Assembly: GCA_021613535.1 (NCBI GenBank)
Contig: CP075497.1
Location: 4,278,001-4,342,000 of the forward strand
Origin: Adineta vaga
Taxonomy: Eukaryota > Animalia > Rotifera
DNA: 64,000 nucleotides
Direction of reading: 5' to 3'
Shown: positions 1 through 64,000 of the stretch, piece after piece
Position numbering within the stretch: the stretch's first letter is position 1
Layout of the letters: every line of letters begins with the position of its first letter
Translations under genes and position numbers: made by a program
Notes under the pieces: generated by a model
Database searches by the model: none
What the model was told of the DNA's origin: nothing
What the model saw: only the letters and a program-made list of their open reading frames with translations

Positions 1-545
1 CCAAAATTCGTCGGTCGTTCTGTTGAGTGTCCACATAAGCGAGGTGCCCACATAGAGAAGTTTCACTGTATAAATACGACGAATTGATCGACGGCGAATT
101 GATCTAGTGCCATCAGTAGTATCTGGTGCTTAGAAACAGTTAGAGGAACAATACATCGAACATGAAAGTAATATATCTGTAAGCAATTAAAGATTAAAGC
201 TCATCATTTCAGACACAGTTTTAAAAAAGATTAATTAACGATCGCAGTCATGTTAATCAGCACGTATTCACATGCACACGATAATTGTTGATAAATGATT
301 ATCGTTTATTTTAGTAATCTTACATTGGTAGCATGAGTTTCCAATTCAACGAATATCGGACAAACAGATCAAACTGTTTCTAATAAACTATGTATATTCA
401 GATGAACTGTCTCATTAGTATTATTGAATATTTCTACGAATAGCACTCAAGTAGAAATCGATAAGTGATCAATTGATATTAAGTGCACTTAAAGTTCAGA
501 TCGATGGATTGTCACTTCTTTTCGTTTTTACTTAAATTAACGTAC

Positions 546-1553
546 CGTCCAAAGGTGTTGCTAGGAAAGCACTGATGGCACCAGCACCAATTCCCGATGC
601 AAATGAATGGTAAAATGGTACATAATTGCTTCCAGGTGTTTTACCCTGAAAAATAAAATTTTTTAAGAAAACAAAGTTGTTCTTTTCACTTACCTTGTCA
701 TTGAAATAAGCAAATAATGGAAAGTACATCATTGAAAAAACCACATCACGTGTAAACGTTGCTCCAATACCTTTATATAAACCAGAAATACCCTTTTCGC
801 GATATAATTGCATAGCTAACTGTCGAGAATTGAGTGATTTAGTTGAGCCTAGAATTGAAAGAAATAAAAAGTCAATTTCGATGTATATCTTTCGTTTACC
901 TTGAGATTTTGCCATTTGTCGTTGAATCTTAAGTAATTCCATGGGTGTTGTAACGACAATTTGACATGTTCCAGCGCCTGCACCAGCAAGAATTTGTCGA
1001 TGCATTGGAAGTGAACCATCTCTGAATGATGAAGTAATGATTAATGAAATGAGTATCATCTAATTTACTTCGTTTTCAAAGCATGACGAAAAGCATCATT
1101 CGCAACGAGTTTTATCGCTTTTTCGGGAGTAATTAATAAAATATTTACTGCAGAACCTACAAGAAAATAAAAGTCATCTTCTATTTTTTATTTAACAAAC
1201 TAAAACAATCACTAACCACTATACATTCCACGTAAACCTTCACCACGGAAGGTTTTCATTGCACAATCCAAACTAAATAAACGAACATCATTCAAATCTA
1301 TCTTCTATATTCTATTCTATTCTATTTTATTTACATATTTTTATAAAGTGGTGGTTGACCAACTGCTTTTGATTGATTTTGCATTCGAGTTTTTACTAGA
1401 TCGATTGGAAATACACATATTACACCAACAATACCAGCAATACCACCATTTATAATACGTGGTAACAATCTAATGATATATTCAAAAGAATTCTGATTGA
1501 AATTCTCAATAAATAAAAACTTACCCGAAATCTTGATTAGCTCCTGGTGCCAT
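546..1553 (-). CDS. SLC25A22: Mitochondrial glutamate carrier (SLC25A22/SLC25A18 type), multi-exon, 3' end lies left of the window
   Basis: ATG at 1553 (MAPGANQDF). Carrier signatures [60 protein letters not shown]. The last visible exon ends at a GT donor at 545. Confidence 0.9.
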
Positions 1554-1944
1554 TTTGAGACTAGTAGTCTCCTATTTGTTATTGATTTTATTTAAAAACA
1601 AAAGTTCATTTATCAAAAGAAAAATGATCTACAAATAAGAAAGAAAGAAAGATTCTGTTTTTAGATATCTCTGATTTATATACATGAGTATGTTTCTAAA
1701 TCAATGTAAAATGAGCAAATGCACAAGATGCTTAAAATTATACACAAAACAAATAAGTATCACACACACACATGGAAAAAAATAATCAATTGCGCAGTGG
1801 AATGTAAATTTTGAATTTTGTTTGATAAATAGATTCTAGCAAATGAATAGAAATAAAAGAAAGTTCTTTTTTTATGGATTCTTTCTCATGGAATGTTTGT
1901 CAAATGAAAGACAATCAAAATGACAAGAAAGAAAATAGTTATGC

Positions 1945-4900
1945 TTATTTAAGAAATAGTTCTGTGTATTTTGCAATCAGTATTTCGGTAAATGTATTAA
2001 TAAGTGAATAATTTGCTAATGTATTCATTAGATCACCTTCACACCATGCAAGATTAGGTCCGAAGACGATCGATAGATTGGATGTTGTCATTAAATTCGT
2101 ATCTGAATAGTTAGCGACCTAAACAAAAGAGAAAGAAATTGAAGGAAATAATCATTTGCCGAAAGAAACATTTCCGGAAAAATTTAAGTTACTAAAAGGT
2201 ATTCATTTTTCTTTCTTATTCAATTATAATCAATGAGAATACAAAACGTTTAGACCAATCTTACCAGATTGAGAAATTCGATTAAATATTTTAGGACATT
2301 GTAATTCTCTGTTGGTAATTTTTCAATAAGAAGATCACGAATAACATCAACTTGATCAGGTCGTTTCAATGCTAAACAATAAAACAAAAGAAGTTTTCAT
2401 TAGACAACAAACATTCATCGATCAACAAAACAACAATACGAAGATACGTTAATCTTCTTATTGTTTTTGTTGTCTTTCCCGGAATAATAAATTCAAGCTA
2501 AATAAAAGAAGAGTGCAAAACATATTCAATAAGATAAGGTGTACCATATTAAAGTAAAAGAAGACTTGTTCAACTAATAGTTTTGTGCATAATAACGATG
2601 AGAGAGACACACACGACAAGAAAACTAGTACATACTCACTACCTGAGAGACCGAGAAGTTCAGGATATAAACGATAAGTCATTAAAGGTTCTGATAAATC
2701 TCGTAAAAACGTTTTTAAAACACAAGCAGCCAAATGAACATCTCCATACTGTTCAAATACAACCGGTTGACCTAAAAGTTCATCATTGAATAGATATCGA
2801 GAAAAACTAAGAGTTAGTTTTCTTTCAAACCTTCATTATATTTCTGTTGTACTTGTTTAATCAATTGAACAAGTGCAGCTCGTCGAAATATACCTGGCTC
2901 ATTCAGTCCTGTGTAAACATAGATAAGATATCATCATCATTCAAATAACTTCTTTTTATCTACCACTGTTTTTAATATATTCAATTGTTTGTCGAACAAC
3001 CAGTGGAATAGTTTCACCTGGTTCATTATTTAAGATACTAAACAAATTTTTTTGATAGAAATATCAACATTTTCAATGGTATCAATTTACTATTGAAGTG
3101 AAACATGAAATTTAGTTGTTGGTCGAATTTCATTTCGTGATATTTCTGCTGGAATTGCAGGATCAAAACTAAATATTTCGTTAAAATACTTTTATAGTAT
3201 TACAAAATATTTTTCTCGTTTTACTTTTTCACTTCGACAGGTATTCGAATGTTATCTAAATGTACATATTCTTCAAGTTGACTAAGACGATTAATATAAG
3301 TAACTTTTCGTGAAAATTTTGCACTTAAAAAAAACGAGATTTACAAGAGGTTACAAGAAAAAGATCATTTCCAACCTGATTATAGAACGAAGAAATGGCC
3401 AAAGAAATTTAATCCATTTCGTTGGATGTACAATATAAAATGCTTTTAAATTCTTTTTATATCTTATTTTAAAAACAAAAATGCAATTCGAAATTAGTTT
3501 TCAATAGATAATAATTGAAAGGTCTTACTTTCGATCGATTTTAACATAAGCTTTCATCAACCATCCATACGATGGTCGATTATACGAACGTAAACCATGA
3601 TGAAAATAAATAATAACATAATCCATATCCACATATTGATCAAATGTTCTCAAAACATATCTATCATTGAAGAAGAATTTAACTTTTCTTGTAAGTGAAT
3701 TTTCGAAATTACTTTAATAAACAATCATAAAACTTTTGAATTGTTTGAAATTTACTGTTTTTAATCACATCTTCATGCGGTAAACGACATGCAGAACAAA
3801 CAATTGTTTTACGACCAAATTTATCGTCACCACAACATTCTACTATTCCATATTCAGCTATTTTAGCCATTAATTGATAATCCTCATCTTCTGTATCTTG
3901 TAAATCCTTGACAAAACACACCAAACAATACATTCACATGCAATAAAAACTTCTTTAAACTTACTGTTGGTTCATGTCCACCTAATTCAGATTCAAAATC
4001 ATCATCAATAATTCCATCAGATGTTATATTGCCTTTGATTGCACCTCGATTTATCTTTGAATTCGATGCAATTTCGTTTTCGTATGCATCTAAATTCAAA
4101 AAAGAGTTAATTATATATGCACAGACACATACAAAGATTAGTAAAGCAATGAAAAACGAAAGCATTATTTACCACCGCTATTATCCTCATCGCCACTAAA
4201 ACCCAAATCATGTTGATGATCATCATAACCAAGATGTTGCCGTAAATCGGCAGCGTCTAGGAGAAGAATCGTGCAAAAAATATTAGAAGCATTAAAAAAA
4301 AAAATATTAAAACATTTGTTAATGATTATTAATATGATAACCCATAAAGAAAAAAAGCATTAGATATTAGTGAATCTAATTTGAAAGATATGATGATAGA
4401 TTCTTACCATATTCTAATTCATAATCATCAACTTCTGGAGGAAAAAATTCAGGATTTTGTCATGAAAAATTTATTTATTTACCTCGATCAGCAATTAAAT
4501 CAATATGATGTTCATCATATTCAAGTTGTGGAGGATCTTCTATATTTGTTCGTCCTGAAGGGACATTATTCCAATATGGATGTTTGTCTAAATTAAAAAA
4601 AACATAAATTATTATACCGAAATTCTCGTTCCTCTCTCTCTTTCTCATAAAAAAGCCTTGCAGCAATCACAATTGTTACGTTATTTCTTTGAAAATTAAT
4701 TCAATCGATCTAATGTCATATGAAATTTTCTTAATGAGATTTCCAACTGACAATAAAACAAAATAAAGCAGCACTTAAAATGAATCAATCGATGTCCACT
4801 GCATGCATGCATGATTACTCAAGTTGATACAATCATCCAATGAACATAGAATGTTTCTCTTCTCTTCTAGTAAATAAAACGGAAGTCTTAATAATCTATC

Positions 4901-5283
4901 TCAATGTTGTGTTGTTCTAAATGATGTTGATTAGTCGAAGAGAAAGAAATTTCATTCAGGAAAAGATTATTTTCTTACAAGCTTCAATGCCTTAAGGACA
5001 GAAAAATGCATTAGTAAATTATGTTTCAAAGAAAACCAATGTCAAGCAAAATGATGAATACCTTTTTTAATAAAACTTTTCTAAAATCTCAAAAAGTTTT
5101 AAATAAATATAAAAAAATCTTCCTTCTTTCTCTCTTTCTCGTTCTCTTCTAATTACCAGCAGGTAATAAATTCATTGGAATTTCTTGGCATGAATCAAGA
5201 TCAGCAGCTTTATTTGATAAACTGTTCATATTCGGAGCTAAATCATTACTTCTTAAATCATCCGTTTGATCAGCTGATGCCAT
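1945..5283 (-). CDS. ARHGAP1: Rho GTPase-activating protein with BCH/CRAL-TRIO plus RhoGAP domains (ARHGAP1/ARHGAP8 type)
   Basis: BCH segment GDDKFGRKTIVCSACRLP and YKKNLKAFYIVHP. RhoGAP segment GIFRRAA, AACVLKTFLRDLSEPL, NLMTTSNLSIVFGPNLAW. Putative ATG at 5283, stop at 1945-1947. Confidence 0.9.
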
Positions 5284-5487
5284 AATTTCTTTAGCTAATC
5301 TAAAAGTATTCTATGAAGAAATCATTTTATCATAAATACTTTATATAGAAATATATATTTCACCCAAATAAAAAGAAAAACAACAATAACAAGAAGAAAA
5401 GATAAGGATATAGATTAAAAAAAATCACAAAACTGAATTAACCAAAGAAAGTTTTTTCTTCTTTATACAAAACATGCGTTATCATAA

Positions 5488-7177
5488 TTAATTTGTTAAT
5501 GTATCTAAAATTAGAAAAATAAAAAGTTTTGATTTTTTGTTTTTAAAAAAGAATCTTACGTCTTTTTAAGGGACTTGGTCCTTCACACATTTCACATACA
5601 TATTTTCGTGTTTTAATATACGGTTCATTAATATATGTACAAACTTCACATGACCATGGAGAATAGATTCGATCTGTTTCTTCTACAAAGAGCAAAGAGT
5701 GAATTAATTATAAAAGCAAATCATCATTTCTTACCTTGTAATCGTTTTAATTCCTTTTTTAGTTGAGAATTTAGTTCCATTTCATCTCGATATCGAAGAT
5801 TGAAATCAATTTCATCCTGTATTTATAAATAGAATTACACAAAACTTTCTCTTTTATTGTTTATCTTACATTTTCATTTTGTGGTAAATCTTGTTGATAA
5901 TCACGACGATCATTATTCAATGCAATTTCATACACTGTTATTCTTTCTAAATCACGTTTTTGTTCAATAACTAAGAGAAAGAGAATGATCATTTATCAGT
6001 CAGAAAAGAATTTTATTCTACCATAATCAATATCGTTCAATATTGTTCGATCCATATGTGTATGTTGTGGATCATTATTCGAAGAATTTGTTGATGTTGA
6101 AGAATTTGTTGCTGATGCTTGAGTATCTTGAACATTGGTTTCGTCACAGGTTGGTGCAGCACATTCAACACCAGCTCGTGTAGCTTGAACATCTGAATCA
6201 CTATTTGAATCTAAATTATGATTAAATATCTTTATAGAGTTACGTCATTCAGCTCGGAATTTTCTCTTTTAATGAGTACGAAACGGAAAATCTCTGTTTT
6301 CTCTTCCTATAAGAATCTGCTTACGATGCATAATTGGTAATATAGATGAAGAATTTAAGGTTGGTTGTTGTGGTGGTAGTAGACTAGGTGTAGCCGGAGT
6401 TGTTGATAATAAATGAATTTGATTTACATCTAGAGTATCTTCTTCGACATATTCATGTGCACATGGTTCAGCATGACGTGTATGTTGTTGATCATTATTA
6501 TCACCTGGTATTAAGACAAGATCTGAATCCAGTTGATCAATTAATAGAAAACCTCGATTTTTGTCCGCATTATGTCCATCTTTTTTTGTAACTTCATTTC
6601 TGTATGGTGCAAGACAGTGTTTTATATTGGAAATAATTCGACTTCTATTAGGAATTGGTGGAGAAGTGTTAAATGAATTCTGTAACAAAAACAATGAACG
6701 AAAATTAGTTTTTCAATTTCATTTTAATTCACTCACTTACCTGGTCCTCTCTTTCAGTGATTGTATCATCAGATGTAGTTATATCAGATTGATTATTAGC
6801 ACTAATATTATCACCATTTGGACATTGCATAAATTCAAGCATTTCATTTTCATTTGGTGCTTGACTAGAGTAAATGAAAGATAGTATATTAATTTTATTG
6901 AAAGAAAATTCTTTGAAGTAAAACAAACACACTAGCGAGCAATGAGCACCTACCAAATTTCAAAATCTGCCTTATTTAGAATTGCTGAAAGTTGTTTTTT
7001 TGTCGATCGATAATTTTTAAATAAATTCGGCATCGATTTACGATGATGGGAAGTAGTCGAATGATTATTTAATTCAACCCCAATTCTATATAGGCATTAG
7101 TTAATTAGTTTTTTGTATGATTTCTCATAGAGATCAACATACCTTGTATTCGATTGATTTACTAATGATCTCGACAT
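5488..7177 (-). CDS. Uncharacterised protein with short coiled coil and C-terminal NZF/RanBP2-type zinc finger
   Basis: Spliced ORF from ATG 7177 (MSRSLVNQSNTR). Penultimate exon encodes WSCEVCTYINEPYIKTRKYVCEMCEGP, preceded by the helical stretch EMELNSQLKKELKRLQ. Confidence 0.7.
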
Positions 7178-8163
7178 TGTAATAATCGTCGAAAAACAAA
7201 TAATACGTCAAGTTTACAAAGATGTCTTCTTCTCCACCTTTCAAGTAGGTTAATCATACAACAAAATAAAAAATATTTCTAAAAAACAAAACAAAATAAA
7301 TATATCATGCACATTTTGATTCGTATAGAATAAAAGAATACGCTTTTAACGCTACTATCGCTAGATGTATGAATAACAGAGTGTAGCACCTAGGTAAGCA
7401 AGGTAGATGTCGTAGATGCTCAATCATAATATATTATCTTATGATAAATTATTCCTTGAAAACAATCAATATATTGAATATCAATGCAATGAGATCGAAA
7501 GAAGTACGACGTCCGTCTGTGAACATCAATGAATGAAGATAGAAATTTTGAATATAATTTTCGAAGATAAAAACCAATAGAAGCATATGTTTATTCATAT
7601 TCTCAGTTGTTTTCACATCTTAAGGTTATATTACATTCATCGTTCCTTTGACCCTTAGTTCGAAAAATTGATAATAACATTTACTTTTCTTTTCTAAAAT
7701 CCTTTTTAACGGATCTTTTCGTTTGTCGTATATTTCATATACAGATCAAATAAAAAAAACCATCCTAAGTATACAAAGACAGAAAAAGAACAAATCTGTA
7801 CATGTGACAAATGAGCGCGATTATACATACTAATGCAAGGAAAACCGGAGAAGAAACATGACAGAAAAAAAAAGAAATAAGTCAAATCAATCATAGTGAA
7901 ACTAACAAATATCGAGAATATTTCTAATTTGGCAAAAAAAAACAATAGTAGTAAAATATTTCTCGTATTTGTTTTCTTTCTATTTAAAAAATAACGGTTA
8001 TGTTTTCAAAAAAAAAGCAAATGAATAAAATAAAAATAGAATTTTAGACGTTGATGTGTCTTCTTTCTTAAGCATATTTGACTGTGGTAAATCTTGGTTT
8101 CCAACGAAATCAGTATAGCTTTTCTTCTTTCGTTCTAAAATAGTTTAAAAAAATAGAAATTTC

Positions 8164-9441
8164 CTAACCACTATAATCAGGTATGGTCCTTGAAATACAA
8201 TCAAATCGATAGTTTTGTTGATAATTATTATCCCAATATTCAGGACCAACAAACGATTCATAACCAATACAAAATTGTATGTTATTTCCAAGACATATTC
8301 GATTTCGATCGATATCTAATGTAAATGTGAATCGATCAAATGTACCATCAAATGAATCGAGAATATATATCGCATCATAATCATGATAAGAGATCCAATT
8401 GTCCATTGTTAAACGAATTTTAACACGTTTACTCATACCAAATGAAACGATTTTTACTGTTCCATATATTCTATTGTCTATCGCATCTAAATATATGATA
8501 GGATGAATATACATTCATATGAATTCGAAAATACTTACTTGCTTGTTCTAATACCACTTTATGACGTGAAACACGATCATCGAAACCATGAGAATGAATT
8601 GGATTTTCAAATTGTTGTTCTAAGTAAGTGATTGTTTTCATACGTTCTTGAAACATATTCGTTGAACTGTTATCATTACTAATATGTAAATCTTTGAAAG
8701 CAGCACTAGGTACGCGAGGTAATTCATCGGATTTAATGACTTTAATTTGACTTAAATCAAGACCGAAATCATCAGCAAAACGAACATTCTTCTTTGGATA
8801 TGCATCAATTGGATCTATACTTGTTAATTTAACTGATTGAGATTTTTTTCTTTGATAACCTGAATAAATTATTGGTAGAGATGGTCTTGATTGAGCAAGG
8901 GATTGTAATTCATGAGCTTTCTTTTGCGATAGATAAGCTTTACGTTCAACATCGATATCTTCATTCGAACAGGAGAATTTGATTTCTTCGGAACTTCCAC
9001 TTGTATCCTGTTCAGATGTATCATCATCATCATCACATGGAGGATCTGGTGGAGGTGATAATGAACGTCTTTTCGTCGTTGTAACTATTGGACTATCGGT
9101 TTCTGTTATTGAAGTTTCATCAGGAGTTTGTTCTAAAAAACGTTTGGTCAAAACGAAATTTTTATCCCTTTGAAATATTTATTATTCTTACGTGAATTTT
9201 CAGGAGAGTTAGTTGGTTCATGGGATGATACATCGTTGTTATCATCATTATCATCGTCACAATGAGACTGTTCTTCATTTAAACGTTGTTTTCGTTTCGA
9301 ACGAAAAAATCTTGATCGTCTTACACGTGGTGCAGAAGATGTATCAGATGTGGTTGTTTCATCATGTTGATGTGTATCATCATCTACAGTATCATTTATT
9401 TTCGGAATATCCGAAGTTTGGAAGTTTTCTTCAGTCGTCAT
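8164..9441 (-). CDS. PPP1R3: Protein phosphatase 1 glycogen-targeting regulatory subunit (PPP1R3 family, CBM21)
   Basis: RVxF motif KKNVRFADDFGLDL. CBM21 motifs GTVKIVSFGMSKRVKIRLTMDNW and EYWDNNYQQNY. Introns at 9133-9191 and about 8490-8540. Confidence 0.9.
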
Positions 9442-11698
9442 CTCGAAATTTATATGTGAACATGATACCAATCTAAAACTAAAAACAAATATATCAATGC
9501 AAACATATTTTGATTGTTACGTTTCTTTATGACGAAATAAAAGGAAAATAATAACAGGCATATAAATACTAGAACTATCGTACCAGATGATAGGGATACT
9601 TTTTTCTCCTTCGCCTTCTATGTAAAGTCGAGTATCTTAGCCTTTCTTTTCTTTCTGTTCTGTTTTCTGATGCCGTCATCATCAATTTATAGAAAACCTT
9701 CTGCTTAATGATCCATCTTCTTTCTTTATCTCTGAAGAACTCAGAAGAGAAATACTCAAGCATCTTATTCTTTCTGTATTACTCGCTTGCTCGTTTCCTC
9801 ATGTCACTATGCACAACTAATTTGTTTAGTTCATTAATATACAAGGATAGGAAAGAACTAGAAACGAAACGAAACGAAACAAAACAAGGATACGTTCTTA
9901 TCTGTTTGACATAAGCAGAGAACAAAAACAGAAATACATTTTAACACAATCATCAATTTCACAATGAATTCTTGTTTGTTCGTATTGACGAAGAAAAATT
10001 TAAATAATAAACAATGATGTCAGAAGTACCGCTTATTGAAATGTCATTTCTTCATTTAATGTGAATAGAAGCGTAAATCCTTGGTATTTATATATTGTAT
10101 TAAATATTAAAGATATTCAAGCGTAATCATTCTAATGCAAATCAATTAGAAATACGGTTTGATTATTATAAAAACAACGTTTCTTCTTATCTGCAGATAT
10201 ATTTTTTCAAATAAAGTTTTAAATTAATCAGTGCCATACTAATACACACACGAATATAATCTTCGTTAATTAACTATTCATTATGATCCGTCACCATGTA
10301 ATAAAACTTTACTGACATTTCTTTGTACATTCAATATCGCATATTTGTATCATCCGATTTATTATGATAATTGATTTTCATAAACTGTAATAATTTATCA
10401 ACACGGTCAATTAAATAACATCAAAGATTCACTATGAAATGATGAATACATTTATTATCGTGATAAACAATTCAATTCAATAAGTTAAAATTCTTTGATA
10501 GGATCTAATGCAAATTTTATAATTCATTTGTAAGATAAAGCTTTCTATCATTTCATTACTAATCACTATTAATTCAAATAAATATAGTTTCTTTCTACCA
10601 ATTAACAGACAATTGATTAAGCAAGATATTGATCATAAAAACCATCATTCGACAATTTATCTGAAACTAAAATAAAATGATTTATATTGGAATGGAATCA
10701 TTGAGAGCATTCAATTGATACTATATCTAACGAAAAACAAATCTTTTTAGATATTCGTAGAACAAAACAAACATCTAGTGCTAGGTTCATGGATAGAATG
10801 TACCCAATACACAATGAAAGAGAAATGATATGAATCATCATTAGAATCCTTATTCGTTCATAACTATCCAATCAAAATATTGAATACTTATACAAAATAA
10901 CAGTTTTCAAAATTGACCATGTAAAAAATTTTCAAAGCATTCTTCTTCAATGAAAAATTTTGAAATCAAATCAAATTACTCGATTATTTTTCTTGAGTTT
11001 TGAATCGAGTTCCTACGACATTGTGAATGGCAACACACAATAACCTTTTTCTTCATATCGTTTGTACATTCATTCATTCATTCATTCATTCCTCTTTTCC
11101 TCTTTCTTTCTCGTCTCATATTTTGATTTTTCTCCTTTCTTTATCCGTCCGTTTCTTCTTCCAACATCGCGACGTTTTTTTTTCTTCTTCTTCTTTTTGT
11201 TTCGCTATCGTGTTATTTCTCCTTCTTCATCTCATTTTTGCTCTCTCTCCCGGCATCCTCCGCGAAGAAGAGCAAAGAACTGACGAACGGAGAAGCACGT
11301 ACTACGAGTAATGATGACAATCTGAAGCAAGGCAGAAAAAGGATATTTAACATCTGTGCGTATGAGTGAAAAAAAAAGGGATAGACAAGAAAAGCGACGA
11401 GGAAAAAAAATAGGGGCGAAAATGCGGGCCTTTTTCTTCTTCTTCTTCACACACACCCTCTCTCTCTCTCTCTCTCTGTGTCTCTTTCTACCTCTCTTTT
11501 TCTTGTGTTCTGGATTTTCGGAAAAGTCGTGAAAGGAAAAAAAGAGAAAAAAAAGAAAAAACATGACTGTATACGATTCCCAAATCTTGAGTATTACTAT
11601 TTATATCATCTTTGACTGGTTACATCTGTCATTATGCGATCATTTAATAGGAATTTAACAAGATACGAATGTTGTAAAACCGACGAAAACAATAATCC

Positions 11699-14600
11699 AT
11701 GGCTGATCCGGATTCGCCGACAAATCATTTATCTTCAGTCAATGATGAACCGCAAACATCATCAGATCAACAACAAATTCAGGAGCACGAACAACAGCAA
11801 GAGTCAGCAGGAAATAATGATTGGCCATGGTAATTAATCCAATTGTCAACAATGAAATTATTTTATTTTTCAATTTTCTAGGCCAACTGATGATCAACAG
11901 CAACAAAATGCAATCGATTCAAGTGGTTTGATGCATTTAATTGCAACTGGTGGAGGTACGAATGTCACCGATAATTAAACGACGAATCAGTTGTAAATAT
12001 TCCCACAAATAATGAACATACTGATGAAATATCAGAGCAATTACCTGAAGAAAACATAATATCAGATCATCAAGAACATGAAAACGAACATCAGCAAGAA
12101 CATGAACTCGAGCAAGACAATGAACTTGAACAGGATCATGAGCTCGAACAAGATCACGAACTCGGACAAGATCATGAGCTCGAACAAGATCATGGACTCG
12201 GACAGGATCATGGACTTGAACATGAATTACAACCTGAAAACGAACTTGATCATGAACCAGAACAAGATGAACAACAACAACAAGAACAACAGCAATTACC
12301 TCTTGTTCAATCCTCAACAACATCGCTTCCAATGGAAACAGATCAACCATCTCTATCAACTGATGATCCACAGCAGCAACAGCAACAACAACAACCAGCA
12401 ACTAAGTCTACACATGACATCGCAGAAATTCATCGTGAAATGTTAAATCTTATTCCGATTCCACAAGCATGGTCACATATTCGACATCAATCAGGTCTTT
12501 TTTCTTATCCTGATTTACCACATTTTAATGTCATACGACAAGCAACATTTCGTGATGGTCGTTTTGTTTGTCCATTTTGTACAGTTGATTTTGCATCCAA
12601 AGAAGGCATTCGTTATCATTTATATAATTCATGCACAAAATCTCCATATCCAAAAGCTTTCTTCCGTTGTTTAATGTGTGGAAGTGAATTAGCTGATCGA
12701 AGTTCTTTGCGAACTCATTTAGCTCGACATGTAAATATAATATTTTTTCTATTGAATATTGAAAAGCAATATTTTCATTTTTTTTCGATCCTAGGGTGCT
12801 GAAGATGGTGGAACTGTTTCTACCGATAAAATTGATGTATCACGTAAACCAGCTATTTCTACGCCAGGTGGAACATCAAGCTCAAAAAAGAAAAAGAAAA
12901 AGAAAAATTCCACTGATTTAACTCCTCCACAAATGATTAATCCAATGCTTGCAATGACATCAGGTGTATCTCCTCGTGGAATTGATACTTACAATATTCC
13001 ACCAACCATGATCAATCAATCAATGGCATTACCAATTATTAAATCTGATTTGAATGATTCCGATCCAAAAGTAAAAATGTTTATATTTTAATAAATAATT
13101 GCTTTATATTTCAAATTTTAGCGTAAACGTGGCCGTCCACCAAAAACCAAATCTGATGGACCAACACCAGTAGCTCCATACACAAAACATTCACATATGA
13201 ATCCTACTGGATTAACATTAACTCCAACAATAAATAATCAAGTTATTCTGAATGATCAACATATGAAAGTATGTATTGATTGAAAACTATAGAATAATAG
13301 AATTGTACTTTATGTAATGATAATTCTTGTAGGAATCGTCATTGAGTTAAATAATGAAAAGAGATTTCGATTTATTTTAATTATGACTCAAATTCTTCTT
13401 TTTAGAATGATCCAAATAAAACTGTTGCAATGCGTTCTCCACGTGGTATTGATATTAGCAGTGAACTAGCAGAATTAGCACGATCTCGAATGCGAGAAGT
13501 ATAATTAATTGAAAGAAATCTCATAGAATTCTTTTGTATAACTATTTTTTGTTCTAGCATATTGAATTTGCAACTGATTCTTTATTACCTGAACAAGAAC
13601 AGGAAATTAATACTCGTCTGCGCTCAGATGGTTTTGTACAATGTCATCGTTGTCGAGGCAAAACACAATTTACAGCATTGAAAAAATTAAAAGAACATCT
13701 TAAGACCGATTGTCCATTAGGTCCAGGTAAATAAAAAGAAGTTTTCTTGCTTGACGATATGGAGTAAGAATTGTTTTCGTTAAGTTATGGCAATATGTAA
13801 ATTTTGTGGCATACCATTTTCATCTGTAAGCAGTGTTTGTGATCATCTTGAACTTTATCATGATGATTCACATGATTCAAGTCCAGGTAAAATGAAATAT
13901 TTGCTAAGTGTTAAATGGAAGCAATGCATTATTAATGTTTATTCTTAGACGATCCTTGCCGTATCAATGATCGAGCATTTCGTGCTGCATTTGCACGATA
14001 TAAATTTCCAATTAGTGGACGTATTTCATTTTCTGCAGCAACAACAACCATTGGACAACTTATACCTGAAAATGAATCAGCTGCTTGTCTAAGTAATGGT
14101 GCCAGTTGTTTACGTGTTCGAGTAAATATATTATCCTAAATTGCTCTTCTCCAAGAACTTACTATATATCTGCATCCTATTTAGATGCTTTCATGTGATC
14201 GTTTTTTGAATCCATTGGATAGTTTCGCTGCTTCACATGTTATTGTTCTTAATGTTGGCCGACCTATACGATGTGTGGAATGGTTACCACGCGCTGTCGA
14301 TGCTGTCGGAAGTCAGTATGTTGCCTTGGCACTTGAACAATGGTCATACGATAATGCATCTCAATTGCACGGAAATTATAATTCTACAAATCCGGATCGT
14401 CGTTCACCACCAGGTTCAACATTACTATTGATTCTTAATTGTGGACGTCTAAGACAAAGTTTACATGTACCTAATTTACACGTGACTGTAGCAGCAGATT
14501 TTGGTCAAGTAACCTGTTTGAAATGGTTACCTGAACGACCAACAATTAATGATCCATATTTGAGTTATTTAGCAATCGGTACAAGTCAAGGCATTGTTAT

Positions 14601-16071
14601 TATACTTGGTGTACCACATGGTGCATCAAGAAATCTTTGTACTATAAGTAGTGGAGCTCAACTTGTTCCACCATTGAATCGACGTAAAGATGGTAGTATC
14701 GGTTGTGCAGAATATGGTTCATGTACAGCATTAGATTGGTGTTATGATAATCCAAATAAGTTATGTGCAGGTTATGAAAATGGAATTGTACTTATGTGGG
14801 AAGTTAATTCAAAATCACTTGTTGAACAAGTAAGACTATGAAGAGAGATAATTTAATCTAATTAGTATATCTTTAGACAACCAATTGTTCATTGATATAT
14901 CCAGTTAGAAGATTTTTTGTCGAAGATGCACCAATACAAGATGTGAAATTTTTAAGAAATTCCGAACATTTAATTGCTGTTAGTATAAAAAATAAACAAT
15001 CTTGGACGTATGTAACAAATTGATAGATTGAACGAATGAATCTATTGTGTTAAGTTTTTATTAGAGTATGGACGACACGAGATGAGAATATTTTTTGTTA
15101 TCGTCATTGGTCAAATGCAAGTGAATTTGCTACATCAACATTTAATGATACATTATATTCTGGTTGTGCACATGCAAAGTAAGATACACATGAAAATGTT
15201 TTAAAAAAGAATTTCATTTGTTTGTAAATTTATTAGTAATCAAAATGAATTACTTTCTGTTCCGACACATTCGATATTATTACCTGGACAAAATGTTTCG
15301 AATCATTTACAAGCATCAATGTTATCAGCGTGGCAAATTGTTAGTTTAGATTATTCAGAATGGATTGACTCAGTTGCTTATGCTGATCTTGATGGTAGAT
15401 ATCAGAATAAAAAGAATATGAATATAATCGAGCTCGAATATTTTTAGGTACTGTATGGGTAGCACGTGGAGATTCATCAACATGGGCACAAAACAATCCC
15501 AAATTTCGACCGAGTGCTGTAAGATATAAATATTGATTAGCAATTGTTGAATGAAATGCACGTCAAACTTCTGATTATTTTTATTTTAGTGTGTAGCAAA
15601 ATTATCAACTTATCTAACGAATACAGGTGGAGCAACATCAGGTAATCTTACTGATCCTGTTGGTATGCAATATAATCCAGGCCAATCAGCATGTGGTATT
15701 CCAACTGGTCAATATTGTGTACAAATATCTATTGAACGAACGGTAAATTTCATTGATATATTAAAGAAACATAATCTACTCGATATTAAATATTAGGAAT
15801 ATGGAAGTGGAAATGTTGATCCACAACATGATGAAACACATAAAGTACATGCTTATCGAAAGGTAATAATTTGATAAAGAAGAAAACAATTAGCATAAAA
15901 TCTATAATTTCTTTTTTTTTAAAGATTCGATTTAATCCTAATCCAGGTACACATGGTTGGATTGCATCAGCTGACAAAGTTGGTTTATTTCTTTTATTTC
16001 GATTATCTACATCCGATTCTCCGCTTTCGGAAAAATTAACTCAACGTCTTCAACGTGTGCAAGTTTTGTGA
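11699..16071 (+). CDS. GTF3C2: TFIIIC110/GTF3C2-type WD40 protein with N-terminal acidic repeats, four zinc fingers and an AT-hook
   Basis: WD40 region LNVGRPIRCVEWLP..SQYVAL, GQVTCLKWLP, LCAGYENGIVLMW and C-terminal KIRFNPNPGTHGWIASA resemble GTF3C2. AT-hook KRKRGRPPK at about 13121-13145. Zinc fingers CPFC..H..C, CLMC..H..H, CHRC..H..C, CKFC..H..H. Confidence 0.8.
12101..12220 (+). repeat. Coding 18-bp tandem repeat (about 6.7 copies, consensus catgarctcgaacaagat = HELEQD)
   Basis: Consecutive units: catgaactcgagcaagac / aatgaacttgaacaggat / catgagctcgaacaagat / cacgaactcggacaagat / catgagctcgaacaagat / catggactcggacaggat / catggacttgaa. Confidence 0.9.
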
Positions 16072-16849
16072 TGGAAAGAAATTTAGTTAGCAAATTATAT
16101 TCTTCCTTCTGTTGACAAGAAATAAAAATATAATCTAGAATGCATCAAAACATATATATGTATATATATATACACAGATTTCAAATTAGTTGATTTTTAT
16201 TAACTATTTGAACTGTTTGTTTGTTTGTTTGTTTCTCCTTTTTTTTCGACAAGACAAAAGAACTTAATAGACTATTTTGTATATGTAATCCATTGTTTTC
16301 TTGTTCCTTCTCATTCGTACGTACATATTGTATTCTCATTTTTCTCGGTGTTGTGGTTGTTTTCTTCTTCTTCTTCTTTTTTTTGACGTCGGATGCAGTG
16401 ATTTTCTTTTTCGTTTTTTTTTTCTTTTTTCTTGTATGATTATTCAAGATTCTCCTAGATATATTTCAATGTATATAAACTTCTACATTAACCGTGCGTG
16501 TTATTGATTTTGTTTTTCTTATTTTGTCAAGTATTACCATCAGACAAAGAAAAACACTAAAACTTGTTTGATCTCTTTCTTCTTTGTACGTACACATGTT
16601 CAATGTTTTTTATGGAAACAGTTTTTAGTAGATTCTCTAAACGAAAAAACTGATTGAATGTTGTTGTTACGTGTGTTTGTGTGTTTGTGTGTGTGTGAGT
16701 GTGTCTATCGTTTCTGTAACTTTTTTTGTGTAATTTTTTTTCTCTCGTGCTTGCATTGTTGTTTATCGACAAGATGAAAAAAAAAGAGAAGAATATTAAG
16801 AAAAAGAAATCCTCTAAACAAGAGACTTTTAAGACTTTTTTCTTTCAGT

Positions 16850-19800
16850 ATGGAACTTGAAGAGTTACGTCAAGTAACACGTTCATTTGTTCTGTGAGTT
16901 GGATTCTTTGTTATTTGATAATTTTATCAATGATGAATTTATCTAGATCACATCAGACATTATGTATAACAGGTGTCAGCTTCGACAAACGTTGTTTAGT
17001 AGTGAGTGTGACTATTTTTCATTGTAACATCTCGAATATATCTAATCTATATTCTTTGCCCATATGTATAATCTAGGGCTATACGGAATTGACTTTACAT
17101 CCACTTGTGAAAAATTTTAATGTGATCAAATTAAATGCACGACAATTGAGTAAGTGAGATGAAACTAAAGATTTAAATGATCAAATAAATCCTATCTAGC
17201 AATTTATGCTGTAACAATTAATGGAGAACGGAATGTGGAATTTTCATATGACGATCCAAATATGCAGATTTTCTTAGATGATGATCCAAGGTGAGATGCA
17301 AAAAGAGAAAAAAATTGGTTTAATCAGAAAAAGTACTTTTGATCTAGACGAGATGTTGCATCTTTCTTAAAACGTCAACAACGTTTTTCGGAATATGTGG
17401 ATCCTGATGAAGGTAATGGTGAATTAACCATATTTATTCCTCCATTTCTTCAACAACAATGTCAACAAGCTGTTGATTCTTCAACAACAACAACAACAAC
17501 AGCAGCTGATGAACACAATACCAATGATTTTGTTTATAAAGTAACAATTGACTTCTCATTAGAACAACCAGAAAGTGGCATTCATTTTTTTATACCTAAT
17601 GATGATGCCAAATTATCCCGAGTAAGTGAACAGAGCAAATAATATTGTCAGCATACAATCGAAATAGTTTATTTAGTTAAGTCGTCATTTATTTACAACG
17701 GGTCACGATGCTCGTCTTTGGTTTCCATGTGTTGATAGTTATTGTGAGCCATCGACATGGACAATTGAAATAACTGTTGAAGAATCATTGACAGTCGTTG
17801 CGTCAGGTGAACTTGTTGATTGTACGACAAATAATGAATTCAAAACCTATCGATTTTATTTATCAACACCTGCACCAGCACCATTTATTGGACTTGCTAT
17901 TGGGTATTTATTTTGACATTTTATTTCTATGAAAAATCACATTTTACTTTCTTTAATATAAAAGATCATTCGAATCAGTGGTAGATTCTAATACACAAGA
18001 AATAACAAATTATTGCCTTCCTGGTTTATTAACTCTACTAACAAATACAACAAGTTTTGTTCATGAAGTAATCCTAGAACCATTTTTGTTTCCCAAAGAA
18101 TTGATTTTATTTAATACTTTTAGCCACTTGAATATTTCGAAGAATTATTAAATGCTAGTTGTCAATATCCAAATTACAAACAAGTTTTTGTTACAGAGCC
18201 ACATGCAGAATGTACACCATTTGCATCCATGGCTATATTCAAGTAAATAAATTGAGTAATGATTTTTCAAAGAAATCCCTTTGAAATAATATTTTAGTGT
18301 GAATTTATTGTACCCATCAACAGTTATTGAAGCAACGTGGCATGCAAGAACACAAATGGCATTTGCATTAGCAAATCAATTTTTTGGTTGTTTTATAACT
18401 ATGCGTTCTTGGTTTGTTATTCGATCATCTTTGAAATGAAAATGATTGTTTGTTTCTTTTTTCTGCTAGGAGAGATTGGTGGTTATTAAAAGGTTTAGCA
18501 TTGTATTTAACTAGTTTATATACAAGACGAGCCTTTGGAAATAATGAATATCGTTATAATCTGAATAAAGTGAATATGAATAGAAAATATTAGTTTTGTG
18601 TAAATGGTGCCGTTTCTTTTTAAGGATATGGTCGATGTTATTCGTTATGAACGTGAAGAAAATCCTATTCGACTTGATTTTGCACCGAATAAATCGGAAT
18701 CTGATCTATCAAATATAAATAATCGCCGAGGAACAATGATGTCATCGCATTATCTTGAAGTAAAAATACCGAAACAGTGATTCGTTAAATATAGAATTTA
18801 TATTTTAGGTTGCAGCAAAAAAAGCTTATCTTGTCGTTCGAATAATTGATGATTTTATTGGTCGAGAGATTATGATGCAGGTAATTAATTGCTTTCATTT
18901 CGAAGACAGCAATATGTCATTGACATTTTTCTTTTATCTAGATTCTTAATAAATTGATGTGTTTAGCAAGAACAGCATGTTTAAAAGATGCTTCACTTAG
19001 TTCGCGTTCACGTTTACATATATCAAGTAAATCCTTTTCACGTGTCGTTAGCACATTAACAACTAAAGATATTCAAGCATTATTAAATCAATGGGTGTAT
19101 GTTTCGATTATAATGTTTATATTGATGATGTTCTTTTTCTTATGTTGATTTCAAGATATGAATCAGGATGTCCAAAATTGATCGGAAGTTTTACATTCAG
19201 TCGTAAACGAAATGTTGTAGAATTAGAAATAAAACAAGATACAACTGTTAAAGGTTCAAAAAAGTTTTTGGTAAGAAATCAAATTCAATATTGAAGAATA
19301 ATGATTGAATATGAACGTTTTTCTCTCTCTAAGGGTTCATTGGTGATTCGTGTACAAGAACTAGAAGGTTCATTTAGTCAAACAATTTTGTTAGAGGATA
19401 GTGTAACAAAATATGAATTAACATGTCATTCAAAAGTTCGCCGGTAAAGATATAAAGAGTAAAATATTCAAATCATTCGATGTTCTTTGCTTGTTTTTAG
19501 AAATAAGAAAAAGAAAATTCCATTATTATCCGGTGATGAAGTTGATATGGATCTCAATCAGATGGAGTAAGAAAATTTTGTGTAAAACAAAAATGAATCG
19601 ATCTTATGAGATTTTTTATAGCGTGGAATGTCCAATATTATGGATACGAATCGATCCGGATTTGAAAGTCATTCGAGAATTACAATTTGAACAAGCAGAT
19701 TTCAATTGGCAATATGAATTACGTTATGAACGTGATATTCTTTCACAATTCGAAGCATTAGAAGCATTAAAACGATTTCCAAGTCAAAATACACGAGAAA

Positions 19801-21443
19801 CACTTGGTACTGTTTTAGATCTCTCAACTTGTTTCTATCGTGTTCGAATAGAATGTGCACATGTTCTCACTGACGTATGTATTTGTTTTATAATATTTCT
19901 CTTTCATTTCTTTAAAAACAGATAAAGATTGAATTTTTGTTTTTTTATTTAGATTGCTAATTCAATGGCAAATACTTGGACAGGCACCTTAGCTACATTA
20001 AGTTTCTTTCGTCGTGTGTTTATGTCTACAAATTCGACATCATCATCAAATAGTGTGACTACATCTTCAACAAATTCTTCATCGTCAACAACACCTGGAA
20101 CTCAAATTGTACGTATTAATGATTTTTCCAATTCACAAATGTATATGATCCAAAAACATATTCCACAAGCCATTGCTTTACAACGAAATAAAGATCGTGT
20201 TTGTCCGCCTGAAGTCATTAATTTTCTCTTTGAATTAATTCATTACAATGAAAATTCGAAAAATCGCTTTTCCGATGCATTTTATCGTTCAGCATTAATT
20301 GATGCACTTGGAAATACTCTAACCAATGTTGGCTTAACAAGTACAACAACAAATGTCGATCTTCTATTAAGTCATACATTAGATAATAATACAAAACGAA
20401 TATTTGATGAAATCTTATTACAATTAAATTTCGATAAAATTATTCCGTCCTATGGATTTTGTGTGACATGTAGTTGTTTAAAAATTTTACATAAATTATA
20501 TGTCATTAGTGGTATACCTATTGAGCTCAATGTTTTTTATGAGTATGCTATGTATGGAATGTTTGATCGTGTACGATTAACTGCTTGTGAAATACTTGTT
20601 GAACAAATAGAAAGTAAGTTAATCGAGTGATTCTATAGATTTCACAGTTATTCTTTCATAAATAATAATAAATTTGAGACTTAGATATTAAAAACATTCT
20701 GAATAACATAAATTTATGTTCTACTTGAATTTTAATGATAAACTCGAAAAGACAAGTATTCATTGATGCACAAATTTAATAAAACAAATTGTTCTTTTAG
20801 CTCGAATGAATCCAGATGTTCTTGAATATATATTTACATTGATTGAAAATGATCCTGATTATAATCTAAGGTTTGTTATATCAATTCAATTTGCTTTCTT
20901 ATTCAAAAGCTTTGTTTTAGACATAAAATTCTTCAACATTTATGTCGTCATCCACCATTTCGACAGAATCAAACATGTTCTTTGAATAATTCAACTACAG
21001 TTTATCGATTATGGTCATTAATGATGTAAGTTTTATTATAAAACAAATGTACATAAGCAATTCCTTTTGTTCTTTTAGAAATTTTGCTTACGATAATCAA
21101 ATTCGAAATGATCTTGCAGAATTATATCAGATCATGTATGGCCTCAATCGACCAACTGTTTTACTTCCGTTACATGATGTAATTAGAATGATTTTAATTT
21201 GTAGATTATTTTCTCATTCTTGTTTGTTTTCTAGACAAATGAATTATCATTTAAAGATGAACTTGATGATGTATCTGATACAATTGTTGATATTGATCCG
21301 GTAGATGAAATTGCTTTTACACTATATGCTAAAACAAAATATACATGTTTCTTTTTTAGGAACGTTTAAGTCATTTCCGTCTTGCACGTTATACAGATGA
21401 TACAAGAGCTGCATCAAATAAATTCGCATCAACTAGTAAATGA
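16850..21443 (+). CDS. TAF2: TFIID subunit 2 (M1 aminopeptidase-like fold)
   Basis: SHQTLCITGVSF, ARLWFPCVDS, FSRKRNVVELEIKQD, ILWIRIDPD, WQYELRYERD, YNENSKNRFSDAFYRSALIDAL. About 20 short introns. Stop at 21441-21443. Confidence 0.93.
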
Positions 21444-21981
21444 ACAAAATCTCGTTAAAAACTATCATCATTTCTTTCTTTCTGCTCTTTTCTTCATGTC
21501 TGTAATATTAAAGTTAACCTTGATATCAATGTCTATATTAAAATAAAAGACTAAATGAATGAATTGATCTATTATGTGTTATTCAAGGTTTATGTTTTCA
21601 CTCATTTTTTCATTATATCAAAAGAAAAATCGAACTTTTTTTTAAACATAACGCACACACTCACACACACACACATAAATAAATATTTTCATAGCAGTAG
21701 TAACATCTCAGAAAGAATTTCTTTGTGTTTTATACAACCTGAATGAGAAAGAAGAAAATGGGCACACACATAAAAACTGTTATTGAAATAAAAAAAAGAG
21801 AAAAAAAAGGAAGAGATCAAGTATTATAGGTAGATGTACAGGAAAAGAAAAATGAACGTCTACTACTGTTATTTTTTTTGTATACAAAAAAAAAACGTCA
21901 CACAGTATCACAGATGAAACTGGGACAATGTTAAAAGAGAGAAGGAAAAGTGAAAGCAGAAAAGAAAGATGGTTATTATTG

Positions 21982-24900
21982 TTATTCATGCACCTTTAAT
22001 GGTATAAAATTATTATTATCATCTAATAATCGACTCTTACGAAGATTATTTGTTGTTGCTGTTGTTGATGGTGGTGATGGTGAATCATAGGATGTTAATA
22101 ATGATCGAGGATGATTATGGTTAGTAGTATTAGAAGCAGTATTAATACTCTCATCAAGATTAGAAGTTGAATTAGTTGTTGAATTATGTCCTAGTCGTGC
22201 TGTATTTATGGACGAAGTATTCGTATTAGTTGCATAAGAATCTTTATGTGGACTTCTTTGGCGAACGGGTGGTGGAGCAAATTTAATAGCTGATGTTGTG
22301 AATACAGACGGAGCAGCAGATGTTGTTGAATTAACAAGACTTGGAACAACGTTTAAATCTGTTGTTGATACGGGTGCAGCTGGTGGTGTATACTTATAAA
22401 TAGGTTTACGTTTTAGATCACGTAATGTTGTATCGAAATCGTATGAAACAAGATAACGTGAAGGAGTTACTGGTGATGTTGTTCTTTTTGTTGTTTCAGG
22501 TGATTTCACTAATGTATATCGTTGAGTTGCTTGTGGAGAACTATATCGATCATTATTACCGTATGTTGATGTTGGTTTTGATGTTGTTGTGGCTGTGGCT
22601 GTAGGAGATACAGTTCGTCGTGAACGACGAGGATACGCTTGAGATGATACTGTCGGTGGTGGTGGTGGCATCGATGTTGATGGCTTTTCACTTGTTGAGG
22701 CAAAATGATAATCGATAGGACTATTTGAATGATTGTCATCCAAGGACAAACTTAATGGTCGTCGATATGGAGACTGTGTCGATGTTGATGAAGAATTAGG
22801 TTTCGCATTATTTGATGAATAATAACGTGTAGATTCAGGTATCGCTGAAGCTCGATTTCGTCGTTGTTGATCTTTAGTAACGGATGAATGATTATTATTA
22901 CTCTGATTATTACGTAATTTTGCAGTATCAAAAAAGGAACTTGTATGTAATTCAAGTTCAACAAGAGAATTCGTTGGTGACATTGATCGATCATGTTTTT
23001 TTGTTGGTGTCGGTGACCGAAGATGAACTTTTTCATAATCATTCGATGTGGATTGATAATGATCGGAAGGAATGGGTACAGTGGATGATGGTATAGGTTT
23101 TGTTATTGAACTAAGTCGAATAGCAAGTATAGGTCCATGAGCTAACCAATCATGACGAAGAATATCTTTCGTTGTAGCACGATTACTAGCATTTGGTGTT
23201 AGACAATACCGTATAAGTGAAAGAGCACCTAGAAGAAAATTAACAAATAGAAAAAGAAGTTTAATTATAAATGAAATAATATCATTGAATCTTTTAGTTC
23301 CATCACCGAATATCTACTTATATGCACATGCTTGAGCGTGAGAATGAGATTAGTCTTAGGTCTTGAAAAAGAAAGTTTGATAGATAGAAGAAAACAAAAA
23401 TAAATGAAAACAAACAGAGAAAGAAATCAAGAAAATTCTTTTTTTTAGTAAGCCATTGTACGGGGATGATGATGATGATGATGATGATTTTTCGTTGTCA
23501 TGGCATTCGTTTTATGTTTATCTGTTGATGTTCGTCGACTGGAATGTTTTGTTCTTAATATTGGTTCTGTTTTATTATTATTATTTGTTATTGTATGTTC
23601 ATTGGAACGATTAGAATAAATCATTTGAGAATATCCATTTGTCGTCGCTTTAGATGTCAAATCCATATCTGCTAAACGTCCATTTTGTATTATAGACGGC
23701 AATGCAATGACCGAAGGACGAGAAGAAGTAGAAGTAGGTGGAGGAATCGTCGAAGGATGGAAATATGAAGGAGCTAGTGTTGATACAGGTTTGGATTCGA
23801 TTTCTAGTAATTGTTCTGTTGGTTTTGTATTTCGATTATGTGTCCATGCTGATGAATGTTCTACTTTGAGATTTTCATTTGGTTGTGCTGTTGAATTACG
23901 ATGATGATAAACAGGTGGATATTTGTAACCCAAATTAACCCACCAATGTACAGCAATATCGTCAACAGTCAAACGTTTCGATGGTAATACCGTCAAACAG
24001 CTACGTATCAATCCGAGAGCGCCTAGAGATTTTTTCGAGTGTGTTTTTAGAGAAAAAAAGAAAGGAATTGTATCTGAGGAAAAAGATCATCTTGGAAATT
24101 TAATTATATACATTTTATACTATCGATAATACTATTCTTTTCTATTTCTTAGAATAATTTCGATTACCTGATTGTTCACGAGGTTGAATAAAATCTCCTG
24201 CTGTTATATTTCGTACTAGCCGATTATAATCACCACCTTGAAATGGCATTGATCCATAGACAAGCGTATAGAGTAACACGCCCAATGACCAACAATCAAC
24301 CTATGTAGAGAAAAAAACATTTATATATTCATTGATTGTATTGATAAGAAAAATGCCATAAAAACTGATTAAATACGTACTTCAGGCCCGTAATAAGGAA
24401 TACCGGAGACGATTTCAGGTGATGCATACAATGGAGAACCACAGAAAGTATGTCTAAAGAAAAAATGGAATGTCATATGCATCTAAATATTTAAATAAAA
24501 AATGCTTTACAATAATCGTCGTGGTGACCAACTGTTACTCAAACCGAAATCTGCTAACTAGAAAAAAAATGATACTCATTTGATTAAATAATAACGAAGA
24601 AAATAATATTCGATTTACTTTAATATCACCCTTATGATCAATTAAAATATTTTCTAATTTGAGATCTCTATGAACAATTTGATTCTAAAAAATGAATGAT
24701 TTTTATTTTATATTTAAAAACGAACTTATTCTTTCGAGATATTGATATTACTTTATGAAGAAAATGAACAGCAGAAACAATTTGTCGAAATATTGCTCGT
24801 GCTTGAGATTCTGGTATACGTCTCATACGATTTAAATAATCATACAATTCACCACCACTCGCATATTCCATTACAAGAATTATTTTCTCTCGACTTTCAT

Positions 24901-27900
24901 AGACTAAAATAGAATTACATGAAACAAAATAATTCATTTTTGATTAAACAAAAAAACGATTATCTTTTACCTTCTTTAACTTTGATAATATATGGATGAT
25001 TAAGACTAGTCATAAAATCGATTTCTCGTCGAATTCTTGCCAAATCATGTGGATTTTCAATACGCGATTTTTTAATTGTTTTTATTGCTACTTGTTCATT
25101 CTTACGTTTATCCAATGCCAATTTAACTTTTCCATATGTACCTTTGCCTAATGTTTGTTTGAAATCGAAACGACTATGTAATGTTTCACGTTGTGGACCA
25201 TTACCATTGGGATGACTTCCATTACTACCTGTATGTTCTTGTGAGGAAGGAGGAGTTGTAGTCGAATCACCGAAACTATTTAAACTTCCTAAACTAGACC
25301 AATTCTGAGTACGTGTTCGAGGACGATTACTGCCATTTGTTCCTCCACCTTCTAGCCTATACAAAGAGAAAAAGAAAAGATTATTATTTTTAGTTTAATA
25401 ATCAAAACGTAAGATCAAAAGGAGATTTAAACTCTTAGACTATCTTCAAAGATAATTGTAAAAACCTTCTACTGTCAATATAGTTCATATGTCTATTTTC
25501 TCGACATTTGATTTTATGATAGAATCAAATTTTTTTAATGAATACCCATGAATTTCTATTCTTAAGGTCTTTAACTGCATACAAATAGTTTTCATCAAAG
25601 ACGTTCTCTTTACCTGCTGGAACCCATTATAAATTTATAAAGATCAGATAAACCGCTTGAATTCTTATCCGAATTTTGGAGCGCAATCATTGATAAAGTT
25701 TTCGTTGACTTATTTTTATATAGAAGAAGTTTATATAGTCACAAGTGTCAAGTAAACTATAATTATGTGTTAGATATAAGTACTGTTGTTGTTGTTGATG
25801 ATGAAAGCAACGAAAAGAATAAGATTAAAGAGATTGAAAAGCTATTCAATGTCAATGTGTTCTTATACAGTTTTTGTTTCTCTCATTATCGTCAATGCGT
25901 ATATAGTTGATATGCAGCATATTTGGTGTAAAGATAAGTATGAATAAATTGTACTGTATATGAGAAGAATAACAATGAGAAAGAAGAGAAGAAATGAAAT
26001 GTTCAGATGATGATTTGGTATTTTTTACAACAGAAAATCGTGTTTTATCGTCGCCGTCGTCTTCTTCTTCTTGTTCGCTTTTTTCTTTCTTTCTTTCTTT
26101 CTTTCTTTCTCTCTCTTCTCTTTACAAACTTCACTTTTTATGTATGTATTCTTTTCAACAAAGACGAAAGCGTACGAACATACGAAACGATACTTGACGA
26201 AATAGCATACTGACGACGTGACGACGCCTGCTCGGTTTTCTCTCTCTCCCTCTCTCTCTCATTTTGCTTTAAAACGAAACCGCAAGCCAAATGTGAAGGA
26301 GAAAAAGAGAGAGAAGAATTTTGTTCTCTTATTTTATGACCACATAGAAATCATAACCTCTCATGTGTAACTAATATTAATGTCTATGATCGTTGCTATC
26401 TTGAAATTATTTTTTTTAATTATTTAACTATACGCTAATCCTTCGATCGAGTGAATCACTTTGATATTTTCTTTCGATATATAATTGAAATAAGAGAGAA
26501 GAACACATATGAAAAGTTTTAATAACAGTTTTTGTTCGTTTGATTTCTGTATGATATTTTACGCTTATTATATCGAGGTTTTTCTCGAGGACAAAATAAT
26601 GACTAGAAGAGCGGACGACATCAAGGTGAGTTTTCAAAATAAAGAAAAAATCTGCACTAGTTAAACAAAAGATATATAATAACATTTTTCTGTTTTTTTA
26701 GCTCGCAGGGAAGAAAGGTGGAGTAAAACCTATTTCTCCTTTTAATGCCAATATAAAAGAAGAAAAGAAAAATATTTGTATTTATCGAAAAATACTCTTT
26801 ACATCTTACTTGACTAATAAATCATCATGAGAATGTGAACGTTGTTGCTCAAAATAATTTAATTTAATAGCTATAGTTCCACCATGAGATTTAATTTCAT
26901 GCGCTCTTCGTCCAGTTGCCATATAGAGAAATTCTTCAAATACGTAATAATATTGAATAGTAAACTGACATATTTGTATGAAAAAATATCTACACGTACA
27001 GGTTGTTATCTACCTATCAATCGACCTATCTATCTATCAGAATAAAAATAAATCGAATGACAGATGATCATTACGGTGGAAGAGAGAAAAAAAGTCTGTT
27101 AGTTTTGTTTTTTTGTATATATAAACAAGGAGAATGAAATAATGTCAATGAAATGTTTTAATATATAAGAATAATGGCAAGTAATCGAAAAAAAAATGAA
27201 CATGAATGTCGGAGACGTCATTTCATTTTTTTTCTCTTCGATTGTGGTATCAATGATATGTTAAAATCAATATATATATATATATACGTACGAGAATAAA
27301 TTGTGACAAGACTCTGTATTTGACATATTCATTATGTAGAAAGATACTAGTTGTAATTAACTCGAAAAAAACGAAAAAAAAGAATGAATAATGATGAGGA
27401 TTGATCGTTCTAGGTGAAAAGCTTATAGCATTGAAGTTTGTTTATAACACTTGCGTAAGACGGATGTAATCGAGATGACAACGAAAGATTTCATTATTAC
27501 TTCTTTGTTGAGAAAAGAAAGAAAGAGAGAGAGAGAGAGCGAGAGAGACAGAGAACTGTTTGTTGAGTTTACTTTCTTTATATACATATACAAATGTGTA
27601 TTCGTTCAAAAAGATCAAATGTAGGTGGATTTGATTAGATTTCACTTTTCTTTAACGATTATGATGTCGTATCTCGTTACTTATTGTCTTAGATCATATA
27701 TGCATATTATGTTCATACCTCATTGTAGTCATGAATAATGAAGTTCAATGATTTCTTGACTGAAAGTTGTTGACTGTTGTTATGTTGTAATAAGCTGAAT
27801 ATATGGTCTATAGTTTGCTACTGACAGTGACCTTATCAGCCTTATAGAAAAGTACGAACAAGAGACAACGATAGACAGAATAGAAAAAGGACTAGACCTA

Positions 27901-28904
27901 TATTAATCGATAGAATTCGGGAAAAAATCCAAGAAATGATAGGAAGAAAAAGACCGAGATAGAGATATACTATAACGACAATTAATTGTGGAAAAGACGG
28001 AAACTATCAGCATCCATATTGACAAGAGCATGTCCAACAGAACATTAAGAAACATAAAACAAAAAGAACGAGGCGGACAACACTCTCCAAGATATATTTT
28101 ATTATTCAGCTGTAGGAACTGTCTTTTACATTGTACATATGTCCTTGTTATCATGAAGATAACTGGAAGAACAAGGTCTAAATTTGTTCGATTCATTTAA
28201 CAAAATATTTCTGTTATTTAGAAAAGATTATCTTTCATATTAATAATATATAAAATAAAACATAGATTAGTTTTTCAAGATAGTTTTCTTTGAAATATCT
28301 TCCTAGAATTTTTTTTATCTCTATCAAAAACAGTTGTTCGATTACTTAGATGATAAGTTTCTAACGTCAATATTCCCATTGGGATGTGTCAGTAGATGCA
28401 TCGATGATTTTTCTCTTTTTCTTCATTCTCTTCTATACACATCAATGTATATACACAAGCGAGACAATGTTTTTTTCTGGTTATATGCCCTTACGGCTCT
28501 CCATTAAGTAAATATGGCAAAACAGAAGCATCTGATTTGTACAGAATCCATTTGGCGATACTCTTGAGAAAAGAATTTACTTACGGTAAAAGATAATTTA
28601 CTGTTGGTCGTTGTGAACTAGTTGTTGAATAAATAGGTTGTTCTTGTTGTTCTGATTGAGAATAATCATAATTTAAAATGTTGGAAAGTGGTTCATTTCC
28701 ATTAGTATAACGTCGTTTCATAGATGGATATTGACTTGTTTTTGAATTACTCGTTGATCCACCATTCTGTGTTGTATAGATGTCTGTTTTTGCTGATGAT
28801 TGTGGCCATTTGTTATAGAATGATGTTGAATAACCTGTTGTATCGTACTGTGAGTCAGTAGTCGATGGTGGAATACGATGAGGTCGCGACGATGGAAATA
28901 ACAT
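21982..28904 (-). CDS. NUAK1: NUAK/ARK5/UNC-82 family AMPK-related kinase with alternative first and last exons
   Basis: [106 protein letters not shown]. Shared exons span 25356-24168. Confidence 0.92.
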
Positions 28905-30147
28905 TGTTCATAAGCCGATCGTCTGCGAATATGTTCTGATTATGGCTAGAGAAAAAAGAGTGATAGAGAATCTATGAATAATCATGCACTAGTTTGGTGA
29001 ATTTTCTTTTTCTTTCAAGCATTATTTTTTCTCTTTTGTCAGGCGTTCTCTTCACAAACATACACATACACATACACACTTCTCTGACGGCACAAGTATT
29101 GCATTATGAAGAAAGACAGAGAGGAGAAAAAGAAGAAGAAAGAAAAAGAACAAAAAAGGAAGAAAGAAGGAAAAAAAGAGTAACTTCTACATATCCATTT
29201 AATGTTAAATGTACATATTAGTCAAAAAAAAACCCGAAACAAAAAGAAAAAAAGATGATTGCTGTCAAATGGATAAGAGTAAGAGGTAACATATCATCAA
29301 TCGATCAAAATGTACAAAAAAAAAGAAATATATTTGATTATTTCTTTCTATGTATCAAATATGTCTGTTTATAGCTATCTCTTCGTCTCATTTTCATAAG
29401 CAATAAACATTTATATGTATGTCGTAAGCAAAAATGATGACAAAGATATAACCTTCTTTGAAGAAAAAAAAGCCTCAAAGTATTCGAAAATAACTAATGT
29501 TTTTCTTTGAAACTATTGTAGACGTCGTATTACAAGAACATCTTGTCCAAAATAAATAAGAAAATCGTATTTATAATTACCTGATAAGAGGCGGAAAAAA
29601 ACATATTGATGTATCATTAATGTTTTGTCGTCACTAAACGTTTTTTTTTCTTTTTCTTCTTCTTCTTATTCTTTCACAATAAGAATGTTGTGTTTTTTTA
29701 TGATAATGATATCAAAATCAAAGAAACATTTCCAAGTGTAAGAATTTTTATCTTTAGTTGTGAAAATATCAATTGACGATCAAGGCACAAAATATTTTCT
29801 TTATTTTTGCTTGAATAAAGCGATAAGATCGATCACAGAGAACATATTTTGATTATTTAGAATAGTTGGAAAAACAAAGTTAAATAAACAAAATATTCTT
29901 CCTGAAATAACAAATTAATCGAGGATAGTTGACAAAAATAACAACTCATATTTCGAAAGAAAATGATTCATTCATGCGAGATTATTAATCATTAAGATTT
30001 GGTAGGAGGAATATTATCGATTCGTTTCCTTATTATTAACGTAAATCAAATATATTTTTCGTTGATATTCAATAATAAAAGCAATCACAAAGTATAAATT
30101 ATCAAATAGAATAAGAGAGAGAGAAAAGAATCATAAAATATCGTATT

Positions 30148-31860
30148 TTATTCATCGGGATTATCGACTGCTTTAAGTAAACGACGTGGACCACGTGTGG
30201 ACGGAGCTTTAGGTCTTGCAAATGATGTTTTACTAGCACTTGCTAACACTTCGGGATGAAGTTGTTGAAATAGATAATCATTTGTAAGATCATTTATATC
30301 ACAAAGTTCCAACTAAAGTTATATGATAAAAGATTTCAATAGAAATAAACAAAATTCATATACTTTTCGATCAAAAGTAATACCAAATTTCTTTTCAATA
30401 GTATCAATAACACTTTCTTTACAACTTGCATAAACCATACGTTGTTTTATTTTCGAACCATGACCAGGTACAGAATAGAGAAAAACTAAATCGATAGGAG
30501 AGATTAGAATGATAAAATTGGAAATTGTTTACATGTTGAATGTATTGTTTCATTATTGAAATCATGTGTAAATCGATAGAGATGATATCGTCCTGCATTT
30601 TCGGGTAAACATGTACGAATATGTTCAGGAGTTGCAGTAGATTCTGAATGGGATAAGAATATACGTTCCTTTTCATGATCAATCTCCTACGAAAACAAGA
30701 GAATAAAGTATGAAATCTAATCAAAGTAATACAAAAAAAAAGTTCATTTTAGATCGAAATCTTTCGATTCGAAGGTCATTAGTTATTGTTAGTTAACATT
30801 CTGAAATTTCAAATCTATTCATGGCTTCGAAAGCCTTATTATTTCCTTGACAAATATATAGATTTCAAAATATGTAAATTTAATTTGCATTTCATTATCA
30901 AATTCTTTTCCTTTCTTTTCGATTTACCATTTGGATATAATTAACAGTTTGATTTTTGAATAGATGTAATGCTTCAAGAACATTTTCATCAAATGGAAAC
31001 ATTAATCCTTGTAAAGTTTGATGTTTAGAATCAACACTTATATCAGAAGTAATCTAAATAGAAGAATCGAATTTATTATAATTCAAATAGATTGAAACGA
31101 ACGAACTTCTCGTTGTTTGATTTCATGCATTTCTTCTTCACGTATTGTTCGAGGTGGTGGTGCTGCTTGAGTACGAATATGTTGATGAAATGAATTAATC
31201 GTCATTTCATTCTTTAATAACAAGACAAAAATGCTTAAGATCTTTTTTTAAGTTTAACACATATAATTACGATCGATGAAGCACGAATTTCTTCAGTGAT
31301 ATATGCTAAACCAAATTCTCGTTTAAGTGTTGCAACTGTTGAAGCATATAGCATTCGTTCACGAACCTAGATAGGATGAGAAATATTGTTTCACGAATGA
31401 ATCGATTGAGTACTTTAGCTTCATCAGGAATATAAACAATAAATAACCAATTATGACCACTGATTTCATTGACTGTATCAAGACGAACAAAATAATATGC
31501 TGGACGATTGGATTTTACTAATGGTGGTATCATTTGTTCAAAATCTAGAGAAAACTTTTCTATCCGTGAATGAAAGACAAATTTGTTTCTACCTTCGTTA
31601 AATGTATGTTGAGCATTATGTTCTTCTTTTATAACGAGAGTTTCTACAAAAAAAAAGATGGATCTGTATACTGCTCAATTACGTTGAAAAGAACATAACA
31701 AACCATTTTCAATAACAATAACAACAACTCGAATATGTCCATCTTTCATTTCACCAATTTTTTTTCGTAATGAATCATTTGCTAAATTGAAATAAATCTT
31801 TCCAGAATATTAATAGAGATCTTTTTTTCATTCACCTGTGATTCCTGATTGATGAGACAT
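30148..31860 (-). CDS. TWF1: Twinfilin (two ADF-H domains plus C-terminal tail)
   Basis: Starts MSHQSGITA. Contains VRERMLYASTVATLKREFG, KHQTLQGLMFP, RMVYASCK and the tail FARPKAPSTRGPRRL. Confidence 0.93.
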
Positions 31861-33127
31861 TGTGCTCTTTTATATTGTCTGTAATAAATAAAAGTGACGA
31901 GAAAAAAAATGAAAGAACAAGATAACTCAAAACAAATATCGACTTCACCGTCACCCGTTTACTCAACCAGCTAGGAATAGTATTCATTGATGATGATGAT
32001 GATGATAATGTTCGCTTGCATCACATTGGTGCTTTTTGAATGCCGATAGCGAGCACCATCTAGGCAATATAATCGTCTTTGTAAAGATGGATGAATGGAT
32101 GGATAGTTTTTTTTCCTATACAAAAATATTCTTATTCGCCAATAAAATATTTTAAGACGCAGCATAGCATACGTTTATTTATCGCGATCGCGATGGTCGT
32201 CGTCGTCGTCGTACATTTTAATCAGATAAACGAATCTAGATAGATTACTATCGACCTTATCCGATTTTTTTTAACGTAATATTTTTCTTTTTTTTTTCTT
32301 TTCAATTCTTTCAATTACATCGATCATATATATTCAATTATTCACTTATCTCATTCGGATATTTTTAATGCTGCGTATTTATTTCGAATCTTAATACATC
32401 GGGTACTTTTCCCTTTTAATTTTATTCTATATCTTTCTGTTTCTGCTTGTTTACTTTATCGTATTCTTTCAATACCATATATTTTATTTAAATTCTTTCT
32501 CCGTCGATCTTCTTTTCTTTTCTTTTCTTTACATTACACTGCACTAATTTGTTTCTAGAATAAACTTCTAACTATCTTTTCTTTTGCATCTTCTTTGAAT
32601 ATTTTTATAATGAATTAAAAATTACTAGTAGGATTCCTTCCGGATAAAAATGACATTCTTCACTGTTGACAGTGTTTTCAAAAAAAAGAAGAAGAATCAT
32701 TCGCATTTCTATCTTAGAGTTCTTTTCAAAATTTTTTTCTTTATTGGTCTCTCACATTGCTATTAATAGCAAAATTATCACATAAAATTATTCAAAGATA
32801 AAATATAAAATACAGGTGCATCTTCGCTGTATTTTCTCTCACATCGATGATTCACCAAATGATTGCTTTTCGTATTGACATAGAATGTAATCGAAGTTCG
32901 TACTTTTCTAAGGACGAATACAGAATAGATCGAGCCCTGTACTTAATAATCTATACGAAAACTGTGCCACTATTAAAAATGCATGATTAATGAGAAAAGA
33001 AACATTCCATCCTGGATTAGATTCTCATATAAACTACGTATACATTTTTATATTATTTTCTTCCAGATTATCATTTGCGTAGACGCATAGCAAAAACGTT
33101 TTCATTTTAATTATATTGAAGAGAAAA
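31861..33127. promoter_or_regulatory. Likely bidirectional promoter region between twinfilin and ALAS
   Basis: The two genes are head-to-head. CpG-rich islet with perfect palindrome atcgcgatcgcgat (32181-32194) followed by a (gtc)n run. Confidence 0.45.
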
Positions 33128-35365
33128 ATGACAGTACCCGCTTTGAAATGTCCATTTTTATCTCAATTTACTTTACAACAAGTTCGATCATCAGCTCCAC
33201 ATATTCTCAATGCCGGAATTGAATCATGTCCAATTTTTAGTCAATTTGCTCGTAAAATTTCAACAACAAGCGTTGAGAAAAGTGGCAATTCATCAACATC
33301 ATCATCGATGTCTTATCCACTTAATTTAAATGAAATCAAGGCTGTTCATGAGAAAATGTTTGAACGAAACCATCAACAATCTTCAGCATCGAAACTCAAA
33401 ACATTTCCAACAAATTTTCAAACATTATTAAATAAGAATACACCTAATCCATATGGTGAAAGTACGATAATAAAAATGACATTGTTTCTTTTGATATCAG
33501 AGTTGTTTTTTTCTAAATTTTAAGTTATTATTTCGCTTGAATGTGAAGATCTTCTTTGTCCATTTTTAAAATCAACACCGATTACACTTCGACGTATGAG
33601 TATGGACCAGGATACAATCGAAGTTAATCGAAATTTAGGTAATTAAACATGTTGTATCAAAAGATATTATTTAATTTTTTCTTTCTATATAGGCAATATT
33701 GCCCGTCCGATGACAGTGCCCAACAATGAGAATGTCAAACCATTTGAATATAGTGCATTTTTTGATGAACGAATTGAAGCAAAAAAACGGGATAATTCTT
33801 ATCGAGTTTTTAAACGTGTTCAACGACGAAGCGGTTGTTTTCCTCAGGCTGATGTAATGAAAAATCTCGATGATGATGAAGATACTCGTAAAATAACTGT
33901 CTGGTGCAGCAACGATTATCTTGGTTTAGGGGAACATCCTAAAATGAAAAAAGCGGTCATGTAAGTAATTCATTCAATATTCTGCATTTACAAAAGTATT
34001 TCATGGTTTTATGATTTTCCTTTCGAGCGGAAATTAATTTTTTTTTCTTAATGAATTTTAGTGATGCAGTCACAGCGCATGGCTCTGGTTCAGGTGGTAC
34101 ACGAAATATCTCTGGTACAAGTCCATTACATGAAAAACTCGAAGAACATTTAGCACGTCTGCACAAAAAAGAATCAGCATTAATTTTCACATCATGCTAT
34201 GTTGCCAATGATACAACTTTATATACATTAGCCAAGTCATTACCAGGTTGTCATATTTTTTCCGATAGTGGAAATCATGCATCCATGATTCAAGGTATAC
34301 GAAATAGTCAAGTACCAAAACATATCTTTCGACATAATGATATCGATCATTTGGAAGAATTATTAAAAAAAGTTCCAAGACATGTACCGAAAATTGTCGC
34401 ATTTGAAACAGTACACTCAATGGACGGTACGAATAATTGCATAGGTTTTTCTTTTGGCATAAAATGTTTTGATGTATCGATTTTCTATAGGTTCAATTTG
34501 TGATTTGGAAGCAATGTTGGATGTTGCACATGATTATGGTTCAATAACATTTATCGACGAAGTTCATGCCGTTGGTTTATATGGTCACAATGGAGCGGGT
34601 ATTGGTGAACGTGATCAAGTTCTTCATAAAATGGATATTATATCAGGAACACTTGGTTTGTAATCAATAAGTAGAAATTTGAGATAAAAAGAGATAGATT
34701 TAAATTTTCTTCTAGGTAAAGCATTTGGTAGTATTGGTGGTTATATTGCTGGTAGTGCAAAAATGGCGGATTTCATACGAAGTTATGGTTCTGGTTTTAT
34801 TTTTACAACATCAATGCCACCAACAGTTTTAGCAAGTGCTATAGCAGCTATTGAAGTAACTCTATTTAAAGGAATTTTTCATTCTCTAATTGAAATCTGA
34901 CATAGATTTCGATAAGTGATGAAGGTCGTTCATTACGTCGTAAACAACAAGAAAATGTTCGTGAATTACGCTCAAAATTAATCGATGCTGGTCTTCCTGT
35001 AATGATGTCACCAAGTCATATTATTCCTATTCATGTAAGAGACAATACTCATCTTCTTCCGTTCAATTTGAAGTACGCTTTCTTTTTCTGTTTTCTAGGT
35101 TGGAAATGCTGCATTAGCTACTCTTTTATGTAATCATTTACTTGATCGTTATTCGATCTATATTCAATCAATCAATTATCCAACAGTTGAACGTGGAACT
35201 GAACGTTTAAGAATTGCTGCGACACCTTATCATACAAGTGAAATGATTGATCAATTAGTTGAAGCATTAAAACAAGTTTGGAAGGATGTTGGTCTTAATT
35301 TGAAATCTCTTGATCAACAACAACAACAGCAATATTCGCCTCTTACCTTCCGACAACACGCTTAA
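33128..35365 (+). CDS. ALAS1: 5-aminolevulinate synthase, mitochondrial
   Basis: Three CP heme-regulatory motifs (KCPFL, SCPIF, LCPFL). [45 protein letters not shown] (PLP lysine), INYPTV. Confidence 0.96.
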
Positions 35366-36350
35366 TAAAGAAGATTAATCATGACTGACATATTGTTGCT
35401 CATGCTTTCTTTCTTTTATCTATCCGTATGTTATTTTAGCTATCTTCTCCTATTTAAGTCTCTTTCATTTTTAACCGATTCAACCAGAATACCTACACTC
35501 GTAGAGATATTAATAAAGGTCTACTTAGTTTGCTTTTTATTTCTCATTTCTTAGTTTGATTTATTCTTTTCTAACATGAAATCTTTTTATCCTTCTCGTA
35601 ATCATCCGTTTTTTTTGCATTGTTTATTGTCTTAGTTTTACGTTTTTTTTGATTGAAGAAAAAAACAATTCATTGAAAAAAAATAATTTTCTTTTTCTTT
35701 TTCCGTCGAATTTTTTCCCTCGATTTCTAAGAATAGATTCATACGAAACTGTATCGTATGAAACGTTTTACGTTCGTTTTAGAATTGAAGGGCATCTTTT
35801 GTTTCAATTATCTATAATTGTATCGAAAATTGTAATTCGATCAGCGCGATTTAATATAAATATCAGAATGAGAATGACAAATCTAATTCCTGTCAACAAC
35901 AACTAATCTACTTCTTTTCTTTGAGGTGTATATAAAAAAAAGTGAAAAACTAGTAGGAAAAGCAAAAGAATGAGCACATAGGCATATATTATAAATGAAA
36001 AAGAAGAAAAAGAAGAAGAAAAATGATGAGAAAATATGTGACGTGAAGCATCGCTTCCTATTATTCAGTCGGCTGTTAGTGTTCGAGAAAAGTGAACGTC
36101 ATGCGTAAAACAAAACTATTCCTGTAGTGTGATCCTTCATTATCATGAAATCTTGTTTTTGTCTCTCTCTCTCACTCCTTATGTCTTAGATTACGAACTC
36201 GTTTTCTTAGTTTTTTTTCTCCTTTTCCATATCACATATTCTTAACTGATTATGCATTCATGTGTATTGTTGTTTATCTTTGTTTTCTATAATGTTTTTC
36301 AGATTGTATAAATAACTAAGTAATTTATTAATATTTTATACAAAATTAAA

Positions 36351-39300
36351 ATGTCAGCACGTTCGAATGAACCCATCGAAGAGATAACAGCTGGTCATCG
36401 ACCAACGCCGAGTTCAAATGGTGATTGGAATCAACAAACACTTGTGGATGCACGAAATGTTCTTCAAACACAACAATCGAATGAAGCATCACAACAAACT
36501 ACCGAACAACGAACGGGCAAAAGTATGTTTTATCTTTGTTTTTCTTTGATTCATTACTAAACTTCTCGTCTTTTTCTCCAGTCGTTAAAGCACCGATTTA
36601 TCCAAATCATGTTCTTCATCCTGAAGTTATTCCATCATTAAACGATGTACCAGCTGAATTAAATAAACGTCGAAATATTCGTTTTATCGATCCATCAGCA
36701 ATTGATTCATTTGAAACAGAAATACCATTAGCTATTGCTAGCTCATTACAAGATGAATTAGAACGTGCCGTACAACATCGGTTAGTCATTTCATTTTGTT
36801 TATCATTTTTAATTTTATATTTTCTAAATCTACAGAGCAGCACAAGATCGAAATACTGAACAACATTCAACAACGGTTTCATCGACTGTTGAAAATAATT
36901 TATTTCAAAGTCTTAGTCCTGAAACAGCCTATACAACAAATGAAATAACCGAAGCATTTGATAGTCACCAGCCACCAGCAGGCACAAGAACATCTATCTA
37001 TGATAAATCAAGTTTACGAGAAACATTTCAACGAATTAAAATTGCCGGCGATTTTAATGATATGTCACATATTGAAGATTTAGAAGATGCAGTTGGTCCA
37101 TTACTTCGTGCAATGGTTATTCGTGAAAAGTAATTTAATGAAAAATATTAAAATTTCTTTTTATTTTTCACATAATTATTTATTTTGTAGATATATGATT
37201 TTCAGTCTTCAATCATTTCCAACAACAGTGGCGAAATTTTTGAACAAAACATTAGAGCAAGAAGATCAATCACGTCGTGCCTCATCAACTATTCGAACAA
37301 ATACCGGTCGGGATCAAAATTCAACACCTCCCTCATCATCTTCTTCCTCATCATCATTAATACCGAGTGTGATACCATTCCTAATTATCTCTTGCTTTGC
37401 TTTAGTTTGCTGTGTTCTATCTTGCTTGATGAGTTCCTTGCTAAATATTCATTATTCCTTGTTTTTATTGAATTTCTTTGTTTGTTTGCATGTTTGCAGT
37501 GATGCCTCTTTTTTATTTAGAATCTAAATTACGAACTAGTTCTGCTACTGTTAGTGGACAAACACCACCCAAACAAACTGTTTCAACTATCTATCCACGC
37601 ACGACATCACAACGGCGAACATCAAATGAGACCTCACCATCTGTAGACAAAAATGTTGAAGTCAAAGCAAAAGAAACCTATTCTGGTAGATAAATTTGAT
37701 AAGTTTCTTTGAAAATTCTCAACAGAAAATAGATATTCGACAAGAAAAATGAATAAGTAATCGCCTTTCGACCTAATAGTTTTCTACTTATTCTAATAAC
37801 TAACATGTTTGCTGTGCTCGCACGTTTGTGTGGTTTTGAACTAAGCTTGATACTTTTCTAAAAAAGAATGAATACAAATTTTAATTCTATTTTCACTTTC
37901 TTTTTTTTTATAGACGATTCTCATCCGTTTCATCCACCAGTGATTAGACGTGAAGATGCATTCAATATTCCTCTATTAGAATCTATTGATGTTCGCGTTA
38001 AAGCTGAAAAAGGAATTTATCGTGTTTATGTACCAAATAATAATAAAGAATGGATTCTGGTTGATCATCCTGTGGTTGATCGAAATCAATTTATTGATGA
38101 TTATACACTTCTATCAGCAATGATTACAGATGGTCCATTAAAATCATTTTGTTATCGACGTTTACAATATTTAAAATCAAAATATGAATTACATTGTCTT
38201 TTGAATGAAGTCAAAGAATGGGCTGCTATTAAATCGACGCCACATCGAGATTTTTATAATGTTCGAAAAGTTGATACACATATTCATGCAGCATCATCCA
38301 TGAATCAAAAACATTTATTACGTTTTATGAAAAAGAAAATGAAAACATCGGGTGATATGCATGTGTATCGAACAAAAGATGGACGTGTTATGACATTGAA
38401 GGAAGTTTTCGATGAATTGAAAATTACTGCATATGATTTAAGTGTGGATATGTTAGGTGTTCATGCGGTAAGCAAAGAATAATGTATGAGACGAAATAAA
38501 GTATGATCATCATTTTAGGATCGGAATACTTTTCAACGTTTTGATCGTTTCAATGCAAAATATAATCCACTTGGTCAAAGTGCTTTACGGTATGAATAAA
38601 AATCATCGTTCGTTTTCTTTCATAGGCAATGTAATCATTTTTAGAGAAATTTTCATTAAAACGGACAATTTTATTGATGGTGTATTCTTTGCTGATTTAT
38701 TAAAGGTAAAGAATGTTTTTTTTTTCTTCATTTGAATTATGTAATAAAAACAAAATCGAATTGTTTTCAGGAAGTGATGGGTGATTTAGAAGAAAGTAAA
38801 TATCAACATGCAGAATTTCGTTTATCAATTTATGGTAAAAGTATGGATGAATGGGATAAATTAGCTATATGGGCTATTAAAAATACAATGTATTCAGCTA
38901 ATGTTAGTTGGATGGTTCAAATTCCACGTCTCTAGTAACTATTTACTGAATAAGAATTCATTTTCAAACAAAAACCTTTCTCTTTAATTCCAGTGATGTA
39001 TATCATGCTAATGGTATAACAAAAAATTTTCAAGAATTTCTAACGAACTTATTTCAACCATTATTCGATGCAACGGTTGATCCATCATCACATCCAGAGT
39101 TATTCCGTTTTATGCATCATTTAACTGGCTTTGATTCAGTTGATGATGAAACGAAACCTGAACGACCAATAATTACAGCTGAAATGCCATATCCAGAAGA
39201 GTGGAATATGAAAGATAATCCACCTTATGTTTATTATTTGGTAAAAAAAACAAAGAAGAAAATATTTTTAGTTTTCAAAACTATCTATTCATATAATTTA

Positions 39301-40653
39301 GTTCTACATGTATGCAAATATTCTTACATTGAATCAACTTCGAAGGTTTGATATTCAATGAGAAATCTTTTTAATTCATTGAATTTTCTTGTTTGTAGAG
39401 CTCGTGGATTAAATACATTTCAATTTCGTCCACATTGTGGTGAAGCTGGTGCAGTTACACATCTAGTAACAGCATATATGGTTGCAGAAAATATTTCTCA
39501 TGGTTTACTTCTACGCAAAGTAAAGAATATACTTTCATTGTTCGTAAACTAATTATTTCAATGAATTTTTTATTCATATCTGTTTAGTCTCCTGTCTTGC
39601 AATATTTATTTTATTTATGTCAGATTGGTATTGCTATGTCCCCGTTGAGTAATAATTCATTATTTATTAATTATAATCGAAATCCAATGTTGGAATATTT
39701 TGAACGCGGTCTTTGTGTATCATTATCAACTGATGATCCAATGCAATTTCATTTTACTAAGGTAAGATTTTTGAGAAAGACGTTTTCTTATGAGTTAAAT
39801 GGAGGAACAAGAGACAAACACTTTTGTTAACAAAAAATATCAATGTATGTTTTGTTTAGGAACCTTTAATGGAAGAATATTCAATTGCTGCTCAAGTCTG
39901 GAAATTAGCATCAGTTGATATGTGTGAATTAGCTCGAAATTCTGTACTGATGAGTGGTTTTTCACATGAGGTATAAATCATGACAAAAACAAACTTTCTA
40001 TATCGTTTTTCATTAGGTTAAAATGTATTGGCTTGGTCCCGATTATCAAGAGGCTGGTGTGGCTGGTAATGATATTCGTCGAACGAATGTTCCAGCAATT
40101 CGTATTGCTTATCGATATGAAGCATTATGTGAAGAACTTCGTTTACTCGGTAATGCTTATAAGAGTCGACAAGAGGTAAGAAAAAATAACAAAGAAGATT
40201 TCTTAAGAAATGAAATCTATTTACTAGCGTAATGAGAAGGATCGCCGTTTACAACAAATTCAAATGAAATCAACTTCATTAACGAATCTTGAACGTGTCG
40301 GTAAGTAAATAAGCTTAGGTTTTTTTTAATCAAACAGATATTCTAAAAACAACTTATAATATTAAAGTACGAACAGGAATGCTTCCTCCCGGTTTTCAGG
40401 TTTGTTTTTCTGTTGTTAAGTATTTATATACATACATACATGCATATATCTTCTATTTCCCAACCTACTGTAATCTATATCTAATAAACTATTTATTTCA
40501 AATAATCTTTGATTTCTAGTTCTAAAAAATGGTAATCATCATCCAACATCTATAACTTCACACAATCATTTAACTGCAGATACAAATGGCAATAATTCCA
40601 ACTATGGAAGCAATGGAAAAGACGATTCAATAGATGATGTTTCACTCTTCTGA
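36351..40653 (+). CDS. AMPD2: AMP deaminase
   Basis: [76 protein letters not shown]- and C-terminal exons are approximate. Confidence 0.95.
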
Positions 40654-40887
40654 AATCATTCTTTTCTTTTCTCTTTGTGCAACAGTATACGTATGCCAAA
40701 TATCGATCTTTAATATTCCTCTCTCTCTCTGCCTCTCTCTCTCTCTTTAGAATCATCTAGATTTTCTGACGCTTTTGTTTATGATTTTATTTATTTTGTT
40801 TTGAAAAAGAAACTTATTCTAAAATAAACCAGATCACATATACAAAGAAAATGTTCTAATGTATTTTCTTTTCGTTTTTCTTTGAAG

Positions 40888-41388
40888 ATGGATATAAATC
40901 GTAATCGAAATACTAATGTGAAAGGTGCTGCTTTTCATAAGCAAGCGAAAGATAGTCTTCAATCGATATTAGATCATTTTATGGCAATGATTAATTTGAT
41001 GAAAGTCGAAGATGTATCACAGATACAAGTTAAAGATCAAGTACCGAGAATATTAACAAATACAACAGATGATTTTGAAATGCGTGTACGCGCTCATAAT
41101 ATGGTAAGAATTCCGGATAAATAAATGAAGATAATTCTTTTGTTTTGATTTTAGGTACGCGCATTTGAATCATTATTAAAATTGGTTTCGGATTTGAAAG
41201 ATCAAGCTGTACTTTATGATTTTCGAGCTATCAATGATGCTGTGAGAGCACAACGGCAACGATTTAAAAATCAGCAATCAGATGTGGATACAAAACTTGT
41301 TAGTTTACGTGATCGATTAGCTTTGGAAATGGTGAAATTCGAAGATGAATATTCCAATAAATCTCCTTTTAAAACTGCGAATAACTAA
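40888..41388 (+). CDS. MED22: Mediator subunit 22 (Surfeit 5)
   Basis: Two exons. [33 protein letters not shown] matches the MED22 core helix. Confidence 0.88.
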
Positions 41389-41721
41389 TCCTTTTTTTGT
41401 AATAATATTTTTTGTGAAAATCTTTGCTTAAAACACATTCAATGTGTACAAGATGTAATAAAAACAAACGATATCACTATTCGAAGACAATGAGCGACCT
41501 CTCTCTCTCATCACGATCGATTTTAAAGAAAATTTTAACGAATTAACTAATAAAACAAATAATTTTATTAAATTTGTGAGTAAATATCAGTCTTCTTTGC
41601 AAAAGATACAAAAGGACCCTAGGGTCTTTGTTCGTGGTTTGATTTCCTAATTGAATGGCTATTACCGCACTATTTTTCGTTGTTGTGTCATTCATCCAAT
41701 TGTTCAGTGACAAACGAAACA

Positions 41722-45184
<3,463 letters not shown>

Positions 45185-46889
45185 ATATTCAATTCAGATT
45201 TTGTTTTGTATAGAGATAAAACATAGATATATATATTTTTGTTATCCTTGATATTGTTCTTGTATAATTACATATGATGAATAAATACCGATAGTTTTGT
45301 GTGAACATATATTTGATTTATATATCGTTGATATTATAAAGAAATATGATGCCAAATTCTGATACAAGAGAGAACAAACCTTCGAAGATAAAATTTAGTC
45401 TTGTATATTTAACAAAAATAAGAGTTGTCTATTTACATAATATTTGTTTATATGATAATTGATCTTTGTATAATATGTTCTTCGCGATGCTATACAATCC
45501 ATACATATGAGATATGAATAGTTAGCGCGAAGTTTCTAAGTCACATTGAATGAATGTCTGTTTTCATGTAAAGAAAATCTCGTCAAAGACATAATTTTCA
45601 TAGTGAAAAGTCTATGAAATCATACTTTAAGGAAAATAGGACATTTTTCATCCAAAAATCTAGAACTAAACATCAATGAGATCGAAATAAATATTGATTT
45701 ATAATAAAAGATCTCTACTATACATATAAAGTTGACGAGTTTTTTCCTGACAAACACATTAGTTTCATCTCTTGGTCATCTCATTTCATTCGAATGGTTT
45801 CAAATGTTCTATGTATACTTTTCAATTAGCTATATATCAAACACAAAAATCTATTCTGTAACATCGTATTGAATTCCTTTTTATTATGAATGTTTGTTTT
45901 GTATTCACAATCATATTGGCAAGCAAAATCATCGAAACAGTATATTCCATTTGTTATTCAGCCAGCAGTTATATAAGCATTTTCTTGTTCAATGATCGAT
46001 TCCGTTTGTTGACTATTCATATTCGTACAATCATTCTTTGTTAATACTTCATCTTTTAGATTTATTTTATGTTTATGCAAACGTTTCTCAGGTGATTATT
46101 CAATTTTCATTATCTTATTTGCATGCGTCAATCGATCTTTTATCTGCTGACTGAGTAATCTCGGAATTATGTAATTCGGAAGCAATGATTACTAATCTTG
46201 ATCGCTATTCTAAGGAACTTAAAGTACAATTTTATATAACTGATGTATGACAAAAATTTCATGAAATCAATAGAATTATCGGTCAAAATTGTTCATTTCT
46301 ATGATTCTTTTGTTTGTATTTCATTGAAGGTTATAAATGCTAACAAGACTATCACAATGACGATCATTTCTTTTCAACTATCAGTACAGACGCTATGAAA
46401 CATATGTATATCGATTGGAAGGTCGCTGATGTTCTTTGTCTAATGAGATGTGTTAGAAACATGAAGTGGAAAAAAAGGAGAAGAACGAGCGAAAAGAAAA
46501 GAAAAGAAAACGAACGAACAAGAGCAATCGTCGTCGTTACCCCGTCAGTCTATTGTGACTCTGTCTCTCATTACTAACGATACATACAATAAGAGAAAAA
46601 GAGAGAAAAAAATAGATTCTTCTCTTTTTTTTTACTTTGCTCCGTCCGTTTTGTCGACGTATAATGTAGAAGCGCTCGCTCATTTCTTCTCTCTATCATA
46701 AACGCAAATAACTATTTTACGACAACACACGCATACATGCAGCAGCTGCAAATGTGAAGGCGCAGTGCGCAGCAGCAAAGAGTAGAGTATCGCTCGACAC
46801 CCTATATATACATATACATATATATATATTTCGTCTCCTACATACAAAGAGTAAAACAGCAACGATCCCAGCATCAGCAGTATTTTGGC

Positions 46890-49800
46890 ATGGACAAAAT
46901 GATGACATCTTCTGAAAGGTTTTTAAAAAACGACAAATTGTGTGTCTCTTGAAATTTTGATGGCTAAGCACACACATATACATATATACACAATGCGCGA
47001 AATGAGAATTTTATTTAAGAAAAAAGAAAAGATTATTTTCTAGTAGAGAGTTTATTCGATCAGTGGTTTCTGTCCGTCTAGTGATGGATAACTTTGTAAG
47101 AAATAGTTGTTTTGCGTGCTCTTTTTCAATCAATAGAAAGAGTTAAGCAAAAAGAAAAGGAAAATTACAAACGTCGTCAAAAAGAAACGAATCTTCTTGT
47201 GAGTATATGGAAACATGATTGAAAAACACACACACACATACATACATACATACACAGATCTCTTTTCTTATTCGGTTGATGTCCTTGAACTTTCCCGATT
47301 TTTCTTCTATTTCGAAATATTATTTCATCAAAAGGGTTACATCTCTTCTTTTTCTTCTTTTCTTTTTTTTCCTTTTAGCAAGTAGTATGTCCCATGAATC
47401 AACAATGATGCTTGTCTTTATGCGCATTTTTTTGCTTTCCTCTTCTTCTTACCCTTCGACTAGTTTAACCCCATCTAGGTTTTTCTCTTCTTTATCTGTT
47501 CTTCTTAAACAGAAAAGAAAAATTTTGCCCCATTAAACAACGATGGGAAGACTACATTATGTATTAATAAGAACAAAATACATTGGACGAATCAAACAAT
47601 GCTAAGTGTTGTTATTGATTATAAAATGTAAAAAGAAAGTTTAATTTAAAGTATATCTTCAAAATGAGAAGGACAAACACAAAAAAAACTTATCAATGAA
47701 AAATTTTTCTTTGACCAAAAAAAATGGAATTATTTCATTTGATTGATAGGTTTTCCCAAATCTGTGAAAAATTTATATATCACCCTTATATTTCTATGAG
47801 TCATGATTATACCCTATCGATGACAAGAAAAGGTGTATAGACGAGTAGAATCAATTGATTATTTTGACATCGACAATATTGAGTTTTCTATTCATCAATT
47901 GATATTTCAATTAAAAAAACAATTATAGATAACTGTAAAAAAATATTCTATTAATGGTAATAATATTTCAGTATGACAAAGGCAAGGGAAAATTCGTATA
48001 TATATACATATACATATATCTCATTTAGTTATCTTTCCGCGCCAATTTCAGCTCATTTTCTTCTAATTCTTTCTTTATCACACGTGTTTAGATCCATATA
48101 CATATATATATATATGTATCTATCTTTCTCTATCTTTGTATGTATGTGAGCGTGTGTTGTACACTTCATGGTTGAAGATGGAAAAAAAATTTCATACAAA
48201 AAATTGAATTTAATTTAAACAAAAAATTCACGTCGAAAATCATTGAAGTCTCTAATCAGTTTTCCAAATATCAAATTCATATTTATGTATATATCGAACA
48301 ACAGCATCTAGATTTAACAAAGATATCATGTTGACTCTTAGGATACCTTGGTAGGTCAGAAATCCAAATTGTATATGTGTATATGTGTGTACTTGGACAT
48401 TTGAGAAGAGAAGAAAAAATTTACTTTTTATTTTCTCATTGTAATTCTTTTCTCGTATGTGCACAGGACGAATCAGACATTGGACAAGCATGTTAGTGAT
48501 TCTACGGACAGTGATAATGAAGAAAAAGAAGGTAGGATTTAAAATGAAAATGTGAAAGAAAAATGTCTATTGAAAATGTAATCTATTAGATGGTGAACTT
48601 GAAGAGGGTGAAGTTGAAGAAGAATTTGATGAGATGCCTCAACAAAAAGATGGTATGTATAAAGAAATCAGATTCAATGAATGATAAAAAATATTTTTTC
48701 TTCTTTTCTTCTGTTTTCTCAATGAAAAGATGCTAAAGAAAATAATCGTGATAATAATAATACAAATGATCCAAGTAATGAACCCGAGAATACAAATGAT
48801 GTTAATAATCATCTAAATATGGGTTCACAAAAATATCGACGACGAGAATATCATCATCATTTAGGACCACCTCGTTTGAATAGTACAGGAGGACAACAAG
48901 ATAAACGTAATAAACATGAACAACGAAGAAAACGACGACATAGTGGCGAAGACCGAGATGAACGAAATCAAAAACAATTTAAAGTATGAATAAAAGAAAA
49001 GAAAATTTTTTTCTTCAGAGACATAAAATATGTTTTGTTTCAGCGTGGACGATTTCGTGGTAGACCAATATCTGATCTACCTGATGATGGTGAAGATGAT
49101 GAAATGATGGGTCAAACATGGCCACCGAGAGGACAAAATCGTGGTCAACAACGTAAGCAACAGTCTGATAATCTTTCGAATGAAAATTCTGAATCAATCG
49201 AATCTGGAGATCCACAATCATCTTTAAATCCAGTTCTCGAATCAAAAAGTGAACAATCAATGATGAGCGATGAAACTTCGTCACCTATTCATGATCCAAA
49301 TGATGATGAGAATATGAATTCAGATGATAAACAAGATCGACCGAATCGTCCAAGAATGACACGTAACAATCAACAACAAAATTCAATGTCTATTGAAAAT
49401 CGTGGTCGAAGATATTATGATGGAAATTCGAATCCAAATAATAATTCAAATAATCGTCGTTTGAATGATCGTGATCGTTCTTCATGGCAAGATCGAAATA
49501 GTAATAACAACAGTGGAAATAATTCCAATTCTAATTCCAATAATAATCAACGATTTCGTTCGGATCAAGGATCATCAGCAAACCACGGTCCACCTTTATG
49601 TAAATTTTTTGTTGAAAATCGTTGTATGAAAGTAAGTTTTGAATTTCAAATTCAATCGAATGATTCATCAATGTTTCTCTTATAGGGTAATGATTGTCTA
49701 TTCAGTCATGATTATAAACCACAGAAAAAAATGGAAATATGCAAATATTATGTTCAAAATAAAGGTTATTGTCAAAAAAATGATGCATGTCCTTATTTAC

Positions 49801-51756
49801 ATGGCGAATTTCCATGTAAATTTTTTCATACCGGTCAAAAAATTTGTATGCAAGGTGAACGATGTAAATTTTCTCATGATGCTATTACTAATGACGATAT
49901 TCGTTTTGCATTCGAACGCGTAAGTAGAATTATCTGATAGTTTAAAAAATATGCATACATTTAATATCTTAGTTTCTCAATGATTCTGATGAAATGAATC
50001 GACAAAACCGTGGAAATCCAAATAACAATAACATCCATCATACTAGTAATTCATCATCTGTAAATTTTGATGTTATGAACACTGCATCTTTACCACCACC
50101 GCCACCAATGCCAGGTTCATTACCTGATCCATCTAATTTTCCTATGATACCAAATTTAATGGATTTATTTCTTTTACAAAATGGTCGATTATCAACGCCA
50201 ACAGCAACCACCGATCCAGCAAATACCGATTCAACAACAGTAACTACAACTAATACTTCTCAATCAAGTCCACCTATACAAAGGTTAGTATTTTTTTCTT
50301 TTGTTGGATTAATTTATTGACATGTTTCGTTTTATTAGACCTAGTCTATTCACTGATACACTCTCTATCGAAAAGACTGATAATGAAGAATCAATAGCAA
50401 ATAAAACTGTTTCTGTAACGAACAGTACTAGTCCATCATCATTATCATCTGCTCAAAATACAACATCAACTAATGACAGTGTATCAACAACGACAGTTAC
50501 TACTACTAATACAACTCCTGCTACGACAACAGCTACTAATTCAACTTGTCCACTACCATTACCACCAACAAATACGAATATGAATTTACCATCACCATTT
50601 GGTCGTTTACCACAACCAAATTTGGCTCGATCAAACAATTCACTTTTACCACCACCTCCACCGCCCAATCTATTCCCAATGAATACGCTTGGAACAGGTC
50701 GAGTACCCATTCTATTTCCAACAAATAATGGTTTACCAATGCCACCTCCACCGAATTCTTTACTTGATATGAAATTATTAGGTAAGACACAATTTTGAAT
50801 ATTTTCTCAAAATTTTCTTTTTTAAATATAATTTAGCTCAAGCTGCTGCATTAGTCGCTGTTAATGCTGCTGTTGCAAATCAATTTACAGCCAAATCTCA
50901 TCATCATCAATCCCAATCATCAAGTCCACAATTAGGTCGTGATATTGATGAACGTGATCGTCAATCATCGACAACAATGCGTGGAGATATCGATGAACGT
51001 CCATCTGAAGTTTACAATCGTCCACCAACAAATCTTGGTCTCTTACAAACAGCATCACCAACAGCAACACCAGCTCCACCAACAAATCTTAATTCACCCA
51101 CTCCATCGACTTCACCACCATCGGTGACTATTAATGATGAACAATTAAAAAATAAAACAACGCATGATATCTTTCGTACAACAAGATCAACACCTGTTGA
51201 TACATTATCCAATACAACATCCACCAATTCAACAGTTGGACCATCATTTGATTTTATTTCTATGTTGGAACAACTTAAACAACCCAAACAAACACAAGTC
51301 AAGTAAATAAGAACTTTTTTCGTAACAATATGTCTTAATTTATGATATTTTTTTCTTAGTGATAATTCTCATGATTCACTTGAAATTCGTACTTCATCCA
51401 GTCAGTCCTCTGTTTATATTCTACGACCCGTTCTTTGTTCCTTTAAACCATATTCCTTACCTGATAAAACCACCGATCCACGTATCCAAAAATATCAAGA
51501 AAAAATGTCTCAATGGTCTGAACAAGCACGATTAGAACGTTTTAAAACAACAATACCATCGTCAAATAATTATTCTATACCTTCAAGAACACAGCAACAA
51601 CAACAACAACAACAACAACAACAAACATTCATTAATGATGCTACGTCTTCACGTGATCCACGTTTACTACGAAACAGTGGACCAAGTAATAAAATCGGTG
51701 TACCAATAATTTCTGCATCAACTCCGTTTGTTCGACCAAACGATAATCTTCTATAA
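46890..51756 (+). CDS. ZC3H4: Triple-CCCH zinc-finger protein, ZC3H4/ZC3H6/Su(sable) family
   Basis: DGELEEGEV motif. Three CCCH fingers ([41 protein letters not shown]). C-terminal TDPR and RDPR motifs. Start inferred from the phase-2 exon [10 protein letters not shown] at 46890. Confidence 0.85.
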
Positions 51757-52049
51757 TGAGATATATTTTCATTTTCTTTCGTTGATTCTATGTAAATGAT
51801 TCTTCTCTATCTTTTTCTTCTCTCCGAGTGTATAATCAGTGAGAACTGAGATAGATAGGTTATTGTTGACGCGCATAACAATCTTTCTGTGTGTGTGTTT
51901 GTTTGTTTGTTTGATTTTTTTTAAAAAAAACAAGAAAGATATGTGTCTTTTATTTGAATATGTTTATCATATTGAATAATCGAAATTACACTATATCTAC
52001 TACTAGGAGATCATTCTTTTATTATACAATTAGAGAAAGAAAAGGAGAA

Positions 52050-53924
52050 TCAATTTTGATTGAATTCATTCATCATAAATTTAGACATTTTATGTTTTTG
52101 TACTTTACCTGTTGGTGTCAAAATGAATTTTTCTACAAAACGAATATGTTTTGGTATTTTGAAAAAAGCAAGTTTATCCGAAAGGAATTCGATTATATCT
52201 TTAGATTGACATTGCGTAACATTATTTTTTAGTTTAATCCATGCACATATTTCTTCATCATATCGTTTATCAGGAACTGAAAAAACTTGTGCTTCACTAA
52301 CATCTGTATGTTCCATAATCGCTTTCTCAATTTCCATGGGATAAATATTTACGCCACCACGAATAATTATATCTTTTTGACGGCCAATATAATAGATATA
52401 ACCATCTTCATCCATTCGACCTTCATCACCAGTTTGAAGCCAACCTGAATCAGTTACTGCTTCCTTTGTTTTATCGATATCATTATAATATCCACACATA
52501 ATTGGAAAACCTTTTGCCCAAATTTCACCTGTTTCGCCAATAGGTACTGGATTACCTTTTCGATCGACAATTTTCATTTCTATATGTCGCATACTTCGAC
52601 CTACTGAAGAAAAACGTCGTATATCACCATTATCCTTTGTCCACATGCTACTTGTAAGCACACCGGAATTTTCTGTCATTCCATAAGCTTGTGCTATACG
52701 TTTAATAGGTATTTCTTGTTCTAGTTGACGTAAAAAATCTGTATGAACAGGTGCCGCCCCTAACATACCAAAAACTAATGAAGTTAAATTGTATTTTTTT
52801 CGATCAATGTGATTTAATATATTAGGAAAGATGACAGGAGCACCGATTAAAGTCGTACATTTTTCTTCATCAATCGCACGCATCGTTGCTACAGGATTAG
52901 GTAGAATATCTGGAAAAATTGTTCGACATTTCGATAGAATTATATTATATATACTAACAGCTTCAGAAAAAATATGAAACATTGGAATAGGTGTACATAA
53001 ACGAGTAAAATATTCGCCAAGATGTTGATGAAGATTTTGAGACATATTAACCATACAGAAATTGGATAATGTTGCTGCTTTGGGTTGACCTGTCGTACCC
53101 GATGTATAAAATATTGCAAGAGGAGTATGTGCATCAATAGAAGCTTGACGTTGTTGAAGTTTGAAATGAGAAATGTTTGCACCATATTGTAATAAATTAT
53201 CATATGAATGAATACCTTTGGATATTGATGATAATGATGATGATTTCCCAGTAAGAATAATATGTTTCAATGAAGGTAATCGTTTGAATGATGATTGTTG
53301 GCCGAGTTCCGGTAATAAGCGACGAAGTATAGATAAAGATTGAATAGTTTTTACTGTTGGTGAAAGAACAATAGCTTTACAACCAACTTTATTTAAACAA
53401 TATTCAAGTTCACGTTCAACATATGCAGGATTTATATTCACCTAGAAACAACGAATTAAAATGACGGATAGAATATAGTCAGCTTTACTTTAATTAATCC
53501 TAATTTTGATGCAACAAATGACATAGTTACATTTTCTGGTGTATTTGGTAATCAAACAGCAATACGATCATTTTTTTCAAAACCTAACTCCAGTAGAGAA
53601 GCAGCTATACTATCAACTTCATCTTGAAATGATTTATATGTGTATCGTTTTTGTTCATCTAAAATGATCGAAGATGGAAAAAAGAGTCGAAGAAAATCAA
53701 ATAAAAACTTCACTTTTAGAAACATAACATTCATGTTCAGGATATTTCTCTACTGTTTCATCAAAAACTTGACCTAATGTTTTGTAAATCAAAGGCAAGG
53801 ATGAAACATGATGATGATAACTTGATGTTAATTTTGCCGGTGTCGAATAACTCTGTTTACTAATGTAAGAAATAACCTTAAACAAGGATTGAAATAAAAT
53901 TGGTTTGTTTGTTTTTCTCAACAT
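52050..53924 (-). pseudogene. ACSF2: ACSF2-like mitochondrial acyl-CoA synthetase with an in-frame TGA in exon 2
   Basis: AMP-binding motifs YTSGTTGQPK, YGMTE, TGD, GRQKDIIIRGG, TGKVQK. Exon 2 reads DRIAV*LPNTPE (TGA at 53552-53554, where Trp is expected). Family call is strong, pseudogene status uncertain. Confidence 0.7.
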
Positions 53925-54391
53925 ATTCAAATAAACAGGTCATATAATGAGAGAAAGATAGAGGATAAAATAGCTTTACCTACTCAATATATAGATAAGA
54001 AGAAAAATATGAACTACATGTAACATAAAATGAAGAGAAAAGAACGATTGAGTGATATGGTTGATTGTTGTTTAGTGACATCTGAACGATGAATTGTTTG
54101 ATTCGACTATTGGACATCAGTGACAAGAACATGTGAATCATATTCTTTTGCTTTCGGACACTCTCGAAAAGCTGATTGTCCAAGGGAGAGAGGCCGAAAG
54201 AAAAACAGACAATTAGCTCTCTACTCTCTTTCCTCGATCGCCATTGCTTATTTTTGTTTATTTATCCTGTCATAGGATTCTTTCTTCTTCTTCTTCTTCT
54301 TCTTTTTCTTTTTCTTTTTCTTTTTCTTTTTTTTCTTATGGATATCACTAACATCTATGAAACCTAATGTTGAACAATTATTTTTACTTCA

Positions 54392-58287
<3,896 letters not shown>

Positions 58288-58787
58288 ATCTTTCTCTTTT
58301 TCTATCTCTGTATGAATGACATTCGTTTTTTTTTTGTATATTTATTCTAAGTCATTTATTATTGCTTTACAATGCAATCATTTCTTCATATCTGTTTCCT
58401 TGGCGTCAGATGATCTCATCTTTTTCTTTTTTGTCTTGCCTTCTATCATATATGTTGTTCTTCTTCTTCTTCTTCTTCTGCATCAGGGATATTTCAAAAT
58501 ATTAGGCGTAGAGATCTTCTTTTTTAGCGTGAATTCTTGTTTGTATGCGTGTGTGTATATATGTTATTCAATCATGTTTTTCTCTCTCTCTCTCTCTTTT
58601 GTTGATGTGCTTTCAATATTCACTACTGTGTTTTTTTTCCATGCCTATGGGCGCAATCCTCATTGTCAAATCAAACGAAAATATTGTTTTCTTTTTGAAT
58701 TAAACAAAAACAAAAGAAAAAAAACACATTCGTTTTCTCTAATCGTTGTCTACTTTCTTTATTTTGGATCTTGAAGATCTCTAGCAT

Positions 58788-60128
58788 ATGTTTCATTATC
58801 GATGTTTATCAACATTAGCAAGATCGATTGAGAAAAATTCTCAAGGAGTTGTTCTTTCCGAAGTTGTGAAAAAGTTATCGAAATTTTCTTCACATGACGA
58901 ATTAACTGAATATTCTCAACGTCCAATTGATTACTGTTATGCCAATCGTATCATAGATGCATGTTCACCACATCATTCGACACCGATTTGTCTAATTAAA
59001 ACAGCATCGGATCTTCATGAACAATTGTTAGTACGTGTTGCACATTGTATTTGTCATTTCCAATCCTTACCGTTTCTACCTGCAGCAAATCCAATTTTAT
59101 TATCAGTACAAGAACGATATTGGAAATTATTTGAAAAATTAGCACATTTCCCCAAGATAAAAACGGAAACAGATGAAGAGAATTTTTTTCATCTAATTAC
59201 TTTATTTATGACTCAAAGCAACGATGTCATTGGACAATTATCGAATGGTTGTCGAGAAGCTAGTAAATATTTCAAAAGTTACGAAATTATGAAAACATTT
59301 CTTGATAATGTCTTACAAATTCGTCTATCAATGCGTTTACTTGCTGAACATTATCGTCAATTACATAAACAACAAAAGAAATCGACTCCTAATGACCAAT
59401 GGTACGGAGCTATTTGTATGGATTTTTCGCCAAAAAAAGTCGTTCAACAATGTATTGATGATGTTTCATCCGTTTGTTTTGAAACTTATGGAGTTGTACC
59501 ACCAGTTCAAATAGAAAATCATATACATCATGCCGTACCATATTTTCCTGATGTAGTCGAATATATCGTACGTGAATTATTGAAAAATTCGATGCGAGCT
59601 CTTGTTGAATATCATACAGTTCTATATGATAATCTAAAGAATGTGAAAAAATGTTTCGAAGATCATCAACAAGATCCACTGTGTAAAGTTTTGATTAGTG
59701 CGGATCCTAGTGATGAACATTTTACGATATCGATTCAAGATCGAGGTGGTGGTATTAATGAGTCGATGGAAAACATTTTTCGGTATCTGTTCACTGGTAT
59801 GTTCAATAAAAAAGTAGATTTTAATCTTTTATGATTAATTCAGGTGATACAGTAAAAGAAGAAAAAGAAATTAACTCTCCATATTTTGTCTATTCTTTTC
59901 AAGATCCTTCAGTACACTGGTAAGTAAATGACGAATCAACATAAATAACTGAACATTTTCTTTAGTTCAAAACAAATGTATGGTTATGGTTTTGGTCTTC
60001 CTATTTGTTTATTATATGCTCAATTTTTTTGCGGATCTTTGACCTTTCATCAGATATCACGTATTGGTACTGATGTTTATCTTCGTCTCAGTTTTATACA
60101 TACAGACTCAGAACGTGTGAAGATCTAA
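58788..60128 (+). CDS. BCKDK: Mitochondrial alpha-ketoacid dehydrogenase kinase (BCKDK/PDK family, BCKDK-like)
   Basis: ELLKNSMRA (N box), DRGGG (G1), MYGYGFGLP (G2), IGTDVYLRL. Three exons, frame intact. Confidence 0.8.
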
Positions 60129-60584
60129 CAGATATTTTTAAATTTATGAAATGTTTCTTTTGCACCTTTCCGTTAATTTTGAATAAATAAAGAAAAAAAA
60201 GACAACTGTGCAACGAGAGTGAGGTTGTGAGTGCAGCAAATTGTTTTTGAAGACTGAAAATATCCAAAATTAAGAGTATCTATATGTTACTAAAAGTACA
60301 ATGTAAAAACAACAATATTTTCTTTCTATAATAGAACAGAAAGAGAACTTCATACTAAAAAGAAAATGATTTCCACTTTTGAATGTTAAAAATGGTTACA
60401 TATGAGTTAGATCATCACGCAATTATGTACGTTTGAATCATTGTGTTGTAACTATAGGTATTGTATATATTTATTGTCTTTTAAAAGTATTGTTATAACT
60501 ATGAAAATACACGTCATGTAATAAAAACTTTTTCTATTAATGTGACTTTTTAATTTATGAAAAAAGTCAATCAAATCAATTCGA

Positions 60585-62027
60585 TTATTCACATGTTGGA
60601 AACATATTTTCTCTAGCTGCTTTAGCCATATCACCACTCCAAACATAAAATATTACAACGAACACTGTGGTACTATCTTTACTCTTCGTAACTGCACGAC
60701 CAACACCCATTTTCGTTGAAGATTTCCAAATGATCTTTGCGAAATGACTGGCAAATTTAAAATCAGGTTTATCATATTTATAAACTTTATGTTCATTATA
60801 TAATAAATCAACAGGAATACCACCTAAACACATAAAGTAATTTTAGTGAAACAAATTATAAAATCTATGTTTTTTACCATGAAGATATTCATCATATTGT
60901 TGATAATAGGCACTTATCATTTGCTTTGTATCGTATTTAGGTGGAATTTCATCAGCAATAGCAAACTTATCAGCATGCATTTGAGCAATGTCATTGAGTT
61001 GACTGTCCAATGTCAATGGAGGTACACAATGTTTCTGGCGTTTCAAATTATGACGATCTAGTGCTTGTTATCGAAATGCTTCTAAAGAATCAGACACTCG
61101 AATACGTTGTTGCGGTGCTAAATAAATAAAAACGAAAGTATCATAAACTATAAATCGTTCTTTCAATGAATTTACCAATGCAACGTCCAGTGGAACTCGA
61201 AGTTAGCGTACCGTCCAATGAATCAAAACTTCTCATTAAATAGCAAGTTCGATCACTATCACCTGTATGAGCCCACCCATAACAAACATTCGACTCATCA
61301 CACTTTGTCATACAATCTTCTGCAGTAGCAACATCATACACAACTCCCGAACCATAACCAAGATACTGGCCAGGCTGATTTTCAGTGCATTTGACCTTCA
61401 TCGTGCTACCTGAAAAGGATTAATATTTAGAATTCTCGAATATTTACCAATTTTATCTTAAATATCAAAGTTGATTTTAATGAATTATTTCATTTTTAAT
61501 TTGAATATCTTTCGAAATTATCGAATCATTTCTCGAATACATGATTTGTTGGCTATATTTACCAATACACGGTCCAGATCTTACATTTCTGTCTTCCAGA
61601 ATACCATTGATTTCTTTTAAACCCCAACAAAATTTAAATGATGGATTATATGACCATCCCGTACATTCTTTGCTTGTTTCGCACAAATCCATACACATTT
61701 GAGTTCCATCAATACCATAACGGCTTATTATTTGAGTTCCTGTCCACGAATATCCTTCTAAAAGATCTGCTGTACAATCGCCTTCTCTTTCAACTCCTAA
61801 AAAACAACAAAATGTATTTGTGCAGAATAGTATAAGCATTCTTTCGATATCTTACTAGTTTGGAAAAATAGCTGATTATCACTACTCAATTCTAATCTAC
61901 GTAACAGTTGATAAATTCGTTTGACTTTTGAATAGTCATCGTTTTTCATTTTATCATGACGAATTCCTTCCGCAATACCATTCGTCATTAGGATTCCAAT
62001 GACGAAAATTTGAGTTAGAAATGACAT
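60585..62027 (-). pseudogene. Secreted protein with signal peptide, two PAN/apple-like domains and a GAPR-1-like CAP/SCP domain. In-frame TAA before the CAP domain
   Basis: Signal MSFLTQIFVIGILMTNGIAEG. PAN-like CMDLCETSKECTGWSY..CW and CMTKCDESNVCYGWAH..CYL. CAP motifs HNLKRQKHCVPPL..L..AQ and HFAKIIWKSSTKMGVG. TAA at 61068-61070 (AFR*QALDRHN). Confidence 0.7.
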
Positions 62028-62705
62028 TGTATGATATTGTGAATTTCTAAATAAAAAAAACAAATGGTAAAGCACTTTGATAGTTATGAAAAGATGAAAT
62101 GAGAAAAACTTGTCAGAAAAGACAGGTTTAATTATGCATAAATGTATGATATAAATTGTTGAACTGTGACGAAGATTTAATGAATACTATGTATAATTTC
62201 GTCTAATCATCTATTTATTTATCTTCTCTATCGACACTAAACATTCCATATGTCAATTTGAAACGAAAACAATGTAGATAAATATGATTGGTGTGGTCTT
62301 GTTTTTCTTATGATGATTTCAAAAATAACAGATATATTACATGATAAATAATGGGTTTTTTATTACCTTATTTTTGACAGACTCGTTTACGAAACTAATA
62401 ATTACATATCTTTCTATCATTTATTTGAATTAACCAGTTGATAGCGTTTATATAATATGAAATATTTCTCATCAATACTGCAAGCTCTATAACAGTAAAA
62501 AACATACATATTCACGGTAAATATTTTTAAGCTGTCACGGTATCGATCGGAATTGGGAAAACCTAAACTCCGTAAAGGTAGATAGCATTTTTCTATTTCA
62601 TATTCATTATTAATATTTTCCAAGTCAAACTAAGATGAGATTGTTTAGACTGTATCCAGTTGTTTCTAAACTATGATTTTTTTCAGATAAAATTAACTCA
62701 TTCAT

Positions 62706-63577
62706 ATGAAAACCTTGATTATTTTGAATTTTGTGTTATGTTCTTTGGCGATTTCATCAAATGCAGCCCGATGTGATATGAAACTTGATAAACGAGCATT
62801 AGTTGGAGGCATCAACCTATGGCCCGAAGGAATTGTTCCTTATAAAATCGATTCAGAATTTTCAGAAGATCATAAACAATCAATTGTAGCTGGCTTGGAG
62901 GAAATTACGACTAGAACAGAGAATTGTATTCGTTTTGTTGAATACACTGAAGAACATTCTAATTGGGTAAATATTGTTGATAAATCTGGGTATGTATCCA
63001 AAAATTGATTATTCGGTGAAAAGTTTAATTTACAACGTAATTCATTTTGTTAGATGTTGGGTTGATACTATTGGTATGAAAAAGACACCTGGTTCTCAAC
63101 AACTCTCGCTTCATCATAGTGGCTGTGTGACAAGAGATACAATAATACATGAAACTATGCATGCACTTGGTTTTAATCACGAACAAATACGTACAGATCG
63201 CGATCAATATGTAAAAATTCTTTATGAAAATATTGACCCAGGTATGATATTGAATGAATTATCAATGGTCATTTTGAAAAGAAATTTTATTTAGATTTCT
63301 CATCTAATTTTGATAAAGCTCAGAATACAGGAGTAGAAATTCCTGAATCACCATATGATTACAGTAAGTTAATTAAATGATGAATACTTGATAGTAAAAT
63401 TAATCGTATTTAGTGTCTGTTATGCATTATTATTCTAATGGTTTCTCTCTCAATGGTCTACCTACAATAACACCTGCTTTGAAAATTCAAAGAAAATGGC
63501 GATATAAGATGGGTAGACCATCAACCGCTTCTGATGCTGATATTTACAGAATTAGGAAAGTCTATGGTTGCATTTAA
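62706..63577 (+). CDS. Secreted astacin-family (M12A) zinc metalloprotease
   Basis: Signal peptide, LWPEGIVPY, NCIRF, HETMHALGFNHEQIRTDRD zinc motif, Met-turn SVMHY. Stop at 63575-63577. Confidence 0.93.
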
Positions 63578-63675
63578 AATAAAAACTTTTCTCTTATAAG
63601 GAAAAATATTAGTTAAAAATCATAATTAAACATTTTTTATCTTATAAAAATAAAATAAATTTGTTTCTGATTTGT

Positions 63676-64000
63676 TCATAGTAATTGCGGAAGAATTTGT
63701 GCAGCTGGACCATGAAAATGATGACTAAAATGAAATGAATAAAAAAGAAAAATAAACGTTGCAATTGATGTTGTTATTTCAATATTGATTTTAACAACAG
63801 GAACATTTCTATCAGCAAGAATTGATGCGTAACCAGCTGCAGGATAAACAACACATGATGTTCCAATCTGAAAAGAAGACAAACTTACAACTAAAAATAA
63901 GTCACATAATTGGACTTCTTTATCAATTTTTTTCTAAAACATCAGACCAAATTTGTTCAGCAAAAACCAAACAATATGTGGACGAAGAAGAGATTGACAT
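63676..64000 (-). pseudogene. SIRT5: Class III sirtuin (SIRT5-like) 3' part, frameshifted; gene continues beyond the window
   Basis: CQSLLRPHIVWF, CDLFLVIGTSCVVYPAAGY, HFHGPAAQILPQLL. Between them the expected AEQIWSDVLEKIDKEV is out of frame and the main frame hits TAG. Confidence 0.7.

What the first reader, a model, noticed from the sequence alone, without database searches (positions are those of the whole stretch)
21982..24022. NUAK kinase with two alternative terminal exons, each encoding its own kinase subdomain XI and tail
The last shared exon ends QPREQS-G at a phase-1 donor near 24168, before the kinase fold is complete. Two AG-preceded exons follow, both in the right phase. Exon A (24022-23445) reads [33 protein letters not shown] and ends in a His-run tail with its own stop. 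Exon B (23228-21982) reads [32 protein letters not shown] and continues openly into the ~330-aa S/T/P-rich ORF. Both keep the invariant subdomain-XI Arg and the HxW motif. Exon A matches the canonical NUAK HWWVNxGY, and exon B keeps the RAT motif. Inference: an exon duplication lets splicing or polyadenylation choice swap the end of the catalytic C-lobe together with the whole regulatory tail.
Basis: partly seen in the sequence, partly recalled or inferred. Interest (0 to 1): 0.8.

Follow-up and report, generated by a model that had tools for sequence, protein, structure and literature searches.

The report
Rotifer NUAK kinase: duplicated last exon
In the bdelloid rotifer Adineta vaga the NUAK kinase gene has two tandem versions of its last coding exon, each able to finish the catalytic domain and add a different tail. 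This is a lineage-specific example of a known kind of splicing switch, but use of the second exon in RNA is still inferred, not seen.

Summary
On the minus strand, exon 7 ends in phase 1 at 24168. Two AG-preceded exons follow in the same phase: A (24022-23445, own stop) and B (23228-21982). Each encodes kinase subdomain XI plus a tail.

The organism is Adineta vaga and the gene is its NUAK orthologue. Exon A is ancestral: Seison, acanthocephalans and Brachionus have only this type. Exon B is found only in bdelloids. Both exons sit in the same order in the chr3 homoeolog, A. ricciae, Rotaria, Didymodactylos and an environmental scaffold. Their kinase parts are mostly under purifying selection. 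Either exon completes the Pfam kinase profile, and XI-B folds with pLDDT about 93.

E7>A is seen directly in eight intron-free RNA-derived contigs from at least three other bdelloids. Four of them run on through the spacer and exon B, so exon B then lies in the 3'UTR, and alternative polyadenylation gets little support. E7>B appears only in the two NCBI A. vaga gene models and is otherwise inferred from conservation.

Verdict: a real tandem-duplicated terminal exon, most likely chosen by alternative acceptor use. It is a new member of a known class.

The parts
24168..24300 (-). Exon 7, the last shared exon (VDCWSLG...QPREQS + first base of a Gly codon). It ends in phase 1; the donor GT is at 24167-24166.
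   Evidence: Pkinase profile positions 178-210. 95-100% identical in protein to the C3 copy and A. ricciae.
24023..24167 (-). Intron 7 (145 nt), between exon 7 and the proximal acceptor of exon A.
   Evidence: It is removed in RNA-derived contigs of other bdelloids. Its length is 98-227 nt in other loci.
23445..24022 (-). Exon A: the ancestral terminal coding exon. It encodes subdomain XI of NUAK type ([12 protein letters not shown]), a 158-aa weakly constrained tail ending in a His7 run and ..PRTMAY, and its own stop (23445-23447).
   Evidence: The only type in the outgroups. XI-A dN/dS is 0.11-0.26 within Adineta and Didymodactylos; tail dN/dS is 0.36-1.1. Stop position and the C-terminal P[RH]T..Y motif are conserved.
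23922..24022 (-). The part of exon A that encodes kinase subdomain XI (helices H-I of the C-lobe).
   Evidence: The Pkinase profile is completed to position 263/263 in A-type proteins. Alignment to outgroup NUAKs.
23229..23444 (-). Spacer between exon A's stop and exon B's acceptor (216 nt). It is retained in A-type transcripts of other bdelloids, where it is 3'UTR.
23297..23362 (-). Conserved non-coding block of about 65-70 nt in the spacer: CTAAGACTAAT ... GCTCAAGCATG ... GGTGATGGA. GGTGAYGG is invariant in 7 of 7 sequences and GCATG is present in all 7. It is a candidate regulator of the A/B acceptor choice; its function has not been tested.
   Evidence: No conserved RNA structure, no Rfam match, no significant pairing with intron 7.
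21982..23228 (-). Exon B: a terminal coding exon found only in bdelloids. It encodes a second subdomain XI ([28 protein letters not shown]) and a 381-aa S/T/P/N-rich tail predicted to be disordered, with about ten conserved short motifs. Stop at 21982-21984.
   Evidence: XI-B dN/dS is 0.09-0.31 in six comparisons, 0.63 in one low-dS pair, and one pair is dS-saturated; tail dN/dS is 0.18-0.64. 41 invariant columns in 22 bdelloid sequences. The tail has pLDDT below 50.
23128..23228 (-). The part of exon B that encodes the alternative kinase subdomain XI.
   Evidence: Pkinase profile 2-263/263 in the B-type protein P0082, 251.4 bits against 250.6 for the A type. AlphaFold2 pLDDT is about 93-94 for residues 321-350, with helices at 326-332 and 343-353. 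It aligns through to the end of the MARK4 kinase domain.
21620..21981 (-). Distal 3'UTR after exon B, with several blocks conserved in the C3 homoeolog, A. ricciae and the full-length RNA contig L013.
24381..25356 (-). Exons 2-6 of the kinase (25356-24971, 24903-24752, 24684-24619, 24557-24511, 24453-24381), separated by 57-80 nt introns.
25614..25690 (-). Near candidate first coding exon (MIALQNSD...). Its homologue is the first exon of the C3 gene model.
26809..26922 (-). Distal first coding exon (MATGRR...DDLLVK), used by the NCBI model of this gene.
   Evidence: The homologous exon is used in RNA contig L022.

Best explanation
This is the NUAK (AMPK-related kinase) gene of Adineta vaga, on the minus strand. 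Its ancestral last coding exon (A) was duplicated in tandem before the living bdelloids diverged, producing exon B about 0.8 kb downstream. Both copies keep the same phase-1 acceptor position and both encode the last two helices of the kinase C-lobe (subdomain XI). After that point they diverge into unrelated tails. The single exon 7 donor at 24168 can pair with either acceptor. With the proximal acceptor (24022), the protein ends with the NUAK-type XI and a short, weakly constrained tail; translation stops at 23445, and the spacer plus exon B become 3'UTR. With the distal acceptor (23228), exon A and the spacer are removed as part of a 939-nt intron, and the protein ends with XI-B and a 381-aa disordered tail carrying about ten conserved short motifs. 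Both forms share one distal 3'UTR and poly(A) region. This is therefore alternative acceptor choice within a composite terminal exon, not a choice between poly(A) sites. Shown: the anatomy, the homology, the age, the selection, the ability of either exon to complete the fold, and the E7>A junction in RNA of other bdelloids. Inferred: use of the E7>B junction in RNA, regulation of the choice, and any functional difference between the two proteins.
For: Anatomy and phases. NUAK identity: the best non-rotifer hits are named NUAK1 or NUAK2. Exon A is ancestral and exon B occurs only in bdelloids. Both exons are in the same order in A. vaga C6 and C3, A. ricciae, Rotaria, Didymodactylos and an environmental scaffold, and only these two loci exist in the genome. 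Homology is confined to XI. Purifying selection: XI-A dN/dS 0.11-0.26 in Adineta and Didymodactylos; XI-B 0.09-0.31 in six of eight comparisons. The XI-B consensus is nearly invariant over 23 distinct sequences. Either exon completes Pkinase 2-263/263 at equal score. XI-B has pLDDT about 93. E7>A is seen in eight intron-free contigs (L007-L011, L013, L022). E7>B is used in both NCBI A. vaga models (P0082, P0046), which were made with a pipeline that uses transcripts (funannotate, PASA, EVM; PMC8494291). P0082 also contains a 1.45-kb first intron, which I would not expect from an ab initio predictor (inference). No Met upstream of XI-B is conserved, and stops separate A from B in transcripts, so XI-B can only reach protein through its acceptor. 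RNA-like A. vaga runs hold 0.51-0.65 of the sampled words of this stretch; a B-only mRNA predicts 0.53-0.55 and an A+spacer+B mRNA predicts 0.74. This last point is weak.
Against: No RNA-derived contig or protein with the E7>B junction was found: not in the word search across the junction, among 65 exon B hits, in the JGI junction-pattern scan or in the 1.84-billion representative search. L007, L008, L013 and L022 pass unbroken through both would-be branch points, so E7>B was rare or absent in those samples. The A. vaga models are predictions whose evidence I could not inspect. Other annotations of the same locus disagree: some give A only plus a separate B gene, others a tandem A>B join. The word-share argument cannot tell a B-only mRNA from incomplete coverage of a longer one.
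Confidence: 0.65

Rival explanations
1. One form per lineage and no real switch. In A. vaga only E7>B is used and exon A is a slowly decaying relic, while in some other bdelloids only E7>A is used and exon B is on its way out or serves as UTR.
For: Both A. vaga gene models use B. The word share of RNA-like runs fits a B-only mRNA. All RNA contigs from other bdelloids are A-type. The A tail is weakly constrained, with dN/dS 0.36-1.1, and XI-A looks relaxed in the sampled Rotaria paralog at 0.75-1.0.
Against: XI-A has dN/dS 0.11-0.13 between A. vaga C6, C3 and A. ricciae. Its frame, acceptor, stop position and C-terminal motif are kept in both A. vaga homoeologs. XI-B and the B-tail motifs are equally well kept in the species whose transcripts are A-type: in L007 and L013 exon B is open and conserved. 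Neither pattern is expected for a relic.
Confidence: 0.15
2. Tandem read-through form. Exon A is an internal exon whose late donor splices to exon B's acceptor, giving one protein with XI-A, the A tail, XI-B and the B tail, as in several Rotaria, A. steineri and Didymodactylos gene models.
For: Ten annotated proteins of 813-1075 aa have this layout. In the window a phase-compatible C|GT lies three codons after the His run.
Against: The donor position differs between the models. The C|GT is absent in A. vaga C3, Rotaria, L007 and Didymodactylos. Four A-type transcripts retain the spacer unspliced. An orphan second XI behind about 150 disordered residues would have no reason to keep kinase-core residues at dN/dS around 0.1 (inference). 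Stop position and C-terminal motif of A are conserved.
Confidence: 0.08
3. Exon B is not part of the kinase protein. It is 3'UTR, or a separate downstream gene or transcript with its own start, as the A. ricciae and Rotaria annotations model it.
For: Separate B-only gene models exist (P0001, P0020, P0022, P0037). Exon B lies in the 3'UTR of all A-type transcripts seen.
Against: A frame of 347-572 codons is open in every bdelloid locus; for 414 codons the chance is 2e-14. dN/dS is below 1 with 41 invariant columns. No start codon upstream of XI-B is conserved; the modelled starts are non-homologous codons in the spacer. The homology to XI begins exactly at a conserved AG|GT acceptor in the phase of exon 7.
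Confidence: 0.05

Closest known systems
Tandem duplicated exon substitution events with C-terminal swaps (Martinez-Gomez, Tress and colleagues; PMC9741552, PMC8373072)
   Same: Two adjacent homologous exons in the same phase, used alternatively, both old and under selection. In that survey 77 of 236 human events swap one C-terminal region for another, and terminal swaps often involve disordered regions.
   Different: Here the homologous part is the last structural element of a kinase catalytic core, and the rest of each exon is an unrelated tail. The event occurs only in bdelloid rotifers. The proximal exon has its own stop, and the distal exon then lies in its 3'UTR. Exclusive use has not been shown by reads.
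FYN exons 7A/7B (FynB/FynT)
   Same: A kinase in which tandem duplicated exons replace part of the catalytic domain and change regulation.
   Different: The FYN exons are internal and mutually exclusive. They cover the SH2-kinase linker and the N-terminal end of the kinase domain, not the C-lobe end plus tail.
PKC beta I/II alternative C-terminal exons, and JNK or p38 alternative C-lobe exons (from my own knowledge; not checked here)
   Same: Alternative exons that change the C-terminal tail (PKC beta) or a C-lobe segment (JNK, p38) of a protein kinase.
   Different: None of them swaps subdomain XI together with a tail of several hundred residues. They belong to different kinase families and are vertebrate events.
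NUAK1/NUAK2 (ARK5/SNARK), UNC-82 and Drosophila NUAK
   Same: The catalytic domain is orthologous: the best non-rotifer hits are 60-63% identical over residues 160-350 of P0046. The activation-loop motif is kept, and exon A has the HWWVN.GY signature.
   Different: No second XI exon exists in the outgroups examined (Seison, an acanthocephalan) or in the NUAK proteins retrieved. Neither bdelloid tail matches tails of non-bdelloid NUAKs.
Competing-RNA-structure control of alternative 3' regions (Drosophila PGRP-LC, cited in PMC9013439)
   Same: A choice between tandem alternative 3' exons from a single upstream donor.
   Different: I found no conserved pairing between intron 7 and the spacer and no conserved structure in the spacer block.

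Membership tests
NUAK subfamily of AMPK-related protein kinases | Complete eukaryotic protein kinase domain | tested here: met
   Pfam Pkinase 2-263/263: 251.4 bits with exon B (P0082) and 250.6 bits with exon A (P0089). Exons 2, 3 and 7 of the window match individually.
NUAK subfamily of AMPK-related protein kinases | Closest named relatives are NUAK1 or NUAK2 rather than another AMPK-related kinase | tested here: met
   In one search, after the rotifer and acanthocephalan proteins, the named hits listed are NUAK1 or NUAK2 (E about 1e-72 to 1e-70, 60-63% identity). The PDB has no NUAK entry; the nearest solved kinases are MARK4, MARK1-3, AMPK alpha and SIK3. No phylogenetic tree was built.
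NUAK subfamily of AMPK-related protein kinases | Activation-loop Thr in the ..[12 protein letters not shown].. context (the LKB1 site; its role is from my own knowledge) | tested here: met
   Exon 6 reads [17 protein letters not shown] and aligns with the MARK4 activation segment. Phosphorylation was not tested.
NUAK subfamily of AMPK-related protein kinases | HWWVN.GY signature directly after helix I | tested here: met
   Present in exon A and in all outgroup NUAKs. Not met by exon B, which reads RHDWLAHGP.
NUAK subfamily of AMPK-related protein kinases | GILK motifs in the tail (PP1-beta/MYPT1 binding in human NUAK1; from my own knowledge) | tested here: not met
   Neither tail translation contains GILK. 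One non-rotifer hit (P0104) has it. The motif may be a feature of vertebrate or other lineages rather than a defining one.
Tandem duplicated exon substitution (homologous alternative exons) | Two adjacent exons that are homologous to each other | tested here: met
   hhalign of the exon A and exon B profiles: probability 94%, E 9e-8 over 41 columns. 48% identity over 31 residues by tblastn.
Tandem duplicated exon substitution (homologous alternative exons) | Same reading phase and equivalent splice-site position, so that either exon fits the upstream exon | tested here: met
   Both begin after AG with the last two bases of the same Gly codon, and exon 7 ends in phase 1. The AG|G boundary and the split Gly codon are kept at both acceptors in all six genomic loci.
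Tandem duplicated exon substitution (homologous alternative exons) | Both exons conserved and under purifying selection | tested here: met
   Caveat: XI-A looks relaxed in one Rotaria paralog, and the A tail is only weakly constrained.
Tandem duplicated exon substitution (homologous alternative exons) | Transcripts carry one exon or the other as coding sequence | tested here: inconclusive
   E7>A is seen in eight RNA-derived contigs. E7>B is seen only in the NCBI A. vaga gene models.

The most novel reading that the evidence does not exclude
Bdelloid rotifers evolved a regulated switch that changes NUAK in one step. The switch replaces the last two helices of the catalytic core and exchanges the ancestral short tail for a 380-residue disordered tail carrying about ten conserved docking or phosphorylation motifs. 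The choice is controlled by the conserved GCAUG/GGUGAYGG block in the spacer and combines with at least two or three alternative 5' exons. Together with the Raf case already noted in this genome (s1-484571), this would point to a wider bdelloid habit of diversifying signalling kinases through duplicated exons.
Probability: 0.3. Interest if true: 0.6.

Novelty: new member of a known kind. Interest (0 to 1): 0.45.

Why it matters
Alternative exons that replace part of a kinase catalytic core are rare and, where they have been studied (FYN, for example), they change regulation. This swap couples the end of the C-lobe to the whole regulatory tail of NUAK, an LKB1-pathway kinase. The new exon has been kept throughout the sampled bdelloid families and in both homoeologs of a paleotetraploid genome. 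If both forms are made, that gives a natural experiment on how the C-lobe end and the tail work together in AMPK-related kinases. There is also a practical consequence for annotation. Public gene models of this locus disagree in three ways (A only plus a separate B 'gene', a tandem A+B join, or B only), so most of them are wrong or incomplete, and the B-only 'uncharacterized proteins' are probably gene-model artefacts.

Tried and rejected
2. Search for E7>B in RNA-derived data, all negative outside the NCBI A. vaga models: word search across the junction, inspection of all 65 exon B hits, a degenerate junction-pattern scan of JGI contigs (one real hit, A-type, and one chance bacterial hit, L012), and the exhaustive representative search.
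3. Retrocopy that would record a spliced junction in the A. vaga genome: none.
4. Looping-out of exon A by pairing between intron 7 and the spacer: duplex z-scores from -2.4 to +1.2, diffuse A/U pairings that differ in each species. Rejected.
5. Conserved RNA structure in the spacer block: consensus -2.1 kcal/mol, only a trivial 5-bp hairpin. Rfam: nothing near threshold.
6. snoRNA or miRNA reading of the spacer block: the box order does not fit and no hairpin forms. Rejected by inspection.
7. Proximal poly(A) site after exon A: no conserved hexamer. Contigs L009-L011 end inside the spacer block but run into adapter without an A run. Unresolved, and not supported.
8. Conserved donor for an A>B join: absent in four of eight sequences.
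9. Independent translation of exon B: no conserved start codon.
10. Homology of the two tails to each other, or to non-bdelloid NUAK tails: none found.
11. Pfam on each terminal exon alone: no hit, because the XI fragment is too short on its own.
12. Source of the RNA runs: no paper holds the accession prefix. Brachionus genomic context: the protein was not on record.
Full report
WHAT IS THERE. The window is G000:C6:4278001-4342000 of a 100.8-Mb, six-contig genome. Protein hits identify it as the Adineta vaga AV20 assembly. A protein kinase gene lies on the minus strand between about 26922 and 21600. I fixed its exons from the sequence: near first exon 25690-25614, then 25356-24971, 24903-24752, 24684-24619, 24557-24511, 24453-24381 and 24300-24168. 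All are bounded by GT..AG, with introns of 57-80 nt between exons 2-7. By nucleotide count, exon 7 ends in phase 1. Two further exons follow. Exon A (24022-23445) and exon B (23228-21982) each come after AG, and each starts with the last two bases of the same Gly codon. Exon A reads [32 protein letters not shown].. and stops after 191 codons. Exon B reads [31 protein letters not shown].. and stops after 414 codons. Frames this long are expected by chance at 4e-7 and 2e-14.

HOW I HANDLED THE SPLICED MODEL. Each exon was searched by reference on its own. Where a full-length protein was needed I used stored database proteins exactly as the search tool returned them: P0082 (the NCBI model of this gene), P0046 (the NCBI model of the chr3 copy) and P0089 (A. 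ricciae). Scripts masked them or worked on 23229-23381 and 23419-23444.

FAMILY. Exons 2, 3 and 7 match Pfam Pkinase. A word search across residues 160-350 of P0046 returns rotifer and acanthocephalan proteins first, and then proteins named NUAK1 or NUAK2 at 60-63% identity. The PDB holds no NUAK structure. MARK4, MARK1-3, AMPK alpha and SIK3 are the nearest solved kinases, and the alignment runs through XI-B to its end. The gene is the A. vaga NUAK orthologue.

ORIGIN AND AGE OF THE TWO EXONS. The A. vaga genome has exactly two loci carrying these exons, this one on C6 and one on C3. Chromosomes 3 and 6 are homoeologous in this paleotetraploid (PMC8494291). The C3 copy keeps every exon, including its own exon A (148 codons) and exon B (347 codons), with the same order, acceptors and stops. 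The same E7-A-B order is found in A. ricciae, Rotaria sp. Silwood2, Didymodactylos carnosus and an environmental bdelloid scaffold. Seison nebaliae and the acanthocephalan Neoechinorhynchus agilis have a single terminal exon of the A type, and nothing like exon B within 10 kb downstream. Proteins of Brachionus, Pomphorhynchus and other animals also carry only the A-type HWWVN.GY.YPP end. Exon A is therefore ancestral. Among the taxa sampled, exon B is confined to bdelloids, and it predates their diversification and the homoeolog split. Profile-profile comparison shows that A and B are homologous over the first ~41 columns only (probability 94%, E 9e-8). The tails are unrelated or have diverged beyond recognition. 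Neither tail matches non-bdelloid NUAKs or any Pfam family.

SELECTION AND FOLDABILITY. Between the two A. vaga homoeologs, dN/dS is 0.13 for XI-A, 0.31 for XI-B, 0.66 for the A tail and 0.48 for the B tail, at dS 0.5-1.2. Against A. ricciae the values are 0.11, 0.12, 0.36 and 0.18. Across wider comparisons XI-B mostly stays at 0.09-0.30. The exceptions are 0.63 in one pair with dS of only 0.09, and one dS-saturated pair. XI-A is conserved in Adineta and Didymodactylos but looks relaxed (0.75-1.0) in the sampled Rotaria paralog. These are Nei-Gojobori estimates on 33 codons and are noisy. XI-B has a near-invariant consensus (GALSLI.yCL.Pdan.[13 protein letters not shown].hGPvLs) over 23 distinct sequences. 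The B exon alignment has 41 invariant columns grouped into about ten short islands. Either exon completes the Pkinase profile to its last position at the same score, 251.4 against 250.6 bits. An AlphaFold2 model of P0082 gives pLDDT 93-94 for residues 321-350, with helices at 326-332 and 343-353, and below 50 for the whole B tail. XI-B thus behaves as a working end of a kinase C-lobe attached to a long disordered tail.

RNA EVIDENCE. The E7>A junction is directly visible in eight contigs that lack all kinase introns and so derive from spliced RNA. Four are from one Logan study (L007-L010), one is from another (L011), and two are from sister JGI samples (L013, L022). They represent at least three organisms other than A. 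vaga. In L007, L008, L013 and L022 the contig continues past exon A's stop, through the unspliced spacer, into or through exon B. In L013 and L022 it reaches a 3'UTR that shares conserved blocks with the A. vaga sequence downstream of exon B. In the A form, therefore, exon B is 3'UTR, and both forms would share one distal 3' end. L009-L011 stop inside the spacer, but they run into adapter without an A run, so they do not show a poly(A) site. No conserved poly(A) hexamer follows exon A.

The E7>B junction is present in the two NCBI A. vaga models (P0082..QPREQS|[10 protein letters not shown]..; P0046..QPREQS|GAFSLIQYCL..). That annotation combined PASA transcript alignments with ab initio predictions. 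P0082 also carries a 1.45-kb first intron, which I take as a sign of transcript support; that is an inference. I found the junction nowhere else: not among full-length relatives, not among 65 exon B hits, all of which start in the spacer or intron, not in the JGI junction scan, and not among representatives of 1.84 billion proteins. These negatives have limits. As a weak quantitative hint, the RNA-like A. vaga runs hold 0.51-0.65 of the sampled words of 21800-25720. A B-only mRNA predicts 0.53-0.55, an A+spacer+B mRNA predicts 0.74, and an A-only mRNA with a proximal end predicts 0.35.

WHY E7>B IS STILL THE BEST READING. Exon B must be translated: its frame is open for 347-572 codons in every bdelloid locus, dN/dS is below 1, and it has invariant motifs. 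It has no conserved start codon upstream of XI-B. In the A-type transcripts it is separated from the A frame by stops, and in L013 it is also out of frame. It can only reach protein through its acceptor. That acceptor sits exactly where the homology to XI begins, in the phase of exon 7. The alternative feeder is a donor late in exon A, as used in ten long gene models. But its position differs between models, and the C|GT site is missing in A. vaga C3, Rotaria, L007 and Didymodactylos. A second XI behind a disordered linker would also have no reason to keep kinase-core residues.

REGULATION (speculative). The spacer holds a 65-70-nt block at window ~23362-23297 that is better conserved than the A tail. 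GGTGAYGG is invariant in all seven sequences and GCATG is present in all seven. GCAUG is the core of the Rbfox binding site; that comes from my own knowledge and was not tested. The block has no conserved secondary structure, matches no Rfam family and shows no significant pairing with intron 7. It is a candidate protein-binding regulator of acceptor choice and nothing more at this stage.

COMPARISON AND NOVELTY. Swaps of homologous, tandemly duplicated 3' exons are a recognised class: 77 of 236 human events replace one C-terminal region with another (PMC9741552), and kinases are among the genes with duplicated-exon substitutions (FYN). The bdelloid NUAK case fits that class. Its particular points are that the homologous part is the last element of the catalytic core, that it is coupled to unrelated tails, that the downstream exon doubles as 3'UTR of the upstream form, and that it occurs only in bdelloids and is kept in both homoeologs. 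I rate it a new member of a known kind. I found no paper describing it. A follow-up report describes mutually exclusive exons in bdelloid Raf (s1-484571), which I did not test.

VERDICT. E7>B rests on A. vaga gene models and on conservation logic, and the poly(A)-choice part is not supported. Confidence that both acceptors are used from exon 7 is about 0.65.

Noticed in passing
window 26922-26809 and 25690-25614 (minus strand); L007, L013, L022: The same NUAK gene has alternative 5' coding exons. A distal exon (MATGRR..DDLLVK) is used by the NCBI model P0082 and by RNA contig L022. A near exon (MIALQNSD..) has its homologue as the first exon of the C3 model; both are conserved in four other bdelloid loci. 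A third, long N-terminal form (MLFPSNR../MVFPSS..) appears in RNA contigs L007, L011 and L013. L013 and L022 are 99.7% identical downstream but differ in their 5' exon.
   Followed up: partly
window ~23362-23297 (minus strand); L006 ~4630-4710: A conserved non-coding block in the spacer between exon A's stop and exon B: GGTGAYGG is invariant and GCATG is present in all seven bdelloid sequences. It is better conserved than the exon A tail. It has no conserved RNA structure and no Rfam match.
   Followed up: partly
window ~21981-21620 (minus strand): The 3'UTR after exon B has several blocks nearly identical in A. vaga C6, C3, A. ricciae and RNA contig L013 (for example GTCCCAGTTTCATCTGTGATACTG and AACAGTAGTAGAC). 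This suggests post-transcriptional control elements.
   Followed up: no
L009, L010, L011 (3' ends): Three RNA-derived contigs from two studies end within about 12 nt of each other inside the conserved spacer block and run straight into Illumina adapter without an A run. This could be a discrete RNA end or a drop in coverage. Unexplained.
   Followed up: no
public gene models P0001, P0020, P0022, P0037, P0043, and P0076-P0086: Annotations of this locus in other bdelloids disagree. Exon B is modelled as a separate 'uncharacterized protein' with a start codon in the spacer or intron, or exons A and B are chained in tandem through non-homologous donors. These are probably gene-model artefacts.
   Followed up: partly
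window 23490-23470 (minus strand): The His7 run near the end of the exon A tail is specific to the C6 copy. It is absent from the C3 homoeolog and from A. ricciae.
   Followed up: yes
L014, L016, L021: Synteny around NUAK is kept across bdelloid genera: a TAF2-like gene lies downstream on the opposite strand in all three loci, and a cofilin/ADF gene lies upstream in L016 and L021.
   Followed up: no
L016 (Rotaria sp. Silwood2): In this Rotaria paralog XI-A reads ..RFNIDNITTHEWINIGY.. and shows dN/dS of about 0.75-1.0 against other bdelloids, while XI-B stays conserved. Exon A may be losing constraint in that copy.
   Followed up: partly
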